From Candidatus Hydrogenedens sp. (GTDB taxonomy: Bacteria; Hydrogenedentota; Hydrogenedentia; Hydrogenedentales; Hydrogenedentaceae): 64,000 bases of DNA. The position numbers and the translations under genes are program-made. Below are positions 1 through 64,000 of this stretch, one piece after another (position 1 is the stretch's first letter; the number at the start of each line of letters is the position of its first letter). The stretch is from assembly GCA_049968235.1 (NCBI GenBank), contig JBMFRC010000001.1, positions 30,243 to 94,242 on the forward strand. The letters are read 5' to 3'. The notes under the pieces were generated by a model. That model was not told the origin of the DNA, made no database searches, and saw nothing but the letters and a program-made list of their open reading frames with translations.

Positions 1-3000
1 TTGCCAATTGAATGTATCCAATCGGTTATTATGAACGATAAATGTAATGGAATTGTTCCCTACGGGAATGTCCAATCGTGTTGGAACTATAAATTTTCCG
101 GGAATGTTCTTATCGTTTGGAGCAGGGTCCTGGAAATCAGTAATACCATCTTTATCGTTATCCCAGGCACCTGTACTTTCTGGGTCAAAGGTTAATCCTG
201 CAAGTCCTGCGATTGTTGTAGATGGTCCAGCGACTTTTGCCGATATAGTAATGGGGAGGAAGCCATCAATATAAGTAGGGCCACCGGGATAAAGGAAATA
301 CTTGGTGCGTGAAGATTGCCCTATACTTCCGATGTATACCAGAGATTCGTTATCAACACGCATGGCAAGATTTAAGACAGGGTCTGTATCTCCAAAAGAT
401 TGCACATACGCATCCAAACCTGTGATTGTAATTTTAAATAGATTCCCGAAGGCACCATATTTGAATGCTTTATCTTCAGAATTTAATAGAAGGTATACAC
501 CATCACCTTCATTAATAAATCGCCAACCATCGTTGGTAGTGATAAGCCCATCTCCGGCTAATTCAACCTTCATATTTATATTGGCAAGGAGTAAGTTCCA
601 TTGTTCCGCTGTTACATTGTTCGGTTTTTGTAAGAAATAGCGTGTTCTGAGGAAATAGACATCTCTTGGAATGTAATCTGCACGGACAAATACTTCTGCC
701 TGCCAGGTTCTTTGAGTTGAATTGTTGGGGTCATTCCCGTAGAACAAACCCGAAGTAACTAAAGATAATTGACCTGCACGGACATCGCCAATATAAGCAA
801 ATGCATCTTCTTCAAAAATACCTGTCAGGGAAGGTAAATTATTGCCGGGCTGATATTCAAATCGGATGGTATACTTAAAATCTTGTTGTTTAGGTGTGAT
901 ATAGGTTAAAACAAGTTGATTTTTTAATTCCTCCCAGACACGACCTGCTGAGTCTTCTAATGCTAATGTTATATTTTCCCATGCTCCTGCGGTGGTTACG
1001 CCTTGTAATTTTATAATTCCATTTCCATCATTAGAAGTAATTGAAATTTGTTGATTTAGAACCACACCTGTAGTTGCAAGAGCAGGATTAGTTCTTATTG
1101 TAACTTTTGTAGAGCCACTGGCAGATATCGTGCCCTGAACAGGTTCTATATTGGTTATCCATGCCGGCAAATTACGGGTATCTGCCTGCCAGCCTAAATT
1201 GTCTTTCCCTTCATTATAAATAAAGAAGGTCAAATCATTGGGTTGATTATTCATATCGGGACGAAGTACACAGGATTTTTGCCCACCTAACAGTTGAAGC
1301 AAACCATTTACATCATTGGCAATATATAAATGTCCACCAGTCTCTTTAGCAAGGGGTATTAAATCTGCAGTATTCACAGAACCCCCAGAAGCAAATCCCA
1401 GAGGATACAAACGAATTAGATTATCGTGTGCTTTTTCTTTGATTTCACTTGCATCAATAGTAGATGCATTATCCCATCCGTCTGAAATAAATATAATGGA
1501 TTTTACATCTGCATCATCAAAAGGTAGTGGGTTCTTCAAATCTTCGGCAATTAGCCTATCCACAGCCTCTGAAAGTGCATCATAAATATCCGAAGCACCC
1601 ATTAAGTTGGGGGGAACATAGAAAGTTTCTAATGATTCTTTTAGTAATTCCTTATCCGTTGTAAAAGAACGGATTAATCGCCTTGTTTGCTGGCGGTCAT
1701 TATGGAACATCAACGCAATTTGATAGGAAGCGGGTAGGTCGTAAATAAAATCAACAACTGCCTTTTTCACTTTTTCTATTGCTTCTCCGGGCAACATGGG
1801 ATTATCTTTATTATCCACACCTGCATAATACATACTGCCCGTATAATCTAATAGAATAATCATATTCCCTTTGATATTTTCCGGTCCAGTAAGGAAATAA
1901 TTTGTTTCCCTTAAATCTAAGGGAACGCTGTCTTCGGATATGGTAAGACTAATTTTGGAACGGTCTACAGGTGTAATTGTTGGGATGGCTCGTGAAGATG
2001 AATCACGTAATAAGAATACATATCGCATTACATAAGGCGGTCTACTACGATTCAAGGCTCCTTCGATTCGCAAGGGTTGTTTTTCGACACGCACTTTTAT
2101 GGTTTTGGATTCAACACCATTTAATGGAGTTGCTTCATTAGGGAATATAATAGGATTACGGTCCATTGCTTCTATTGTTATTGTGCGATATTCTATATCT
2201 TCTTGAAGATTATCCCGATTAATGGTAACTAAAATTTGCACACCGTCAATTAATAGATTTAATTCGCTGGGATGATAGAAATCTTCAGGATTACCATCTT
2301 CACCATTGGCTCCTCCGACAACAGGTCGAACATCGGCAATTACAGGATTGGCTTTTCCTTCATCTTCATGCGTAATACGGAAATACAATTTTGAATCTCG
2401 TGGTCCAACATTAGCAATCCAAAATTCCTTTTGAACATCTTCCTGTCCAAAATCCAATACATCCAAAGGGATTATTTCCGGACGTGCAGTTGTTTCCTGA
2501 GGTGGCTCCGAAATGGCTATTTCGGGGAGGCTTATCTGTTCAATTTTAATTGGGATAATTAACAAACAACTTCGTGTATCTATAATAATGGAATATTGTC
2601 CTGCTCCCAAAGTAATCTCTTTGGGCTTGGTAACAGTTACAGAAATCTCGACTTTGTCATTTGGATTTACTATTCCTGCAGAAGGAGTAGCGGAAATACT
2701 ATTGATAGCGATACCTGTAGGTCCGACTACCTGAAGATTCCATTGGGCTTGTGTGCTACTGCTGTTTGTTAATGTCAGTTTGGACACGGGTAAATTCGTT
2801 GTGGTACTGTCGGATGTCAATGATTCTTTTGTTACAGACAGAACCAATTGGGCAGGTTCTGCAGTAAAACTAGTTTCAGGACATATCTTTGCAAAACGAA
2901 ATTCAACCAATTGAATACCTAAGGAGGATTCAAAAAACAAACCAAAATCTGTCGACACAGTTTCATCCCAACGGACTGTAACAGGGGTACTCCCTCCTGC

Positions 3001-3606
3001 GGGTAAAGTCCCTAAATTAGGAGATACAGAAATATCTGCGGGAATATTGGTTCGCACGGAAGAATTATTTAAATCAGGGACATATTTAACTGACCAGTTA
3101 AAACTCTCAGTACCTACATTTTGAACGGTTACAGTAGTTTCAGTTACATCTGGACGGATAGTAAATACCTGAGGGGTTACAGATAAAGCACTGCTAACTT
3201 CCATCGAAACAGTTACAACCTGAGTTTTTCCCGAGACACGAAACTGAAGCCCTACATCTTTATATTCACCGGAAGATAAACCGTTTCTTGAGACTTTTGC
3301 ATGAATTAACTGAGATGTAGATGTTTGCCCGGATGTTGGTTCCGCAGTTAACCACGGGATATCTTGTTCTACCCATTGTTTTTGACTTGCATTCCAGACG
3401 ACTTCAGTTAAAGACCATTTTATACCCAAACTACTTAATGACCTTATATACAAGGATTTTTCGATTGCTTTATCTCCAAAGGACAAAGCCTGTGGAGACA
3501 CTTCAAATCCTGTTGTAAATGGACAACCACTTGCAAGAACAAGGATGAATATTAGCAATCCGAGATGAAGTAAAAAAGTAATAGATGGATATTTCCGTTT
3601 ATTCAT
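1..3606 (-). CDS. Partial (5' complete, runs off window) giant secreted lipoprotein with VWA domain, Ig/CARDB-like repeats and thrombospondin type-3-like Ca-binding repeats
   Basis: Reverse-strand translation from ATG at 3604-3606 (RBS GAAGGAG 6 nt upstream) is open to position 1. N-terminus MNKRKYPSITFLLHLGLLIFILVLASGC is a signal peptide with a lipobox. DYTGSMYY plus DGWDNAS...LYPLGFASGGSV reads as a MIDAS-type VWA domain, and DNDKDGITDFQDPAPNDKN is a TSP3-like repeat. Absent from the ORF track because there is no stop inside the window. Confidence 0.7.
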   Translation of the reverse strand, partial: MNKRKYPSITFLLHLGLLIFILVLASGCPFTTGFEVSPQALSFGDKAIEKSLYIRSLSSLGIKWSLTEVVWNASQKQWVEQDIPWLTAEPTSGQTSTSQLIHAKVSRNGLSSGEYKDVGLQFRVSGKTQVVTVSMEVSSALSVTPQVFTIRPDVTETTVTVQNVGTESFNWSVKYVPDLNNSSVRTNIPADISVSPNLGTLPAGGSTPVTVRWDETVSTDFGLFFESSLGIQLVEFRFAKICPETSFTAEPAQLVLSVTKESLTSDSTTTNLPVSKLTLTNSSSTQAQWNLQVVGPTGIAINSISATPSAGIVNPNDKVEISVTVTKPKEITLGAGQYSIIIDTRSCLLIIPIKIEQISLPEIAISEPPQETTARPEIIPLDVLDFGQEDVQKEFWIANVGPRDSKLYFRITHEDEGKANPVIADVRPVVGGANGEDGNPEDFYHPSELNLLIDGVQILVTINRDNLQEDIEYRTITIEAMDRNPIIFPNEATPLNGVESKTIKVRVEKQPLRIEGALNRSRPPYVMRYVFLLRDSSSRAIPTITPVDRSKISLTISEDSVPLDLRETNYFLTGPENIKGNMIILLDYTGSMYYAGVDNKDNPMLPGEAIEKVKKAVVDFIYDLPASYQIALMFHNDRQQTRRLIRSFTTDKELLKESLETFYVPPNLMGASDIYDALSEAVDRLIAEDLKNPLPFDDADVKSIIFISDGWDNASTIDASEIKEKAHDNLIRLYPLGFASGGSVNTADLIPLAKETGGHLYIANDVNGLLQLLGGQKSCVLRPDMNNQPNDLTFFIYNEGKDNLGWQADTRNLPAWITNIEPVQGTISASGSTKVTIRTNPALATTGVVLNQQISITSNDGNGIIKLQGVTTAGAWENITLALEDSAGRVWEELKNQLVLTYITPKQQDFKYTIRFEYQPGNNLPSLTGIFEEDAFAYIGDVRAGQLSLVTSGLFYGNDPNNSTQRTWQAEVFVRADYIPRDVYFLRTRYFLQKPNNVTAEQWNLLLANINMKVELAGDGLITTNDGWRFINEGDGVYLLLNSEDKAFKYGAFGNLFKITITGLDAYVQSFGDTDPVLNLAMRVDNESLVYIGSIGQSSRTKYFLYPGGPTYIDGFLPITISAKVAGPSTTIAGLAGLTFDPESTGAWDNDKDGITDFQDPAPNDKNIPGKFIVPTRLDIPVGNNSITFIVHNNRLDTFNWQ

Positions 3607-3670
3607 AGGGGCTCCTTCCAAATTATTGCCCTTCTATATTCAATTTGATACATATATAAAACAAATGATT

Positions 3671-4270
3671 TTATTGTTTTGTTTTTTCAGCAAAGACCAC
3701 ATTAACCCCTGCATTTACAAGCGTTTGATAAACTGGTTCAAAATCCTTATAAAAACTACCATCATCTTTTACTGTCCATTCAGGACTTAATGTTACGGTA
3801 TCACCGGGACCCAAACCGCCGGCATTCACATTGGCTATTAATGGTGTCCAATCTCGAATATCATTGTCCGGACCGGATATATCCAGATATTCCAGATATT
3901 GCATTCCTGCAATAGGTGTTATGTCTGTAATATAATTATTCCCTAAATCCAACCAGACCAAATTTTTTAAATCGCGTAAAGGGGAGATGCTTATAATATT
4001 ATTATCTCTTAAGTCTAATTTAACCAGAGAGGTGCAATACTCAAGCCCTCGTAAATCTGTAATACCCATACCCCGGGCTGTTAATTCCGTTATAGAATCC
4101 AATTCACCCGTACAGAGAATAAAGAAGGGTTTACCGATTGCACTACGAATGGCAGTTTCCAATGCCCTATCCGGGAACATAATTGATGAGCCCTGTAAGA
4201 AACAACACCCCGAAATTGAACTTATCAGGACACAAATACCTATTAAGTTGAATATTATTTTCATTCTCAT
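3671..4270 (-). CDS. Leucine-rich-repeat (internalin-like) lipoprotein
   Basis: Signal peptide plus ISGC lipobox. Repeated LxxLxLxxNxIxDIxPL units (LVKLDLRDNNIISISPL, LVWLDLGNNYITDITPI). Confidence 0.6.
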   Translation of the reverse strand: MRMKIIFNLIGICVLISSISGCCFLQGSSIMFPDRALETAIRSAIGKPFFILCTGELDSITELTARGMGITDLRGLEYCTSLVKLDLRDNNIISISPLRDLKNLVWLDLGNNYITDITPIAGMQYLEYLDISGPDNDIRDWTPLIANVNAGGLGPGDTVTLSPEWTVKDDGSFYKDFEPVYQTLVNAGVNVVFAEKTKQ

Positions 4271-4849
4271 AGTTTAAACCTCTCACATATAAAGGGTTTT
4301 TGTAATGTAAAAATGTTTATATTTACATTTAAGTGTTACTACCTGTGTTTGTGGTATTAATATGGCATTTATCTTCGATAAACAGGAAAAATGGGCTTTC
4401 TCCACCCATGAATGTTAAAAGTTTATTAATTAAGAAAGCAATAAAACATAAATCATCTGACCAACTCGCATACACTGGATGCTTGCTTGAAATCATTCGC
4501 ACATGTTTCACCGTAGTTTCTCCTTTATTAAATTGTTTCATTATATTAAAATCTTAATATTTAATATACAATCATACATTACAGTTTATCACAAATCACA
4601 CCATTTGTCAATAATTTCTTGGAAAATTTTACAAAACACAAACTTTTTATAATTCTACATCACTTCATCCCAATAATGTCAAGAATTTTTTGAAAAAAAA
4701 TAATTATTTTCTAATAATATTACACGGGGATTTCAAAAATTACCACAATATTTATTTCGAACACTTTTAATCAAAAAATTAAAGAAATAAAAATTGTTAT
4801 TTTATTTTGATATTGAAATAGATATGATGTTCAAAGAAGGAATCTTTTG

Positions 4850-5437
4850 TTATTTTTCTTTTCTTTTTATCATTGAGGTTTTTCTACAGCGGTTCATCCG
4901 ATTTTGCCAATCACCTGTCCAACCTTCCTCGATGGCTTGCTGACATAAAGAGATACATTCTTCATATTGTCCCTGTCGTTCTCGGATATCCGACAAGGTA
5001 TCATATCCCAAATGTGCCGGTAGAGGTATGCCGGGCATTGTTTGTTGGATATGTTCTTTTACTTCTTTTGACAAATCTATTTGTTTTTTTGAGGTAATTA
5101 TTAGCAGTGCTGTCTTCGTATCGTTATCTTTTATATCTTCTTCAATATATCTGGATATTAATTCTTCCAAAGCATAAAAACAGTCCAGGACATCTTCTAC
5201 TTCCATTTCTTCGAGGTCTTTTTCCATCTTTTTTAACAATGAGTCTGATTGTTCTAAATCAGGACGATATGCCAGTTTACTTTTGTTAACAACGATATCT
5301 TCATTTTTCTCTACAGGCTCAATAATTGTTACCATAAAAAGACGCTGGCAGTTAGGGCATAAAACTTTTTGCCCTATGATTGATGTCGGTAATAAAACCT
5401 CTTTAGAACAATAGGGACAGGTAACGATAAATTTCAT
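4850..5437 (-). CDS. Zinc-ribbon protein (CxxC...CxxC N-terminus) of unknown function, translationally coupled to addA
   Basis: CPYCSK...CPNCQ motif at the N-terminus and an acidic helical C-terminal part. The ATG overlaps the addA stop (ATGA). Confidence 0.5.
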   Translation of the reverse strand: MKFIVTCPYCSKEVLLPTSIIGQKVLCPNCQRLFMVTIIEPVEKNEDIVVNKSKLAYRPDLEQSDSLLKKMEKDLEEMEVEDVLDCFYALEELISRYIEEDIKDNDTKTALLIITSKKQIDLSKEVKEHIQQTMPGIPLPAHLGYDTLSDIRERQGQYEECISLCQQAIEEGWTGDWQNRMNRCRKTSMIKRKEK

Positions 5438-8400
5438 TTCTCATAGCCCTGATTTATCTTTGTTATATATTTTTCAATGGCATGATGTATTTCTGTCTCT
5501 AAAACATCACGGACAGAAACCTCTATATCTTTTATATCATATTTTAATTGGTCAATGTATACTATAATTAATTTATTATTGACTTTTATTCCCAGATCTT
5601 TCATTGCATAATAATAAATCTCTAATTGTTTCCAGTATCGTTGAGCATGATTATCAGCATGGGTTCCTGTCTTATAATCAATAATAGTTCCATCGGCAAG
5701 TATTGCATCTACAGTTCCTTGAACAAAATAACCTCCTGTTTTCCAGATAAAAGGGGTTTCCCGCCAGATAGGCGGATTTGCTTTTAAGATAGGATATATA
5801 GGATTGTTTATTATTTTACTAAAACACACATCTTTTTCGTTTTTGATTATATCTTCTAAAATATCCGGGCTAATTATATTCAGAATATATTTTGATAATT
5901 GCTCTATGTTTTCTTCGTAAAAATCCCATAGTTGCAATAACTGATGGTAAAATATACCGCGTTCGGCATGCTCCATACCTAACGATTGTTCATATATTTC
6001 ATCATTATCTTCATCATAAATATCATCAAAAAGGAAATTCAGTATTTGTGTTACTGAAATAGGTTCTGTTTTAAAATGTTGGGGTGTAATCGATATAGGT
6101 GGAACTAAATTATATTGCAAAGACTTTATTTCTCTTTTTAAATCTTTTTTCTTAGGCGAATAATTACTTTCTTCCCTTTCTATAATATAATACAAACCTG
6201 TATCCTTTTTTTTATTAAGGGGAAAGCAACTTGCCAGTAATGATAGGCGGGAATTTATTTTTTGTTTTTTATAAAATTCTTCGAGATATTTTTTATTTGA
6301 AGATAGGATTAAGTAATCGCGGGCACGAGTTAAAGCCACATAAAATAAACGGATATATTCCTGATACTCATCATAGGTATTTTGTAACTTTATAATAGTC
6401 TCCACAATATTATTTTTTTCATCTTCTTTTTTCTTTGTTTTAATAATTACGCCCATTTCTTTATGATAATGAACGGCGGTTGATTTTCTGTGTTGCCTTT
6501 CTTCGTAGAGCAAAGGCAAAACAACGATGGGATATTCCAGACCTTTTGCCTGATGTATTGTGGTTAGAATAACAGCATCTCCTGCTTCTGTTGCAAGGTC
6601 TGCCTCTCCTTCCATTATTTTATCGCGGGAGCGTTCTACAAACCTATGGAACTGGTATAAACTTACGGGATTGCTTTCTTGATAAGCACGGGCTAATGCT
6701 AAAAATTTTTGGAGGTTAGCAATTCGCTGTTCTCCAAACCAATGCCCTAACAAAATGGATTCGTAACCTGTTTGAAGAACAATTTCTTGAATAAGTTCGT
6801 GGATGGGAAGATGCGTTTTTTTCCGGAAATATTGATATAAGTAACGAACTCTTACATAAGCACTGTCTTGTGTCAGAGCATCCGGAATATTATTCGTATT
6901 TAATAACATATTTCGAAGAGGTAAGTTCATCTGCCAGCGAGTAATCTGTTCATCGGAAAGTCCGCAGAAAGGTCCCCGTAAGAAAGAAAGCAGGGCTATA
7001 TCATGATATGGATTTATTAATACCTGAAGGAAATTTAATATGTCTTTTATTTCTGTAATTTCAAAAAATCCCCGACTGCTAACGACAAAACAGGGTATGC
7101 CTCTGTCTTTTAACGCCTTTTCATATTTATAAATGTAATTTTTCGTGCAAAATAATAAAGCGAAATCACCATAACATACAGGGCGTAATTTATGCGTCTT
7201 TTCATCTACAATCATTAAAGGGTTTTCGTTATGAACTAAGGATTGAATACGCTCTGCAATAATTTTAGCCTCAATATCAACATCATCTTCTTTTAATGTT
7301 CTTTTATCATCTTCCGAATGGACAGAAAGTAAAAATTCCACACGAGGTTTAGCATAAGAACTTCGATGTGCTTGCATGGGGATATATGTTTTTTCAACCG
7401 CAGACAGGGAATTTGTTTTCTGGAAAAAGGTATTGACAAAATCTAATACTTCCGGAGCAGACCTAAAATTGTAGTTCAGTGAAAATAGATTATTATCGAC
7501 AACTGATTGTCGCTGTTCTTGAAAAACTTTTACTTCTGCATTTCGAAATGCATAAATGGATTGCTTTGCATCACCTACGAAGAAAAAGGAGAGATTGGGA
7601 TTTGCCGATAACAACAATTGAATTAATTGCACCTGTGTATGGTCTGTATCCTGAAATTCGTCAATGAAAATATACTTTATTCCCTCAGCAATTTCTTTAC
7701 ATACTTGTGTATGTCTATTCAATAAATCATAGGTTAAATGTATCAAATCATCAAAGTCCACCACACCTTGCTGGCGTTTATATTGAACCCATTGACGATA
7801 GAACTGGTCAAATAAACGAAGTATTCTATATGTAAAAGTCAACGCTTTTTGTGTGGTTTCATCTTCCGCTTTTAAGTCAACAATCTCTATTCCTATTGTT
7901 TTTTTTATATCCTCACGAATTTTCTTTAATTGTTCCTGCAATTCACCACATATATTTCTATTCTTTATTATCAATCTTGTTTTATTTCCCAATATTGCTT
8001 CTTTAATTTGAATAATATGTTCCCGTTGTTTCGCAGTTTGCAATTTTCTCAATTCTGAGATATAAAAACTACTGAGAGTCTTCATGTTTTTTTCGTCTTC
8101 CGGAATTTCTTTATACAATTCCTCTAATTGTGTTATCCATCCATTTACCGTTGTTGATTTCACAAAATTTAACAAATATTGCTCATATTTTTCATTTATT
8201 CGTTCAATATTTCTATTGATAGATTCTTCAATAGAACATTGATTTACTTCATCCAGCCATGGAAGGATATGTAGGGAATTTTGAAAAAGTATTTCTATAA
8301 TTTTTTGAAAATTTTGTGGTGAAAGTTCTATAACTAGTTCCGGAACTTCCGTATAATTTTCTACCCACAAATTCATCTGACTTTGAATAAACCTATCGAG

Positions 8401-8853
8401 GAATAGTGGGCTTTGAAGTTCGTCCAGAATACGAAATTCCGGGTCGAAATCTAATTTCAGGGCATATTGCCGAAGTATACCGGCGCAGAAAGCGTGTATG
8501 GTGCATATTCGTGCAGATTCTAATTGTTGTTCGCACCACCTCCATTGGTCTAACTCTTCCGGTGTTGCATTACGGACATATTCATGGAAAGCATCACGCA
8601 GGCGTTGTCTCATTTCTGCAGAAGATTTTTCAGTAAATGTAATTGCTACAATTTCATTTAAATTGGCTTTTCTCTCTTCTAACAATCGTAATATTCTGGC
8701 TATTAAAACACGGGTTTTTCCGGAACCAGCAGAAGCATCAACACCTATTTTTAGTGCATCAGAATAGATAGCCTTTTTTTGTTCCGCTGTTAATTCTGTA
8801 AAGTAACTATGCTGTTTTAGCTTCGCCACTTTCCTCATCTTCCGATATTCCAC
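5434..8853 (-). CDS. addA: ATP-dependent helicase/nuclease subunit A (AddA/RexA-like UvrD-family helicase with C-terminal RecB-type nuclease)
   Basis: Walker A GSGKTRVL near the N-terminus, UvrD/PcrA helicase motifs, and a C-terminal PD-(D/E)xK region (...VDAILADGTIIDYKTG). Confidence 0.8.
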   Translation of the reverse strand: MEYRKMRKVAKLKQHSYFTELTAEQKKAIYSDALKIGVDASAGSGKTRVLIARILRLLEERKANLNEIVAITFTEKSSAEMRQRLRDAFHEYVRNATPEELDQWRWCEQQLESARICTIHAFCAGILRQYALKLDFDPEFRILDELQSPLFLDRFIQSQMNLWVENYTEVPELVIELSPQNFQKIIEILFQNSLHILPWLDEVNQCSIEESINRNIERINEKYEQYLLNFVKSTTVNGWITQLEELYKEIPEDEKNMKTLSSFYISELRKLQTAKQREHIIQIKEAILGNKTRLIIKNRNICGELQEQLKKIREDIKKTIGIEIVDLKAEDETTQKALTFTYRILRLFDQFYRQWVQYKRQQGVVDFDDLIHLTYDLLNRHTQVCKEIAEGIKYIFIDEFQDTDHTQVQLIQLLLSANPNLSFFFVGDAKQSIYAFRNAEVKVFQEQRQSVVDNNLFSLNYNFRSAPEVLDFVNTFFQKTNSLSAVEKTYIPMQAHRSSYAKPRVEFLLSVHSEDDKRTLKEDDVDIEAKIIAERIQSLVHNENPLMIVDEKTHKLRPVCYGDFALLFCTKNYIYKYEKALKDRGIPCFVVSSRGFFEITEIKDILNFLQVLINPYHDIALLSFLRGPFCGLSDEQITRWQMNLPLRNMLLNTNNIPDALTQDSAYVRVRYLYQYFRKKTHLPIHELIQEIVLQTGYESILLGHWFGEQRIANLQKFLALARAYQESNPVSLYQFHRFVERSRDKIMEGEADLATEAGDAVILTTIHQAKGLEYPIVVLPLLYEERQHRKSTAVHYHKEMGVIIKTKKKEDEKNNIVETIIKLQNTYDEYQEYIRLFYVALTRARDYLILSSNKKYLEEFYKKQKINSRLSLLASCFPLNKKKDTGLYYIIEREESNYSPKKKDLKREIKSLQYNLVPPISITPQHFKTEPISVTQILNFLFDDIYDEDNDEIYEQSLGMEHAERGIFYHQLLQLWDFYEENIEQLSKYILNIISPDILEDIIKNEKDVCFSKIINNPIYPILKANPPIWRETPFIWKTGGYFVQGTVDAILADGTIIDYKTGTHADNHAQRYWKQLEIYYYAMKDLGIKVNNKLIIVYIDQLKYDIKDIEVSVRDVLETEIHHAIEKYITKINQGYEK

Positions 8854-11800
8854 TTTGTTCTACTTTCATGTATCGGCATGCAGTCTTGCAGAAGCAATAA
8901 TCACATGATTGCTTTTTGTAAGGGGCAGGGGTAAATTTTCCTTGATGTATATTCCCAATAGTATCTAATATAATTTTTACTGCTATATTCTCTATTTCAT
9001 TTCGCAAATTTTTATCCACTCCCCAGGGTGTACCTGTTTTTTTCTGTTCTGTTATTGATAGAAAATAGGACTCCTCAACGGATAGACCTTCTTTTTGAAA
9101 TAAATGTCTTTCGACAGCAAGTTCGTAAATAATCAGTTGAAAAGAGCAAAATCTTTCCTGCACATTATTAAATTTTATGCCCATATCCGTTTTTGTAGGG
9201 GTATTCCCCCATTTGTAGTCGATGACTCGTAATAATGGGTTACTTACATGTTTATCAATACGGTCAATCCGACCGGAAAACAAAACAGATTTCTTTTGTG
9301 TCTCCATACAATAAGGTTTATGTTGACTTCTTTCATCTTCCGATGGATACATGGTTCTGCCAAAAGCAAGTTCAAAATATGCAGGTTTCCAATCATTATC
9401 AATCAAAGAGGCAGATGAGTTGAGAAATTCGGCAAGCACATGGGTAAGCCATTCTATTGTTAAATCAATCCATTTTTTCGGTAAAACAAACGACTTTCGG
9501 TCTTTAGAAACAATCTCTTGTATTATCTGTTGTAGTTTTTCCTTTATTACCTGGCTTTTATCCCTTAACAGTTCTTCGTAATGGTCTTTTAATAATCGAA
9601 AAAGAGTATCATGTGCCCAGGAACCAATCATCAAAGGAGAAGGGTAGATAAGTTCTTCCTCCCAATCCTGTAAGGCTAATACCCTATGTGTCCAGAAACG
9701 GAAAGGGCACTCTATATACTCTTCAATCTGGTCAACACTGTAAACATGGTCATGCCCAAACTTATTTGTAAGCCATTGTCGTATATCCTCTGCATGTAAA
9801 TTCCCCGTATATATATTTTCATTCTCCTCTTCTCGTTTTTGTAATGAATACCAGCAGTTATAAATATCTGCATAGTGGTGTTTTAATACTTGTTCATCTT
9901 CCTGAATGTAGAAAAGCAGATTCCGTAATTCAGATGGGGAACAGGGAATAAACGGTTTTTTTTCTATTTCCTCCTGTTTTTGTGGGCTATTATGCACAAT
10001 GTATTGACATACCTCCTGACACTCGCGTAATAACAAACTGGAAGAACATTCCCTATGTGTTTCGGAATATAAAGCGTGGGAAAGGAAGACCCCTTTTCGG
10101 GTAGTTTCAAAGATTTGTTGGAAGAACAACCATTCCCTCTGTATTTGTTTTGTAATATCATCGATGGGTAGCCCTGATTGTCGCAGTTTCGTAATATCTT
10201 TATCGGAATATAAAACATTCTGTGTGGGTGTTAAAGGAATCGTTCCTTCTTCAACTCCACCTACAAAAAGATAATCATATTCCATATTTCGTATCATAGG
10301 CAGGTCTAAACACATCACACCACAATTATGTCCCATATCAAAAAAAGATGCATCCGACGATAAAGAGCGAATAAGCCTTTGAAATTCTTCCAGTGAAAGT
10401 TCCTGATTTTTAAGATAATCAGGAAGTTTTTTTATGACTGAAAGGAATTGTAAATAACCTTTTTTCTCTTTTTGCAATTTCCTTTTATTGTCCTCATTTA
10501 ATAAACAATCCTTCAACGCATTTTCCAATGAATGGAAAAGGTCAAGAAGAATAAAAATGTAGTTTGATATTTTGTCCTGCCTTTTAAATTTATTCCGCCA
10601 GAAAAGCCATCGCTTTAGTTCATCATAGAATTGTTGAATATCTACCTTAGAAATATTTTTGTTCTCTATCTCACTAGAATATTCAATGAAATGTTCTTTC
10701 TCCTCTATTTTTTTATTAACATAGTCAAGAGACATACTCATCGAAAGCCCTACTTGCGACAATAGCAAAAAGAATTTTTCACGAATGGATGGAGATATAT
10801 TCCAGAGCGGGTCATGCAATAGTAAAGTTATCGCAGAGAGAGAATTTTCGTTAAGTTGTGCAAACCATCGTTCTAAAAATTGACCGACCCATGTTTCTCT
10901 TAAACCCTGTGACGATAGTATCCGATAAGGAATACCATAATCCATAAATGTCTTCTCGATAAGTGGGCGGACTTTACCTAACTGGCGGTAAACAACGGCT
11001 ATTTTGTGTAGTGGGACATGTTCCTGAACTAATAATTGTTTTATTTTACGTCCGATATTTTTTATCTCCTCTTCCCTATTAATAAATCGTTCTACCTTAA
11101 TTATTGAATCAGTAGAAGGGGTAAATGTTTTAGGCTCATCGCGACCAAAAAGAGTATCCGCAATAAATTCAATAGAGGTTTGAGGTATGGGTGTTTCAAA
11201 ATAAATTGTCTTTGCATCTAATATAGATTGAACCCTTTTTAAGGCATCTTTCGCCAGACGATAAATATCCTGTCTGCCGGGTATCGGGTCGAGATTAATG
11301 CCGATAATGATGTGTTTGAAGTGGGGAGATAACGCATGGATAAGTCGCAGTTCCGATTGGGTAAAATCGTCAAAGCCATCAAATATTAAATATTCCTTTC
11401 CCGCAATATAATCCGGTTTCCCTTTATGGCATTCCAGTTCTGCCTGCCAAAATAATCCTGGAACATCATACCCATTACTTTGCATTAGTTTTTCCTGATA
11501 GGTTGTATATACCCACGATACCACTTCATCCCAGGGTTCTACGGATAATTTTTTTATTTGTTCTTGAAATGCCTCTGGCGTAATTCCTGCCTGTTTTAAG
11601 TTCCGTATGATACGATGGAAAGAATCGGATAAGTTGTCAGGGGCAAGCAATCCCTGATACTGCTCGAACTTTTTTCGTCCCTCTTCCGATAAAATAATAG
11701 ACCTTATTAATAGTGTCTGTTCCCATTCTTCAAGCAAATGGATGGGAATATACTGGGCTTTGAGTAAATTATAGGCAAATTGAGTAAAGTCGGTAACAAT

Positions 11801-11977
11801 ATTTTTTTCTATGGTAGGTTTTGCAATATCATTTAAAAGTTCTATACGCCTTTTCTGAGCATATTGTCGCGTAGGGACAATGAGTAAAGCAGATATATAA
11901 TTTTCTCGTAGAATTTTCTGAGTTTGATTCTTACGGTCAGAGCGTTGACTTCCACATAATATTAAGTTTCGTGTCAT
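8807..11977 (-). CDS. addB: Helicase/nuclease subunit B (AddB/RexB-like) with C-terminal nuclease and Fe-S cysteine cluster
   Basis: 1056 aa immediately upstream of and overlapping addA. C-terminal RIDRIDK...VIDYKWG nuclease motif and CDYCFCKTACRY cysteines. Confidence 0.7.
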   Translation of the reverse strand: MTRNLILCGSQRSDRKNQTQKILRENYISALLIVPTRQYAQKRRIELLNDIAKPTIEKNIVTDFTQFAYNLLKAQYIPIHLLEEWEQTLLIRSIILSEEGRKKFEQYQGLLAPDNLSDSFHRIIRNLKQAGITPEAFQEQIKKLSVEPWDEVVSWVYTTYQEKLMQSNGYDVPGLFWQAELECHKGKPDYIAGKEYLIFDGFDDFTQSELRLIHALSPHFKHIIIGINLDPIPGRQDIYRLAKDALKRVQSILDAKTIYFETPIPQTSIEFIADTLFGRDEPKTFTPSTDSIIKVERFINREEEIKNIGRKIKQLLVQEHVPLHKIAVVYRQLGKVRPLIEKTFMDYGIPYRILSSQGLRETWVGQFLERWFAQLNENSLSAITLLLHDPLWNISPSIREKFFLLLSQVGLSMSMSLDYVNKKIEEKEHFIEYSSEIENKNISKVDIQQFYDELKRWLFWRNKFKRQDKISNYIFILLDLFHSLENALKDCLLNEDNKRKLQKEKKGYLQFLSVIKKLPDYLKNQELSLEEFQRLIRSLSSDASFFDMGHNCGVMCLDLPMIRNMEYDYLFVGGVEEGTIPLTPTQNVLYSDKDITKLRQSGLPIDDITKQIQREWLFFQQIFETTRKGVFLSHALYSETHRECSSSLLLRECQEVCQYIVHNSPQKQEEIEKKPFIPCSPSELRNLLFYIQEDEQVLKHHYADIYNCWYSLQKREEENENIYTGNLHAEDIRQWLTNKFGHDHVYSVDQIEEYIECPFRFWTHRVLALQDWEEELIYPSPLMIGSWAHDTLFRLLKDHYEELLRDKSQVIKEKLQQIIQEIVSKDRKSFVLPKKWIDLTIEWLTHVLAEFLNSSASLIDNDWKPAYFELAFGRTMYPSEDERSQHKPYCMETQKKSVLFSGRIDRIDKHVSNPLLRVIDYKWGNTPTKTDMGIKFNNVQERFCSFQLIIYELAVERHLFQKEGLSVEESYFLSITEQKKTGTPWGVDKNLRNEIENIAVKIILDTIGNIHQGKFTPAPYKKQSCDYCFCKTACRYMKVEQSGISEDEESGEAKTA

Positions 11978-12003
11978 AATACCCCGTCTCTAATTAATTG
12001 GAG

Positions 12004-12948
12004 TTATAGAATCCCTTTAAAGTATTCAATCGTATATTTCAACCCTTCCTTAAGCGGAATTTTTGGTTCCCAGTTCAGTTTTTCTTTCGCAAGAGAAATA
12101 TCTGGTTTTCTTCGACAGGGGTCGTTTTCGGGTAGGGGTTTAAAAATAATTTCCGAAGACGAACCTGTCATCTCACAAACTAATTTTGCCAATTCCAGAA
12201 TAGTAAATTCTCCGGGATTCCCTAAATTTACAGGACCGGTAAACCCTTCACAATCCATCATCCGAAGGATACCTTCAATTACATCGCTAATGTAACAAAA
12301 AGAGCGTGTTTGAGAACCATCTCCGAAGACAGTTATGGGTTCGTTTCGCAATGCCTGCACAATAAAATTACTGACCACCCTTCCATCATTAATCAACATG
12401 CGAGGACCGTATGTATTAAAGATTCGTATTACACGAATGTCCACTCCATTTTGACGATGATAATCAAAAAACAAAGCCTCCGCCACACGTTTGCCCTCAT
12501 CATAACAACTACGTTTGCCAATAGGGTTCACATTGCCCCAATAGGTCTCAGGCTGAGGATGCACAGTAGGGTCTCCGTAAACTTCTGATGTACTGGCTTG
12601 TAAAACGCGCGCCTTCACCCGTTTTGCCATACCCAATACATTTAACGCTCCCATAACATTGGTTTTAATCGTTTTTACTGCATTGAATTGATAATGAACT
12701 GGTGAAGCCGGACACGCTAAATTAAATATTCGGTCTACTTCAAGAAGGATGGGTTCGGTTATATCATGGCGAATAATTTCAAATTGTGGATGCCCTATTA
12801 TGTGCTGAATATTTTGTTTCCTACCTGTAAAAAAATTATCCAGGCAAATAACTTCCTCCCCGCGTCGCAATAAAGCCTCACACAAATGTGAACCGATAAA
12901 ACCTGCCCCACCTGTAACTAAATTTACTCGTCTCATATCTTGCTCCAA
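12004..12948 (-). CDS. UDP-glucuronate decarboxylase / UDP-xylose synthase-like NAD-dependent sugar epimerase/dehydratase (SDR family)
   Basis: N-terminal [11 protein letters not shown] Rossmann motif and a YxxxK core. Overall similarity to UXS/ArnA decarboxylase-type enzymes. Confidence 0.75.
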
Positions 12949-12987
12949 ACAAGTCTGTTCTTTACTATTATATGATTTTTTCCCCGA

Positions 12988-13497
12988 TTATCCCAATTCC
13001 GAATGTATGAATGCTTCCCAATTTATTTTCACCACACCTTTTTTTACCGTTATTGGTTTGTTATGAAAACAAATTCCTGCACCATGCACCTCCCCGGGAA
13101 ACAAAACCATAAATTGACCCGGCACATTTTGAATTACATTTATCTTGGATACATCTACATTATAAAACCTAACATCTTTTTTAATATCATACTCGGTTTT
13201 CACTTGAGCCATAGATTCAGGAAGCCATCCTATACCTTCTTCCCCTGAAAGTGAGAATTGGACATCAATAAATTTCTTATGTGATTCAAAAATCGCTTCC
13301 GAAATTTCTTTTGTGGTATAGGACATAACCCGGGCTTTTATATCTTCTTTATAGATAAACTCCATATCTGTATCCGGGCTATTTTCTTTTAGTCCCTGAA
13401 TATAATTCAATACGAAATTTCCTATCTTCCCACGGAAATACCGTTCCCAATTTTCAAATCGGTCAACTATCATGATTTTAACACCTCCTCGCAACAA
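12988..13497 (-). CDS. YhcH/YjgK/YiaL-family (DUF386) protein
   Basis: About 160-aa cupin-like protein of the size and pattern of this family. Assignment is from memory of the family only. Confidence 0.4.
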   Translation of the reverse strand: MLRGGVKIMIVDRFENWERYFRGKIGNFVLNYIQGLKENSPDTDMEFIYKEDIKARVMSYTTKEISEAIFESHKKFIDVQFSLSGEEGIGWLPESMAQVKTEYDIKKDVRFYNVDVSKINVIQNVPGQFMVLFPGEVHGAGICFHNKPITVKKGVVKINWEAFIHSELG

Positions 13498-14234
13498 GCA
13501 GTGCGTATTTTCTTTGCAAAGGACACACCCGGAATATCATAAATTTTTACAGTCCCCCCTGCAAATTTTATTAAAGCAGAACCACCTGCAATATCCCATA
13601 GCATAATTTCATCTTGAATAAAAGCGTCAATCCGACCACAGGCTACATAAGCCAGAGATAATGCAGATGTACCTAAAAAACGAACCCTTTTATACTTCTT
13701 TAATTCATGGATATATTGCTGAAATTCATTTTCCGTATATGGACGAAACACCGGAAGTCCTGTGGCAACAATTCCATGCTTCGCCTGATTTATAGGGGAA
13801 ACCTTGATGGGACTATCATTTAGGAATGCACCATTTTCCTTTGTTCCCGAAAATAATTCTTGTTTCAGAAAATCATAAACGATACCCAGTAAAAATTCAT
13901 CATCTTTCATAAGAGCAATTGAGATAGCACACAACGGTATTTTCCTGCTGAAATTCAATGTTCCATCCAATGGGTCAATTATCCAGAAAGGCTCATTCAT
14001 AACATATTCACGAACCCAACCTCGTTCTTCAGATAAAATAGCAAATGGTGTCGATTCCAGCACATCTATAATTGCAGATTCAGATTCGCGGTCTGCCAGT
14101 AACTTTATGTCTCGGTCGTCTTCATAAATAACTTCGCAGGGCTCTCGAAAAAGGTCTGATAAAATAATACCTGCTCGATGTACTGCGGTAATACCTAATT
14201 CTAAATATTCCTGAACATTCATTATAAACACCAC
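13470..14234 (-). CDS. Inositol-monophosphatase family phosphatase (SuhB/CysQ-like)
   Basis: WIIDPLDGTLNF metal-binding motif and WDIAGG motif typical of the IMPase family. Confidence 0.75.
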   Translation of the reverse strand: MVFIMNVQEYLELGITAVHRAGIILSDLFREPCEVIYEDDRDIKLLADRESESAIIDVLESTPFAILSEERGWVREYVMNEPFWIIDPLDGTLNFSRKIPLCAISIALMKDDEFLLGIVYDFLKQELFSGTKENGAFLNDSPIKVSPINQAKHGIVATGLPVFRPYTENEFQQYIHELKKYKRVRFLGTSALSLAYVACGRIDAFIQDEIMLWDIAGGSALIKFAGGTVKIYDIPGVSFAKKIRTACCEEVLKS

Positions 14235-14235
14235 C

Positions 14236-14856
14236 TTAATGGTATAAATTTTTACCCCGTTTCTGTGCTATAAAAGTACTGATAATATGTGTAATGATAC
14301 AGAATACATCTTCAACGGGTCCGTATTCATCTTTCGTACTTGCAACAAGAAGTCCATAATCACATAACGAAATCATTCTACCTCCGTCACAACCTGCTAT
14401 ACCTATCGTTTTAATTTCATGCTCCTTTGCCCATTCCACTACCTTTATAACATTGGGACTATTCCCACTAACAGACATTGCTATTAATAAATCACCTTCC
14501 TTAGCAAAAGCACGCAATTGCCCAATAAATATGTTTTCATAACCTTCATCATTTCCTAATGCAGTAATTACCGCCTGGTTATCTGATAAATTTATAGCAC
14601 GAATAGGCGGACAATTTGTAACATAATTTCCTACGACCAAATCATTAACCCAATGAGAGAGGACTGAAGAACTACCACCGTTACCCGCAAGAAATAGGGT
14701 CTTCCCTTCACTGATTTTATTCCACATTACATCGGCTATTTTTGTTAACACATCTTTATTTAAATGCGTAAGAATTTGGCACAAACGTTCACAATACCCA
14801 TTATAGTAATCAGTAAAACTGGGAGATGATTGAAACAAATTTTTCATGAAATACAT
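14236..14856 (-). CDS. gmhA: Phosphoheptose isomerase (SIS domain, GmhA-like); start uncertain (track ORF extends to 14904)
   Basis: LFLAGNGGSSS SIS motif. An internal Met with a GGAG ~9 nt upstream is preferred over the upstream hydrophobic extension. Confidence 0.7.
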   Translation of the reverse strand: MYFMKNLFQSSPSFTDYYNGYCERLCQILTHLNKDVLTKIADVMWNKISEGKTLFLAGNGGSSSVLSHWVNDLVVGNYVTNCPPIRAINLSDNQAVITALGNDEGYENIFIGQLRAFAKEGDLLIAMSVSGNSPNVIKVVEWAKEHEIKTIGIAGCDGGRMISLCDYGLLVASTKDEYGPVEDVFCIITHIISTFIAQKRGKNLYH

Positions 14857-15519
14857 ATAAAATACTCCGTAGATTATTGTTAAAAAGATATTTAATTTTA
14901 ACATGTTAAATCTAAAATACCTACGAATATTGTTATCACATTCCTTAATGCATAAACAAAAATAAATACAGGAAACAGTATAAGATATGCTAAATACAGG
15001 AGCAAATTATCTTTGCCCCGAATATAGCACAAGCATTTATTCCTTCTTTTGCAATTATAAGTGGTGCGATTATTTTAATTTATCAGAGTAATACAATTAT
15101 CCTGCTTTTGATAAATTCAATTTATTAATTAGCACCGGCATTTCTCTCTTTGCTTTTTACCACGAATGGTGCGAGATGTAAATAAGCATAAAGTATTTAT
15201 TATAGCAAATGATTATTCGCCATTACATAGAGATGCACTTGCCATGCAGGCGGGTTTTTGGAATGTGTTGGTAAAAATCGTTTCTGTCTGGCAGGACTTT
15301 CAGCAAGACAATGAGATAATTTTCACCACGGAGGACACGGAGGGACACATAGATATTTTTTTCTTATCACAGAAAGCACGGAGAACACAGAGAAGGGAAC
15401 AGAGAATAGGTATGAGTATGGATATATTTATTCTATGATTTATATTCTCCTTTCCTTTTTTCTCTGTGTTTCTCTGTATTCTCTGGGGTGGAGTATTTTT
15501 TTTCTCACCACAGAGAGCA

Positions 15520-15550
15520 CTATCTTTTCTTGTTAATGACTGCATATAAT
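15520..15550 (+). promoter_or_regulatory. Candidate sigma70-type promoter inside repeat copy A (TTGTTA ... TGCATATAAT)
   Basis: A near-consensus -10 (TATAAT preceded by TG two nt upstream) conserved in both repeat copies. The -35 is weak and the spacing suboptimal. Confidence 0.35.
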
Positions 15551-15724
15551 TTGAAGTGGATATATGAGGAATTAAGGGGGCAAAAGGAGAAGTATGCATA
15601 GGTAACCAAAAGATAAAAATACTCACAGAAAATAACAAATAAAATGGGTAAAAGTAGGGATACAGACTTTTGTATTTTAATTTTTCATCGGGATTTTATC
15701 TCATAAAAACATGTATAATTTATA

Positions 15725-15759
15725 CTCTTACCTCTTACCTCTTACCTCTTACCTCTTAC
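15725..15759 (+). repeat. (CTCTTAC)x5 perfect heptanucleotide microsatellite
   Basis: Five perfect tandem copies, present only in repeat copy A, 30 bp before the cas2 stop codon. Confidence 0.95.
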
Positions 15760-15789
15760 AAAAATTGTTCAGAGGTCTCGTGTATTTTT

Positions 15790-16116
15790 TTATACTATAA
15801 TAAGGTTGGGGTTTGAGATGGGTGTATAGTAGTTTAGTCCGTTTCTGTTGATAATTTTGATTTTATTTGCATCAGCATGGCAAAGGGGTATGATATGTAT
15901 AATAAGTTGTCGGTTTTGGTCATTGGGTTGTTCGTTGGAGAGGTAATCACGAATGGTTTCCTGTAGTTTTTCGATAAGGAGTTCTTTTTCATATTCATCG
16001 AGGTCGCCCATGAAAACGGAGAATTGTATGTGCGAAGTTCCTACTTCTTCGAGGAGGTAGGTTATTTTGTTTCGTAGTTTATCGTTTCCTATGTCGAATA
16101 ATAGTAGTGTTTGCAT
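15790..16116 (-). CDS. cas2: CRISPR-associated endoribonuclease Cas2 (apparently intact ORF, unusual G-poor coding strand)
   Basis: 108 aa. MQTLLLFDIGNDKLRNKITYLLEEVGTSHIQFSVF matches the Cas2 N-terminal consensus, including the catalytic Asp in the LFDI motif. Confidence 0.7.
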   Translation of the reverse strand: MQTLLLFDIGNDKLRNKITYLLEEVGTSHIQFSVFMGDLDEYEKELLIEKLQETIRDYLSNEQPNDQNRQLIIHIIPLCHADANKIKIINRNGLNYYTPISNPNLIIV

Positions 16117-16129
16117 AGGTTGATTTGTG

Positions 16130-17098
16130 TTATAGGTTGTATTTATTTTGTTGATTTAGGGTTTGTGTTAGTTTTATGGCTGCGAGCAGGATGTGTTTTT
16201 GGTAGTTGGTATTGGGGTCTTTGGGGGTAGGTTCATAGAGGCGTTCTATGTAAAGGGAGGAGAGTTTTTTTGTGTTTCTTTTTCGAGTAATCCGTTTTTC
16301 TGGAGTTGTACATTTATTCCTTGTCGTATGTAAGCGAGTAAGGGTGTATCGATGAGGGGTTGACGGAAAGGTTCGATAAAGAAGACGAGGGACTGTTTGT
16401 TGTTCTGTAGGGTGTGCAGAAACCCTGCATATGGGTCGAGTCCGGCGAGGGTTAAGGCACGGAAGCATTCGGAGTAGAGGATGCCGTAACCGTAGTTGAG
16501 TGCAGAATTGACGGGGTCTTTCGAATGTCGGTGTGTTCTGTGGGTAAAGTTATAATTGGCTGGGATAAGTTGTTTGAAATATGACCAGTAGATGGATGAG
16601 GCGTGTGCTTCGGTGGACATGATTTGTTGTTTTGCGTGGGATATATTTTCAGTGTTGATGGATTTTAATTTTTCGATGAGTGGGTAAATAGTATTGTGAA
16701 GTGTATCTTCGATTTGGGCTAAGTATGTTTTGTATCGACACAGGAATTAGAATTGGTTTTCGATTTTTGTTTGTATGTATTTTTTTGGCAATTTGTATGC
16801 CTAAGCCGTTCTGGATGGCTGTGTATTGGTTCCATCGGTTCTGGATATGGGGGTGATTGTATATAGGCTGGATAAAAGTGATGGAGTTCCCGTAGGGCTT
16901 ACATACGGTTAAGGCGATGTCTTGCTGGCTTGCGAGTGAAAGTGCTTCAGCGGAGATGGAAAATCCTTGGGTGAAGATGATGATGTGTGAGAGTTTGCTG
17001 GATGGGATTGTTTTAAGGGTTTTGTTTTCGCCGATAATTTTGAACATGTTTTTGTGTCTACCGACACGGATATTCTTTTCAATAAGGATGAGATGCAT
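16130..17098 (-). pseudogene. cas1: cas1 disrupted by at least one frameshift (Cas1 N-terminal half 16649-17098, C-terminal half 16246-16620+, possibly a third frame to 16130)
   Basis: N-half ...IIIFTQGFSISAEALSLASQQDIALTVCKPYG and C-half ...SALNYGYGILYSECFRALTLAGLDPYAGFLH match Cas1 conserved blocks. The two halves sit in different frames and switch near T/A homopolymers at ~16650-16690. RBS GAGGAGGA precedes the ATG at 17098. Confidence 0.7.
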
Positions 17099-17219
17099 GT
17101 TAAAGTCCTCCTCTTCATTATTTTTATTACATCTAACCTTAAAAAGTTGTATTATTTGCTATGTATTTAGTCCCAATCAATTTCGAGTTTGAACCAACCC
17201 ATAGGAAGGGATGCCTTTG

Positions 17220-18401
17220 TTATTTTTTTTGTGATGTAGTTAATTTATGAGACTTTGGATAAGGTATTTGGTCAGAACATCTGTCTCTCTTTGCTTTTCC
17301 CCATTTTTTGTCATTTGTATCTCCTTGTGAAAATAGTAATGTTATAGTTTTTGATAAAGAACCTGTGCCATAACCTAATTGTAAAAATATTTTTTTGCCT
17401 CTTTCTATCCTAATATCTTCAGGGATGTCATATTCATTTTTATTTACAGAATTAAAGAATTCCAGTTGTTTATCAATTAAAATTTCTGAGTATTTGCGTA
17501 AACAATCTTGAAAACTCTGTGTATCGTTAAGAACATTTTTAAGATATTTTATCTATTCTCCGTTATTATATTTATATTCATCCAACATAAATTTTAATGC
17601 TTGTTGGTCTAAATAGAAATCTATAATTATTTCTTTACCTTTAGGAATCAGGCATTCAGCAAATATATCAAATGGTTTAGTTGAAAATTTGTCTCCATTT
17701 TTACTTTTTACTTTTATTTGACATATTCCAAAATTGTCGATAGGAATCTCTTTAGAGTCTCTGATTACTAAAAATTTAAATAAATCATATTTTGCATCAT
17801 AATTCGAATTATCTACTTCTAATGTAGTATATTTTTCTATATTTTTATTAAGGAGAATATTATTAATATTATTTGACTCTTTAATTAAACAATTAGTGAC
17901 TGCATTTCTTATACATCCCTTTATACTTGAACCTGGAATAAAAAATTTCCCAAATGGGTATTTTATAAAGGAAAGGATTGGAGGAAGAGAAGTAGATTCT
18001 TGACATATAGATTTTGACTGAGAATTTTGGGATTGTTTTTTCTCAACTTGTTTCTGTATTTTTCTTAGTTCTGGAGGAAGTGCTGTATGTTTAGGCGATA
18101 TGGACCTTGATTGTTTATTTGTTTTTTCTCCTCTTGTTCCAAAATCAGCATATATAGGAAGAGAATAGCGAATATATTCAGGGTCGGGACGAAAGGAGGG
18201 TTCTTCAATAATCTTTAAATCAGTTTCATAATCTTCGCAATTATCCTGAAAATATTTCATGACATCTTTTAGACAGAATAATAGCTGTTTCTCGTCAATG
18301 TCAATGTAATATTCAAAATTCTGATATTCTTCGCCATCTGATATATGGATGGGAGTGATAGGTGTTAGTTTGAATTTGCCATGTTTCTTTTTATCGTTCA
18401 T
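17220..18401 (-). pseudogene. Csm5/Cmr6-group Cas7 RAMP gene interrupted by an in-frame TAG (plus 17553-17555)
   Basis: N-terminal KLTPITPIHISDGEEY resembles the Csm5 ...PIHIGSGE motif and FIPGSSIKGCIRNA the IPGSS(L/I)KG RAMP motif. After the TAG the same frame continues ~105 codons, including a QLGYGTGSLSKT G-rich loop. Confidence 0.6.
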
Positions 18402-18414
18402 TGTTTTTCTCCTT

Positions 18415-18666
18415 TTAAGGATGTTTGAAATAGATATTGAATGCGAGACCGGAACGCCAGATAGGATGAGGTGATGAGTCGTAACTGATGGCGATTACAT
18501 CCCCCTTAGGCATTTCTTTGATAACAGGGAATTTACTTCCTTCTATACACATACGAACAGATTGTTTGGGTTCATCATACCCGGCAATGCCATGTATCCA
18601 CCCACCTCGCATAGTGCATTCATAAGATGCGATATTGGTGAGAATACCATTTTCAAATTCTTCCAA
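18415..18666 (-). CDS. Hypothetical 83-aa ORF (TTG start); possibly the frameshifted C-terminal continuation of the upstream CARF-like gene
   Basis: A frameshift in the T7 run at 18792-18798 would fuse ...GFGHFTIKK to this frame. No family recognised. Confidence 0.3.
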   Translation of the reverse strand: MEEFENGILTNIASYECTMRGGWIHGIAGYDEPKQSVRMCIEGSKFPVIKEMPKGDVIAISYDSSPHPIWRSGLAFNIYFKHP

Positions 18667-18737
18667 AGTAGGATGATAAAGACTGAGTATTGCGGGACTG
18701 AGTATTGCGGTAGCTTTTGGTGGACTTTCCTGCCCAC

Positions 18738-19353
18738 TTATTTTGAGCGTATCATTTTCTTCAATAATATATTTTGATTCGAAAGGTTCAATTTTTTTAT
18801 AGTAAAATGTCCGAAACCTAAACTGCGTTCACCACCAATACCCAGTTTACCCAAAGCGGATAGAAAATTGACAAATGATTCTTTTTTCTCTTCTTCTAAT
18901 TTAACAAAAAACCACAATCCGACATCTTCTTCGCTATTTATCTCATAAAAATTTTGAGGGTAGGCTGTAGTTTGATTAGTAACCCGGTCAATGACGGTGG
19001 AAATTTTATAATTTTCTTTAACGGTTTTTTTGGAGGGGAAACCTTCTTTATTATTTATCAGGTCATTCATTTCTTCATTCAGGAGAAAAGTTGTTCCTGG
19101 ATTCTCTTCATCACCGTCTAAATAGGGATAATCTTCTTTTTTTTGGGAAAAGTTCTTTTAATATTTGCTGGGTTTCTTCTGCTTTTTGGAATATTGATGA
19201 AGTGGTTAGAAGAATGACATTATCAAAATCACCAATGTTAACAGAAGAAATAATCGGCCCCTATTGTGTTCCACCGGTGGGTGCTTCATCTACTCTCCCG
19301 TAAGGGTCATTTGTTCCTACAAAACTTAACAGTAGAGAAGATTTCCTCCCCAT
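18738..19353 (-). pseudogene. Csm6-like CARF-domain gene (CARF N-terminus; C-terminal R-X5-H / glycine-rich motif), disrupted by in-frame TAG (19261-19263) and frameshift(s)
   Basis: Reconstructed N-terminus MGRKSSLLLSFVGTNDPYG...DNVILLTTS resembles my recollection of Csm6 CARF N-termini (ILFSPIGNTDPW...DRVVLFFTES). Downstream LGKLGIGGERSLGFGHF could be a HEPN Rx4-6H motif or a RAMP G-loop. A frameshift sits at the T8 run 19137-19144. Confidence 0.45.
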
Positions 19354-19446
19354 ACTATTCGGTCCTTTTTTATATTTAACTTTTAACTAATTTTGAATAT
19401 ACAATATAAAGAGTGTTTAAATCAAATTAAAGCAAGTAGGTTATTT

Positions 19447-19827
19447 TTATTTTTCGGGGAAAGAGGAGGGGTGGGAACCGATGGCGATAATACTGCAAGC
19501 GTAGATGGGATTTAAGTTGAGTTGGATTGCCTTTTGCATAAGTTCTTCGTCTTCCGCACCGGGGTTGATGTAAAGTTCCTCATGCTTCTTTTTAGCGATT
19601 GAGGGTAAAAGTGTTTTGCCGATTTGGGGAGGGACATAGACACTGATACGGTCGATAGGCTCGGGGACCTCCTCAATAGATTTATAGCAGGGAATTCCTT
19701 CAATTTCTGTAAGGTTTGGATTGACGGGATAAACTGTCCATCCTCTGGCAATATATGCACGAATAGCTTTGTTGCTATATTTGTTTTTGTCTGCAGATGC
19801 ACCGATGATTGCAACCGTTTTAGACAT
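19447..19827 (-). CDS. CoA-binding domain protein (YccU/YneT-like)
   Basis: MSKTVAIIGASADKNKYSNKAIRAY...VYPVNP is the typical CoA-binding Rossmann start. The track ORF extends upstream across clpP in another frame, so the internal Met is preferred. Confidence 0.65.
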   Translation of the reverse strand: MSKTVAIIGASADKNKYSNKAIRAYIARGWTVYPVNPNLTEIEGIPCYKSIEEVPEPIDRISVYVPPQIGKTLLPSIAKKKHEELYINPGAEDEELMQKAIQLNLNPIYACSIIAIGSHPSSFPEK

Positions 19828-19831
19828 TGTA

Positions 19832-20494
19832 TTATTTCTCTTTTTTGGGTTTTGAGCGTTGGAGAACTTCGTCGATGAGTCCGTAATTTTTCGCTTCTTC
19901 TGCACTGAGGAATAGGTCGCGGTCGGTATCTTTACGGATAACTTCGATGGGTTGACCGGTATGTCTGGCGAGAATCTGGTCAATGGTTTCGCCGATACGA
20001 ACAATTTCCTGAGCTTGAATAGCAATATCTGTTGCCTGTCCACGGACACCTCCCATGAGTTGATGTAGTAAGAAGCGTGAATAAGGGAGGGCGTAACGTT
20101 TGCCTGGAGTTCCTGCGGACATAAGCACAGCAGCCATACTTGCTGCCTGTCCAAGACAGATAGTCGTAATTTCAGGGCGTATAAATTGCATCGTGTCGTA
20201 AATAGCAAGACCTGCCGTTACACTTCCTCCCGGACTATTGATGTAAAGGTTGATATCTTTATCCGGATCTTCTGCCTCTAAATATAATAGTTGAGCAATG
20301 ATATAGTTTGCGACATAATCGTCAATGGGCATACCCAGAAAGATAATTCGGTCCTCAAGCAGGCGTGAATAAATATCGTAAGCCCTCTCACCCCGACTCG
20401 TTTGCTGGTATATTGTTACCGCCTGTGGATTAATGGGGCTTTCGGAATAAGGATGAATTCCGTGTTTAAGTAATTTTTCTATTGCTTCATGCAT
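19832..20494 (-). CDS. clpP: ATP-dependent Clp protease proteolytic subunit ClpP
   Basis: Catalytic Ser (GQAASMAA), His (LHQLMGG) and Asp ([20 protein letters not shown]) in canonical contexts. Confidence 0.9.
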
Positions 20495-20508
20495 GGTTTT
20501 AAGTTCTC

Positions 20509-22014
20509 TTAATTAGATTCTTTTTCCCATTCTTCGCGGGAAACAGTTTTTGTTTCAATTTTTGCATTATCCAGAATAAGTTTCACTACTTTCTTCCGAA
20601 GGATAGTATCGGTTACATCATCTCTTCCCTGTTCTTGGATATAATTTCGAATGGTTTCTATATCAATACCTGTTCTTCCCTGTATGCTTTGTGCTTCATT
20701 TTCATAGTCACTATCCGTAATTTTTATTCCTTCTGCTTCGGCTATTTCACTTGCCACAGTATACCATTTAATTGTTTTCTCTGCTTTTTCTTTTGCATCT
20801 TTTTCCAGTTCTTCTCGCTGTTTTTCAATTTCTGACATAGGCATTCGCATCTGTATCATTCGCTGGATTTGTTCCTCTACCTGATTTCTCGCTACTTCTT
20901 CAATGAGAGATTTGGGAATTTCAAAAGTACTACTTGCAATAACCTGTTCAATAGCGGATGTTTCTAATTGATAATCCGTTTCCTCTGATATAGCATTTTC
21001 TATTTCTTTCTTGATTTGTTGTTTTAAGTCTTCAAGATTTTCGGCTCCTGCTTGTTTTGCAAACTCGTCATTTAATTCCGGCAATTCTTTCCTTTTAATG
21101 TCTTTTACTTTAATTTCAAAAGTAGCCTTTTTTCCTGCCAGACTTTTATTTGTATAGTCTTCTGGAAATTCTACCTCACAAGTTTTTGTATCACCGACTT
21201 TGGCACCGATAAGAGCCTCTTCAAATTTACCGAAAAATCTCTTTGAGCCAATAATATAAGGGTAATTGTTAGCACTTCCACCTGGGAAACTTTCCCCATC
21301 TATAGTTCCATTAAAATCAATAATCGCCTGGTCACCATTAGATATTTCTGCATCAGGAACGGACTGGTAAATTGAGAAACGGTTTCTCAAAAGTTCCAGT
21401 CGTTCTTTAATCATACTTTCATCTGGTTCTAGAACTTTGCGTTCTAATTCAAGTCCACGATATTTACCCAGTTCACATCTTGGTGCCACTTCAAAAGTAA
21501 CCTGAAAAGATATATCACTATCTTCCGGTAATTTGTCAAGTTGTTCTAATCCTTCAAATTGTGGTGTCGAAAAAGCCCTTAATTTATTGTCTTCCATTAA
21601 TTTTTTTACAGATTCGGTTATAACCTTATCAAAGGCTTCTTTTCGTGCTATTTTTCCGAACTTATTTTCGACCAGCCACATGGGGGCTTTCCCTTTACGG
21701 AAACCGGGCAATTCTGCATGTTCCTTTACTTCTTCCAGATTTTTATTTATCTGTGATTTAGTATTTACTGCAGGAATAGTAATTTTTACGGAATATAAAC
21801 AGTCCCCTTTGTAATCAATTTCATATTCGGGGTCTTTTTCAAATTTAAATTCTTCCTCCTCTGTATCATGGGCATGGTGATGGTGTTTATGCTCATGTGT
21901 TTTCTCTGTTGGAGATTGTTCCGAAGAATTTTCTGTTACGATTTGAGATTCTTCTGTCGGTTCCAATTCAGAGGTTTTTGTGTTTTCTTCGTTGTTGTTT
22001 TTTTGTTCTGTCAT
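20509..22014 (-). CDS. tig: Trigger factor with ~80-aa acidic, His-rich N-terminal extension
   Basis: GFRKGKAP signature and the PPIase/C-terminal architecture. Lies upstream of clpP as in many bacteria. Confidence 0.85.
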
Positions 22015-22078
22015 AACTATTAACCTATATTTAAGTTGTTTTATTGTTCATTAAGTATCTATTTAAAATCTTACAATG

Positions 22079-22160
22079 TGGGCGAGGCGGGAGTTGAACC
22101 CGCACACCTTGCGGTACTGGATCCTAAGTCCAGCGCGTCTGCCAATTCCGCCACTCGCCC
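22079..22160 (-). tRNA. tRNA-Leu (anticodon UAG), class II with long variable arm
   Basis: Reverse complement GGGCGAGTGGCGGAATTGGCAGACGCGCTGGACTTAGGATCCAG...GCGGGTTCAACTCCCGCCTCGCCCA. 7-bp acceptor stem, D-arm identical in pattern to E. coli tRNA-Leu, anticodon loop CTTAGGA, GTTCAAC T-loop, discriminator A. Confidence 0.85.
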
Positions 22161-22240
22161 CTCATGCTAATAAACATTGGGGTTTAAAAGATTACCATAA
22201 ATCCATATTTTTTTACAACTTTTGAAATAAATAGGAATTT

Positions 22241-24169
22241 TCAGGAAATGTTATATGTCCGGGGTAGATTTGGCACAGGGATATGTTGATTTTGTTCAAA
22301 AATTTCTAGGATTTTGTTAGATAATTCGTCAATAGTTAATCCGAACATTTTTAATTGTTCTTCGCGGGAAGCATGTTCACAAAATAAATCCGGTATGCCA
22401 AACCGATATATTTTTTTGTCTTCTATTAACGAATTGTCATTGAAAAATTCAAGGATAGCACTTCCGAATCCCCCTACCAGTGTGTTTTCCTCAACGGTAA
22501 AAATAAGCGGTGTAGAGATGTTCTTTAATATTTGTGTATCAAGGGGTTTAATCCATCGCATATCAATAACACCGATTGATAAACCTATCTTTTGCAATCT
22601 TTCTGATACCTTCAGACAGGTATGGGCTTTGGTTCCGATTGTAACAAAATAGCCATCGTTTCCGGTTAAAAGGACATCTGCCCCCATGTAATTTCGTTGA
22701 GAGGCTGAATGGGTAAGGATGGATTGTGCTTTGGGGTAGCGAATTGCAACAGGTCCTTCTTGAAGGACCGCTATTTCTAAAAGTTTTTCCAAATCAAAGC
22801 CATCGCGAGGTGCACAAATCTTTAATTGTGGTATAAGTCGTAAAAAGGAAAGGTCAAAAGTCCCCATGTGAGTAGGACCATCTTCACCGACAAGTCCCGC
22901 CCGGTCTATCGCGAAAATAACGGGTAGGTTTTGCAGACAAATATCATGAATAATCTGGTCATAAGCCCGTTGTAAGAAAGTTGAATAGATAGCGACAATA
23001 GGGCGAAATCCTTCACAGGCAAGTCCACCTGCAAGAGTTACTGCATGCTGTTCACAAATTCCCACATCAAAAAATCGATGAGGAAATCTGTCTGCAAAAG
23101 TGGTCAAACCGGTACCTTCGGGCATTGCAGCTGTTATGGCAACAATTCGATTATCTTTTTCTGCCAGTTTACATATAGCGTCGCTAAAATGTTCGGTAAA
23201 ACTTTTTCCTATTTCTTCGACAGATTGAGTTACCAGGATTCCATCGCCTTCTTCATCGGATTTTTGGATTTTCTTAGGTTTAATTCCATGATACTTTTGA
23301 GGGTCTTCTTCTGCTTCTTTGAATCCTTTCCCTTTTTCAGTTCGGCAGTGGAATAAAACAGGACCTGTGAAGTGCTTTAAATTCTGGAAACATTCAATTA
23401 ATAGAGGCAAATCATGCCCATCAGCAGGACCTATATAATTAAATCCCAATTCTTGAAAAAGAGAACCCTTTGTGATAAAACCTTTTACTGATTTTTCCAA
23501 ATCCTGAATGGTTCGCGTCACACGTTCCCCTACAATTCGTTTCACAAAACTTCCAACATCTTCTTTTGCCCTTTTATAAGGGTAAGCCATAATGAGTCGG
23601 TTAAAATATCGTGCTAAAGCCCCTGTATTGGGGGCAATAGACATTTCATTATCATTTAATATTACAAGCAAATTTGTTCCGAGATGACCCGCATGACTTA
23701 ATGCTTCTATTGCCATACCCCCTGTCATGGCACCATCTCCTATAACAGCAATAACATGCTTATCTCCCTTTTCTATATCGCGGGCAATAGCCATCCCTAA
23801 GGCGGAAGAAATAGATGTTGAACTATGCCCCGTACCAAAAAAATCGAACGGACTTTCCTCACGACGAGGATAGCCACTTATTCCACCTTTTCTTCGTAGC
23901 GTATAAAAATTATGATTCCTTCCTGTAAGTATCTTATGTGCATAAGACTGATGCCCCACATCCCAGATAAGGATATCCTTGCCAATATCAAAAACATAAT
24001 GCAAAGCAATGGTCAGTTCTACTACTCCAAGTGGAGATGCCAGATGTCCTCCATTAATCAAGACTGTAGAAACAATCTTTTCGCGAATTTCTCTCGCTAA
24101 TTGTTCTAACCGGTCTATAGATAGGTTTTTAATATCCTTAGATGAATTTATATTTTCAAGAATAGCCAT
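22241..24169 (-). CDS. dxs: 1-deoxy-D-xylulose-5-phosphate synthase
   Basis: N-terminal MAILENINSSKDIKNLSIDRLEQLAREIR..., a GHxxSxxG thiamine-diphosphate motif and transketolase-like domains. Confidence 0.9.
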   Translation of the reverse strand: MAILENINSSKDIKNLSIDRLEQLAREIREKIVSTVLINGGHLASPLGVVELTIALHYVFDIGKDILIWDVGHQSYAHKILTGRNHNFYTLRRKGGISGYPRREESPFDFFGTGHSSTSISSALGMAIARDIEKGDKHVIAVIGDGAMTGGMAIEALSHAGHLGTNLLVILNDNEMSIAPNTGALARYFNRLIMAYPYKRAKEDVGSFVKRIVGERVTRTIQDLEKSVKGFITKGSLFQELGFNYIGPADGHDLPLLIECFQNLKHFTGPVLFHCRTEKGKGFKEAEEDPQKYHGIKPKKIQKSDEEGDGILVTQSVEEIGKSFTEHFSDAICKLAEKDNRIVAITAAMPEGTGLTTFADRFPHRFFDVGICEQHAVTLAGGLACEGFRPIVAIYSTFLQRAYDQIIHDICLQNLPVIFAIDRAGLVGEDGPTHMGTFDLSFLRLIPQLKICAPRDGFDLEKLLEIAVLQEGPVAIRYPKAQSILTHSASQRNYMGADVLLTGNDGYFVTIGTKAHTCLKVSERLQKIGLSIGVIDMRWIKPLDTQILKNISTPLIFTVEENTLVGGFGSAILEFFNDNSLIEDKKIYRFGIPDLFCEHASREEQLKMFGLTIDELSNKILEIFEQNQHIPVPNLPRTYNIS

Positions 24170-24312
24170 ATTGTAAATTTCCAGTAAAAAACTGCTTCAT
24201 TTCTGGTAATATAATAACACATATATCTCTTAAATGTCCTGCTATAAGAAATTTATAAGGTTGTGTTATAATAAAACACTGTTTACATCCATTTTAATTC
24301 ATTATTTAACCG

Positions 24313-25146
24313 ATGAGAAAAAGTAGTATGAAGTCTATAAAATATTGCCCCATTTTTATTTTGTTGTTTAGTTTAATATCGATTTCTGTATTCAATATTT
24401 TTGCTGATGAGATAGCGGAATTCGGGAGGAAAATTTTCCAACAATATTCCTCTTCGGTTATTACGGTAAGAGCGAATTTATTAATAACTACATCGGATGG
24501 AGAAGAGGAATCAGTTGGTCAATGCACAGCGGTTTTAGTAAAGCCTTCTGGTATGGCAATCCTGGCTCTTTCTGCACTTGACCCTTCGATATTAATAGAC
24601 CAGGAATTACGAAACACAATTAATATTCGTATCGCTTCAATAAAGATGATACTGAAAGATGAAAAAGAGATTCCTGCTGAAGTGTTATTACAGGATAAAG
24701 AACGCGATGTTATGGTTATTCAAGCAAAAGAGTCTATTCCGGAGGATTTAGTAAAGATATCCTTAGAAAAAGAGGACATTGCAGTTCCACAATTATTAGA
24801 TCCCTTGTTATTAATTATGCAACATGGGAAAGTGGCTCGTCGCTCTCATAGTGCAACTCTATTGAGAGTAGAGAGTATTATCGATAAACCTTTTCTTTTT
24901 TATACATTGAGCCAGAGCCGTTCTTTTGATATTTTGAGTTCTCCTTTGTTTTCAATGGATGGGAAATTTGTAGGTATGGGCACTTTACGTGTAGTGCAGG
25001 AATGGAAAGATGAAGTTGAAAATAATTCATTGATTATCATTTTGCCTGCGGGACAAATTGCCCCGCTTGTAAAAGAAGCGATAGATTTAAAACAGGGAAA
25101 TGCAATTAATAAACCTGAACCTGCCGAAACAAAACTCTCTAATTAA
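24313..25146 (+). CDS. Secreted hypothetical protein
   Basis: N-terminal signal peptide. No family recognised. Confidence 0.5.
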   Translation: MRKSSMKSIKYCPIFILLFSLISISVFNIFADEIAEFGRKIFQQYSSSVITVRANLLITTSDGEEESVGQCTAVLVKPSGMAILALSALDPSILIDQELRNTINIRIASIKMILKDEKEIPAEVLLQDKERDVMVIQAKESIPEDLVKISLEKEDIAVPQLLDPLLLIMQHGKVARRSHSATLLRVESIIDKPFLFYTLSQSRSFDILSSPLFSMDGKFVGMGTLRVVQEWKDEVENNSLIIILPAGQIAPLVKEAIDLKQGNAINKPEPAETKLSN

Positions 25147-25147
25147 C

Positions 25148-25492
25148 TTATTCTTTTGTCGAAATATTTTTATTCTGTTCAAATTCATTAATAACACTAT
25201 TCTTTGATAATGCTACTCCACTTTTGAATGCAGAACGGCTAATACAATGTGCAGCGACAGGTGCTGTAATAAGTGTGAATATAATGGGCAACATGGCACG
25301 CACTGTAACTTCTGTGTTCCAGAAATAGAGTGATAATGCAATTAGTGCCCCGGAAACACCTAAAGTCCCACTTTTTGTCCCTGCATGCATCCGGGTATAT
25401 ACATCCGGAAAACGCAGTATTCCAAAACCTGCCAATAACATAAAAAATCCGCCTATGAATAAAAATAGAGAGACCAATATTTCTTTTATCAT
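25148..25492 (-). CDS. mrpG: Na+/H+ antiporter subunit G (MnhG/MrpG)
   Basis: Small three-TM protein at the end of the mrp operon. Confidence 0.75.
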   Translation of the reverse strand: MIKEILVSLFLFIGGFFMLLAGFGILRFPDVYTRMHAGTKSGTLGVSGALIALSLYFWNTEVTVRAMLPIIFTLITAPVAAHCISRSAFKSGVALSKNSVINEFEQNKNISTKE

Positions 25493-25755
25493 GGTTTCCC
25501 TCCAAGTCCTAAATAATATGCAAAGGTAACTGTACCTAAAAAGGAAAGAATAGTAATTGTGATTGCGTCAATTAAGTATGTGGGGGTTGATATAGCAATA
25601 GAATAAACAGCGATTATTCCGACAATTTGCGTTGTTATTAAGTCCAGCGCTACTACACGGTCTGCCAGAGTAGGACCGATAGCAAGTCGTATCAAGGCAA
25701 ATATTATACCTAAAACAACCATTATTGTAAATATAACTATACTCGAAAAAATCAT
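25489..25755 (-). CDS. mrpF: Na+/H+ antiporter subunit F (MnhF/MrpF)
   Basis: 88-aa hydrophobic protein in operon position F. Confidence 0.7.
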   Translation of the reverse strand: MIFSSIVIFTIMVVLGIIFALIRLAIGPTLADRVVALDLITTQIVGIIAVYSIAISTPTYLIDAITITILSFLGTVTFAYYLGLGGKP

Positions 25756-25758
25756 GTC

Positions 25759-26232
25759 TTAATTAAAAATCGTGTTTAATGGTTTTTCTATCTGCTTTTC
25801 TATATCCTTTTTCAATTTTTCAGGATTGTTGGCAAATAAAGCATGAATATACAGTATCTTATTGTCCTCGGAAATATCCACGCTAAGTGTTCCAGGTGTT
25901 AATGATATAAAATTTGCAAATAAAGTTATTTCTAATGGATTGATAGAATGAAGTGGATAAGCAATAATTCCGGGTGCAGATTTTGGATGTATACGAAGTA
26001 CTTCAATGGCTACTTCAATATTTGATAAAAATAATAATCCGATAAAACGGAATGTGAACAAAAAAATACGAATTACTTTTAGAAAATAACCCGTTTCTTT
26101 ACCATATATGATAAATAAAATAAAATAGCCAATAACAAAACCCAATAATATACTTGAAAAAGAAAGAGTTCCTGAAATAAAAGCCCAGATTAAACTTAAA
26201 AGAATATTTGCTAAAAACAAATTTGCATTCAT
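25759..26232 (-). CDS. mrpE: Na+/H+ antiporter subunit E (MnhE/MrpE)
   Basis: 157-aa membrane protein in operon position E. Confidence 0.7.
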   Translation of the reverse strand: MNANLFLANILLSLIWAFISGTLSFSSILLGFVIGYFILFIIYGKETGYFLKVIRIFLFTFRFIGLLFLSNIEVAIEVLRIHPKSAPGIIAYPLHSINPLEITLFANFISLTPGTLSVDISEDNKILYIHALFANNPEKLKKDIEKQIEKPLNTIFN

Positions 26233-26233
26233 T

Positions 26234-27724
26234 CTAATACTCCATAACTTTTTCTATATAAGTCAACGGTTGAAGTAAACTCTGAGCGGATTTTTCAGAT
26301 ATAACAATAAAAGTTTCTCCGAATACTCCTAAAAAAACTGTCAGCAAAGCAAGTATTATTACAGCACTGTAAGCAAAAAATAAATTTTTATCTGTTACGA
26401 TGGATACTTCTTTTTGGTGATTGGGTAGTCCCCAGAAAGTATATATCCATATTTTTGTCATTGAGAATAATGTAAGGAAACTCACCACTATAGATATGAA
26501 AACAGTAATATAAGTCCGTGCGTTAATTCCCGCTATTACTAAAGCCAATTTGCCAACAAATCCTGACAGAGGAGGCAAACCTGCCAGAGATAATGCAGAA
26601 CAGAGAAAACAGGCGGAGAGTATGGGTAGTTCCTTATACAAATTTCCCTGTGATTTAAGATAATAACTACCCGTTTTTTCGTTAATAATACCACTTATAA
26701 AAAATAAATTCGATTTGGCAATAATATTGTGGACAATAAAGTAGATGGCACCGGCGATTCCCGCAGTAGTCCATAAAGCAAGCCCCATTAGCATATAGCC
26801 AATTTGGGATATGATATGAAAGGAAAGAATACGTCGAATCTCATTCTGAGATACGGCTCCAAGAACTCCTATTAACATAGTAAGACTGGCAATTATTAAA
26901 AGGGTGTTCTGCATATCTGTATCTATTTCTCGATAAAACAAAGTAAAAGTGCGAATAATGGAATACATACCTACTTTTGTGAGTAGACCTGAAAACAATG
27001 CAGAAATCCCTGGCGGGGGTGTATGATAAGATGCAGGAAGCCAGAAATATAAAGGAAATAAACCGGCTTTTATTCCGAAAGCAACAAGTAATAACGAACT
27101 AACTATAAGTTTTGGATATTGTTGTTCCATCATGGAAAGTTTTATCGAAAGGTCTGCTAGGTTCATGGTTCCTACCATACCATATAAAATTCCGGTAGAG
27201 GCAAGAAATACCGCCGACGACATAAGATTGAGGATGACATATTTTATGGAACCTTCTAATTGCCTTTGTTCTCCTCCAAATGCCATTAACACAAAGGAGG
27301 ACATAAGCATAACTTCAAACCAGACATATAAATTAAATAAATCGCCAGTAGTAAAGGCACCGGATACTCCCATCATAAGGAAAAAGATTAAGGAAAGATA
27401 GCCTAATCGGAATTGCTCTCGGGGTATCATTGACAGGGTATATAAGAGGGAACAAAATACAAGTAAGGATGTAATTACAAGCATGATGGAACTGAAAAGG
27501 TCGATAACAATCGTTATTCCAAAGGGAGCCTGCCAGTTTCCGACTTGCAAAGAATAATAATTTCCATGATAAGTAGTCCAGAGAAATATCAAGGCGATGA
27601 GGAAATAAGCCGTGTTCCCAAACCATACAAAAAACCACTGCAAACGGGGCATTTTGTTACTAACAAGGCAAATACTTGCAGTAAGTAATGGTATAATTAT
27701 GGGGAAAATAACCAGTGTTTTCAT
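26234..27724 (-). CDS. mrpD: Na+/H+ antiporter subunit D (MnhD/MrpD, NuoM/ND4-like)
   Basis: 496-aa polytopic protein with the complex-I antiporter-like fold pattern. Confidence 0.8.
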   Translation of the reverse strand: MKTLVIFPIIIPLLTASICLVSNKMPRLQWFFVWFGNTAYFLIALIFLWTTYHGNYYSLQVGNWQAPFGITIVIDLFSSIMLVITSLLVFCSLLYTLSMIPREQFRLGYLSLIFFLMMGVSGAFTTGDLFNLYVWFEVMLMSSFVLMAFGGEQRQLEGSIKYVILNLMSSAVFLASTGILYGMVGTMNLADLSIKLSMMEQQYPKLIVSSLLLVAFGIKAGLFPLYFWLPASYHTPPPGISALFSGLLTKVGMYSIIRTFTLFYREIDTDMQNTLLIIASLTMLIGVLGAVSQNEIRRILSFHIISQIGYMLMGLALWTTAGIAGAIYFIVHNIIAKSNLFFISGIINEKTGSYYLKSQGNLYKELPILSACFLCSALSLAGLPPLSGFVGKLALVIAGINARTYITVFISIVVSFLTLFSMTKIWIYTFWGLPNHQKEVSIVTDKNLFFAYSAVIILALLTVFLGVFGETFIVISEKSAQSLLQPLTYIEKVMEY

Positions 27725-28068
27725 TGTAAATCAGTCTTTATTAAATCATCCGTATCATCTGTGTTTAATGTTTTATGTGTTCGGTGAATTAGGACTAATA
27801 GAAAGGCTGTAACACCGAAACTAATTACAATTGCAGTTAATACAAATGCCTGGGGAAGAGGGTCGGTCATCTGTGATGGAATAGAGGTTGTTCCACTAAA
27901 TATAGGTGGGATATTTCTTGTAAGGCCACCTGCAGTAAATATTAATAAATTAGCACCATGACTAATTAGACACATACCTAATACTAATTTGAACATATTT
28001 CTTTGTAACATGAGATACAATCCCGCGGAGTATAAACTACCAACCAAAATAGCAAATAGCCATTCCAT
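27721..28068 (-). CDS. mrpC: Na+/H+ antiporter subunit C (MnhC/MrpC, NuoK-like)
   Basis: 115-aa three-TM protein. Confidence 0.75.
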   Translation of the reverse strand: MEWLFAILVGSLYSAGLYLMLQRNMFKLVLGMCLISHGANLLIFTAGGLTRNIPPIFSGTTSIPSQMTDPLPQAFVLTAIVISFGVTAFLLVLIHRTHKTLNTDDTDDLIKTDLQ

Positions 28069-28077
28069 AATATAACC

Positions 28078-28479
28078 TTAAACCTCTTTGATAAGTTCTA
28101 AAATAATTAATAAAGTAGTACCTAAAACTACGCAAAATACACCTGTATCAAACAACATGGGTGTTCCTAAGGATAAAGATTTGAAAGATATCCATACCCC
28201 CGTCATAAAAGGTTGTCCAAATAATATAGAGATAAACCCACTTCCACATGCTAACAACAAACCTACTGCTATGATATATACAGGGGATATTCTTATCCAG
28301 TTCTGTGCTCTTTCTACACCGTATGCAAAGGCAAGTAATATAAATGACGCAGAAGCCACTAATCCCCCTGAGAACCCCCCACCTGGCTGGTTATGACCTG
28401 TTAATAGTAGATAAATCGCAAATAGGAATAATAAGGGAGCAATATATTTGCTGGCGGTTTTTAATATTAAACTATCCAT
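28078..28479 (-). CDS. mrpB: Na+/H+ antiporter subunit B (MnhB/MrpB)
   Basis: 133-aa membrane protein in operon position B. Confidence 0.7.
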   Translation of the reverse strand: MDSLILKTASKYIAPLLFLFAIYLLLTGHNQPGGGFSGGLVASASFILLAFAYGVERAQNWIRISPVYIIAVGLLLACGSGFISILFGQPFMTGVWISFKSLSLGTPMLFDTGVFCVVLGTTLLIILELIKEV

Positions 28480-30799
28480 GTTTCCTTAACCTCTGATAAC
28501 GGAGTAATGCATAAGTGCCAATGCCTGCTATAGCCAGGACAGTTATCTCACCCAGGGTATCAAAACCCCGAAAATCCACAAGAATAACATTTACAATATT
28601 GCCTCCATGGGCTTCATGAAGGCTTTTTGCTGTAAAATATGATGAAATAGAAGGATGTGTTTGAATACTCGAAGCAGAAAGAGTTAGAAAACCCATAACG
28701 ATGCCAAAGAGTGTGCAGATAAAGCCATTTTGATATTTTGTAAGATTTCTACGGTGTAAGTGTTGTTCGGGCAAATGATAGAAAACAAAAACAAATAGAG
28801 ATACAGTAAGCGTTTCGATTATGAATTGGGTCATGGCTAAATCGGGGGCACTATAAATCAGGAATATAACCGCCATCCCATAGCCAATTATTCCGAGACA
28901 AATTACTGCCGTTAGTTTCTTTTGAGCAAAAATAACTCCAAAAATTCCTGCGATAATAATCAGTATTAAAACAAAATCGTATATCGTAGTTTTGTGTTCA
29001 GGATGAAAGATATGTTTTAAAATATTACTTTGAATGACATTCCATTCTGCAATCATGGCAACCAAAGAAGCAATAAGGACTGCAAATGCGAATGTCTGAA
29101 GGTAGGAACGGAGTTTACCATTTTGAAAGAACCGAGTAATGCGGTCTGATTGCAATAATAATTGATTAATTATTTGTTGGTATACTTTTGTAGCAAATGC
29201 AGTTATTCCATGTCCTCTTGTTTTATTTTTCTGCCACAATGTTATATCAAGTCCGAGGGCAATACCACCCAACCATGCCATAATACTGGGTAGAAGCATT
29301 AGATATGAATTATTTTTATTAACACTTTGAGAATGTGCATGTGTCGCTACATTTGATAGAAAATTTTCTGAGAGTTTGTGAAAAATATCCATTAAATATG
29401 GTGACAGAGGAATAGTTATACTGGCAATAGATAATAATAAAGGAATACTTGCAAGCAAATAGGATAAAGTTTTGGGATGGAATTCCTCTTCCCTTTCTTC
29501 TTCATCTTTTTTGAATAAGGGTATTAATAAGAATCGTATTGCAAAACCTGTTATTAGACTATTCCCAATAATTATCCATAATAAAACTATCGTTGAATAT
29601 AAGGTACGTAATTGGAAAATGGAATGGATAAGTATTTCCTTTGTATAAAAACTAAAGGTGTAAGGTAACCCTGCAAGCGAACATAGGAAAGGCAAAGCAA
29701 TAATCAAAAATAAAGGTTGGTTTCGCCATAGTCCTTTTATTTTTGAAAGGTATTTGTTATGAGTTGTAAATTCAATAGTCCCTGCAAACAAGAATAAACC
29801 TGCTTTGTATATAGCGTGAGCGAAAAGTATAAGCATGGCACTATAAATAGTTTCAGGGGTACCTATACCTATCAGACAGGTAAGTAATCCTAAAGTACTT
29901 ACGGTAGTATATGCTAATGCTTTTTTGATGGAGTCTTCCTTCAAACTACAGAATGCCCCCCAAAAAAATGTAAAACCTCCGGAAATAACTAATACAATAT
30001 TCCAGAGAGGGATATTGGAAAAGAGAGGAGATAATCGAAATGCTAAAAAAACACCTGCTTTGACCATAGTAGCTGAATGCAAATAAGCACTTGCAGGTGC
30101 TGGAGCAGTCATCGCGTCAGGTAACCAGAAATGAAATGGATACTGGGCAGATTTTGTCATTATCCCTAAAATTATTAAAAAAATAGATATATTTAAAAAG
30201 ATAGGGTTGGAAGAAAAATTCAATTTACCATGAAGTTCCGGAAGATTTGCTGTTCCTGAGATTATAAACAATATAATAAATCCAGCAAGCAGACAAAGTC
30301 CTCCCCCACCTGTAACAAGCAATGCTTCCCATGCACTTTTTCTTGCCTCTTCCTGTTCATGATAATGTCCTATCAGGAAGAAAGAAGCTAAACTGGTTAA
30401 CTCCCAGAAAAGGAAAAGGAGGAATAAATTTGCAGAAAAAACAATACCTAACATGGAACCCATAAAAACAAAGAACCAGAAAAACCAACTGTTCAATGAT
30501 GTGTCTTTATGTAAATAAATTACTGCAAAAAAATGGATTAATATACCTATGATTAAAATAAAAATTCCAAAAAGGAGTTGGAAATAAGAACTTTCCAGGA
30601 ATAATTGCACCCCTAACGAGGGTAACCAATCCAGTCGAAAGGATAAAACTTCCTCTTTATTTAACCAGGTAATTGCAATATAAAGTGCTATTAAAGGTGG
30701 GATGATAAGGATTTTGTTCCATAAAGTTTTTTTAAATGGAAAAGGTAGAAAAAGAAGTAAGGTAGGACTGAAGGCTAATAAAATAATAGCAAGTATCAT
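28472..30799 (-). CDS. mrpA: Na+/H+ antiporter subunit A (MnhA/MrpA, NuoL-like with C-terminal MrpB-like extension)
   Basis: 775-aa polytopic protein at the head of a canonical A-B-C-D-E-F-G order. Confidence 0.8.
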   Translation of the reverse strand: MILAIILLAFSPTLLLFLPFPFKKTLWNKILIIPPLIALYIAITWLNKEEVLSFRLDWLPSLGVQLFLESSYFQLLFGIFILIIGILIHFFAVIYLHKDTSLNSWFFWFFVFMGSMLGIVFSANLFLLFLFWELTSLASFFLIGHYHEQEEARKSAWEALLVTGGGGLCLLAGFIILFIISGTANLPELHGKLNFSSNPIFLNISIFLIILGIMTKSAQYPFHFWLPDAMTAPAPASAYLHSATMVKAGVFLAFRLSPLFSNIPLWNIVLVISGGFTFFWGAFCSLKEDSIKKALAYTTVSTLGLLTCLIGIGTPETIYSAMLILFAHAIYKAGLFLFAGTIEFTTHNKYLSKIKGLWRNQPLFLIIALPFLCSLAGLPYTFSFYTKEILIHSIFQLRTLYSTIVLLWIIIGNSLITGFAIRFLLIPLFKKDEEEREEEFHPKTLSYLLASIPLLLSIASITIPLSPYLMDIFHKLSENFLSNVATHAHSQSVNKNNSYLMLLPSIMAWLGGIALGLDITLWQKNKTRGHGITAFATKVYQQIINQLLLQSDRITRFFQNGKLRSYLQTFAFAVLIASLVAMIAEWNVIQSNILKHIFHPEHKTTIYDFVLILIIIAGIFGVIFAQKKLTAVICLGIIGYGMAVIFLIYSAPDLAMTQFIIETLTVSLFVFVFYHLPEQHLHRRNLTKYQNGFICTLFGIVMGFLTLSASSIQTHPSISSYFTAKSLHEAHGGNIVNVILVDFRGFDTLGEITVLAIAGIGTYALLRYQRLRKHG

Positions 30800-30943
30800 T
30801 TTTTATTATATTTTCATTCTAAAATTGTATTATACTCTTGTTATAATGTTGTAGTTTGTAATATTATTTTACGAAGTTTGTATAATAAATGATAGACGAA
30901 GAATTATTCAATTATTTTTTGAACACTATAAGGAGGTTTTACA

Positions 30944-31086
30944 TGAAACATACGAAATTAATGACACAAAAAGTTTCTACTCTTGAAACAGCATCAGCCT
31001 CTACAATTATTTCCATTATTGCTACTGTCCTTACTGCCATTGCAGGTTTATTGTCAGCACTTGGTCCAATTATTGCAAAGAGCTAA
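30944..31086 (+). CDS. Small (47 aa) hydrophobic peptide with single predicted TM helix
   Basis: Strong RBS AAGGAGG 6 nt upstream of the ATG at 30944. MKHTKLMTQKVSTLETASAS followed by a hydrophobic stretch IISIIATVLTAIAGLLSALGPII. The track lists a longer upstream start. Confidence 0.45.
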
Positions 31087-31162
31087 TTTAAAAAGTTGGA
31101 CAAATTAGACAAGTCGGAAATATCGGACTTGTCGGACAAGTCGTTCATATCTGAGGGAGGTA

Positions 31163-32347
31163 TTATACCAATTCAAATAATCCACTAATTCCCATTCCGC
31201 CACCAATACACATAGTGGCGATGCCTTTTTTTGACTTTCTCCGTTGCATTTCATAGATTAGGGTTGTTGTAATTCGCGCACCGGAGCAACCAATAGGATG
31301 TCCTAAAGCAATAGCACCTCCATTAACATTTACAATATCCGATTGAATTCCTAACTGTTGTATGCAAGGTATGGATTGAGCGGAAAAGGCTTCGTTAATT
31401 TCCCAGAGGTCAATATCATTTATTGTCAATTTATTTTTATCCAATAATTTTCGTGTAGCGAATATAGGTCCTAACCCCATACAAGCAGGCTCACAACCCA
31501 TTGATTGAATATCAATAATGTGTACAGGATTAAAAGCAGGTTTTATTTTAGATATGATATTTTCAGATACAAGAATAAGGGCAGATGCTCCATCGTTAAT
31601 ACCTGATGCATTTCCTGCAGTAACAGTCCCATTAGGCTTAAAAGCCGGTTTCAGTTTACTTAACTTTTCTAATGTTGTATCTGGACGAGGATGTTCATCT
31701 TTATCCAGGATAATCGTTCCTTTTTTTGTTTCTATAGTAATAGGAACTATTTCTTGCTGGAATAAGCCTTTTTCAAAGGCATGAGCATATTTCATCTGAC
31801 TTTCATAAGCGAATTGGTCCTGTGCTTCTCTGGACACTCCAAACTTTTCGGCTACATTTTCGGCGGTTATTCCCATATGGTATTGATTGAAGACATCCCA
31901 AAGTCCATCATAAATCATGCTATCAATCGCAGGGGTATCTCCCATTCGTGAACCGCGTCGTAAAGTTTTTAATAGATATGGTGCCTGAGACATATTCTCC
32001 ATACCGCCTGCGATAATAATATCTGCCCGTCCGGTGCGAATTGTTTGCCATGCTAATTCAATGGCTTTCATCCCAGAGCCACAAACCATATTTACTGTAT
32101 ATGCAGGTGTAGATTGAGGTATTCCGCTATGTATGGAAACCTGACGGGCTGGATTCTGCCCTAATCCTGCGGTTAATACCTCACCAAAAATAATTTCATC
32201 AACCTGTTCAGGAGTAATTTCGGGATGTCGTTGCAATAATTCTTTCACGACATGAGTTCCCAGTTGTACTGCGGATAGTTCTGCAAAGATACCGTTTAAA
32301 CTTCCAATAGGCGTTCTCAAAGCATCAATGATGAATACATTTTCCAT
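31163..32347 (-). CDS. Acetyl-CoA C-acetyltransferase (thiolase II)
   Basis: Thiolase N-terminal Cys region (NMVCGSG), C-terminal GHPIGCSGARI and CIGGGMG motifs. Confidence 0.9.
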   Translation of the reverse strand: MENVFIIDALRTPIGSLNGIFAELSAVQLGTHVVKELLQRHPEITPEQVDEIIFGEVLTAGLGQNPARQVSIHSGIPQSTPAYTVNMVCGSGMKAIELAWQTIRTGRADIIIAGGMENMSQAPYLLKTLRRGSRMGDTPAIDSMIYDGLWDVFNQYHMGITAENVAEKFGVSREAQDQFAYESQMKYAHAFEKGLFQQEIVPITIETKKGTIILDKDEHPRPDTTLEKLSKLKPAFKPNGTVTAGNASGINDGASALILVSENIISKIKPAFNPVHIIDIQSMGCEPACMGLGPIFATRKLLDKNKLTINDIDLWEINEAFSAQSIPCIQQLGIQSDIVNVNGGAIALGHPIGCSGARITTTLIYEMQRRKSKKGIATMCIGGGMGISGLFELV

Positions 32348-32511
32348 TTGCTATTCCTTTCAATAAATTTCAAATTATTATATTATGGAAATAATGTTAA
32401 ATTATATCTGTTTTGACTTGACAAATGGAATATTTATTTTTTAATATAAGAATATACTTAATGGTAAGTATAAACTAAAAATTTAACTTTATAAAAATGA
32501 AAGGGTTTATC

Positions 32512-32784
32512 ATGTCAGAAGAATTGAAAGCAAAATTTGAACAGGCTTCTAAAGATGTAACTCAATTGTCAGAAGCACCCGATGCTCAAACCAAACTAAG
32601 ATTGTATGCTCTTTATAAACAGGCTTCAGAAGGGGACTGCAAAGGTTCTCGTCCCGGTATGATGGATTTTATTGGCAGGGCGAAATATGATGCATGGAAA
32701 GCGTTAGAAGGAACATCACAAGAACAAGCCATGCAAATGTATATTGACCTCGTTGAAGAATTAAAAGCAAAGGATAAAAAATAG
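32512..32784 (+). CDS. Acyl-CoA-binding protein (ACBP)
   Basis: LYALYKQASEGDC...PGMMDFIGRAKYDAWK matches the ACBP signature. Confidence 0.8.
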   Translation: MSEELKAKFEQASKDVTQLSEAPDAQTKLRLYALYKQASEGDCKGSRPGMMDFIGRAKYDAWKALEGTSQEQAMQMYIDLVEELKAKDKK

Positions 32785-32814
32785 TTTTGTAGTCCGTTTT
32801 ATTTGTAGTAAAAA

Positions 32815-32862
32815 GGAAACCGCTTCTAAACAATTAGAAGCGGTTTCTTTATTTATGGCTCT
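32815..32862. terminator. Bidirectional intrinsic terminator between convergent ACBP and ppdK genes
   Basis: Perfect 14-bp stem GAAACCGCTTCTAA/TTAGAAGCGGTTTC with a 4-nt loop. It is flanked by an A-run upstream and TTTATTTAT downstream. Confidence 0.8.
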
Positions 32863-32874
32863 AAATGAATAATC

Positions 32875-35664
32875 TTATTTTTTGCGAGAGGTTTTCTTCC
32901 CCTTGCTTTTTTTACTGGACTTTGCTGATTTTGCTGTTTTGTTACGAGGGCTTTCGATTTCTGCCTGTGCTGAGGCAAACCGTGCAATAGGAACACGGTA
33001 AGGACTGCAACTTACATAATTTAAGCCGACACGATGACAGAATTTAACAGAAGAAGGTTCACCACCATGCTCACCGCATATACCACATTTCAGATCGGGT
33101 CGTGTGGCTCTTCCTTTTTCTACAGCCATTTGAATAAGTTGTCCAATTCCTTCCTGGTCTAAAATTTCAAATGGGTCTGCAGGAAGGATTTTATTTTCTA
33201 AGTAAACAGGCAAGAAACTACCGATATCATCACGGGAGAAGCCAAAGCCCATTTGCGTGAGGTCGTTGGTTCCGAAACTGAAGAATTCCGCAGTTTCTGC
33301 AATTTTATTTGCAGTTAAAGCGGCGCGTGGAACTTCAATCATGGTGCCGACCATATAATTAATTTTTACGCCCATTTCTTTCATGACATCGCTGGCTATT
33401 TTATGAATGATAGCAACCTGATTATCTAATTCTTGTTTTGTGCCGACAAGCGGAACCATAATTTCAGGAAGGACCTTTATCTTCTGCTTAATCAATGTTC
33501 CTGCGGCTTCCAGGATAGCACGGGCTTGCATTTCGGTGATTTCGGGATAGGTAATACCTAAACGGCAACCCCGATGTCCTAACATGGGATTCATTTCATG
33601 CAATTTCTCTACACGTGTTTTTATTTCTTCAATAGTTACATTGCAAACCTTCGCCAGATTTTGAAGTTCTTCGGGGTCTTCTAAAAGGCTACCTACGAAT
33701 TCATGTAATGGTGGGTCAAGTAAACGAACGGTTACCGGTCTACCATTCATGGCTTTGAAAATACCAATGAAATCTTCTTTCTGGAAAGGTAAAAGTTTCA
33801 TAACAGCAGAACGACGTTCTTCTTGATTCTTAGCCAGAATCATTTCACGCATGTGTATGATTCGTTCCGGCTGGAAGAACATGTGTTCCGTGCGAGCCAG
33901 ACCGATACCTTCTGCCCCAAATTCTACTGCTTTCTCTGCATCGTCCGGGCGTTCTGCATTTGTACGAACTTTCAATACACGAATTTCATCTGCCCATTTC
34001 ATAATAGAAGCAAACCATTTATTCTTTTCGGGTTGAGCAGGGATAACCTTGAGTGCGCCCTTGTAAACTTTTCCGATGCTCCCGTTCATGGAAATCCAGT
34101 CTCCTTCTTTCAAGACTTCACCCGCGACATGGATTTCTTTCTTTTCAAGGTCGATATGTAAACTACCACAACCTACGATACAGCATTTACCCCAGCCGCG
34201 AGCTACCAATGCGGCGTGAGATGTCATACCGCCTCTTGCGGTTAGAATGGCTTCTGCTGCGTGCATACCATGGACATCTTCGGGAGAGGTTTCTTCGCGG
34301 ACAAGAATAACTTTTTCACCTTTCTTTGCCCATGCTTCTGCGTCATCTGCAGTTAACACGATTTTCCCTACTGCACCACCGGGTCCTGCAGGTAATCCTT
34401 TCGCAATGATTTTCGCTTTTTGTTCTTCTGATGGGTCTAACATTGGATGCAAGAATTCATCAAGTTGAGCAGGTTTTACACGCATAATGGCTGTTTTTTT
34501 ATCAATCAATTTTTCATTTGCCATATCTACAGCAATTCGGACAGCTGCCATACCGGTACGTTTTCCGGTGCGAGTTTGTAACATAAAGAGTTTGCCTTCT
34601 TCGATGGTAAATTCAATATCCTGCATATCTGTAAAATGTTTTTCTAATTTATTGCGAATACCGACTAACTCTTTATAAGTTTTGGGCATTAATTTTTCTA
34701 ATGAAGGGAGATGTTGGTTTTCTTGACTTTTTGTGGCTTCGTTTAATGGATAAGGTGTGCGAATACCCGCAACGACATCTTCGCCCTGTGCGTTGATAAG
34801 CCATTCACCATAGAACTTGTTCTCGCCTGTGGCGGGGTTTCGTGTGAAGGCAACACCTGTTGCAGAGGTCTCACCTAAATTACCAAAGACCATAGATTGT
34901 ACATTTACCGCTGTTCCCCAATCATCGGGAATTTTCTCGATACGACGGTAAGCAATAGCCCGTTTTCCGTTCCATGATTGGAATACTGCTTTAATGGCTC
35001 CCCATAATTGTTCATTGGGGTCATCAGGAAATTCTTTCTTTAATGTATTTACAATAATCTGTTTGAATTTTTCACTTAATACTTTTAGGTCGTCAGCGGT
35101 AAGTTCAGTGTCCAGTTTTACACCTTTTTGCTTTTTCAATTCATCCATTGCAGATTCCATTTGTTTTCGGACTGCCATCTCTTCTTTTTCAGGTTCGATA
35201 CCCGCTGCCTTTTCCATAACGACATCCGCATACATCATAATAAGACGGCGATAAGAATCATATACGAAACGTTCATTCTTTGTTTTCTCAATGAGTCCGG
35301 GAATTGTTTTAGAGCAAAGACCAACATTGAGTACGGTCTCCATCATTCCGGGCATGGAAATACGGGCTCCAGAGCGAACAGATACTAACAGAGGATTTTT
35401 GGGGTCACCGAATTTTTTGCCCATTGTTTTTTCTACTTTTTGTAATGCCTTTTTAACTTCTTCAACGAGGGAAGATGGAAGTTTCCCTTTGTTGGCGTAA
35501 TATTCTGTGCACATTTCTGTTGAAATTGTAAACCCTGCGGGGACGGGAATACCTAAATTTGCCATTTCAGCAAGGTTGGCTCCTTTTCCTCCGAGAATCT
35601 CTTTCATATCGGCTCGGCCTTCTGCCTTACCTCCACCAAAGAAATAAACGAATTTTTTACTCAT
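32875..35664 (-). CDS. ppdK: Pyruvate, phosphate dikinase with Lys-rich C-terminal tail
   Basis: ATP-grasp N-terminus, central phospho-His domain (GGMTSHAALVARGWG), C-terminal PEP-utilising domain with the catalytic Cys region. Confidence 0.9.
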   Translation of the reverse strand: MSKKFVYFFGGGKAEGRADMKEILGGKGANLAEMANLGIPVPAGFTISTEMCTEYYANKGKLPSSLVEEVKKALQKVEKTMGKKFGDPKNPLLVSVRSGARISMPGMMETVLNVGLCSKTIPGLIEKTKNERFVYDSYRRLIMMYADVVMEKAAGIEPEKEEMAVRKQMESAMDELKKQKGVKLDTELTADDLKVLSEKFKQIIVNTLKKEFPDDPNEQLWGAIKAVFQSWNGKRAIAYRRIEKIPDDWGTAVNVQSMVFGNLGETSATGVAFTRNPATGENKFYGEWLINAQGEDVVAGIRTPYPLNEATKSQENQHLPSLEKLMPKTYKELVGIRNKLEKHFTDMQDIEFTIEEGKLFMLQTRTGKRTGMAAVRIAVDMANEKLIDKKTAIMRVKPAQLDEFLHPMLDPSEEQKAKIIAKGLPAGPGGAVGKIVLTADDAEAWAKKGEKVILVREETSPEDVHGMHAAEAILTARGGMTSHAALVARGWGKCCIVGCGSLHIDLEKKEIHVAGEVLKEGDWISMNGSIGKVYKGALKVIPAQPEKNKWFASIMKWADEIRVLKVRTNAERPDDAEKAVEFGAEGIGLARTEHMFFQPERIIHMREMILAKNQEERRSAVMKLLPFQKEDFIGIFKAMNGRPVTVRLLDPPLHEFVGSLLEDPEELQNLAKVCNVTIEEIKTRVEKLHEMNPMLGHRGCRLGITYPEITEMQARAILEAAGTLIKQKIKVLPEIMVPLVGTKQELDNQVAIIHKIASDVMKEMGVKINYMVGTMIEVPRAALTANKIAETAEFFSFGTNDLTQMGFGFSRDDIGSFLPVYLENKILPADPFEILDQEGIGQLIQMAVEKGRATRPDLKCGICGEHGGEPSSVKFCHRVGLNYVSCSPYRVPIARFASAQAEIESPRNKTAKSAKSSKKSKGKKTSRKK

Positions 35665-35911
35665 AAAAATTTTCTCCTTTATTATAGGTTTAATTGTTTA
35701 TATGTTTTTTTACCATAAAATCTGTATCTAAAAAATAAAAAAACCCTTCTTTATAGGGAATTGTAGAGAAATGCTACTCGTATTATTTATGTAATCAAAA
35801 CAAGGATATGATATTATAATACTTTCAGAGTGATATTATCAAAAATTATTTGCTTGTAGAATTTTTTGAAATTATTTTATTTTTATAGAAGTATGAAGGT
35901 AATAGTAAAGA

Positions 35912-37447
35912 ATGTCCGTAAATAATAACAATACAGAGAATATGGGGCGTACCTTTTCTGAAAGTAAGGAAGCCTGGTATAAAAGTCCTGCATTACGATT
36001 TGTTCTGTTTTTTATAATCGTTGTTGTTAGTTTTTTAACGGCGTATCGTTATTTAATTCGGACTACATGGAACGACTTCTATCTTTTCACTTTAGCGAGG
36101 AATACATGCTGGGTTTTGAATAAGATAGGAGATAATGCGACATTAGAAGGTCTTCCACAGAATACACCTCCAGAGGAATGCAGGGCATGGTTATCAGCCT
36201 GGGCAAGAGGTGCGAATCAACCGGCACCTGAGGATTATATTAATGTTAGCAAGGGACCTTTAACTGCATGGGAACAGTGGTCATATCGTGCTCAGAAGAC
36301 GAGGAAACAAGGTGGACAAACCAAGTTAGGTCCACGAGTTGTATTTGTTTTAAAGGAAGGTTTGTTACCTAAGATAACCAATCTGGAAGAAAAAATAAGA
36401 GAACTAAATCGTAACACAAGTTTATCGGAACCCGAAAAAGCAAGTATATTGGCAAAATATAATACAGAGTTACAAGCATTAAGAGTGCAGTATGCAGAAG
36501 CCCAGAAAAATCCTAAAGAGAATCGGCAGATAAGTGGATATATTTTTCCATTCATTATTATTTCGGAATGTGGTGCTATAGAAATTATGGCTATATTTTT
36601 TGCCGCGGTAATTGCATATCCGACGCTTTTTCGTAAGAAGTTATTGGGGATAGTGGTTGGAATACCATTAATGTATTTTGTTAATATTTTTCGTTTGACT
36701 TTTCTGGCAATTGTAGGGGCATTAAATTCGGGAGGGAAATGGTTTGAATTTTTACATTACTATGTCTGGCAGGCAGTATATATTGTTTTCGTGGTAGCAG
36801 TATGGCTTGCATGGATTGAATTCGTTGTATATGCAGAAACCAGGGAAGGAATGTCTTTGCGAGACCGTATATTTCAGATATTCCAGAGGAAAACTTTGCT
36901 TCCTCTATTTCAGACTTTGCTTTTCTGCATAAAATTTATTCTTGTAGTGGTTCCGCTGGTATGTATCTGGTGGGCTTTAATTCCTGTGTATGGGTGGATA
37001 CTTGTGCAGGTATCCGGCTCTATTTTGAGATTTATAATGGGTGTGCCTATTATGGCAGGTGGAATCCGACCTTCAGGTTTCTTAAATACTGCTTCTACCA
37101 TTTATTTTGTTATACAGGGGTATGAATTTGAGAAGACATCGCCCATTGCTTTGTTAATCACAAATCTACCTCCTTTTATTTCCCTGATGTTGATTACACG
37201 GATACCATGGTTAAGTCGTTTGAAGAAAATGTTATGGGGTGCTGGTATAATCATATTGGGGCATATCCTGTTTATCGTCATAGTACTTCGTTATCAGGAG
37301 GTATTAAAGGCATACAGCGAATTACCTATGGCAGTAATTCAGTTTTACCTTACGATGCCATTTATGTTATGGATAGCCATGGTATTCCGTGAGCGATTTC
37401 TAAATCGTTCTGCTAACGGTCTCTTTTCCAATAAGAAACAGGGATAA
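35912..37447 (+). CDS. Polytopic membrane protein, exosortase/archaeosortase-like C-terminal domain with ~200-aa N-terminal extension
   Basis: Multi-TM C-terminal half with ISECGAIEI (possible exosortase Cys motif). The N-terminal part has a coiled-coil-like soluble segment. Confidence 0.4.
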   Translation: MSVNNNNTENMGRTFSESKEAWYKSPALRFVLFFIIVVVSFLTAYRYLIRTTWNDFYLFTLARNTCWVLNKIGDNATLEGLPQNTPPEECRAWLSAWARGANQPAPEDYINVSKGPLTAWEQWSYRAQKTRKQGGQTKLGPRVVFVLKEGLLPKITNLEEKIRELNRNTSLSEPEKASILAKYNTELQALRVQYAEAQKNPKENRQISGYIFPFIIISECGAIEIMAIFFAAVIAYPTLFRKKLLGIVVGIPLMYFVNIFRLTFLAIVGALNSGGKWFEFLHYYVWQAVYIVFVVAVWLAWIEFVVYAETREGMSLRDRIFQIFQRKTLLPLFQTLLFCIKFILVVVPLVCIWWALIPVYGWILVQVSGSILRFIMGVPIMAGGIRPSGFLNTASTIYFVIQGYEFEKTSPIALLITNLPPFISLMLITRIPWLSRLKKMLWGAGIIILGHILFIVIVLRYQEVLKAYSELPMAVIQFYLTMPFMLWIAMVFRERFLNRSANGLFSNKKQG

Positions 37448-37499
37448 AATCCCTTACATTCGCCTGCTCCAATTAAAGAAATTTGTCTTTTTTGCCGAC

Positions 37500-37820
37500 A
37501 TAAATAATGTAACTTTATGTTGGAAAAGGAACCCGACGAAAGAAGGAGACTGACAATGAATACAACATCAATCGCACCGGTCAGCATCGTCGGGGCCGGA
37601 CTAAGCCAGTTTCGACTGCAGTCTCAATCTGCGGATGGAGTAGGATTGAAGGAGCAACCTATGCCTTCTACAGACTTGGGGACAGCGACTCTGGAACTTA
37701 TACTTCGGACTCTGTCGCTTAATGAGTCGGAGGGGCACGACCTCGATGTGCTGGCTTAGCACTCAATCTGTCCTTTTCCGAGGGAGGCAGAACAAGGATG
37801 TGGATGCCTCCCTTTTTTAT
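37500..37820 (+). other. GC-rich (locally much higher than surroundings) structured element ending in an intrinsic terminator; candidate ncRNA or 67-aa small ORF (ATG 37555)
   Basis: Several internal inverted repeats (CCCGACG/CGTCGGG, GACTGCAGTC) and a terminal hairpin GGGAGGCA...TGCCTCCC followed by T6. Sharp compositional contrast with the flanking AT-rich DNA. Confidence 0.4.
37782..37818 (+). terminator. Rho-independent terminator
   Basis: GGGAGGCAG-loop-CTGCCTCCC... stem followed by TTTTTT. Confidence 0.75.
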
Positions 37821-38069
37821 TTATAAGATGGATTTATTCTCATTACTTTACAATCTAAATATTCATTCACAACTGCACCCGTCCCAAAAATTTCAGCATC
37901 TATCTGCGGGACTTTATTCACCCTTTTGGGATGACTAAATAGGGTATTTTTTACTCACAATAATTTGTACCCTTTGTAGTTCAAAACTATTTTCGAAATT
38001 TTGCACATATTTAAAGTATAATTTAGTGCATATATTATCAATTTTCCCGTAATTTAAAAAGGATTTTTT

Positions 38070-39221
38070 ATGGCTATTGAACCGCATGGTGGAAAGTTAG
38101 TGAATCGTTTTGTCCCCGCTGATGAGAAGATAAAAAAGATAGAAGAGGCTAAAAAATTAAAGCAAATAATATTAGATGAATATTTATCTTTTGATTTAGA
38201 TTGTATTGCTAAAGGGATATTTAGCCCTCTGGAAGGTTTCATGGGAGAAGAAGAAACCTTGTCAAGTCTGGAGACCATGCATATTCGTAAAACAATTCCA
38301 TGGACGATTCCCATTCTTTTGGATGTCTCATTGGATAAAGCGGAGGGAATTGAGATAGGCGAAGTTGTAGGTTTATATAGTTCTGACAATGGATTGGTAG
38401 GGACCATAACCATTCAGGAGAAATTTCGATTAGATAAAAAATACCTTGCAGAAAAAGTATATGGTACTACTGATGAACAGCATCCCGGTGTAAAAAGGAC
38501 GTATAGTCGAGGGGATGTTTTTATATCAGGTCCTGTAGAGGTTTTTGACAGGAAGATTATTGAATTTGAAGAATACAATTTACCTCCCCAGCAAACGCGC
38601 ACTATTTTTGAAGAACGGGGATGGAAACGAATAGTCGCTTTCCAAACAAGAAATCCGATACATAGGGCTCATGAATATCTTACAAAATGTGCTTTAGAGA
38701 TATGTGATGGGCTTCTAATACATCCTTTAATGGGGACTACCAAAAGTGATGATATACCGGGGAGTGTTCGTATGGAATGTTATAAAGCACTGATTGAAAA
38801 TTATTATCCTGATGACCATATCCTGTTGAGTATTATGCCTGTAAATATGAGATATGCAGGTCCTAAAGAAGCGATTATGCATGCTATTGTTCGTAAGAAT
38901 TATGGTTGCACACATTTTATTGTGGGAAGAGACCATGCGGGTGTAGGAAATTACTACGGCACTTATGATGCACAAAAGATTTTTGATAATTTTAATCCTG
39001 AAGAATTAAAAATCACCCCTCTATTTTTTGACCATACCTTCTATTGTCAGGCATGCGGGAATATGGCATCTATAAAGACCTGTCCTCATGATAGTACGAA
39101 ACATGTAATATTAAGTGGGACAAAGGTTCGGGAAATGCTGAAGAGAGGAGAAATTTTACCGGAGGAATTTACAAGGAAAGAGGTTGCCTCTGTTTTAATA
39201 AAATGGGCACAAAATGGATAA
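38070..39221 (+). CDS. sat: Sulfate adenylyltransferase (ATP sulfurylase)
   Basis: QTRNPIHRAHE and GRDHAG motifs. PUA-like N-domain. Confidence 0.85.
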   Translation: MAIEPHGGKLVNRFVPADEKIKKIEEAKKLKQIILDEYLSFDLDCIAKGIFSPLEGFMGEEETLSSLETMHIRKTIPWTIPILLDVSLDKAEGIEIGEVVGLYSSDNGLVGTITIQEKFRLDKKYLAEKVYGTTDEQHPGVKRTYSRGDVFISGPVEVFDRKIIEFEEYNLPPQQTRTIFEERGWKRIVAFQTRNPIHRAHEYLTKCALEICDGLLIHPLMGTTKSDDIPGSVRMECYKALIENYYPDDHILLSIMPVNMRYAGPKEAIMHAIVRKNYGCTHFIVGRDHAGVGNYYGTYDAQKIFDNFNPEELKITPLFFDHTFYCQACGNMASIKTCPHDSTKHVILSGTKVREMLKRGEILPEEFTRKEVASVLIKWAQNG

Positions 39222-39252
39222 ATGCATCAGGATAAAATAAAAGAGGGACTTC

Positions 39253-40305
39253 ATGAAAGTAGGGATTAATTTATTTGCTTCTGAGGAATTTGAGTCGGAT
39301 GACCTCTTTTGTCGGTTTTTATATAAATGTCTTTCGCATGCGACCCAATTGCAGGAGACAACAGAGTTCTTCGTCTTTTTTAATAAAGAGATGGGATATG
39401 AACAATGGGCAGGATGTCCTGTTATAACAGAAACCCGTAAACAGGAAGGTTTCTTTTCTTCTTTTTCAATTCGGGGTTCTGTGTTAGACCCAATTTTACG
39501 GAAGTTTAAAATTGAGGTTGTAATTACACCTTTAGAAACAGCTCATCTTATCACATGTGTTCCCTGTATTCCATTGATAATTCATACAGAAAATTGGTAT
39601 CGGGGTATTTTGAAAGAGGACTTTTTTCGCAAGCGTGATGTAAAAAGGATATTCCATGAAAGCCCTTTATGGCTAACGGCCTCTGAATATACGCGTCGTA
39701 GTTGTCTGGATGTATGGAAAATTCCATTAAATAAAATTGTGGCTTTACCTGCAGGTGTAGAGCCTGCACTTTCTCAAGTAGCCCCTCCATTAATAACCCC
39801 TCCGTATCTGGTTTCTGTTATAGATGATGCGACCATCCATTATTTACCGGAAACATTAGAAGTGTTGCAATATTTCTGTAAAGAAACGCCTCATACGATA
39901 GTTCTTCTCGGAAGAAAACATATAAAAGAACCTGTAAACTGGGGAGATAATATTTTTCGAATAGAAGAGTGTCCGGACCGTACATTATCGGGTTTATACC
40001 AGCATACGACTGCATTTATATATCCAGCCATTCATGATGGTAGTGCTTTACGACCCATAGAAGCCATGCAAGCGGGAACATGCGTTGTAACACCTTCAAC
40101 CGCTGTAATGGAAGAACGATGCGGGGAATTGCCGTTTTATTACTCTGCGGAAAATCCTTCCTCCTTGAATGCTGTTCTTCATCGTATTATAAATCTCCCT
40201 TCTGAGGAGCGAAAAGAGCGGATTCGATTGGGAAGACTGAGAGTAGTGGAATATACATGGGAACAAACAACATGGAAACTCATTACTGCTTTGAAGCGTA
40301 TTTAA
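39253..40305 (+). CDS. Glycosyltransferase, GT-B fold (family 1/4-like)
   Basis: C-terminal ...PAIHDGSALRPIEAMQAGTCVVT...E motif of the GT4 type. Confidence 0.6.
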   Translation: MKVGINLFASEEFESDDLFCRFLYKCLSHATQLQETTEFFVFFNKEMGYEQWAGCPVITETRKQEGFFSSFSIRGSVLDPILRKFKIEVVITPLETAHLITCVPCIPLIIHTENWYRGILKEDFFRKRDVKRIFHESPLWLTASEYTRRSCLDVWKIPLNKIVALPAGVEPALSQVAPPLITPPYLVSVIDDATIHYLPETLEVLQYFCKETPHTIVLLGRKHIKEPVNWGDNIFRIEECPDRTLSGLYQHTTAFIYPAIHDGSALRPIEAMQAGTCVVTPSTAVMEERCGELPFYYSAENPSSLNAVLHRIINLPSEERKERIRLGRLRVVEYTWEQTTWKLITALKRI

Positions 40306-40454
40306 TATTTTTTTGCATGAAATTTACTAATGGTTTATGATAAAAAATATAGATTGGATATGTTAGTTGTCTGACAAGTCGGATAGCTCGGATGAGTCAG
40401 ACCTGTAGGATAAAGTGGATTTAATTAAGAGTTAAAATATAAAAGGATTGGATT

Positions 40455-41981
40455 ATGAGTTATGTAATTGGTATTGATGTAGGAACCAGTGGAACAAAAA
40501 TCGTTGCTATAAACGAAGAAGGGAAAGTAGTTGCATCTGTTATGAAAACTTATGATTTGCATAGTCCTAAACCGGGTTGGGCAGAACAAAATCCACATGA
40601 TTGGAAGAAAGCGGTATTTGATGGACTATCCGAAATTTGTCACCAGATTAACGGACAGGATGTCCGTGCTATTGGCTTAACAGGACAGATGCATGGTTCT
40701 GTTTTTTTAGATGAAAAAGGGGATGTTTTATATCCTGCGATTTTATGGTGTGACCAGCGAACAGCCAAACAATGTGAAAAGATTAATGAAATCGTCGGGG
40801 AAAAGAAACTTCTGGAAATGGTATCCAATCCTGCTTTAACAGGATTTACCGCTCCGAAAATTCTGTGGTTAAGAGACGAGGTTCCGGAGGTATATAAGAA
40901 AGTAAAGCATGTTCTGTTACCGAAAGATTATATCCGTTATGAACTTACTGGAGAATTTGCTTCAGATGTAGCGGATGCTTCGGGAACATTACTTTTTAAT
41001 GTCAATAAACGGTGCTGGCATGAGGAACTTTTAAGCAAATTGGATATACCTGTTGCATGGTTACCTAAAGTTTATGAAGGTACAGAGGTTACAGGTAAAA
41101 TAAAATCTTCTGTTGCAGAGCAACTGCGTTTATCTCCGGATGCGGTTGTTGTTGCAGGTGGAGGCGACCAGTCTGCAGGAGGTGTAGGTTGTGGAGTTGT
41201 CCGTTCGGGGATTGTTTCTGCTTCTCTGGGAACAAGTGGTGTCGTTTTTGCATTTGCGGAACATGTTCATACGGACCCGGAAGGGCGTGTTCATACTTTC
41301 TGCCATTCTGTTCCGGGAGCATGGCATGTAATGGGCGTCATGTTAAGTGCAGGGGGTTCTCTTCAATGGTTTCGAAATAAACTATGTAAGGAGGAGATTG
41401 AAAAATCAAAAGAAACAGGTATTGATACTTATGAATATATTACAGGACCGGCGGGAAAAGTTCCTATTGGCTCGAATGGCTTGATTTTCCTTCCCTATTT
41501 AACCGGGGAACGTACTCCCCATAAAGACCCCTATGCAAGAGGTGCTTTTATAGGCTTGTCTTTGATGCATGGGAAAACAGAAATGGCAAGGGCTGTAATG
41601 GAAGGGGTTGCTTTTGGTATGCGAGATAGTGTTGAGATTATGAGGGGAATGGGAATACCCATTAATGAGGTTCGTATATCAGGTGGAGGAGCACGGAGTA
41701 GTTTGTGGAGACAAATAATGGCTGATATATGTAAAGTTCCTATGATAGTTATAAATGTGGATGAAGGGCCTGCCTTTGGAGCAGGTTTGTTAGCAAGTAT
41801 TTCGGCGGGGATATTTACATCTCTTTCGGAAGCATGTGAAAGTATCATCAAGGAGTTGCACCGAGTAGAGCCTAATCCACAAAGCAGTGAGGAATATGAA
41901 TTCTGGTACCAGGAATATAGGTCGGCATATTTATCCATTGCACCTGCTTTTAGAAGAATTGGGAAAAAGTTAGAAGGATAA
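40455..41981 (+). CDS. xylB: Xylulokinase (FGGY carbohydrate kinase)
   Basis: N-terminal IGIDVGTSGTK, FGGY N- and C-domains, length 508 aa. Confidence 0.8.
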   Translation: MSYVIGIDVGTSGTKIVAINEEGKVVASVMKTYDLHSPKPGWAEQNPHDWKKAVFDGLSEICHQINGQDVRAIGLTGQMHGSVFLDEKGDVLYPAILWCDQRTAKQCEKINEIVGEKKLLEMVSNPALTGFTAPKILWLRDEVPEVYKKVKHVLLPKDYIRYELTGEFASDVADASGTLLFNVNKRCWHEELLSKLDIPVAWLPKVYEGTEVTGKIKSSVAEQLRLSPDAVVVAGGGDQSAGGVGCGVVRSGIVSASLGTSGVVFAFAEHVHTDPEGRVHTFCHSVPGAWHVMGVMLSAGGSLQWFRNKLCKEEIEKSKETGIDTYEYITGPAGKVPIGSNGLIFLPYLTGERTPHKDPYARGAFIGLSLMHGKTEMARAVMEGVAFGMRDSVEIMRGMGIPINEVRISGGGARSSLWRQIMADICKVPMIVINVDEGPAFGAGLLASISAGIFTSLSEACESIIKELHRVEPNPQSSEEYEFWYQEYRSAYLSIAPAFRRIGKKLEG

Positions 41982-42374
41982 AGAATTTTTTTATATATGA
42001 GGCCTCTGAATAAAACATATACGATAAATAGTATATGAAAGTTTATATACAGGAAGGATAAGGGAAAAAATGAAACGAAAGATGTATATATTTCACAAAA
42101 GGAATAGGTTAATTACACAGTAAAGAAAAAGTTAAATGGAGAAAGGTAAATGTGCGGTACAATGAAAGAGGTAAAGCAGATGAGGTTTTTAGATTATGCA
42201 GTATCAAAACAGAAACCGACATGATGAGAGAAATAATTGAAAGTGATGCCAGAGATAACCCTGTGGGAGAAATTGAAATGTAGATGAGTAGAGGGGAGTG
42301 TATAAATAAAACTGGGGATAGCGAAGGAGGTTTGTCCTTACTATTTTATGCATTGTTAACCAGTGAGTGATGAT

Positions 42375-42690
42375 TTCTTTTTGTTCTCTGTGGTTGATTA
42401 TGTTTTTTACATTACGGAGAACACGGAGAGGCTCAGAAAGAGGAGTATATCATTTCTTGTTAATGATTGCATATAATTTGAAGCGGATGTATGGGGAATT
42501 AAGGGAGCAAAAGGAGAGTTATGCATAGATAATAAAAAAATAAAAGAACTGACAGAAAATAATAACCGAAATGGGTAAAGGTAGAAATACAGACTCTTGT
42601 ATTTTAATTTCGTATGGGAATTTTATCTCATAAATAATTTATAATTTATACCCTAACCTTTTGCACGAATTGTTCAGAGGTCTCAAATAT
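42375..42690 (+). repeat. Intergenic repeated element, copy B (paralogue of 15375-15785)
   Basis: Shares the promoter-like CTTGTTAATGATTGCATATAAT, the mini-ORF AAGGAG-N5-ATGCATAGATAA and the terminal GAATTGTTCAGAGGTCTC. It abuts the stop of the 764-aa gene. Confidence 0.7.
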
Positions 42691-42693
42691 TGT

Positions 42694-44988
42694 TCAGGTA
42701 CTTGCATACTGGCGCAATTCTTGTAAAATTGTGGAAAGGCGTTCTGATGTTTTTTCGATATAAGGGAGAAATCTTTTTCCTTTTCCTTCACGAACCCCCA
42801 TACGATATTCCGTAAATTCACCTGCTAATTTTAAGACCTCTTCTTTATATTTATCCACAATAGTATTTTTTCCCTCACTTAATAAACGACACAAGACACC
42901 ATCACAGGCACATAAAATAGCCCCAACCTCAAAAAGTTTCCCCCGTACTTTATATATATCTTCTATTGTATAAAGGGTATTCGTTACTTGATTTTTTATT
43001 TCTACCATTTTTTGTAAGGTATTCATGGATTGTTTTTCTTTTAATTCTCTTATCCTATCTATTATTTTTTCTACCGATGGTAAATAGGGTTTAAGTAGTT
43101 CAACATTAATTGAAATTTGTTGCTCAATATAATCAAAAATTCGATACATAATTATCTCTCCCCAACGCTGGCATTCTTCGGGAGTAGCAATAAGAATAAT
43201 TTGTCCCTGTCCGGGAAACATTTCGCGATGGAAAGAGGGAGGTAGTTCTTCCCACTGGTAAGAACGGACAAATTGAGTAGCGTCGTATGCACGATATTGT
43301 TCCGGTAAAGCGGAACGGAAATTAATATTAACCCCTGTTACTTCTGATGTGTCTTGATTTACAAGATAAAACAACCAGAAATTTTCTCCTTTCATCCATG
43401 TATGAATTAAAATATCAACATTATCGGGACATCTTGAACGAGGATGTTTCCGTGATTGGATATCCGGTGAAAAATCAGGAGGATTTGTAGGTTTTGCTGT
43501 CATCACTAACGAGGCAAGAGAGTAGAAGCATCCTAACCTCCCTCCTAATTCCTGCCAGACATCACTGAAAGTCAGGAAAGGTCCTGTTAAAGAACGCTGA
43601 CATTCACCTCCTGACCATAGCGGTATATTATGGTATGTATAACTTAGCCATCCGCGGACACCGCTGGATATTGCCAAATTGACCATAAGTCGTATTTCTG
43701 GCGCAGAATTCCAAATAGGGGCGCCGGAACCAAAAACAAATGCGGGACCAATTGCCCATAAATGTTGCCCATTAACAAATTTTATATGGGTTTTAAGGAC
43801 ATGTCCTAATTCCCATGGAGTTTTTGATTTCCAATGACTTATCCCGGAAATTGAAGAAAAGGGAGCGTATACGGGGAAGGCATTGGCTTCTCGTGTAAGG
43901 TAAATGACAGGATGTTTTTCATCTATCTGTTCAATTTTCTTTTTGATTTGTATATAAGCATCTACTTCCGAATCGGAGGGATTTTCTTTGATTACCCATC
44001 CGAACAAATTATCTTCGGTAGAATATCTTTTAATAGAATGCTCTTTTTCTTTGATAAATGATGCTGTCTTTGTAGGTTCCAGGAGTACGGTTTCTTCTTC
44101 TAAAGAAATGATTAATTTAATATTGTGTTTTTTAGAGGTTTCAAAGAGTACTTCCTGGTCTCCTGGCAGGAATTCATAAAATCTTTCTACAAAGGCAACA
44201 TTATGATAATGTAGAGACATATCTTCAAATAATAAATCCAGATAAGAAGATAGGTCTATTTTCATAAGATGGGACATATTTCGGGCTGTATTAGCATTGA
44301 TATAGGTTCCTATCGGAAAGAAATTATCCAGGACAGGATAATGAATCGGTTTTTCATTGGCGGATGGTAAAATATCTTTTTTGTTGAGCAGGTTTCTTTC
44401 TCTTTCCGTAGGTTCTCGAAAGCGTATACTGCGAATATACATTGTCTCTTTTGTTCTTGTAAATGAATATAAGCGGAGAGCAAAGTTTTCCATCTTTCTC
44501 GGGAAACTATTGAAACACCATGCCCTTGCTACTGTAATCCATTTAAAATCCATATCGAGGAATTCAAAAAATTGACCTGTTGTATAGTGCCATGTCCATG
44601 CGGGAAGACATTTACCATATTGCATACGATAGGATATTTCAACAATGGGGTGTTTGTTCTGTGCTATAGGGAAATGGGGAACAGAACTTGTTCGAGTGCT
44701 TAATGGAACCCAGTAACTGGGTCTTTCCATGTCTTTTAAAAAATTTAATCTGCGTAATCCAGTAAAATCACCCGTCCATCGTAGAACTTTTTCTCCATCT
44801 ATTTCATCTATCATCTTTCGGGCAGGGATATCTTTCCACTCCTGTTCTCCCGGGTCATCTTCCTGGGACCATTTCATCAAATCTTCTGCATAAAATGTAA
44901 TATTTGAACATCTCTCCCGTTCTTCTAAAGTTGGCGGTTCTTTGATTTTGTTTAGAAGTCCTTTGTAAATATAATATTCGTTTTCCAT
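42694..44988 (-). CDS. Hypothetical 764-aa protein (possible glycoside-hydrolase-like; co-oriented with sugar ABC transporter genes)
   Basis: Long ORF with no recognised motifs. A hydrolase role is suggested only by context. Confidence 0.4.
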   Translation of the reverse strand: MENEYYIYKGLLNKIKEPPTLEERERCSNITFYAEDLMKWSQEDDPGEQEWKDIPARKMIDEIDGEKVLRWTGDFTGLRRLNFLKDMERPSYWVPLSTRTSSVPHFPIAQNKHPIVEISYRMQYGKCLPAWTWHYTTGQFFEFLDMDFKWITVARAWCFNSFPRKMENFALRLYSFTRTKETMYIRSIRFREPTERERNLLNKKDILPSANEKPIHYPVLDNFFPIGTYINANTARNMSHLMKIDLSSYLDLLFEDMSLHYHNVAFVERFYEFLPGDQEVLFETSKKHNIKLIISLEEETVLLEPTKTASFIKEKEHSIKRYSTEDNLFGWVIKENPSDSEVDAYIQIKKKIEQIDEKHPVIYLTREANAFPVYAPFSSISGISHWKSKTPWELGHVLKTHIKFVNGQHLWAIGPAFVFGSGAPIWNSAPEIRLMVNLAISSGVRGWLSYTYHNIPLWSGGECQRSLTGPFLTFSDVWQELGGRLGCFYSLASLVMTAKPTNPPDFSPDIQSRKHPRSRCPDNVDILIHTWMKGENFWLFYLVNQDTSEVTGVNINFRSALPEQYRAYDATQFVRSYQWEELPPSFHREMFPGQGQIILIATPEECQRWGEIIMYRIFDYIEQQISINVELLKPYLPSVEKIIDRIRELKEKQSMNTLQKMVEIKNQVTNTLYTIEDIYKVRGKLFEVGAILCACDGVLCRLLSEGKNTIVDKYKEEVLKLAGEFTEYRMGVREGKGKRFLPYIEKTSERLSTILQELRQYAST

Positions 44989-44990
44989 AT

Positions 44991-46076
44991 TTATTTTGCT
45001 TCTTTTTGTGCTTCTATAGTTCTTTTTTTCTGTGAGCGTCGCATAAAGAATTCATCTGCACAAACACCTGCCAGGATAGCACCACCAATAACGACATATT
45101 CCAGTTCACTGCGAATACCCAAAATATTGACAAGATTGCGTAGAACCATAATAAGGGCGATACCTAAAATAACCCCAATCACATTTCCTGTGCCACCTCG
45201 AAGACTGCACCCACCTAAGACGGCACCTGCAACCGCATATAATTCATAGAAACTGCCGAAATCGGAGGGCTGGACTGAATTTACCTTAAAAGCAAATAGA
45301 AGTCCCCCAATACCTGCTATTATGCTACAAATGACATACGCTAATAATTTTAAACGGTTGGTCTGAATACCACTAAAGCGAGCCGATTCTTCATTGGCAC
45401 CTAAGGCAAAAAGATGTCTGCCCATAGGGGAAAGGTGTAAGAAAAGACCTACAATAATAGTAAAAAGTATCATAATTACAAGAGGAGCGGCGATTAGATC
45501 CATAAGTAAGGCGACAGTAGAGGATGGAGCACCTCCGGAAGGTTGGAGAGAAGGAAACCAGTCTAAAAGTGTTCCTTTTCCTAACCATTTCCAGTTAGGT
45601 AGTGCATTTCCAAATCCCTGAGTTGTATCGCCGGCAAAGAAACGGGCAAAACTTCGATATGCGAACAAACCACAAAGTGTTACAACGAAAGGTTGAATAT
45701 TGAAGTAAGAAATGAGTGTTCCATGCCATAAACCAATAAGGGCAGAAATGCATAAGGCAAAGGGGAAAATCAGAAATGGAGACCAGCCCTGTCCTTTATC
45801 TATAAGGATACAGGAAATAACGGATACTAAACATACGACGCTCCCGATGGACAGGTCTATCCCTCCGGTAATAATAACTATGGATTGAGCCAGTGCTAAG
45901 ATTCCAAATAATCCTATCCATGGGAGTAAATTTTTAAAATTTGTCAGAGATAAAAAATTACTGGAAAAAGAAATACCTAAATCTTTTCCATGACGATACC
46001 ATTGTAGCCATTCCCAAAAATATGCCAACATACATAAAACTATAATAAGACCAATTAAGCCTAATGCTTTCCTCAT
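44991..46076 (-). CDS. Sugar ABC transporter permease (RbsC/YjfF-like)
   Basis: About 10-TM protein with RbsC-family spacing. Confidence 0.7.
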   Translation of the reverse strand: MRKALGLIGLIIVLCMLAYFWEWLQWYRHGKDLGISFSSNFLSLTNFKNLLPWIGLFGILALAQSIVIITGGIDLSIGSVVCLVSVISCILIDKGQGWSPFLIFPFALCISALIGLWHGTLISYFNIQPFVVTLCGLFAYRSFARFFAGDTTQGFGNALPNWKWLGKGTLLDWFPSLQPSGGAPSSTVALLMDLIAAPLVIMILFTIIVGLFLHLSPMGRHLFALGANEESARFSGIQTNRLKLLAYVICSIIAGIGGLLFAFKVNSVQPSDFGSFYELYAVAGAVLGGCSLRGGTGNVIGVILGIALIMVLRNLVNILGIRSELEYVVIGGAILAGVCADEFFMRRSQKKRTIEAQKEAK

Positions 46077-46098
46077 TCTTAGTTACCCTATATTGAAA

Positions 46099-47124
46099 TT
46101 ATGATTTACCTAAAATTTGTTTTAGTTCAGACCAGAACGAATCTACATTTTCTTTTGTTACGGATAAGGTTGGAATGAACATTTGTTTACTTTCCGGTAT
46201 ACTGGATGTATTTCCTTCTGCCAGTTCTTTCAAAATACGAACGGACTGGTATCCGAACTCAAAAGGTCTCTGCACAACGGTGCCATAAATATGTCCATCT
46301 TTTACACCCTGAAGTGTTTCATCTTCTTCATCAAAGCAAACTATTTTAACCTGTCCTAATTTACCTGAATCACGGACACCATTAAGGATGGCAGGACCAT
46401 TATAACTCCATAAACCGACAAAACATGCGACATCGGGATAACGCACTAAAGCATCCTGAACATTGGCTATCGCTTTGGCACGGTCGGTTTCATCCGTGCG
46501 TATATCTATAATTTGATGATCTGTAGATGTAATCTGTTTTTTCAAACCTTCCAATCGGTCTCGTGCATTTTGAGCATCTAAAGTACCTACACAAATAATA
46601 ATTTTTGAACGCGGTGGGGTACATGCCTGTACGAGTTTTCCTGCTTCAACTCCCGCATCGAAATTGTTTGTTCCGATATAACATTTTCTTAAACTATTGG
46701 GGGCATCACTGTCTTGGGTTATAAGGTTTGTTTTCTTTGCTGCTTCATTTAACATCTCTGTTTGATTTTCGGGGTCTTTGGGGCTAATCGCAATACCCGC
46801 AACACCTAAGGTAATCAGGTCTTGTAATATTTGTTGCTGTTGTTCTGCGGTACCTGCGGAAGGAATTCTGAAAATCACATCTACACCGAAATCCTGAGCA
46901 GCTTTTTTGGTTCCCGCTTCTGCTATCTTCCAGAAATCTGATGCATTATTAGTAATAAAAGCAACCTTAATCTTTCGGGCAGACAAGGATGCGGTTTGTT
47001 CTTTTTGTGATGTGGTGGAAGGAGAAGTTGAAGGTCCTTGTGACTTATTTCCGCAACCTATAACAAAGGTAATTACAAAAGCAAGGGATAGCACACAAAT
47101 TAAATTTTGTAGAGAACGGCACAT
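46099..47124 (-). CDS. Sugar ABC transporter substrate-binding lipoprotein (RbsB-like periplasmic binding protein)
   Basis: Signal peptide plus VIGCGN lipobox. PBP type-1 fold pattern. Confidence 0.7.
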   Translation of the reverse strand: MCRSLQNLICVLSLAFVITFVIGCGNKSQGPSTSPSTTSQKEQTASLSARKIKVAFITNNASDFWKIAEAGTKKAAQDFGVDVIFRIPSAGTAEQQQQILQDLITLGVAGIAISPKDPENQTEMLNEAAKKTNLITQDSDAPNSLRKCYIGTNNFDAGVEAGKLVQACTPPRSKIIICVGTLDAQNARDRLEGLKKQITSTDHQIIDIRTDETDRAKAIANVQDALVRYPDVACFVGLWSYNGPAILNGVRDSGKLGQVKIVCFDEEDETLQGVKDGHIYGTVVQRPFEFGYQSVRILKELAEGNTSSIPESKQMFIPTLSVTKENVDSFWSELKQILGKS

Positions 47125-47201
47125 ATTTTTTCCTCCATCAATATTTTTTATGTTTCAAACTTATAGTTTATCGTATTTATAGCCTTAATATTCAACCCTT
47201 A

Positions 47202-47921
47202 TTATGTGATGAAATCTTTTTTTAATGCATGGGATACAATTTCTTTGGCTCGGGATAGAGATTTCCAGTAGAAAATAGCCTTTAATATTTGTTTTTCATT
47301 TTCATATAAATCGCCATTGGATTGTAATAGGTCTATACGCTTCTGAAAAGCATGATACAGGACAATAGAAGCGGCCACGGATATATTGAAACTCTGGGTA
47401 AACCCATACATGGGGATAATAATACTTTCATCTGCCTGATGTATGATTTCTTTAGAAACTCCTTCATGCTCATTTCCAAAGACAATAGCGGTTGGAACTA
47501 AAAAATCCACTTCACCAATCGTTTTTGGAGAGTTTAATGAAGTAACACAAATTTTGTATCCTTTTTCCTTCAAATAAAAGATACAATCTAATGGTTTTTT
47601 CCAACGAAAAATATCGAGCCATTTTTCGGCTCCCTGAGCAACCCGATTTGCTTCTCGGTATTTAGCACTGGTTTCAATAATATGCACCGCTTGAAAGCCA
47701 AATGATTCCGAAGTTCTCAGCACTGCATTCATATTCCCTATGTCATATAATCCGTCTAAAACGGGCAGAATGGTATAGGTTCTGTTTTGTAATACTTCAT
47801 CAATTTTATTTATTCGTTTTGGTGTTAAACAAGGTTCTAAAGATTGAATAATCTGTCCGGATAGACAGGATATTCCTCCTAAATTCAACGGCTCTCTATA
47901 TGGGAAATAGGGATGAAACAT
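47202..47921 (-). CDS. SpoU/TrmH-family RNA 2'-O-methyltransferase
   Basis: SPOUT motifs (IVFGNEHEGVS, ...SLNVSVAASIVLY). Confidence 0.75.
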   Translation of the reverse strand: MFHPYFPYREPLNLGGISCLSGQIIQSLEPCLTPKRINKIDEVLQNRTYTILPVLDGLYDIGNMNAVLRTSESFGFQAVHIIETSAKYREANRVAQGAEKWLDIFRWKKPLDCIFYLKEKGYKICVTSLNSPKTIGEVDFLVPTAIVFGNEHEGVSKEIIHQADESIIIPMYGFTQSFNISVAASIVLYHAFQKRIDLLQSNGDLYENEKQILKAIFYWKSLSRAKEIVSHALKKDFIT

Positions 47922-48036
47922 AGTTCTTCTATTTGTTATTGAGGTTTGATAAAATGTGTGTCTTTGTTATACGATTTCCATAACTGTTATTATATCTAAT
48001 AAATGCGAGATTTTACCTTTTTATAAAGATAAGGCT

Positions 48037-48801
48037 ATGGGTGTCATTATTGCTTTTGCCAATCAAAAAGGTGGTGTAGGAAAAACGACAAGTGCTGTAA
48101 ATATATCCGCTTGTCTTGGAAATGAAGGTTATAAGACGCTTCTTATTGACCTTGACCCTCAAGGCAATGCAACACAGGGACTTGGCTTTAGTAAACACAC
48201 ATTAGAACACACCACTTATTCTGCACTGCTTTTGGATTTACCTATACAGGATGCTATAAAAAATACAACGTATAGGAATGTTTCTCTAATTCCTTCTAAT
48301 AGTGCTTTGGCAGGGGCAGAAGTGGAATTAATTGAGATGGAAAACAGGGAATATAGATTAAAAACGAGCATAGCACCGATAGTTTCAGATTTTGATTACA
48401 TTATTATCGATTGTCCACCTGCTTTAGGGTTGTTAACAATTAATGGTCTGGTATCTGCTCAAAAAGCAATTGTTCCTCTGCAATGTGAATATTATGCATT
48501 GGAAGGATTGGGAGAATTATTGCAGACGGTAAAACGAATTCGAGAGAATTTTAATCCTAATTTAGAAATTTTGGGAATATTACTGACGATGTTTCAACAT
48601 ACAAATCTTTCTCGACAGGTTGTTAGTGAAGTACAACAATATCTGGGAAATAAGGTTTTTCAGACGATAGTTCCGCGAAATGTAACTCTAAGTGAGGCAC
48701 CCAGTTTCGGAAAACCTGTAATTTATTATGATGGGAAGTCTATTGGTGCTCAGGCATATATTGCATTAACAAAGGAGATAATATCCCGTGAATGCCAATA
48801 A
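48037..48801 (+). CDS. parA: Chromosome partitioning ATPase ParA/Soj
   Basis: Deviant Walker A NQKGGVGKTT. Start set at MGVII..., not the upstream track start. Confidence 0.9.
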   Translation: MGVIIAFANQKGGVGKTTSAVNISACLGNEGYKTLLIDLDPQGNATQGLGFSKHTLEHTTYSALLLDLPIQDAIKNTTYRNVSLIPSNSALAGAEVELIEMENREYRLKTSIAPIVSDFDYIIIDCPPALGLLTINGLVSAQKAIVPLQCEYYALEGLGELLQTVKRIRENFNPNLEILGILLTMFQHTNLSRQVVSEVQQYLGNKVFQTIVPRNVTLSEAPSFGKPVIYYDGKSIGAQAYIALTKEIISRECQ

Positions 48802-49696
48802 AAAGAAAGCATTAGGAAAAGGTTTAGATGCAATATTAGGTCCGATACGAACAGAGAAACCAGAGGAAGTAACCTCTGTTTCACAACAAGGGAAAGTATC
48901 CAGTGAGCAAATACTTTTATTAAATCCTGCTGAGGTTATCCCCAGTAAAGTTCAAACGCGTAAAACTTTCCGTGAAGCCTCTATTCAGAAGTTAGCCGAT
49001 TCCATAAAACAACATGGGTTGCAGGAACCTGTAGTTGTTCGTAAGACGGGGGATAAGTATGAATTGGTCTGTGGAGAGCGAAGATTACGGGCGTGCATTT
49101 TAGCCGGATTGAAGGAAATTCCGGCAATATGTCGCAATATATCTGATGATGAATCAATTTTATTGGGTTTGATTGAAAATATACAGCGGGAAGATTTAAA
49201 TCCTATCGAAGAAGCGGAAGCATATCAATCCATTTTGAACCGATTTAACTGGTCTCAGGAACAGTTGTCTGAAACCGTAGGAAAAGACCGTTCTACGATT
49301 GCCAATGCCTTGAGACTGCTTTCTCTCCCTCTATCTGTTCAAAATATGGTCATTGAGGGGATATTAACGATGGGACATGCACGAGCGTTATTAGGTCTAT
49401 CGGACATGGAACTTATAGTTCAAATTGCACAACAGGTTGTAGAACGCGGTCTTTCGGTCCGGCAGACAGAGCAATGGGTAGCACGGTTAAAAGATAATAC
49501 AAAGAAGAAACCTATCACATACCAAAAGACAAAGAATATCCAAATTGTCGAAATCGAACAGGAACTATGCAGGCGGTTAGGGACTAAAGTTAATATTAAA
49601 CATGGGAATTCCGGAAAAGGGAAAATCGAGGTATCTTATTTTAATAATGAAGAATTTTCGAGGATATTAAAAGTGTTAGGAATTAATTTAGAATAA
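48788..49696 (+). CDS. parB: Chromosome partitioning protein ParB/Spo0J
   Basis: ParB box GERRLRA and an HTH region. Confidence 0.9.
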   Translation: MNANKKKALGKGLDAILGPIRTEKPEEVTSVSQQGKVSSEQILLLNPAEVIPSKVQTRKTFREASIQKLADSIKQHGLQEPVVVRKTGDKYELVCGERRLRACILAGLKEIPAICRNISDDESILLGLIENIQREDLNPIEEAEAYQSILNRFNWSQEQLSETVGKDRSTIANALRLLSLPLSVQNMVIEGILTMGHARALLGLSDMELIVQIAQQVVERGLSVRQTEQWVARLKDNTKKKPITYQKTKNIQIVEIEQELCRRLGTKVNIKHGNSGKGKIEVSYFNNEEFSRILKVLGINLE

Positions 49697-49712
49697 CAAC
49701 GCGTAAAAAGGA

Positions 49713-50987
49713 TTGTTTATGATAGATATTAAACTTATTCGTTCTGACCCGGACAAAGTCAGAGAAGCCTTAGACAAACGAGGTAAAGAAATCCGACTGG
49801 AAGAATTATTAGAAATAGACCGTATTCGGAGAGAAAAGTTATATCAATGTGAGCAATTACGGGCAGAACAAAATCGAACAGGTGAACTGATTGCTCAAAA
49901 AAAGCGACAAAAAGAAAATGTAGATGAATTGTTAAGTTCAATGGTTCAGATTAAACAGAATATTGCACAATTGGAAGAAGAATTAAAATTGTATGATGAA
50001 CAACTTGAACAGATATTACTAACACTTCCTAACTTACCTCATGAGAGTATTCCCGTTGGAAAAGACTCTTCGGAAAATCGTATTGAACGAAAATGGGGAG
50101 AACCTAAATGTTTTGATTTTGAACCGTGGGACCATGTCCAATTAGGAGAATACCTGAAAATATTTGATTTTGACCGTGCTGTAAAAATTGCGAAGACAAG
50201 ATTTGCTCTTTCGACAGGCGCCGGTGCCTTGCTGGAAAGAGCGTTAATTAATTTCATGTTAGATATACATACTTCTCAGCATGGCTATAAGGAAGTTTTA
50301 CCACCGTTTCTCGTTAATTCTGCAACAATGCAGGGAACAGGGCAATTGCCTAAATTTGCAGAGGATTTATTCCGTATAGAAAATTTTGATTTATGGCTGA
50401 TTCCGACTGCGGAGGTTCCTGTGACCAATATCCATCGTGATGAAATCATTCCAGATGAGATGCTTCCCATAAAATATGTTGCTTATACTCCGTGCTTTCG
50501 TAGTGAAGCAGGTTCGTATGGCAAAGATACACGGGGTATGATACGACAGCACCAGTTTAATAAAGTAGAACTCGTGAAATTTACACGACCGGAAGAGTCG
50601 TGGGATGAGTTGGAAAAATTAACAAATGATGCAGAACATATTTTGCAGTTATTAGGTCTCCCCTATCAAGTAGTAACTTTGTGCACCGGCGATTTGGGTT
50701 TCTCTGCCTCAAAAACTTATGACTTGGAAGTATGGTTACCGGGACAAGATTGTTATCGTGAAATTAGTTCTTGCTCCAATTTCACAGATTTTCAGGCAAG
50801 AAGAGCCAATATTCGTTTTAAGAGAGAGAAAAAGCCAGAATTTGTGCATACACTCAATGGTTCGGGTCTTGCTGTGGGACGAACTGTTGTTGCTATTCTG
50901 GAAAATTATCAACAATCAGACCATTCTGTTATCATTCCTGAAGTTTTAAGACCTTATATGCATGGTTTAGAAAGGATTGAACCTTAA
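49713..50987 (+). CDS. serS: Seryl-tRNA synthetase
   Basis: N-terminal coiled-coil, class II motifs ([10 protein letters not shown], ...GSGLAVGRT). Confidence 0.9.
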
Positions 50988-50989
50988 CT

Positions 50990-51760
50990 ATGAGTGAACT
51001 TATTAAAAAATCTGCAGAGTTAATTGCGAATTCCAAGAATGTGGTCGCAGTAACAGGTGCGGGAATTTCTGTTGAAAGTGGGATTCCTGATTTCCGAAGT
51101 GAAGGGGGGCTCTGGTCGCGTTTCCCACCTGAAGAATATGCTACATATGAGGCATTTCTGGATAATCCGGACAAGGTTTGGGAATTGTTTTATGAAATTG
51201 GGGATACGATTGCAAAAGCAAAACCCAATCCTGCCCATATTGCCCTTGCGAGGTTGGAGGAATTGGGCCATCTGGTAGCAGTAATCACACAAAATATTGA
51301 TAATTTGCACTATTCCGCGGGAAGTAAAACAGTAGTTGAATATCATGGAAATGCCCAGATACTTTCTTGCACAGCCTGCTGGCGAAAAAGACCTATGAGT
51401 CTATCTCATCGGAATCATGGGGCACCGCGTTGTGAATGTGGTGGATATATGAAGCCTGATGTTGTGTTATTTGGGGAACCCATTCCTTCTCAGGCACTAT
51501 TTATGGGAGAAACATTAGCAAAAAGTTGTGAAGTTATGCTGGTTGTCGGGACATCGGCTCAAGTCTATCCCGCTGCATCTCTCCCTTATACTGCAAAACA
51601 ATGGGGTGCGTTTATTATCGAATTTAATGTGAATAGAACACCATTTACAGAGTCTGTAACGGACATATTTATCGAAGGACCCGTTGGACAAACATTACCG
51701 GAAATATTGAAGTGTGTGGAAGAAATAGATAAACAAAAACAAGTAGACAAAAATGATTAA
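50990..51760 (+). CDS. cobB: NAD-dependent protein deacylase (Sir2 family)
   Basis: GAGISVESGIPDFR motif, Zn-ribbon cysteines and catalytic His. Confidence 0.85.
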   Translation: MSELIKKSAELIANSKNVVAVTGAGISVESGIPDFRSEGGLWSRFPPEEYATYEAFLDNPDKVWELFYEIGDTIAKAKPNPAHIALARLEELGHLVAVITQNIDNLHYSAGSKTVVEYHGNAQILSCTACWRKRPMSLSHRNHGAPRCECGGYMKPDVVLFGEPIPSQALFMGETLAKSCEVMLVVGTSAQVYPAASLPYTAKQWGAFIIEFNVNRTPFTESVTDIFIEGPVGQTLPEILKCVEEIDKQKQVDKND

Positions 51761-51812
51761 TTGTGCTATAATCTATAAATAAATTTAACTCCAATAGAAG
51801 GAGTAGATTGGT

Positions 51813-52007
51813 ATGGCGATTTATGAATATCATGCCATACGGGCAGAAGGTGATTTTGAAAAATCGTTTATTGGCGGAGTTGTAATTGCTAAAAACCGTC
51901 AGGAAGCAAAGGTAAAGTTGCGTCAAAAGGGATTGAAAGCCACAATGCTTCGTAGAGCACGGGGAATTATGGCAGTATTAAAATGGTTTGACGCAGACAT
52001 TCGGTAA
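51813..52007 (+). CDS. 64-aa protein resembling only the N-terminal ~45 residues of GspF/PilC-type platform proteins
   Basis: MAIYEYHAIRAEGDFEKSFIGGVVIAKNRQEAKVKLRQKGLK vs my recollection of GspF N-termini (MAAFEYKALDAKGRHKKGVIEGDNARQVRQRLKEQSL). RBS GAAGGAG 8 nt upstream. Confidence 0.5.
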   Translation: MAIYEYHAIRAEGDFEKSFIGGVVIAKNRQEAKVKLRQKGLKATMLRRARGIMAVLKWFDADIR

Positions 52008-52140
52008 TATTTACAAATACTGCTCTTTTTTATTTTCATTTATATAAGTATAGGGAAGCGTATTCTACTTCTATTGAAAAGACAAAGCAGGGAGTAATAA
52101 TACATTTGTTTATTCAGATTAATATTTTCTTTGTATTTTA

Positions 52141-55100
52141 TTAATTGGGGTAAGTATCGGGGACGACAACAACGCGAGTACTGAAGACATAATCTATGTC
52201 TTTAAGTTCTGGCACATAAGGTTCCGGACCCGGGAAACGAATTTGAATAAAGAATGCTGTCCAGCCCTGTTGTGGCACTTCAACAGTGCCGACATACGGG
52301 ATAACTTCATTTTCTCCAAACTCACAAACACATGGGGGTTCGCCTTCTTCCTCTCCTTCTGCGGTAATATAGGATTTGGCAGTATCTATAATGTTGGTTT
52401 CTAGTATTTGAATTGTAGTTTCCTGTTGTTTTGCGAGTATGGAATTATCCTTACCTATGGACAAATTAATCGGAGTATCAATTAGAGATGTAAGTGAAAT
52501 GGAATTAGAGTAATTATCTTTCGATGGGAATGAAATTGTTTGATTCGGTGGAGTATATCGGTATATCCAATTTTTATCTTCCAATATAGTGGAGCTTGCA
52601 ATACTTATAGTTTTTATTTTTGTACCGTCGAGATCTATTGCATAGAACGCATCTTTATTGGCATATAACACATCAAAATCGGAAGTATTTAATTCGATAC
52701 CTGTTATTGGAATGGATGTGTTTAACCAATCCAGAGTGAACTGAATTTTACGGATATTGTTTATTAATGGTTCCGATGTATTGTTAACAATAGCAATGGC
52801 ATCTCCTGTTTCTTTTATAACTATATTCATCGTAAACAAGCCTATGGGATCTATGGTTATAAATGCCTTTTGATTATTCGGTTTCCATAGAGTTAGTAGT
52901 AATGTGGGGTTGTCCTGGGTGTTATTGATTGAAACAATGGATGTTTGATATATCCTATTGTCAATAGGCTGAGACTTCCACCATGCAATATGAGCCTTTA
53001 ATAATTGCTCATACGGGATAGCCGAACCATCTGCAATACCCTGCGTAATTTCATTCCACATTGGAGGCATATCTTTTTTCAACTGTATAGCCAATTCTTC
53101 TTCTCCGGATTGATGAACAGAAAAGTTTTCACTGTGAATAAATTGATTTATCTCATCTTTCAAAAGAGAACCATATTGGTATCCCATTTGATAGGGGGTA
53201 CCTTCTAAACAAAGCACCTTCTGGTTATCACTATTCCGGATGTTTCCGAGAATAGACTTTGCGGTATCCATGATGTCTGAATTTGCATAATAGGATTTTT
53301 CATTGGTTGTAGATGTATCAATAATTTTTTCTGGATCAAAGCCGGGGTCACCTCCGCATTCTTCGCAGAATGGTTTTAACTTACTGCTTGACCATTCAAG
53401 ACCTATTGTACTCAAACGGAAATCTCTTCCATTTTTATTTGTTGCCTGCCATAACAAAACCTCTTTAGGTTTGGTAATTGCATCCAGGCGAATGCGGAAG
53501 GCTCTTTTATTAATATTTATTTCTGCAGTATCCTGCTCTACCCACCAGACAAATTTGGGTCTTTCCCGATTATTAATTACGGAAAGGTAAAAGGCTAATA
53601 AGGCTCTATACGAATTTTCATCGAGGTCAAGAGCATTAGAAGATGTCAGCCCATGGTCTGTATTGGGAGCATAATATAAGTATGCATTATCGGGATATAC
53701 CACACCATTAGTAAGCGTAATGTTAGGTTTTAACATATTAAAATAGAATTTTGCAGAATCGGGAAGGAAAAATTGGTCACCCGTTGAATTTAATATAAAT
53801 TTAGGCATAGTTAAGGAGTCAACATAGTTAATAGGGTCAACGATTTTCCATAATGAATTGCCTTCTGGTGTTCCGAGACGGTCAAAGATTCCAAAAGAGA
53901 CATAATCAATCAAGGCAGGGGAAAACTTTTCACCGTATGAATAATAATGATGCTCAATTTGATACGGCATATTTAAGACATCTATTACAATAGGCATTGC
54001 AGAATAAACGCGTGGGTCAACCGCAGAAGTTAACCATGTAGTCCAACCGCGTTTGGACGCACCTGTTACTACGAATTTATTGATTTCATATCGGCGTCCG
54101 GGCTTTTCTTCCTTTACAAATTTCTGGACTGTATCCATAGCACGCACGGCGGAACGAACCATAGGTAAAAGTACAGGCCAGGTAATATCTGCTTCTCTTG
54201 CTTTATACCCATCCATATACTTATCGTAACTATATGCAATAATACCATCTTCAACCCTCTTTTTGGTGTCATCAATAAACTGTAAGGGTTGATTGGGTAC
54301 TGCTTTCAAGATAACCGCTATTGTTCCGGTAGCAGAGACAAAAGGTAGAACTAATTCTGCCTGGTCTGTAATATCGGGTTCACTGCCTGTAGAACCACCT
54401 GTAATTAGTAATATAGCTTTGTCATGTAATACGATGGAGGGTTCTATAATGGTAAGATAATGTTTCCAGGGTTGAGCATTATATAATTCTTGAGACCCTC
54501 TCCACATTCCGGAAGTCATTTCAAGCATGTATGAAGAGATACCGAAAGCAGGAAAAGAAGCAGTTCGTAATAATTCGTAATCATAATACGGGTCACAAAT
54601 TTGAACGAATTTTTTCAGTATTTGATTTTCAGGGACCGAACTGGGGGCTTTTGTTTGTATTGCGACATTGATAGGACTTACTGTATTTAAACTAACATTA
54701 CTTACTAATAGATAGACATAATCGAAACATTCGTCCTCAGTAGGAATGAATCTTTGTATGTTTATTGTATCAAGGACACCATCTCCATTCGTATCCACTC
54801 CATCCTGGTCTAAAGTAAAGACCTTTTTTCTTAATGGATGATAGACTGCAAATTTTAAGCTATAGCCATTATCATCTGCACTCCATTCAGTTGGATTAAA
54901 GACTACTTGTGCGGTATCAGCAAGGGGATTTATATTCACTTTTACTGCACGGGATGAAAAGGGCAACACGGAAGATAGTTCGGGAATGGTTGACGGGTTA
55001 ATGGTTACTTTATCTGTGGGGGCAGGGCTTTCTCGAGCAGGAACACCGACGAAGACAAAACGTTCTTCATTAAATACAAAGGGTTTGTCTTTACTATCTG

Positions 55101-57042
55101 AATCTCGCAAAACTGTTTCTTCAAATTTTTCTGCAGATTTACCACGCACATAATACCAGTATAAATCGGATAATCTCTCTTTTTCATCTGTTGCCGCATG
55201 AATAACAGCATCTAAAGTGGCATAAGTAAGTGTAGTTGCTAATTCATAATTTACTATCTGCTGAGGTTTGATATTTTCCTTGAACACTTTCTCTAATTCT
55301 TGAAGAAAACCACCATACGGGTCTCCGGAAGCACCAATTAAAGCGATAATGGGGACATCTGTAAGTTTTCGTTCAAGATATACCCAGAATTCATGTCCCG
55401 CTTTATAATAATTTTTAGTTTTCATTGAAACAGGCTGGAAAAGAGCCTGTGATAAATCAAGATATTCATTTTTCTCAAAAGAACGAGCCCAGGTCCGGGC
55501 AGTATCTGCTTTTGTTGATTTTGCTTCGATTTCTTCAACAACACGGTCTGCTCGTTGACCTAAATAAATAGCAATAGATTCGCGAATCCCCTTAAAATAA
55601 GAGACCATTTGTGGTTTTCCATATATATCAATATTCGACGGGTCAGGAATTGTAAGGTTAGGAAATTGGTAGTTGTCAAAACAAGAATAGAAAAGATATT
55701 GGGCAAAAATATTATAAGGGGTCAATTTCTGTTTTATATCCATGTTGGTTGTTTCGTTCAAAGCAGTTAAAGCATTATGGATAGATACCATTAAAAGTTG
55801 CTTCGGGTCTATAACAATATTTCCAAATTTGCGGTTTGCAATTGCAAGTTGATCAAAATTCTCATATTCTGAGGTATAGCGAGAGTTCATATTAAAGAAT
55901 ATAACACCGTAGGCTCCCTCATGGTCTACTAAAATGGGATTCCGCATTCCCGATGCAATATATTCGATATAAACTCCTGCTATTTTACTGGCGAGTTTTT
56001 TCAGGCTGTCAGATATTACCGACTCCGAAAAGTTTTCATTATAGAAGGAGTTGGGATTGTCCATATTTCCTTTTTCTAATGCAACCAGTTGTTTTATAAC
56101 AGGCATTGAACCAAAAATACGCCATTTTAGATTCCACGGATAGATCAACTTCGCATCTTCGGGAACTGTTACAGGCACATCGATAATAGAAGCAGTCGGG
56201 AAAAATCCTACGACATAGGTCGCCTGATAAGGTAAACCTGTAATTTTTGCAAAGGCATAATTCTCTCGTTTCTCCCCTAAAAGAGGGACTATTGAGCCGT
56301 CATCTAAAAGAGCCAGAATCAGGTATCTATTTGCGGGACGGTCTTGTTTGCTTTCTTCACCGGGGAACAAAGGTATTTCTAATGTAGTGGAAACTATTTT
56401 ATTATCCTTACTTTTTGCAAAAAGATTTTCTGTCTTCGCATTATGGGCAATACGATAGAAGGAGGACACCAATTCCATTGGTTCTGTAAAAGTAAATTGT
56501 CGGGTTTCTTTTGTCTCATAGATACTAAATGTAGTTTTCCCGAGGAGAGCACCTTGAGGAACTATAATATTTACTCCATAACCAGAAGCAACACCATTAT
56601 ATATGGGGCTTTGTGGGTCAATTACAGAGAAGGTTGTACCCGGATTTACCCGGATGTAATTCACTTCTTTCCGTTCCGTAAGACCTCTACCTGTAGATAT
56701 GATTAACTTTACGGTATATAGACTGGGATTATTACCGTCTTTTGGATTGTGATAATAAGTTTTTTTCGGATTGGGTAAATTACTGGTCTCTCCATCTCCG
56801 AAATCCCAATACCATGATACAATGGGTGAGTCTTCTGATATGGAAAGGTCGCTAAATTGGACTATTAAAGGTTCATTACCTTCTTTAGGTGATGCAGAGA
56901 ATTGTGCAATTGGTTCTTTGTTTGCAGGAGGTTTTTTACAGCTTACCCCTCCTATAACAAGTGCCAAAAGTAAAAATACTACCACGGGATATAAGACATT
57001 TTTTCTTTCCATAAACTTAAATCCTATCTTCTTTAATTGCAC
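52141..57042 (-). CDS. Giant (1633 aa) secreted protein: PKD domain + large central region with PhoPQ-activated-pathogenicity (PqaA)-like hydrolase-type segment
   Basis: Signal peptide. WYWDFGDGETS PKD signature. TGASKRGWTTWLTSAVDPRV recalled as a PqaA-family motif. Acidic Cys-containing C-terminus. Confidence 0.55.
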   Translation of the reverse strand: MQLKKIGFKFMERKNVLYPVVVFLLLALVIGGVSCKKPPANKEPIAQFSASPKEGNEPLIVQFSDLSISEDSPIVSWYWDFGDGETSNLPNPKKTYYHNPKDGNNPSLYTVKLIISTGRGLTERKEVNYIRVNPGTTFSVIDPQSPIYNGVASGYGVNIIVPQGALLGKTTFSIYETKETRQFTFTEPMELVSSFYRIAHNAKTENLFAKSKDNKIVSTTLEIPLFPGEESKQDRPANRYLILALLDDGSIVPLLGEKRENYAFAKITGLPYQATYVVGFFPTASIIDVPVTVPEDAKLIYPWNLKWRIFGSMPVIKQLVALEKGNMDNPNSFYNENFSESVISDSLKKLASKIAGVYIEYIASGMRNPILVDHEGAYGVIFFNMNSRYTSEYENFDQLAIANRKFGNIVIDPKQLLMVSIHNALTALNETTNMDIKQKLTPYNIFAQYLFYSCFDNYQFPNLTIPDPSNIDIYGKPQMVSYFKGIRESIAIYLGQRADRVVEEIEAKSTKADTARTWARSFEKNEYLDLSQALFQPVSMKTKNYYKAGHEFWVYLERKLTDVPIIALIGASGDPYGGFLQELEKVFKENIKPQQIVNYELATTLTYATLDAVIHAATDEKERLSDLYWYYVRGKSAEKFEETVLRDSDSKDKPFVFNEERFVFVGVPARESPAPTDKVTINPSTIPELSSVLPFSSRAVKVNINPLADTAQVVFNPTEWSADDNGYSLKFAVYHPLRKKVFTLDQDGVDTNGDGVLDTINIQRFIPTEDECFDYVYLLVSNVSLNTVSPINVAIQTKAPSSVPENQILKKFVQICDPYYDYELLRTASFPAFGISSYMLEMTSGMWRGSQELYNAQPWKHYLTIIEPSIVLHDKAILLITGGSTGSEPDITDQAELVLPFVSATGTIAVILKAVPNQPLQFIDDTKKRVEDGIIAYSYDKYMDGYKAREADITWPVLLPMVRSAVRAMDTVQKFVKEEKPGRRYEINKFVVTGASKRGWTTWLTSAVDPRVYSAMPIVIDVLNMPYQIEHHYYSYGEKFSPALIDYVSFGIFDRLGTPEGNSLWKIVDPINYVDSLTMPKFILNSTGDQFFLPDSAKFYFNMLKPNITLTNGVVYPDNAYLYYAPNTDHGLTSSNALDLDENSYRALLAFYLSVINNRERPKFVWWVEQDTAEININKRAFRIRLDAITKPKEVLLWQATNKNGRDFRLSTIGLEWSSSKLKPFCEECGGDPGFDPEKIIDTSTTNEKSYYANSDIMDTAKSILGNIRNSDNQKVLCLEGTPYQMGYQYGSLLKDEINQFIHSENFSVHQSGEEELAIQLKKDMPPMWNEITQGIADGSAIPYEQLLKAHIAWWKSQPIDNRIYQTSIVSINNTQDNPTLLLTLWKPNNQKAFITIDPIGLFTMNIVIKETGDAIAIVNNTSEPLINNIRKIQFTLDWLNTSIPITGIELNTSDFDVLYANKDAFYAIDLDGTKIKTISIASSTILEDKNWIYRYTPPNQTISFPSKDNYSNSISLTSLIDTPINLSIGKDNSILAKQQETTIQILETNIIDTAKSYITAEGEEEGEPPCVCEFGENEVIPYVGTVEVPQQGWTAFFIQIRFPGPEPYVPELKDIDYVFSTRVVVVPDTYPN

Positions 57043-57362
57043 AAAACACAGTTATTGAATTGCGAATATGAAAAGTTCTATTAAAACTATTTTTTCTGTT
57101 TTTTGTCAAGTTTTTTTAACAATCATTTTATTTTTATAACATATTAAAATAGTATAATTTTTTTATGTCTTTTGTCAACATTTTTCCTATGAAAAATGCC
57201 CTGTTTCATTTTATTTTTTTTGTTTCTTGATATTTCGGAAATAAACTATCTAATGTAAAATTATAATTTAAAATTGTTATAATTCTATATTCATCGTTTC
57301 TTTTCTCATATTATACTATAATCAGTCTTTGATAATTCTTTTTTCACTAAGGATAGGTAGTT

Positions 57363-58646
57363 ATGGTATTTAAAACTTTATTTGAAGAACTTCAATGGCG
57401 GGGAATGATACACCAGATAACGCACCCGGAACTTGCAGAAAAACTACATCAAGAAAAGTTTACTCTATATTGTGGTTTTGACCCTACATCAGACAGTTTA
57501 CATATCGGTAGTTTATTACCTATTATGGGTTTAGTTCATTTTCAACGATGGGGACATAAGCCTATTGTTCTCATAGGAGGAGGGACCGGGCTAATAGGTG
57601 ACCCCAGCGGAAAAAAGGATGAACGACAATTACAAAGTAAAGAAGATATAGAGAGAAATGCACAGGGTATAAAAAAACAACTTTCCCAATTTATCTCTTT
57701 TGTGGGAAATAATCCCGCTATTATGGTTAATAATGCGGACTGGCTTTGTGAATTACATTTGTTGGATTTTTTGAGGGATATTGGCAAACATTTTAGTGTA
57801 AATGTAATGTTAACAAAAGATGCTATACGGCAACGATTGGAAGACCGCGAACATGGCATTTCTTACACGGAGTTTACATACTGTCTTTTACAATCTTATG
57901 ACTACCTGTATTTGTGTAAAAATTTTGATTGTTGCCTCCAGATAGGTGGCTCTGACCAATGGGGTAATATTGTTTCGGGTATGGAATTAACGCGTCGATT
58001 GTTAAGTAAAGAAACTTATGGGCTAACTCTTCCTCTGGTTACAAAAGCGGATGGTACAAAATTCGGGAAAACGGAATCCGGCAATATCTGGCTTGATGCG
58101 AATAAAACAACTCCCTATCGCTTTTATCAATTCTGGATTAATCAGGCAGATGCAGATACTCCGAAATACCTGCGATATTTCACCTTGCTATCTGCGGAAG
58201 AAATAGAAGTATTGGAAGAACAAATTCAAACGGAACCTCACAAAAGGGCAGGACAAAAAGCATTAGCGAGGGAAATCACAAGAATGGTGCATGGTGAAAC
58301 TGCACTCCAGAGTGCTATTCGTGCAAGTGAAGCCATGTTTGGAGGAGATTTGCATCAACTGGAACTTTCTGTGCTGGAAGATGTTTTTAGTGATGTTCCT
58401 CATGCAAAGGCTCCGATAAATTACATTACAGAAAATCACTTTTTATTAGATTTACTGATAAATACAGGTATATTGGAGAGTAAAGGGGAAGGAAGACGAC
58501 TTATAAAAAATGGAGGTTTATATATAAATAATGAACGAGTAACAGAAGATACATTACGATTAAATGAAAATTATCTTCTCGGTGGTTCATTATTGGTTAT
58601 CCGCCTTGGGAAAAAAGATTATAGATTAATTCAATTTTTGAAATAG
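57363..58646 (+). CDS. tyrS: Tyrosyl-tRNA synthetase
   Basis: HIGS (HIGH) and KFGKT (KMSKS) motifs. C-terminal S4 domain. Confidence 0.9.
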   Translation: MVFKTLFEELQWRGMIHQITHPELAEKLHQEKFTLYCGFDPTSDSLHIGSLLPIMGLVHFQRWGHKPIVLIGGGTGLIGDPSGKKDERQLQSKEDIERNAQGIKKQLSQFISFVGNNPAIMVNNADWLCELHLLDFLRDIGKHFSVNVMLTKDAIRQRLEDREHGISYTEFTYCLLQSYDYLYLCKNFDCCLQIGGSDQWGNIVSGMELTRRLLSKETYGLTLPLVTKADGTKFGKTESGNIWLDANKTTPYRFYQFWINQADADTPKYLRYFTLLSAEEIEVLEEQIQTEPHKRAGQKALAREITRMVHGETALQSAIRASEAMFGGDLHQLELSVLEDVFSDVPHAKAPINYITENHFLLDLLINTGILESKGEGRRLIKNGGLYINNERVTEDTLRLNENYLLGGSLLVIRLGKKDYRLIQFLK

Positions 58647-58655
58647 ACAAATCAT

Positions 58656-59447
58656 ATGTCAGCAAATCAAACAGAGGCTTTTGTTGTCCATTTATATGAT
58701 TATAGTGAAACAAGCCGAATCATCCAGTTTTTAACAGCACACAGGGGGAAAATGTCATGTATCGCCAAAGGGGTACATCGAAAAAATAATCCATGGAGTT
58801 TTTGCCTGGACCGATTAAATCGAGTTGAAATTTTTTACACATGGAAATCTACACGCGAGGTGCAAACTTTAACCGAAGTTAATTTAATCGATAGTTATCC
58901 TGAATTAAAGAAAGATATAAAAAAGCAGGTGCTTGCAAGTCTTGTATTGGAAACTGCTTTTTCTATGACGGAAACAGAACAGAGAATCCATAGGACATAT
59001 ACACAGGTCTGTAAAGCATTTGAACAAATTAGCAGTCTAAATACAAATAGTGAACATGCTGTCTTTCTTGCTTGCTGGCATTTATGGCAGATATTAGTTC
59101 ACAATGGGATAGAACCTCAATTGCGTATCTGTGTTCGCTGTGGGAAACCATTAAAAGAAGTGCGACATTTCTCATTGCAGGGAGGTGTTGTATGTAACAA
59201 TTGCAAATCAGATAGAACATTAAATGATGAAGAAATTCGTGGGTTGCAATTATTACAATATCTCGAAGACCCTTTGAATATCCCTTATGAGAATAAATCT
59301 TTTCTGTCTCTTTTTGATAAGAAAATTTTACCTTTTATATGCTCTTTCATAACATTTCATCTTGGACATCCGTTAAAGTCGTATAATGTGTTCAAAGAAC
59401 TATATCCTATAAATTTACAAGGAGTTAATCATGAAACACAAAACTAA
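58656..59447 (+). CDS. recO: DNA repair protein RecO
   Basis: OB-fold N-terminus and a C-terminal CxxC...CxxC zinc motif. Confidence 0.85.
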   Translation: MSANQTEAFVVHLYDYSETSRIIQFLTAHRGKMSCIAKGVHRKNNPWSFCLDRLNRVEIFYTWKSTREVQTLTEVNLIDSYPELKKDIKKQVLASLVLETAFSMTETEQRIHRTYTQVCKAFEQISSLNTNSEHAVFLACWHLWQILVHNGIEPQLRICVRCGKPLKEVRHFSLQGGVVCNNCKSDRTLNDEEIRGLQLLQYLEDPLNIPYENKSFLSLFDKKILPFICSFITFHLGHPLKSYNVFKELYPINLQGVNHETQN

Positions 59448-60732
59448 CATTCTATTCTTTCTTTTATCTTTTTTGATTTTATTGCTGAATACTTCCTGTT
59501 ACTCCATCATATTTGGTAGTAGAGACTTTAATATGAAGAGAGGTGTTTTATATCGTGGAAAAGATGAAACTTATATCCTCCAGTGTTTTTATGCGCCCGA
59601 GACCGCCAGACAGGGTGCTGAATTAAAAACAATGTTGCCTCTATTAGCCAGTATAGGAGAGGTTGGTGGAAATGGTATTGCTATGGACCTACTTCGAGAT
59701 GCGAATTCCGTCTCGGTTGATATGAAGGACATAGAAACAATTAAAACTTATGCAGACCGTGCTAAAGACCAGTATATGACTGTTGTTTTGAGAATTGCAC
59801 CTAATTCACAGCCTAATAAAAACAATCCTTTATTAAATATCCTCAGACAGAATTTCAAAGGGTTATTAACTATTATTTATTGGACTGATGGACCTTATGC
59901 CAATGAATGGACAAAAGCAATGAAGAAGATTAATAGATATTGGGTCTTTGTTTCTAAAGAGAATGCAGATTTAATCCTTACAGAAGATGTATCACGAACA
60001 AAATTACCTAAAGAAAAAGTTATATTTACTGTTGCTCCCGGAGAACAAATTGGCAAAGTTCATTTCTTATTACCCTATACCAGGGAGAATCTTAATCATA
60101 TAGAAGAAACTTATGCTAAATACACACCCTGCACAAAATTGGATACAAATTCTGCACTATCCTTATTAAGTGAACAGGAACGACAGGAAGGATTTATCCC
60201 ATTATTTGACGGGAAAACAATAAATGGATGGTGGTATTTAGGGGATAATCATAATTGTTTTGCAGTTAATCCAAATGGATTTATTGAATGGAAAAGTAAG
60301 GGGGGCAAAGCATTAATGTCTTGTGAACGATATGATAATTTCATCTTACGGTTGGAATGGATGATAGAGAAAGGAGGCAATACGGGGGTATGGGTTAGGG
60401 CTCCGCGTGGAAGTAGAGCATCTAAAATTGGATTTGAAGTACAAATATTGGGTGATAGTGATACAACCGCATTAACCGATGATACAACCGGCGCTATTTA
60501 TAAGGTGGTCCCACCGAAAGTAAAAGCCATGAAACCGGAGGGGCAGTGGAATGACATCGAAATTATTTGTAATGGACCTTATGTGAAAGTAACTTTGAAC
60601 GGGCAGGTAGTTCAGGACATTAATTTTGATGATGTTGAAGAATTAAAATATCGTTTACGAAAGGGATTTATTGGGTTGACCGACCACGGAAATTATTGTG
60701 GATTCCGGAACATTAGAATTAAACCTCTATGA
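59431..60732 (+). CDS. Secreted protein with C-terminal DUF1080 (3-keto-disaccharide hydrolase / LamG-like) domain
   Basis: FIPLFDGKTINGWW...GFRNIRIKPL matches the DUF1080 pattern. Confidence 0.7.
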   Translation: MKHKTNILFFLLSFLILLLNTSCYSIIFGSRDFNMKRGVLYRGKDETYILQCFYAPETARQGAELKTMLPLLASIGEVGGNGIAMDLLRDANSVSVDMKDIETIKTYADRAKDQYMTVVLRIAPNSQPNKNNPLLNILRQNFKGLLTIIYWTDGPYANEWTKAMKKINRYWVFVSKENADLILTEDVSRTKLPKEKVIFTVAPGEQIGKVHFLLPYTRENLNHIEETYAKYTPCTKLDTNSALSLLSEQERQEGFIPLFDGKTINGWWYLGDNHNCFAVNPNGFIEWKSKGGKALMSCERYDNFILRLEWMIEKGGNTGVWVRAPRGSRASKIGFEVQILGDSDTTALTDDTTGAIYKVVPPKVKAMKPEGQWNDIEIICNGPYVKVTLNGQVVQDINFDDVEELKYRLRKGFIGLTDHGNYCGFRNIRIKPL

Positions 60733-60745
60733 TAGGTAAGTTGTA

Positions 60746-62212
60746 GTGAAAAGTTTTTTTCTTTTTTCAAATCAGATATTTTACCGTTTCATCTTACTTA
60801 TTTTTGTTTTTACTCATATCGCTTGTGCGGTAGAACCGATAATTACCAGTGAAACACAACTGGAGCATGGTGTTGAAGTAGTGTCCGTTAAAGGGGATTG
60901 GAACTACCAGATTATTACTGCTCGTGTTCCGTATATAGGGATTGAAGGTGATAATAAAACGGGTCTGGCAAGACTTGTCATTCCAGTTCGCAAATTAAAG
61001 GAAAAGAACAAATTACCCGCATTTTGTCATGTTCATTACGAGAAAGATATAGCAGGGGCAAAAAAATGGGCACAAAATGGCTGGATTGTTTCAACCGCAG
61101 TTTACACCCCTGCAGAGGGAGAATCCCCCATAGACTCCGCTCTGGGTAATGGCTATAATTTAGCACGGGCTATTATTCAATGGATAAAACGGCTACCCAT
61201 CGTTGACAAATGCCATATTTTAATTGATGGGGGTAGTCAGGGTGGATATATGGCTCTGGCAATGAGTGCAGACCTATTCCCTGTCATTGCCACACATGCA
61301 GATGTTCCTGTCGTAAATTGGGCATATAATTTTGCTTATTTTGAAGCGAATAGAGAAATTGCAGGATTTGGGAAACCTGCGGACCAATCTCCGATACCTG
61401 TTCTTGCAAGTGTGATTGGTCTAGCAGATATGTGTTATAAATACTTCCCTAAAGATTTAAACAATGAATGCTGGTATAATCTAAGCCCTATTTCTTATTT
61501 AAATTTAATAACAAATCCGGTAATGATAACCTGTGCTACCGGAGATATGCTCGTCCCTATAGAGCAGATGACTCAAAAATATGTAAGGGAATATGATAGC
61601 CAGCAGTTTCCGGAAGGATTTACAAGGGATTTTAAAAATCTCCCCTTTTGTCCATTAGCTAAAAAGGTGTTTGAGGAACTTATTCCCGAAGATAATTATG
61701 AAATATTTTTGCTTCAACCCCAAAAGAATAGTTTTGAAATTACTCGCGAGATGTTAACGAATAACAAATTAAAACCGAAAGTTCGTCCTGAAGCCACAGA
61801 CAAGCCATGGAGTAGAACCCGTCAATGGTCTCTTGTATATCTCGATGAAGGGGGACCTTCTCCTGTAGCAGGACATACCAAACTTGAATGGGCTTTAACA
61901 CCCGATAGTTTTACAGAATATTACAAATCTGCATCTTTACCTGTATCTGTATTAACTGTCGATAAACTGGAACATTTACTACGAAGATATAATGGAGAAA
62001 TGGATAGACAAATTTTATTGAATAATGGCAACTCTGCACAGAGACTCAATTATTCCCATCTGGAACAATTCGATGTTTTAATTTCACTTTCGGAATATGC
62101 TCAAATCAGTGAAGAACATAAGAAATATTTACAGGAAACTTACGAAAAATCAACTATTAAGCCGTTTGGGTCTTCCATCAACGAATATCTTTTGAAAAAA
62201 GCCGTTTTGTAA
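60746..62212 (+). CDS. Secreted alpha/beta-hydrolase-fold protein (esterase/peptidase-like)
   Basis: Signal peptide and GGSQGG nucleophile elbow (GxSxG). Confidence 0.55.
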   Translation: MKSFFLFSNQIFYRFILLIFVFTHIACAVEPIITSETQLEHGVEVVSVKGDWNYQIITARVPYIGIEGDNKTGLARLVIPVRKLKEKNKLPAFCHVHYEKDIAGAKKWAQNGWIVSTAVYTPAEGESPIDSALGNGYNLARAIIQWIKRLPIVDKCHILIDGGSQGGYMALAMSADLFPVIATHADVPVVNWAYNFAYFEANREIAGFGKPADQSPIPVLASVIGLADMCYKYFPKDLNNECWYNLSPISYLNLITNPVMITCATGDMLVPIEQMTQKYVREYDSQQFPEGFTRDFKNLPFCPLAKKVFEELIPEDNYEIFLLQPQKNSFEITREMLTNNKLKPKVRPEATDKPWSRTRQWSLVYLDEGGPSPVAGHTKLEWALTPDSFTEYYKSASLPVSVLTVDKLEHLLRRYNGEMDRQILLNNGNSAQRLNYSHLEQFDVLISLSEYAQISEEHKKYLQETYEKSTIKPFGSSINEYLLKKAVL

Positions 62213-62297
62213 TTTGTTCTAATAAAAGATTTTTCGATATTATTTTTATCCGTAGAATTTATCAAGTTTAAATACCAAGAAACCGGTGGAGGAGTAA

Positions 62298-62477
62298 ATG
62301 ATGCAAACTTTGTTGATTATTGAATCAAATGGACGAGGGAAAAGTGAATTAGACCGTTTATTAGAAGAAGGTTGGACGGTAATATCTATTACGCCCAATC
62401 ATGGGAAAAGTTATAATGACTTTTTGATTATTTTAGAGAAAGAAGAAACTTCTGAATCAGATAAGAAAGCGGAATAA
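62298..62477 (+). CDS. 59-aa hypothetical protein (DUF4177-like?)
   Basis: Strong RBS GGAGGAG. Below the ORF-track length cutoff. GRGKSELDRLLEEGWTVISITPNHG resembles small GW-containing proteins of unknown function. Confidence 0.45.
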   Translation: MMQTLLIIESNGRGKSELDRLLEEGWTVISITPNHGKSYNDFLIILEKEETSESDKKAE

Positions 62478-62494
62478 ATTTTAATCGTCATCTC

Positions 62495-64000
62495 TTATAC
62501 GATTTGTTTTACAAAGAATATCATCCCGACTACAATGCACCAGATGAGTGTAAAGCCTATCATTCCCTGTAAGGAAGGATAGGGGATTTCTATACTTTTG
62601 AAGGGCAAAAGTTTTTTGTGTTCGCCGGGTTCAATTCCTTCGGGAAGTGTAAAAGGAGCAACATGTTTTTCCCCTTTTTTAACGGGGGTATATAAACAGG
62701 TATATATTCGATTTAAGTTTTCCTCAGGAACAGGCTTTGTTAATAAACTTACCAGAATCCCCAGTGAGAAACCTGTAGTTAGATAGAAGGTCATCTGCCA
62801 TGAAAGTCTTAATTTCTCCTGCCATAACATAAATTCAGGTAAGTTCTGGACAGCCCATCCTTGAAATGCAGGTAGAGAAGTGATAACAAACACAGCAAAA
62901 CTTCCGAGTGTTGAAGCCCAGGCAGATTGCGGTGTTGTTCGCCTCCAAAATAAACCTAACCAGAAAATAGGTCCCATCATTGCTTGCAGGGAAAAGAATA
63001 TTTCTAATCCGCGGGGGACATTGGGAACCTGAAAAGCAAAAATAATTCCCACTACCACAATTACAACAGAGGCAATTCTCCCTACTGTAATATAATGTTG
63101 TTCAGATTTATCTTTAACCCAATAACGACGATATAGGTTTTGTGTAAATAAAGCGGATGACGAGACCATAAATGCATCACAGGAGGACATTACAGAAGCC
63201 ACCAGGGCAGAGATAAATAATCCCAATAAACCGGGTGCGATACCCGGTAAAAAGTCACGGGCAATCATGCCAAAGACCTGGTCTGTTTGTTTTCCGGTAA
63301 GATTGGGATATAATGCAACAGCACAGAGTCCTGTAAATGCCCATGCTATTGTACAAAAACGCTTTAATAGATTCCCTCCTGTTAGCCCAACTCTTCCATC
63401 CATCTCTGTTCTTCCTGCAGAACAATTTCCTAAAATGTGCGGTTGTGTAACAACGCCTACCAGTGCATTAAAACAGAGAACGATAACATAAAAGAGGTTG
63501 ATTTCTCCCGGGGCAACTAATTGTAGCATTTCCGGATTGCCAATTTTGTCCCGCAACCCTTCAATGCCACCTACTGCTTGAAAAACAAGCGGTAATAACA
63601 TGAATGAAAAGATAACTGTTAATATTCCTTGAATAAAATCTGTAATAATCGCTGCACCCAATCCTCCTGCTACTCCATATAGAATAAAAATTCCGCTCAC
63701 AAAAAGAATGGAAATATACCTGGGAATAGCCCCACCTGTTAACGCTTCAATTGTGGCACTGGCACCTAACTGGATAACTCCTATGTTGACTGTTAATTGT
63801 ATTACTCCAACAACAGCATAAAGAGCCCCGACACCGGGACTAAAGCGTGCTTCAAAATAATCTCCCATTGTAAGAATACGCATCCGTCGCAATATAGGAG
63901 GTATTAGCCAGTAGAACGGGGTGCAAAATAGCCATAGCCATTGATACCAGATACCGGAAATACCATTGGTATAAACTTTTGAGGATACACCCACAGCATC
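62495..64000 (-). CDS. Sodium:solute symporter family transporter (5' end probably beyond window)
   Basis: Multi-TM protein with SSF-like motifs. The ORF is still open at the window edge. Confidence 0.7.
   Translation of the reverse strand, partial: DAVGVSSKVYTNGISGIWYQWLWLFCTPFYWLIPPILRRMRILTMGDYFEARFSPGVGALYAVVGVIQLTVNIGVIQLGASATIEALTGGAIPRYISILFVSGIFILYGVAGGLGAAIITDFIQGILTVIFSFMLLPLVFQAVGGIEGLRDKIGNPEMLQLVAPGEINLFYVIVLCFNALVGVVTQPHILGNCSAGRTEMDGRVGLTGGNLLKRFCTIAWAFTGLCAVALYPNLTGKQTDQVFGMIARDFLPGIAPGLLGLFISALVASVMSSCDAFMVSSSALFTQNLYRRYWVKDKSEQHYITVGRIASVVIVVVGIIFAFQVPNVPRGLEIFFSLQAMMGPIFWLGLFWRRTTPQSAWASTLGSFAVFVITSLPAFQGWAVQNLPEFMLWQEKLRLSWQMTFYLTTGFSLGILVSLLTKPVPEENLNRIYTCLYTPVKKGEKHVAPFTLPEGIEPGEHKKLLPFKSIEIPYPSLQGMIGFTLIWCIVVGMIFFVKQIV

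What the first reader, a model, noticed from the sequence alone, without database searches (positions are those of the whole stretch)
15785..17100. Extreme strand-asymmetric base composition confined exactly to cas1-cas2
Across cas2 and cas1 the + strand is almost devoid of C. In 16641-16700 I counted about 3 C versus about 16 G per 60 nt, and in 16141-16240 about 7 C versus about 35 G per 100 nt. The minus-strand coding sequences are therefore G-poor and C/A-rich. Normal composition resumes abruptly at the Cas1 start (~17100) and at the cas2 stop. The encoded Cas1 and Cas2 are still recognisable but strongly depleted in Gly/Ala/Val/Asp/Glu (GNN codons) and enriched in Asn/Lys/Ile/His/Gln/Thr/Ser. 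Several positions where Cas1 usually carries acidic or Gly residues read N, K or S here. This is the signature expected from G->A changes on the coding strand, i.e. C->T deamination of the template strand. Alternatively the module was acquired from a replicon with bizarre strand bias, or this is a chimeric assembly. Trp TGG codons survive, which argues for selection or only moderate mutational load. Such localized, strand-specific skew is not a described property of bacterial cas loci.
Basis: partly seen in the sequence, partly recalled or inferred. Interest (0 to 1): 0.7.

Follow-up and report, generated by a model that had tools for sequence, protein, structure and literature searches.

The report
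Inherited strand-skewed cas1–cas2 remnant
The odd, C-starved stretch is real, but it is not fresh mutational damage: it is a dead CRISPR cas1–cas2 remnant from a small group of Candidatus Hydrogenedens genes that all inherited an extreme one-strand base bias of unknown origin.

Summary
Window 15785-17100 has + strand GC skew +0.47, about 4 SD above other windows, with edges at the cas2 stop and the cas1 start.

Five other diverged cas1-cas2 lineages recovered here, assembled independently from other samples and mostly with intact genes, have the same sense-strand bias (-0.36 to -0.59). Where the neighbours are on the contig, these sit beside compositionally normal csm genes or Candidatus Hydrogenedens host genes. 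The genes are under purifying selection (dN/dS 0.04-0.15). A seventh, decayed lineage reaches -0.71.

At third codon positions the main effect is C replacing T (C3 0.40 vs 0.13 in host genes) plus loss of G. A is not raised. Changes on the window's own branch run C→T and A→G, the reverse of the proposed G→A.

Using the adjacent RtcR-csm4 genes as clock and mutation model, an ancestor with almost no T or G at synonymous sites reproduces today's values. The skew is therefore best read as an old relic that is slowly ameliorating. What created the ancestral state is unresolved.

cas1 has two frameshifts, a nonsense codon and a deleted acidic motif residue. csm4 and csm5 are broken, cas10, csm2 and csm3 are deleted, and there is no array.

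The parts
15790..17100 (-). Strand-skewed tract. The sense (minus) strand is A+C-rich and G-poor, and the tract coincides with cas2 plus the cas1 pseudogene.
   Evidence: The + strand GC skew is +0.47, about 4 SD from other windows, with edges sharp to within 50 nt. By codon position, G1 is 0.17-0.22, C3 is 0.36-0.47 and G3 is 0.04-0.10.
15790..16116 (-). cas2, an intact 108-aa ORF
   Evidence: It matches Pfam CRISPR_Cas2 (PF09827) at E 5.5e-10. It aligns end to end with the 108-aa Cas2 of relatives, at 71% identity to L001.
16130..17098 (-). cas1 pseudogene. Lesions: a +1 insertion at 16788, a CAA→TAA nonsense codon at 16747-16749, a 3-nt deletion after 16382 that removes the Asp of SLVFDFIEPFR, and a 1-nt deletion after 16267.
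   Evidence: Its fragments match Pfam Cas_Cas1 at E 2.7e-14 and 8.7e-34. The reading frame switches in the three-frame translations. The lesions were located by alignment to intact relatives and confirmed by tblastn, which finds the match in three frames.
17173..18401 (-). csm5 pseudogene, with an in-frame stop at 17553-17555 and a further stop plus frameshift near 17232. Its base composition is normal.
   Evidence: It matches Pfam RAMPs. tblastn with the L001 and L011 Csm5 proteins covers 17173-18401 across the stop, and the translation shows the stop directly. The + strand GC skew over 17101-19070 is -0.04 to +0.03.
18403..19139 (-). csm4 fragment covering residues ~140-375 only, with a frameshift near 18800
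   Evidence: It matches Pfam Csm4_C and RAMPs. tblastn with L001 Csm4 matches in two frames.
19138..19353 (-). N-terminal 72 residues of an RtcR-like sigma-54 activator. It is fused directly to mid-csm4, which marks the deletion that removed most of rtcR, cas10, csm2, csm3 and the csm4 N-terminus.
   Evidence: tblastn matches L001 RtcR residues 1-72 at 56% identity. The intact gene order in relatives is RtcR-cas10-csm2-csm3-csm4-csm5-cas1-cas2.
15521..15789 (.). Partial copy of a MITE-like repeat that abuts the cas2 stop and sits where relatives have the leader and CRISPR array. It carries the terminal motif GAGACCTCTGAACAA at 15765-15779 (minus strand) and a 5x CTCTTAC tandem at 15725-15759.
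   Evidence: It is 85% identical to 42448-42694. The motif has 3 matches in the window against 0.01 expected. The tandem repeat was reported. Neither the CRISPR repeat consensus nor any array-like repeat is found in the window.

Best explanation
What it is: the tract is the surviving cas1(pseudogene)-cas2 end of a decayed type III-A CRISPR-Cas island in a Candidatus Hydrogenedens chromosome.

Where the composition comes from: it was inherited, not made here. The genes belong to a small, isolated Cas1-Cas2 clade, known only from Hydrogenedens-type metagenome contigs. The common ancestor of that clade already had a sense strand almost free of T and G at synonymous sites, roughly A 0.3 and C 0.7, and proteins depleted in G-containing codons. 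That module was joined to compositionally ordinary csm genes.

What has happened since: ordinary host mutation, mainly C→T and A→G on the sense strand, has been eroding the bias at about the pace at which the neighbouring genes diverge. Purifying selection has meanwhile kept Cas1 and Cas2 functional in most lineages. In the window's lineage the island has died, but so recently that the skew is still nearly full strength.

Shown:
- The skew is clade-wide.
- The neighbouring genes have normal composition.
- The genes are under purifying selection.
- Recent changes run in the erosion direction.
- The present composition fits amelioration from an A/C-only ancestor quantitatively.

Inferred, with low confidence: the ancestral state was built over a long stem period by a strand-asymmetric pressure equivalent to T→C plus G→A on the sense strand. 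One possibility is residence on a replicon or locus whose antisense strand is chronically single-stranded.
For: Clade-wide skew beside normal neighbours:
- cas1/cas2 of L001, L003, L005/7/8, L006, L033, L036 and L039 have coding-strand GC skew -0.36 to -0.59 for cas1 and -0.19 to -0.34 for cas2 where computed. In the same loci RtcR, cas10 and csm2-4 range from -0.08 to +0.30, with csm5 slightly more negative at +0.03 to -0.20; all six genes have C3 of 0.07-0.24.
- No other gene in the window, and none in the other fetched loci scanned for this (L023, L027, L030 and the CRISPR-bearing loci), looks like this.

Isolated clade:
- Only four 90%-identity clusters lie at 69-79% identity to the window's Cas1, then nothing until 32-37%. 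This holds in both the 5.8-billion and the 1.84-billion protein libraries.
- cas1 DNA of the outgroups has normal skew, +0.02 to +0.11.

Hosts are Hydrogenedens. Close relatives without the island go straight from the clpP-CoA-binding genes to other genes.

Functional constraint: dN/dS is 0.04-0.15.

Nucleotide-level effect: NNC is preferred over NNT and NNA over NNG in every codon family, unlike host highly expressed genes, which keep GGT, CGT and CCT.

Direction of recent change:
- The near-identical trio L005/L007/L008 shows C→T 8-11 against T→C 0.
- L033 is the least skewed lineage (C3 0.30, T3 0.35), with C→T 15 and A→G 10 on its branch.
- Pooled pos-3 C→T:T→C on four of those branches is 43:3, above the roughly 4:1 that parsimony bias alone could give (plus my calculation).

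Non-stationarity: a stationary model is rejected by 32 lnL units. The best 10-taxon fit has a root composition of A .28, C .69, G .03, T .00 (bootstrap C .62-.75).

Clock test: the substitution process and branch lengths fitted to RtcR-csm4 of the same loci (0.5-0.67 substitutions per site) were applied to the cas1/cas2 third positions. The least-squares root is A .27, C .71, G .02, T .00. It predicts C .30-.34, T .27-.30 and G .06-.07, against observed C .30-.40, T .22-.34 and G .06-.08.
Against: - The direction inferred by maximum likelihood is not robust. A second optimum, with a T-rich root and a strong ongoing T→C drive, is only 5.5 lnL worse with 10 taxa and is better by 7 lnL with four taxa.
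- L006 appears to have gained C after divergence: A→C 29 against C→A 10, and T→C 9 against C→T 4.
- In L011/L012/L016 the skew is strongest (-0.71). There it covers csm4, csm5, an intergenic spacer, a dead cas1 stub and an array remnant. Some drive may therefore still act in some lineages.
- T is depleted only at synonymous sites. T1 and T2 are normal and Pro is not enriched. That looks more like codon-level selection than mutation pressure.
- No donor replicon was found in the plasmid, phage or viral collections.
- Three of the four lineages are slightly less eroded than the clock test predicts.
Confidence: 0.6

Rival explanations
1. Selection on the composition of the sense strand or its transcript. 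Under this view a C-rich, G-poor cas1-cas2 message is actively favoured. Possible reasons are that such RNA is unstructured, that it is the type of RNA Rho loads on, or that NNC/NNA codons are preferred. Ordinary C→T mutation is then continually purged.
For: - T→C replacement is confined to synonymous sites. T1 and T2 are host-like.
- Host genes also show a milder NNC>NNT and NNA>NNG trend in better-expressed genes. C3/(C3+T3) is 0.51-0.61 in the CoA-binding gene and 0.44 in clpP.
- Recent differences are almost all C→T with no T→C, as expected under mutation-selection balance.
- L006 gains C from A, T and G alike.
- Fits on nine or ten taxa all need sense-strand T→C to be 4-20 times faster than A→G; in the four-taxon fits the C-rich-root optimum needs only 1.15. 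Control genes give 1.2-1.9.
Against: - In four-fold codon families the clade prefers C everywhere, whereas host high-expression genes prefer T or A.
- G is also removed from first and second positions, at the cost of nearly invariant Gly and Arg residues. Codon selection does not explain that.
- The skew is strongest in a dead cas1 stub and reaches non-coding spacers in L011.
- L033 has clearly relaxed although its genes are intact.
- YC dinucleotides are not enriched beyond what composition predicts.
- Plain amelioration fits the numbers without invoking selection.
Confidence: 0.17
2. An ongoing, locus-bound, strand-specific mutation or repair process. Under this view the template strand of the cas1-cas2 end of the operon is repeatedly left single-stranded, for example by antisense transcription from the leader or by nicking and gap repair of the sense strand. 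It then suffers A→G and C→T deamination, as the mitochondrial heavy strand does.
For: - The third-position composition (A .32, C .40, G .06, T .22) resembles vertebrate mitochondrial light-strand genes (established knowledge).
- The bias is uniform across codon families.
- The sequence 100-200 nt past the cas2 stop, and the non-coding 300-nt insert in L001, are also G-poor.
- The skew forms a gradient in L011, with csm4 -0.32, csm5 -0.53 and cas1 -0.71, and in L006.
- The skew is most extreme in a pseudogene.
Against: - The most recent changes run the opposite way, with C→T and no T→C, in the closely related copies L005/L007/L008. Parsimony on the longer L001, L033, L039 and window branches points the same way but is biased towards common-to-rare changes.
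- L006's gains are largely A→C transversions, which are not deamination.
- Sense transcription would expose the other strand (established knowledge).
- No antisense promoter or terminator stands out.
- There is no dinucleotide context signal.
- Part of the downstream skew in L007 is simply a minus-strand IS1595-like transposase gene.
Confidence: 0.15
3. One reading: recent G→A hypermutation of the coding strand (template-strand cytosine deamination) in this genome, with only a moderate mutational load.
For: The coding strand is G-poor. Many conserved Gly, Asp, Glu and Arg positions read Asn, Lys or Gln, which is reachable by G→A. cas1 is a pseudogene.
Against: - The same composition occurs in intact, constrained orthologues that have diverged 20-30%.
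- A3 is not raised.
- The window branch has G→A 0-2 against A→G 8-10.
- The lesions are indels plus a C→T nonsense codon.
- No deaminase context is seen.
Confidence: 0.02
4. Assembly chimera or sequencing artefact, for example strand-specific damage.
For: The composition switches abruptly at both ends.
Against: - The pattern recurs in at least 12 independent contigs from different projects and assemblers.
- The csm5 end and intergenic region upstream of cas1 are collinear with L003.
- The open reading frames in relatives are under purifying selection.
Confidence: 0.01

Closest known systems
Cas1-Cas2 adaptation module of type III-A (Csm) CRISPR-Cas loci
   Same: The fragments match Pfam Cas_Cas1 and CRISPR_Cas2. 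Relatives have the gene order csm1(cas10)-csm2-csm3-csm4-csm5-cas1-cas2, followed by a leader and an array of ~37-nt repeats ending ...GGGATAGAAAC.
   Different: - The window copy is dead: cas1 is broken, cas10/csm2/csm3 are deleted and there is no array.
- The clade is a long, isolated branch, at most 37% identical to any other Cas1.
- Nearly invariant Gly, Arg and Pro residues are replaced by Asn, Gln and His.
- The sense strand has a GC skew of -0.4 to -0.7, which the outgroup cas1 genes examined here do not show.
Strand-asymmetric composition of vertebrate mitochondrial light-strand genes, attributed to heavy-strand deamination while single-stranded
   Same: The sense strand is A+C-rich. 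G3 is about 0.05 and C3 exceeds T3. The amino-acid usage is shifted by nucleotide pressure. In some relatives there is a hint of a positional gradient (the mitochondrial values are from established knowledge).
   Different: - Here the bias affects one 1.3-kb gene pair inside a normal bacterial chromosome, not a whole replicon.
- T is depleted only at synonymous sites.
- Recent changes erode the bias rather than build it.
- No asymmetric replication mechanism is known for this locus.
APOBEC-type or bacterial deaminase G→A hypermutation
   Same: The coding strand is G-poor. Several Gly→Asn/Ser, Arg→Gln/His/Lys, Val→Ile and Glu→Lys replacements are reachable by G→A.
   Different: - There is no excess of A at synonymous sites.
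- There is no preferred dinucleotide context.
- The bias is shared by functional orthologues.
- No TGG→stop codons are seen.
- The dominant synonymous shift is T→C.
Amelioration of horizontally acquired genes (the Lawrence & Ochman concept)
   Same: It is a compositional island with sharp gene-level borders. Its third positions drift toward host values at about the divergence rate of neighbouring genes.
   Different: The starting composition is not that of any known genome. A G1 of 0.18 and a nearly two-letter third position are gene-specific and strand-specific, not a GC-content difference. No donor was found.
Rho utilisation (rut) regions, which are C-rich, G-poor unstructured RNA
   Same: The sense RNA has a C/G ratio of 1.4-5.2 in almost every 78-nt window across cas1-cas2.
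   Different: The tract is 1.3 kb long and translated, not a ~80-nt untranslated site. YC dinucleotides are not enriched beyond composition. There is no evidence of termination, and this was not tested functionally.

Membership tests
Cas1 (PF01867) integrase | Sequence match to the family profile | tested here: met
   ORF 16649-17098 matches at E 2.7e-14 and ORF 16246-16620 at E 8.7e-34. The repaired protein is 69-79% identical to intact Cas1 proteins P0001-P0004.
Cas1 (PF01867) integrase | Uninterrupted reading frame of ~320-330 aa | tested here: not met
   There is a +1 insertion at 16788, a TAA at 16747-16749 and a -1 deletion after 16267. The protein is spread over three frames.
Cas1 (PF01867) integrase | Conserved catalytic Glu, His and acidic pair (E...H...SLVxDxxExFR) | tested here: not met
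   Glu (IMSTEAHAS), His (GFLHT) and the Glu of FIEPFR are present. The Asp of SLVFDF is removed by a 3-nt deletion after 16382. All four intact clade members keep it.
Cas2 (PF09827) | Profile match, full-length ORF and N-terminal Asp in the beta1 strand | tested here: met
   The profile match is E 5.5e-10. The 108-aa ORF is collinear with relatives, and the motif LLLFDIGND is retained. Activity was not tested.
Type III-A (Csm) CRISPR-Cas system | cas10/csm1 plus csm2-csm5 effector genes | tested here: not met
   tblastn finds only the RtcR N-terminal 72 aa, csm4 residues 140-375 (frameshifted) and csm5 (stop plus frameshift). There is no cas10, csm2 or csm3. The syntenic relatives L001, L033, L036 and L039 have the full set.
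Type III-A (Csm) CRISPR-Cas system | Adjacent CRISPR array | tested here: not met
   The repeat consensus of relatives has no match at up to 3 mismatches, and no short-period direct repeats occur anywhere in the 64 kb. Relatives L002 and L003 have arrays 550-780 nt past cas2.
Deaminase-type G→A hypermutation of the coding strand | Excess of G→A over all other changes relative to close intact homologues | tested here: not met
   The window branch shows G→A 0-2, A→G 8-10, C→T 15-16 and T→C 6-10.
Deaminase-type G→A hypermutation of the coding strand | A enriched at synonymous sites, and a preferred dinucleotide context | tested here: not met
   A3 is 0.32 against 0.35 in the host. At codon junctions the observed/expected ratios are GA 0.73, GG 1.57 and AG 0.70, on small counts and with no coherent context.
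Deaminase-type G→A hypermutation of the coding strand | Confined to the affected copy, with normal composition in orthologues | tested here: not met
   All clade members share the skew.
Mitochondrion-like asymmetric single-strand deamination | Sense strand A+C-rich with very low G3 | tested here: met
   Third positions are A .32, C .40, G .06 and T .22.
Mitochondrion-like asymmetric single-strand deamination | Ongoing excess of sense-strand T→C and G→A substitutions | tested here: inconclusive
   Close comparisons show the reverse. ML fits give T→C/A→G of 4-20 but have two optima with opposite histories.
Horizontally acquired compositional island undergoing amelioration | Composition unlike neighbours, with sharp borders at gene ends | tested here: met
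Horizontally acquired compositional island undergoing amelioration | Drift toward host composition at the neutral rate | tested here: met
   The clock test with RtcR-csm4 reproduces the observed third-position values from an A/C-only root. L033 is the furthest along.
Horizontally acquired compositional island undergoing amelioration | Identifiable donor with the same composition | tested here: not met
   There are no close relatives in the plasmid, phage or IMG/VR collections. No intermediates exist among 1.84 billion representative proteins.

The most novel reading that the evidence does not exclude
A CRISPR adaptation module, and in L011-type loci the neighbouring csm genes too, has been driven to an almost two-letter (A/C) synonymous alphabet on its sense strand. 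The driver would be a strand-specific process tied to the locus or to its vehicle. Candidates are repeated passage through a single-stranded or cDNA intermediate with both adenine and cytosine deamination of the antisense strand, or self-inflicted nicking and gap repair next to the array. The process would still be active in some Hydrogenedens lineages (L006, L011) while other lineages decay. This would be a previously undescribed, gene-scale directional mutation or selection regime in bacteria.
Probability: 0.2. Interest if true: 0.8.

Novelty: new variant of a known kind. Interest (0 to 1): 0.5.

Why it matters
Bacterial genes normally share their genome's composition, and known strand biases are modest and span whole replicons. 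Here a single functional gene pair carries a sense-strand GC skew of -0.4 to -0.7, and its inferred ancestor had almost no T or G at synonymous sites. The bias was strong enough to replace nearly invariant Gly, Arg and Pro residues of Cas1 while the enzyme stayed under purifying selection.

If the cause can be found, it could be an unsampled strand-asymmetric replicon, a locus-bound mutational process, or selection for G-free transcripts. Any of these would reveal either a new vehicle for CRISPR adaptation modules or a new kind of local compositional drive. The clade would also offer a natural experiment on how far Cas1-Cas2 tolerate recoding.

For this particular window the practical message is more modest: the feature is an inherited relic inside a dead CRISPR island, not evidence of recent hypermutation or misassembly.

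Tried and rejected
- An exact look-up of the window's Cas2 found nothing on record.
- A single-protein scan of genome contigs found no relative. The scan with an alignment did.
- Viral contigs, plasmids and phages hold no close relative, so no donor was identified.
- Rfam gave only sub-threshold microRNA-like hits on a hairpin outside the tract.
- Promoter and terminator scans were no different from shuffled sequence.
- Dinucleotide and YC analysis showed no deaminase context and no rut-like enrichment.
- Literature searches found no description of such a skew in cas genes or in Hydrogenedentes CRISPR loci.
- I first read near-chance synonymous identity between lineages as saturation, and so as proof that the skew is actively maintained. 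I dropped that argument. An all-C ancestor eroding independently in each lineage gives exactly chance-level identity.
- Parsimony polarisation at 13-25% divergence overcounts common→rare changes. I used it only after bounding that bias.
- Non-stationary ML has two optima whose ranking depends on which taxa are included, so I did not rely on it alone.
- I first read the skew downstream of cas2 in L007 as a non-coding extension. Much of it is a minus-strand IS1595-like transposase gene.
- An overlapping antisense gene is unlikely: third positions differ freely between lineages (near-chance identity), so the long antisense ORFs are best read as a by-product of the A-poor antisense strand. No test for a conserved RNA structure was run.
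Full report
**1. The observation**

The + strand of 15785-17100 has A284, C141, G392 and T499, giving GC skew +0.47 and AT skew -0.28. All other 1300-nt windows have mean skew 0.02, SD 0.11 and a maximum absolute value of 0.37. In 50-nt bins the change happens within one bin at each end: 15750 has C8/G6 and 15800 has C3/G17, while 17050 has C8/G11 and 17100 has C10/G3 (profile). The edges coincide with the stop of cas2 (15790-16116, minus strand) and the start of cas1 (…17098).

**2. What lies there**

Pfam identifies Cas2 (E 5.5e-10) and two Cas1 fragments (E 2.7e-14 and 8.7e-34). Upstream are RAMP/Csm4_C fragments.

cas1 is not intact. The protein runs through three frames. Alignment with intact relatives pinpoints four lesions:
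- a +1 insertion at 16788;
- a CAA→TAA nonsense codon at 16747-16749;
- a 3-nt deletion after 16382, which removes the Asp of the conserved SLVFDFIEPFR motif;
- a 1-nt deletion after 16267.

The neighbouring genes are also broken. tblastn with the proteins of a complete relative shows:
- csm5 (17173-18401) with an in-frame stop and a frameshift;
- csm4 reduced to residues ~140-375, with a frameshift;
- the first 72 residues of an RtcR-like sigma-54 activator (19138-19353) fused directly to mid-csm4.

So rtcR, cas10, csm2, csm3 and the start of csm4 were lost in one deletion. No CRISPR array exists anywhere in the window. Where relatives have the leader and array, the window has a partial copy of a MITE-like repeat that abuts the cas2 stop. 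The locus is a fossil type III-A island in which only cas2 is still an open frame.

**3. Host and relatives**

The flanking trigger factor is 88-90% identical to proteins named Candidatus Hydrogenedens sp.. Several close relatives go from clpP and the CoA-binding gene straight to unrelated genes, so the CRISPR locus is an island.

The repaired Cas1 finds only four 90%-identity clusters at 69-79% identity, followed by a gap down to 32%. A filter-free search of 1.84 billion representative proteins again shows one 50% cluster and nothing between 73% and 37%.

DNA was recovered for seven distinct lineages:
- the window;
- L001 (=L002/L015);
- L033;
- L003 and L036;
- L005/L007/L008 and L039;
- L006;
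- L011 (=L012/L016).

Complete loci (L001, L033, L036, L039) are RtcR-cas10-csm2-csm3-csm4-csm5-cas1-cas2. L001 and L036 sit in the same clpP/CoA-binding context as the window. L002 and L003 have arrays of a repeat ending GGGATAGAAAC, in the same orientation as the cas genes. Where flanks are informative the host is Hydrogenedens.

**4. The skew is a property of the clade, not of this copy**

In every relative, cas1 has a coding-strand GC skew of -0.36 to -0.59. cas2, where computed, is -0.19 to -0.34, and the decayed L011 copy reaches -0.71. RtcR, cas10 and csm2-4 in the same loci lie at -0.08 to +0.30, with csm5 slightly more negative at +0.03 to -0.20. Outgroup cas1 genes have +0.02 to +0.11. 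No other gene in the window or in the other fetched loci that were scanned resembles it. Pairwise dN/dS of 0.04-0.15 shows that the proteins are under purifying selection. This excludes both a chimeric assembly and a hypermutation event in this genome.

**5. Anatomy of the bias**

| Codon position | Clade cas1/cas2 | Host genes |
|---|---|---|
| G at position 1 | 0.18 | about 0.32 |
| G at position 2 | 0.10 | about 0.16 |
| Position 3 (A / C / G / T) | .32 / .40 / .06 / .22 | .35 / .13 / .14 / .37 |

The largest synonymous effect is C replacing T, and A is not raised. The NNC>NNT and NNA>NNG preference holds in every codon family. That includes the four-fold families, where host high-expression genes prefer T or A, so this is a nucleotide-level bias rather than ordinary translational optimisation.

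Residues with GNN codons fall to 18% from 31-35%. Nearly invariant Cas1 residues are replaced: Gly (99-100% conserved) becomes Asn, Arg (98%) becomes Gln, and Pro (97%) becomes Gln. T at first and second positions is unchanged. Dinucleotide contexts are unremarkable.

**6. Is the bias being made now?**

The near-identical trio L005/L007/L008 differs mainly by sense-strand C→T (8-11) with no T→C. L033, whose genes are intact, is the least skewed lineage (C3 .30, T3 .35). Its branch carries 15 C→T and 10 A→G against 1 T→C and 0 G→A.

On the window's own branch, G→A is 0-2 against A→G 8-10, and C→T is 15-16 against T→C 6-10. Parsimony overcounts common→rare changes. However, the pooled third-position ratio on four of those branches (43:3) exceeds the roughly 4:1 that this bias could generate (my calculation). 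So in most lineages present-day change erodes the skew.

There are exceptions. L006 seems to have gained C (A→C 29 against C→A 10). L011 is the most extreme, with csm4, csm5, an intergenic spacer, a cas1 stub and an array remnant all G-poor and C-rich.

**7. Relic or maintained?**

I first took the near-chance synonymous identity between lineages as saturation, and therefore as evidence of active maintenance. That argument fails, because an ancestor with only C at NNY sites, eroding independently in each lineage, also gives chance-level identity.

A 12-rate non-reversible ML model on 423 third positions rejects stationarity by 32 lnL units. With all ten taxa it places A .28, C .69, G .03, T .00 at the root, with bootstrap C of .62-.75. 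A second optimum, with a T-rich root and a strong T→C drive, is 5.5 lnL worse with ten taxa but 7 lnL better with four. ML alone therefore does not settle the direction.

An independent test does better. I fitted the substitution process and branch lengths on RtcR-csm4 of L001, L033, L036 and L039. The process there is near-symmetric (T→C/A→G of 1.2-1.9), and root-to-tip paths are 0.5-0.67 substitutions per site. I then asked which root composition, evolved under that process for that time, best reproduces the cas1/cas2 third positions. The answer is A .27, C .71, G .02, T .00. It predicts C .30-.34, T .27-.30 and G .06-.07, against observed C .30-.40, T .22-.34 and G .06-.08.

Ordinary amelioration from an almost two-letter ancestor is therefore quantitatively sufficient. 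It agrees with the erosion seen in close comparisons.

**8. Best explanation and what remains open**

The tract is an inherited compositional relic in a recently dead gene pair. The module had its extreme state before it was joined to compositionally ordinary csm genes in the ancestor of the L001, L003, L005 and window lineages. The csm5 end and the intergenic region are collinear and unskewed in the window and in L003.

How the ancestral state arose is not shown. The net change is equivalent to sense-strand T→C plus G→A, that is, both hydrolytic deaminations on the antisense strand. This resembles mitochondrial heavy-strand damage and suggests long residence where that strand was chronically single-stranded. 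But the restriction of T loss to synonymous sites, the A→C gains in L006 and the extreme L011 locus leave room for two alternatives. One is selection on transcript composition (C-rich, G-poor RNA). The other is a locus-bound drive that persists in some lineages. No donor replicon was found, and no publication describing such a skew was found in the library.

**9. Verdict**

Its alternative of foreign DNA with bizarre strand bias is the nearest to the evidence, with the refinement that the foreignness is old, clade-wide and now decaying.

The thing itself is a known kind, a degraded type III-A adaptation module. Its compositional state appears undescribed and its origin is unexplained. Interest is moderate.

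Noticed in passing
window 41999-42684; partial copy at 15521-15789; also L005 1823-1837 and L008 3834-3848: A MITE-like element of about 690 nt, bounded by the inverted 15-mers GAGRCCTCTGAAYAA (3 matches in the window against 0.01 expected). One full copy follows the gene at 40455-41981. A partial copy (85% identical over ~270 nt) abuts the cas2 stop, where relatives have the leader and array. The same end motif lies ~400 nt downstream of cas2 in L005 and L008, interrupting an IS1595-like transposase fragment. It may have been involved in loss of the array.
   Followed up: partly
window 15725-15759: A perfect 5x tandem of CTCTTAC inside the cas2-adjacent repeat copy. It is absent from the copy at 42448-42694.
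   Followed up: no
window 15366-15489: A long imperfect hairpin (CACAGAGAAGGGAACAGAGAATAGG ... CTCTGTGTTTCTCTGTATTCTCTG). Rfam picks it up only as sub-threshold microRNA-precursor-like hits. It overlaps the unannotated ORF at 15166-15438.
   Followed up: no
L001 1672-3192, L033 1630-3153, L036 632-2143, L039 1753-3282; window 19138-19353 (fragment): Every complete relative of this type III-A locus begins with an RtcR-family sigma-54 activator (Pfam RtcR + Sigma54_activat) immediately upstream of cas10. RtcR N-terminal domains are CARF-like by established knowledge, so this could be a cyclic-oligoadenylate-responsive transcription switch. No csm6/csx1-type gene lies between RtcR and cas2 in the complete loci.
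   Followed up: no
L001 11000-11272 (= L002 2252-2524): A 300-nt insert between cas1 and cas2, called as a 90-aa ORF with no Pfam hit. It shows no coding periodicity (G1 0.09) and is itself G-poor (skew -0.39). It is absent from all other clade members; L033 instead has a ~96-nt spacer between cas1 and cas2 that was not compared with it.
   Followed up: partly
L016 ~1200-1260: In this MAG contig the ribosomal protein S8 gene runs straight into the middle of csm5. L011, which is identical downstream, has a complete csm5 preceded by csm4. This is probably a chimeric join or a rearrangement in L016.
   Followed up: partly
L011 2520-2700 (= L016 2520-2700 region): The cas1 stub (residues ~7-164) is fused to two degenerate CRISPR repeats (…CTGCTGAAAGTCC… and …CTACTGAAAAAGGGATAGACAC). 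This is a second, independent decay of the same kind of locus.
   Followed up: partly
L007 4811-5380 (minus strand); L008 3697-3850: An IS1595-like transposase gene lies just downstream of cas2 in L007, and a truncated fragment of it lies downstream of cas2 in L008. No array is seen on these contigs.
   Followed up: no
window 19447-19827; L036 159-539; L023 12188-12568: The small CoA-binding protein gene next to clpP has the strongest native preference for C-ending over T-ending codons among host genes (C3/(C3+T3) of 0.51-0.61). This shows that the host has a mild codon-usage axis in the same direction as the cas1-cas2 bias.
   Followed up: partly
window 18681-18710: A perfect 15-nt tandem duplication (GACTGAGTATTGCGG x2) inside the csm4 fragment.
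   Followed up: no

What the first reader, a model, noticed from the sequence alone, without database searches (positions are those of the whole stretch)
15790..19353. Array-less, Cas10-less CRISPR-Cas relic: cas2 - cas1(fs) - Csm5-like RAMP(TAG) - Csm6-like CARF gene(TAG+fs)
Four co-oriented minus-strand genes encode recognisable Cas2, Cas1, a Csm5/Cmr6-group Cas7 (PIHISDGE and IPGSSIKG motifs) and a protein with a Csm6-type CARF N-terminus. That CARF gene also carries a G-rich or R-X5-H motif near its end. There is no Cas10, no Csm2/3/4, no Cas6 and no repeat-spacer array on either side. Only a (CTCTTAC)5 microsatellite and a 250-bp repeated element lie downstream of cas2. Every effector gene is interrupted. 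The locus looks like a type III system caught in decay. If the interruptions are sequencing errors, it would instead be an unusually minimal Cas1-Cas2 + Cas7 + CARF module, an architecture I do not recognise as a described subtype. It is inserted between a heptose-biosynthesis operon and the tig-clpP region.
Basis: partly seen in the sequence, partly recalled or inferred. Interest (0 to 1): 0.6.

Follow-up and report, generated by a model that had tools for sequence, protein, structure and literature searches.

The report
Decayed type III-A CRISPR-Cas remnant
This stretch is the dead remnant of an ordinary type III-A CRISPR-Cas immune system in a Candidatus Hydrogenedens bacterium: a single 6-kb deletion and about nine smaller lesions have disabled it, so it is a pseudogene cluster and not a new minimal system.

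Summary
One gene call is wrong.

- **Confirmed genes:** cas2 is an intact ORF. cas1 has two frameshifts and has lost a conserved metal-binding Asp codon. csm5 has an in-frame TAG and a frameshift.
- **The "Csm6-like CARF gene" is a deletion scar.** It joins the first ~75 codons of an RtcR-like CARF/sigma-54 activator to codons ~148-381 of csm4. The "G-rich / R-X5-H motif" is the Csm4 glycine-rich loop, not HEPN.
- **Intact relatives:** related Hydrogenedens metagenome contigs carry, at the same tig-clpP-CoA_binding site, rtcR-like, cas10, csm2, csm3, csm4, csm5, cas1 and cas2. One ~6.0-kb deletion at a short direct repeat accounts for everything missing from the effector operon.
- **No array:** no CRISPR repeat or leader survives in the 64 kb. 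A 270-bp repeated element abuts the cas2 stop codon.
- **Not sequencing error:** two independent MAG contigs (99.96% and 99.5% identical) carry the same junction, both TAGs and most frameshifts.
- **Not recoding:** TAG ends four other long ORFs in the window.
- **Side lead, outside the window:** intact relatives have a conserved sigma-54 promoter upstream of cas10.

Ordinary; low interest.

The parts
19139..19353 (-). 5' stub (~75 codons) of an RtcR-like CARF / sigma-54 activator gene; in-frame TAG at 19261-19263 where L008 has TAT (Tyr)
   Evidence: tblastn: L008 RtcR-like residues 3-74, 74% identity, E 1.4e-28. DNA alignment. Weak CARF profile hits: PADLOC CARF_HEPN 2.3e-4, RtcR_PspF2 8.8e-3. 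The full-length relative has Pfam RtcR + Sigma54_activat + HTH_8 and PADLOC RtcR_PspF2--CARF_AAA_HTH 1.5e-114.
19137..19146 (-). Deletion junction, inside an A8 run: rtcR codon ~76 joined out of frame to csm4 codon ~148; about 6,039 bp missing relative to L008
   Evidence: Alignments of both sides to L008. L008 carries CCGGA(C)AAAAAG at 846-857 and CCGGAAAAG at 6888-6896, so there is microhomology at both breakpoints.
18415..19138 (-). csm4 3' fragment (residues ~148-381 of 384); 1-bp deletion beside the A7 run 18792-18798; 15-bp in-frame tandem duplication at 18681-18710
   Evidence: TIGR01903 Csm4 97.4 bits (cutoff 55), model positions 110-302 of 304. Pfam Csm4_C 1e-10. tblastn to L008 Csm4, 68-72% identity. 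Lesions. Duplication found by TRF; it is absent from L015.
17167..18401 (-). csm5 pseudogene: in-frame TAG at 17553-17555 and a frameshift (+2 relative to L008) at the A8 run 17223-17230
   Evidence: TIGR01899 Csm5 2.2e-24; PADLOC Csm5 4.7e-29. 58% identity to L008 Csm5 over residues 1-406, with the last 20 residues in another frame.
16130..17098 (-). cas1 pseudogene: +1 in the A7 run 16780-16786 (A6 in L015); 3-bp deletion at 16382/16381 that removes a conserved Asp codon (SLVFDFIEPFR becomes SLVF-FIEPFR); -1 at the A-run 16265-16271
   Evidence: Pfam Cas1 1.4e-53 on the frame-corrected sequence. Three tblastn segments in three frames. DNA alignment. The gap falls opposite the Asp of the D-L-x-E motif in solved Cas1 structures 4n06, 6opm and 7cr6.
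15790..16116 (-). cas2, the only uninterrupted ORF (108 aa); amino-acid change is about twice as fast as in intact relatives
   Evidence: Pfam CRISPR_Cas2 5.5e-10; PADLOC Cas2b 2.3e-13. 76% identity to L008 Cas2. dN to L010 is 0.165, against 0.096 for L008-L010.
15521..15789 (.). ~270-bp repeated element abutting the cas2 stop codon, where relatives have a leader-like sequence; contains the (CTCTTAC)5 microsatellite at 15725-15759
   Evidence: Second copy at 42448-42694, about 85% identical. No similarity to the post-cas2 tails of relatives. The microsatellite has 6 copies in L015.

Best explanation
This is a non-functional relic of a canonical type III-A (Csm) CRISPR-Cas locus in a Candidatus Hydrogenedens genome.

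**Ancestral state.** The operon was rtcR-like (CARF + sigma-54 AAA+ + HTH), cas10 (HD + GGDD), csm2, csm3, csm4, csm5, cas1, cas2, probably followed by a leader and array. It sat immediately downstream of tig-clpP-CoA_binding.

**Main lesion.** One ~6.0-kb deletion between short direct repeats (CCGGA..AAAAG) removed four things:
- the AAA+ and HTH parts of the regulator;
- the sigma-54 promoter upstream of cas10;
- cas10, csm2 and csm3;
- the first ~147 codons of csm4.

**Smaller lesions.**
- Poly-A slippage frameshifts in csm4, csm5 and cas1 (two in cas1).
- Two nonsense TAGs.
- A 3-bp deletion of a conserved Cas1 Asp codon.
- A 15-bp duplication in csm4.

**Downstream.** The leader and array are gone, and a 270-bp repeated element now abuts cas2.

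**Shown:** gene identities, the junction, the lesions, their presence in independent assemblies, and intact syntenic relatives.

**Inferred:** the order of events, the microhomology mechanism, and that an array once followed cas2 in this lineage.
For: **Gene identities**
- Profile hits to Cas2, Cas1, Csm5 and Csm4, above curated cutoffs where these exist.
- tblastn maps L008 RtcR residues 3-74 to 19353-19138 and L008 Csm4 residues 147-381 to 19139-18409. Cas10, Csm2 and Csm3 hit nothing in the 64 kb.

**Intact relatives**
- Intact operons follow CoA_binding in L006/L003 and L008; L002 has the regulator there before its contig ends. L010 and L013 carry the same operon architecture.
- The L008 proteins pass the NCBIfam type III-A cutoffs.

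**Lesions**
- Junction and microhomology.
- Lesion map.
- The lost Cas1 Asp aligns to the conserved D of solved Cas1 structures.

**Against sequencing error**
- L014 (GCA_049971155.1) is 99.96% identical with no gaps. L015 (GCA_049969095.1) is 99.5% identical.
- Both share the junction, both TAGs and the csm4 and csm5 frameshifts; L015, which alone reaches that far, also shares the 3-bp deletion and the second cas1 frameshift.
- L015 differs only in the first cas1 A-run, the 15-bp duplication, the microsatellite copy number and 3 SNPs.
- 40 homopolymer runs lie inside 31 other intact long ORFs without any frameshift. In the relic, 5 of 7 runs coincide with a lesion. My hypergeometric calculation from those counts gives about 1e-5.

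**Against recoding**
- TAG terminates four other long ORFs in the window.

**Relaxed constraint**
- Cas1 dN from the window to L010 is 0.121, against 0.059 for L008-L010.
- Cas2 is 0.165 against 0.096.

**Recurrent decay**
- L011 carries csm4-csm5 followed by a truncated, frameshifted cas1 remnant.
Against: - Only 64 kb of the genome is visible. A functional CRISPR-Cas system or an array elsewhere cannot be excluded.
- cas2 is still an intact ORF.
- dS between the window and its relatives is saturated (0.6 to above 3), so the dN/dS figures are only indicative.
- The closest intact relative is a different species (CoA-binding-protein gene dS about 1.3). The ancestral breakpoint sequence, and therefore the microhomology, is inferred and not observed.
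- That an array followed cas2 in relatives rests on sequence shared with one array-bearing contig (L016), not on a contiguous assembly.
Confidence: 0.93

Rival explanations
1. A functional, unusually minimal Cas1-Cas2 + Cas7 + CARF module whose interruptions are sequencing or assembly errors.
For: All five frameshift or junction sites lie in A7-A8 homopolymers, which is where sequencing errors concentrate.
Against: - The same lesions occur in two independent MAG assemblies, one of them a distinguishable genotype.
- 40 comparable homopolymers inside other ORFs are unaffected.
- The TAGs and the 3-bp Asp deletion are not homopolymer errors.
- The 'CARF gene' is a junction between codon ~76 of a regulator and codon ~148 of csm4.
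- Relatives show the full type III-A operon at this site.
Confidence: 0.02
2. The genes are expressed through recoding: TAG read as a sense codon and programmed or transcriptional slippage at poly-A tracts. Csm5, Cas1 and Cas2 would then still be made and would work with a type III effector encoded elsewhere.
For: - Both premature stops are TAG, and every frameshift is at an A-run.
- Transcriptional slippage rescuing poly-A frameshifts is known in reduced genomes (my own knowledge, not checked here).
Against: - TAG ends four other long ORFs in the window.
- Cas1 lacks a conserved metal-binding Asp whatever the frame.
- csm4 lacks its first ~147 codons.
- A-run lengths are polymorphic between strains, as expected for neutral slippage.
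- dN is elevated in cas1 and cas2.
Confidence: 0.03
3. Only cas2 survives as a functional gene, co-opted for example as a stand-alone nuclease or toxin-like protein. The rest is junk.
For: cas2 is the only uninterrupted ORF. It keeps the N-terminal FDI Asp and is 76% identical to an intact relative's Cas2.
Against: - Its amino-acid divergence is roughly doubled relative to intact lineages: dN 0.145-0.178 against 0.065-0.096.
- A 327-nt ORF can stay open by chance.
- It has no recognisable ribosome-binding site in the 25 nt upstream, and its upstream partner cas1 is broken.
Confidence: 0.05

Closest known systems
Type III-A (Csm) CRISPR-Cas, cas10/csm1-csm2-csm3-csm4-csm5 with cas1-cas2
   Same: - The surviving genes match the Csm4, Csm5, Cas1 and Cas2 profiles.
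- Syntenic relatives have the full set, with HD and GGDD motifs in Cas10.
   Different: - In the window cas10, csm2, csm3 and the 5' third of csm4 are deleted.
- csm4, csm5 and cas1 are disrupted.
- There is no array.
- It is a pseudogene cluster, not a working member.
RtcR/PspF-like CARF-AAA+-HTH sigma-54 activators placed at the 5' end of defence operons (Makarova 2014, PMC4012209; Bell 2024, PMC11090510)
   Same: - The 5' stub is 74% identical to the N-terminus of such a regulator.
- The full-length relative matches PADLOC RtcR_PspF2--CARF_AAA_HTH at 1.5e-114 and carries a GAFTGA motif.
- More distant homologues (37-39% identity) head type I R-M and defence islands in 3 of 3 contexts sampled.
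   Different: - Here, and in Hydrogenedentes relatives, the regulator heads a type III-A operon, not R-M, CoCoNuT or rtcBA.
- It scores below the NCBIfam cutoff for true RtcR (306 against 650 bits).
- In the window only ~75 codons remain.
Csm6/Csx1 CARF-HEPN ancillary RNases
   Same: The N-terminal strand-1 motif (LLSFVGTNDP) gives weak CARF hits: TIGR02672 E 0.053; PADLOC Csx1/Csm6 1e-3.
   Different: - There is no HEPN domain.
- The supposed R-X5-H lies in the Csm4 glycine-rich loop.
- The CARF stub belongs to the RtcR-like family.

Membership tests
Type III-A CRISPR-Cas (functional locus) | Signature gene cas10/csm1 present | tested here: not met
   tblastn with Cas10 from L008, L010 and L006 finds nothing in the 64-kb window. 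The gene falls inside the ~6.0-kb deletion.
Type III-A CRISPR-Cas (functional locus) | csm2 small subunit and csm3 (Cas7 backbone) present | tested here: not met
   No tblastn hit for either protein from three relatives.
Type III-A CRISPR-Cas (functional locus) | Intact csm4 (Cas5 group) | tested here: not met
   Only residues ~148-381 remain, with a frameshift. The homology itself is clear: TIGR01903 97.4 bits.
Type III-A CRISPR-Cas (functional locus) | Intact csm5 | tested here: not met
   The Csm5 profile is matched above cutoff, but the frame has an internal TAG and a frameshift.
Type III-A CRISPR-Cas (functional locus) | Adjacent CRISPR repeat-spacer array | tested here: not met
   - No array by TRF or the repeat finder in the 64 kb.
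- The relatives' 37-nt repeat has no match with 12 or fewer mismatches in the window; the best two have 13 and 14.
- The rest of the genome is not visible.
Cas1 integrase (active) | Continuous reading frame with the conserved acidic and His metal-binding residues | tested here: not met
   There are two frameshifts, and the Asp of the ...SL(x)xD(L/F)xE... motif is deleted. The gap lies opposite D in 4n06, 6opm and 7cr6.
Cas2 | Cas2 fold/profile match and an open frame | tested here: met
   Pfam 39.7 bits (cutoff 23.8). TIGR01573 35.9 bits (cutoff 24.5). 108-aa ORF. Function was not tested.
Csm6/Csx1 CARF-HEPN | C-terminal HEPN domain with a catalytic R-X4-6-H | tested here: not met
   The sequence downstream of the CARF stub is Csm4. 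No HEPN hit in Pfam, NCBIfam or PADLOC.
RtcR-like CARF-bEBP regulator | CARF N-domain plus sigma-54 AAA+ (GAFTGA) plus HTH | tested here: not met
   Only the first ~75 codons of the CARF domain survive. The AAA+ and HTH parts are present in relatives and deleted here.

The most novel reading that the evidence does not exclude
The stub at 19139-19353 marks a little-described arrangement that survives intact in Hydrogenedentes relatives.
- A type III-A operon has no Csm6/Csx1-type CARF nuclease within the locus.
- Its only CARF protein is an RtcR/PspF-like sigma-54 enhancer-binding protein.
- That regulator sits directly upstream of a conserved -24/-12 sigma-54 promoter in front of cas10.

If the CARF domain senses Cas10-made cyclic oligoadenylate, or RNA ends generated during infection, this would be a signal-induced transcriptional feed-forward loop controlling a CRISPR effector operon. 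None of it operates in the window itself.
Probability: 0.3. Interest if true: 0.55.

Novelty: new member of a known kind. Interest (0 to 1): 0.2.

Why it matters
For the window itself it matters little. It is a clear, datable example of CRISPR-Cas loss by one microhomology deletion followed by poly-A slippage, at a variable site downstream of tig-clpP in an uncultured phylum. It also warns that 'minimal' cas architectures read from raw sequence can be deletion scars.

The comparison turned up something more useful outside the window. Hydrogenedentes type III-A operons are headed by an RtcR-like CARF/sigma-54 activator with a conserved sigma-54 promoter. That gives a testable model for CARF-mediated transcriptional control of a type III system.

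Tried and rejected
- **Putative first repeat.** I guessed that the shared last 36 nt of contigs L008 and L009 (GTATTTAATGTAACATTCGAGGACTTGCACCCGAAC) was the first CRISPR repeat. A metagenome scan showed it is unique sequence that continues identically in L016 and L017. The real array in L016 has a different 37-nt repeat about 0.7 kb further on. Neither sequence occurs in the window.
- **Exact-sequence look-up of the window Cas2.** Not on record. The 282-aa Csm5 fragment and the CoA-binding protein did retrieve two MAG contigs.
- **Homologue search with the CARF domain alone** of the L008 regulator returned nothing. The full-length query worked.
- **Rfam.** On the whole window it finds only a tRNA. 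On the post-cas2 region it finds only sub-threshold miRNA-like hairpin hits.
- **TAG recoding.** Rejected because TAG ends four other long ORFs.
- **Hypermutation as the cause of the G-poor cas1-cas2 coding strand.** Rejected because intact relatives share that composition.
- **The CARF-classification paper (Makarova 2020)** is not held in the library.
Full report
**1. What is in the window**

The minus strand between 15790 and 19353 carries a string of short ORFs in shifting frames. I joined the frames by eye and scanned the pieces against Pfam, NCBIfam and PADLOC.

| Piece | Coordinates | Result |
|---|---|---|
| Cas2 | 15790-16116 | Intact 108-aa ORF; Pfam 5.5e-10 |
| Cas1 | 16130-17098 | Pfam 1.4e-53; TIGR00287 1.4e-52 |
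| Csm5 | 17167-18401 | TIGR01899 86.6 bits (cutoff 38.3); PADLOC Csm5 4.7e-29 |
| Csm4 fragment | 18415-19138 | TIGR01903 97.4 bits (cutoff 55), model positions 110-302 of 304; Pfam Csm4_C 1e-10 |
| CARF stub | 19139-19353 | Weak hits only: PADLOC CARF_HEPN 2.3e-4, Csm6 TIGR02672 E 0.053 |

- The fourth piece is the surprise. It is not CARF/HEPN at all.
- The 'G-rich / R-X5-H' motif (GIGGERSLGFGH) is the Csm4 RAMP glycine-rich loop.
- Only the first ~70 residues of that 'gene' give any CARF signal.

**2. Organism and intact relatives**

- The adjacent trigger factor is 90% identical to that of Candidatus Hydrogenedens terephthalaticus. It retrieves four other Hydrogenedens-type MAG contigs with the same dxs-tRNA-tig-clpP-CoA_binding synteny.
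- A homologue search with Csm5 gave 11 proteins, the best at 59% identity.
- Their contigs L008, L010, L006 (the same contig as L003), L007 and L013 all show one architecture:
  - a ~505-aa protein with Pfam RtcR + Sigma54_activat + HTH_8;
  - then cas10 (HD, Csm1_B, palm), csm2, csm3, csm4 and csm5; cas1 and cas2 follow in L006, L007, L008 and L010, while the L013 contig ends after csm5.
- In L006/L003 and L008 the operon directly follows the CoA_binding gene, which is the same chromosomal site as in the window. L002 has the regulator at that site before its contig ends.
- L001 and L004 have no cas genes at that site. The site is therefore variably occupied within the genus.
- The L008 proteins pass the NCBIfam cutoffs for type III-A Cas10/Csm1, Csm2, Csm3, Csm4 and Csm5.
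- Cas10 keeps its GGDD motif in all four relatives checked, and its HD motif in L008, L010 and L006 but not L013.

**3. The deletion**

- tblastn of the relatives' proteins against the whole window maps:
  - L008 RtcR-like residues 3-74 to 19353-19138 (74% identity);
  - L008 Csm4 residues 147-381 to 19139-18409 (68-72% identity).
- Cas10, Csm2 and Csm3 hit nothing in the 64 kb.
- DNA alignments of each side place the junction in the A8 run at 19137-19144.
- In L008 the two breakpoints carry CCGGACAAAAAAG (ending at 857) and CCGGAAAAG (ending at 6896). A deletion of about 6,039 bp between short direct repeats explains the join.
- The microhomology mechanism is an inference, because L008 is not the direct ancestor.
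- The deletion removed the AAA+ and HTH parts of the regulator, the rtcR-cas10 intergenic region, cas10, csm2, csm3 and the first ~147 codons of csm4.
- The join is out of frame.

**4. The smaller lesions**

| Gene | Lesion | Position |
|---|---|---|
| rtcR stub | TAT to TAG | 19261-19263 |
| csm4 | 1-bp loss beside the A7 run | run 18792-18798 |
| csm4 | 15-bp tandem duplication (also seen by TRF) | 18681-18710 |
| csm5 | In-frame TAG | 17553-17555 |
| csm5 | +2 shift at the A8 run | 17223-17230 |
| cas1 | +1 in the A7 run | 16780-16786 |
| cas1 | 3-bp deletion | 16382/16381 |
| cas1 | -1 at the A-run | 16265-16271 |

The 3-bp deletion in cas1 turns SLVFDFIEPFR into SLVF-FIEPFR. In alignments to solved Cas1 structures (4n06, 6opm, 7cr6) the gap falls exactly opposite the conserved Asp of the D-L-x-E metal-binding motif. 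Cas1 would therefore be crippled even if its frames were restored.

**5. Real lesions or errors?**

- The 282-aa Csm5 fragment and the CoA-binding protein are each found, as exact sequences, on two NCBI MAG contigs.
- L014 (GCA_049971155.1) is 99.96% identical to the window over 4,814 bp, with no gaps.
- L015 (GCA_049969095.1) is 99.5% identical over 4,771 bp.
- Both carry the junction, both TAGs and the csm4 and csm5 frameshifts. L015, which alone reaches that far, also carries the 3-bp deletion and the second cas1 frameshift.
- L015 differs in four ways:
  - A6 instead of A7 at 16780-16786, so the first cas1 frameshift is absent;
  - no 15-bp duplication;
  - six instead of five CTCTTAC units;
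  - three SNPs.
- These differences show a distinct genotype and ongoing slippage.
- Within the window, 40 homopolymer runs (A/T of 7 or more, C/G of 6 or more) sit inside 31 other intact long ORFs without any disruption. In the relic, 5 of 7 runs coincide with a lesion. My hypergeometric estimate from those counts is about 1e-5.
- TAG ends four other long ORFs, so it is an ordinary stop codon here.

**6. Relaxed constraint**

- By csm4 and csm5 the window is closest to L008. Yet its Cas1 and Cas2 are more diverged from every intact relative than those relatives are from each other.
  - Cas1 dN is 0.121-0.127, against 0.053-0.065 among intact pairs.
  - Cas2 dN is 0.145-0.178, against 0.065-0.096.
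- dS is saturated, so I treat this only as support.
- It also suggests that the still-open cas2 is drifting.
- A separate contig (L011) carries csm4-csm5 followed by a truncated, frameshifted cas1 remnant. Decay of this locus is therefore recurrent in the lineage.

**7. No array**

- TRF and the repeat finder see no repeat-spacer array anywhere in the 64 kb.
- In relatives the contigs stop 110-240 bp after cas2.
- The post-cas2 tails of L017/L008 and of L006 share sequence with contig L016. That sequence leads, about 0.4-0.7 kb further on, into an array of 37-nt repeats, CTTTAACTCTTTGCCCTGCTGAAAAAGGGATAGAAAC.
- The window has no copy of this repeat with 12 or fewer mismatches, and no copy of the leader-like sequence.
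- Instead, a ~270-bp element (15521-15789) begins right at the cas2 stop codon. Its second copy (42448-42694, about 85% identity) likewise abuts the stop of an unrelated gene.
- Whether an array exists elsewhere in this genome cannot be told from the window.

**8. The regulator family (side lead)**

- The full-length relative matches PADLOC RtcR_PspF2--CARF_AAA_HTH end to end (1.5e-114).
- It stays below the NCBIfam cutoff for true RtcR: 306 against 650 bits.
- It carries GAFTGA-type motifs.
- In the four distinct rtcR-cas10 intergenic sequences examined (L007 duplicates L006), a sigma-54 -24/-12 element lies 20-50 bp upstream of cas10: TGGCAT/C-N5-TTGC, with the last position degenerate in L006 and L013.
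- More distant homologues (37-39% identity) head type I R-M and defence islands in 3 of 3 contexts sampled. That fits published descriptions of RtcR-like CARF regulators at the 5' end of R-M and CoCoNuT superoperons (PMC4012209; PMC11090510).
- Makarova 2014 lists the RtcR-like family among the CARF families not typically found near cas genes.
- E. coli RtcR was tested with oligoadenylates and these are reported not to be its signal (PMC9650030).
- No paper among the 10 top-ranked results of the library search combined sigma-54 or bEBP with cas10.
- The pairing with type III-A in Hydrogenedentes therefore looks under-described. It lies outside the window, and its function is inferred only.

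**9. Verdict**

- The interpretation, type III in decay, is supported. The 'minimal module' alternative is refuted.
- The feature is a pseudogenised type III-A locus, an ordinary kind of object.
- Interest is low for the window and moderate for the regulatory lead in relatives.

Noticed in passing
L008:632-2313, L010:3014-4692, L006:3091-4769, L013:3026-4787 (relatives; deleted in the window between 19138 and 19139): Intact Hydrogenedentes type III-A operons are headed by an RtcR/PspF-like CARF + sigma-54 AAA+ (GAFTGA) + HTH regulator. A conserved -24/-12 sigma-54 promoter (TGGCAY-N5-TTGC) lies 20-50 bp upstream of cas10. No Csm6/Csx1-type CARF nuclease is encoded within these loci. More distant homologues of the regulator head type I R-M and defence islands instead (L018-L023).
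   Followed up: partly
window 15790-17098 (also cas1-cas2 of L008, L010, L006): cas1 and cas2 use C-ending codons to an extreme degree and almost avoid G at third positions. C3 is 0.45 and 0.36 against a window median of 0.13; G3 is 0.04-0.06. This gives a GC skew of +0.5 on the plus strand. Intact relatives share the bias and the csm genes do not, so the adaptation module has its own compositional history. The cause is unexplained.
   Followed up: partly
window 15521-15789 and 42448-42694: A ~270-bp element repeated at about 85% identity. Each copy abuts the stop codon of a minus-strand gene and ends in TTGTTCAGAGGTCTC. The second copy sits in a ~710-bp spacer bounded by a 21-nt inverted repeat (41993-42013 / 42670-42690). 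The orthologous FGGY / 766-aa gene junction in relative L011 is only 47 bp long. It may be a MITE-like insertion. There is no Rfam match.
   Followed up: partly
window 15725-15759: The (CTCTTAC)5 microsatellite is present only in the cas2-side copy of the repeated element. Its copy number is polymorphic: six units in MAG contig L015.
   Followed up: yes
window 15360-15494: A long imperfect hairpin rich in CACAGAGAA / CTCTGTG motifs (arms 15381-15410 and 15454-15483). It gives sub-threshold miRNA-precursor-like Rfam hits on both strands. A similar 28-nt motif occurs in the pre-array region of contig L016. It may be a small dispersed palindromic element.
   Followed up: no
L011:1-2700: A JGI contig from a related organism carries csm4-csm5 followed by a truncated, frameshifted cas1 remnant (residues 7-164) and then unrelated genes. 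This is an independent decay of the same locus type.
   Followed up: partly
window 20509-22014: Trigger factor has an N-terminal extension of about 60 residues, acidic and His-rich (…[16 protein letters not shown]…). The relatives' tblastn matches to it start at residue 1 in four of five contigs.
   Followed up: no
window 5434-11977: Two large minus-strand ORFs downstream of the sugar-metabolism genes. The 1056-aa ORF has AddB_N and PD-(D/E)XK domains, so it looks like an AddAB-type helicase-nuclease, not a defence gene.
   Followed up: no
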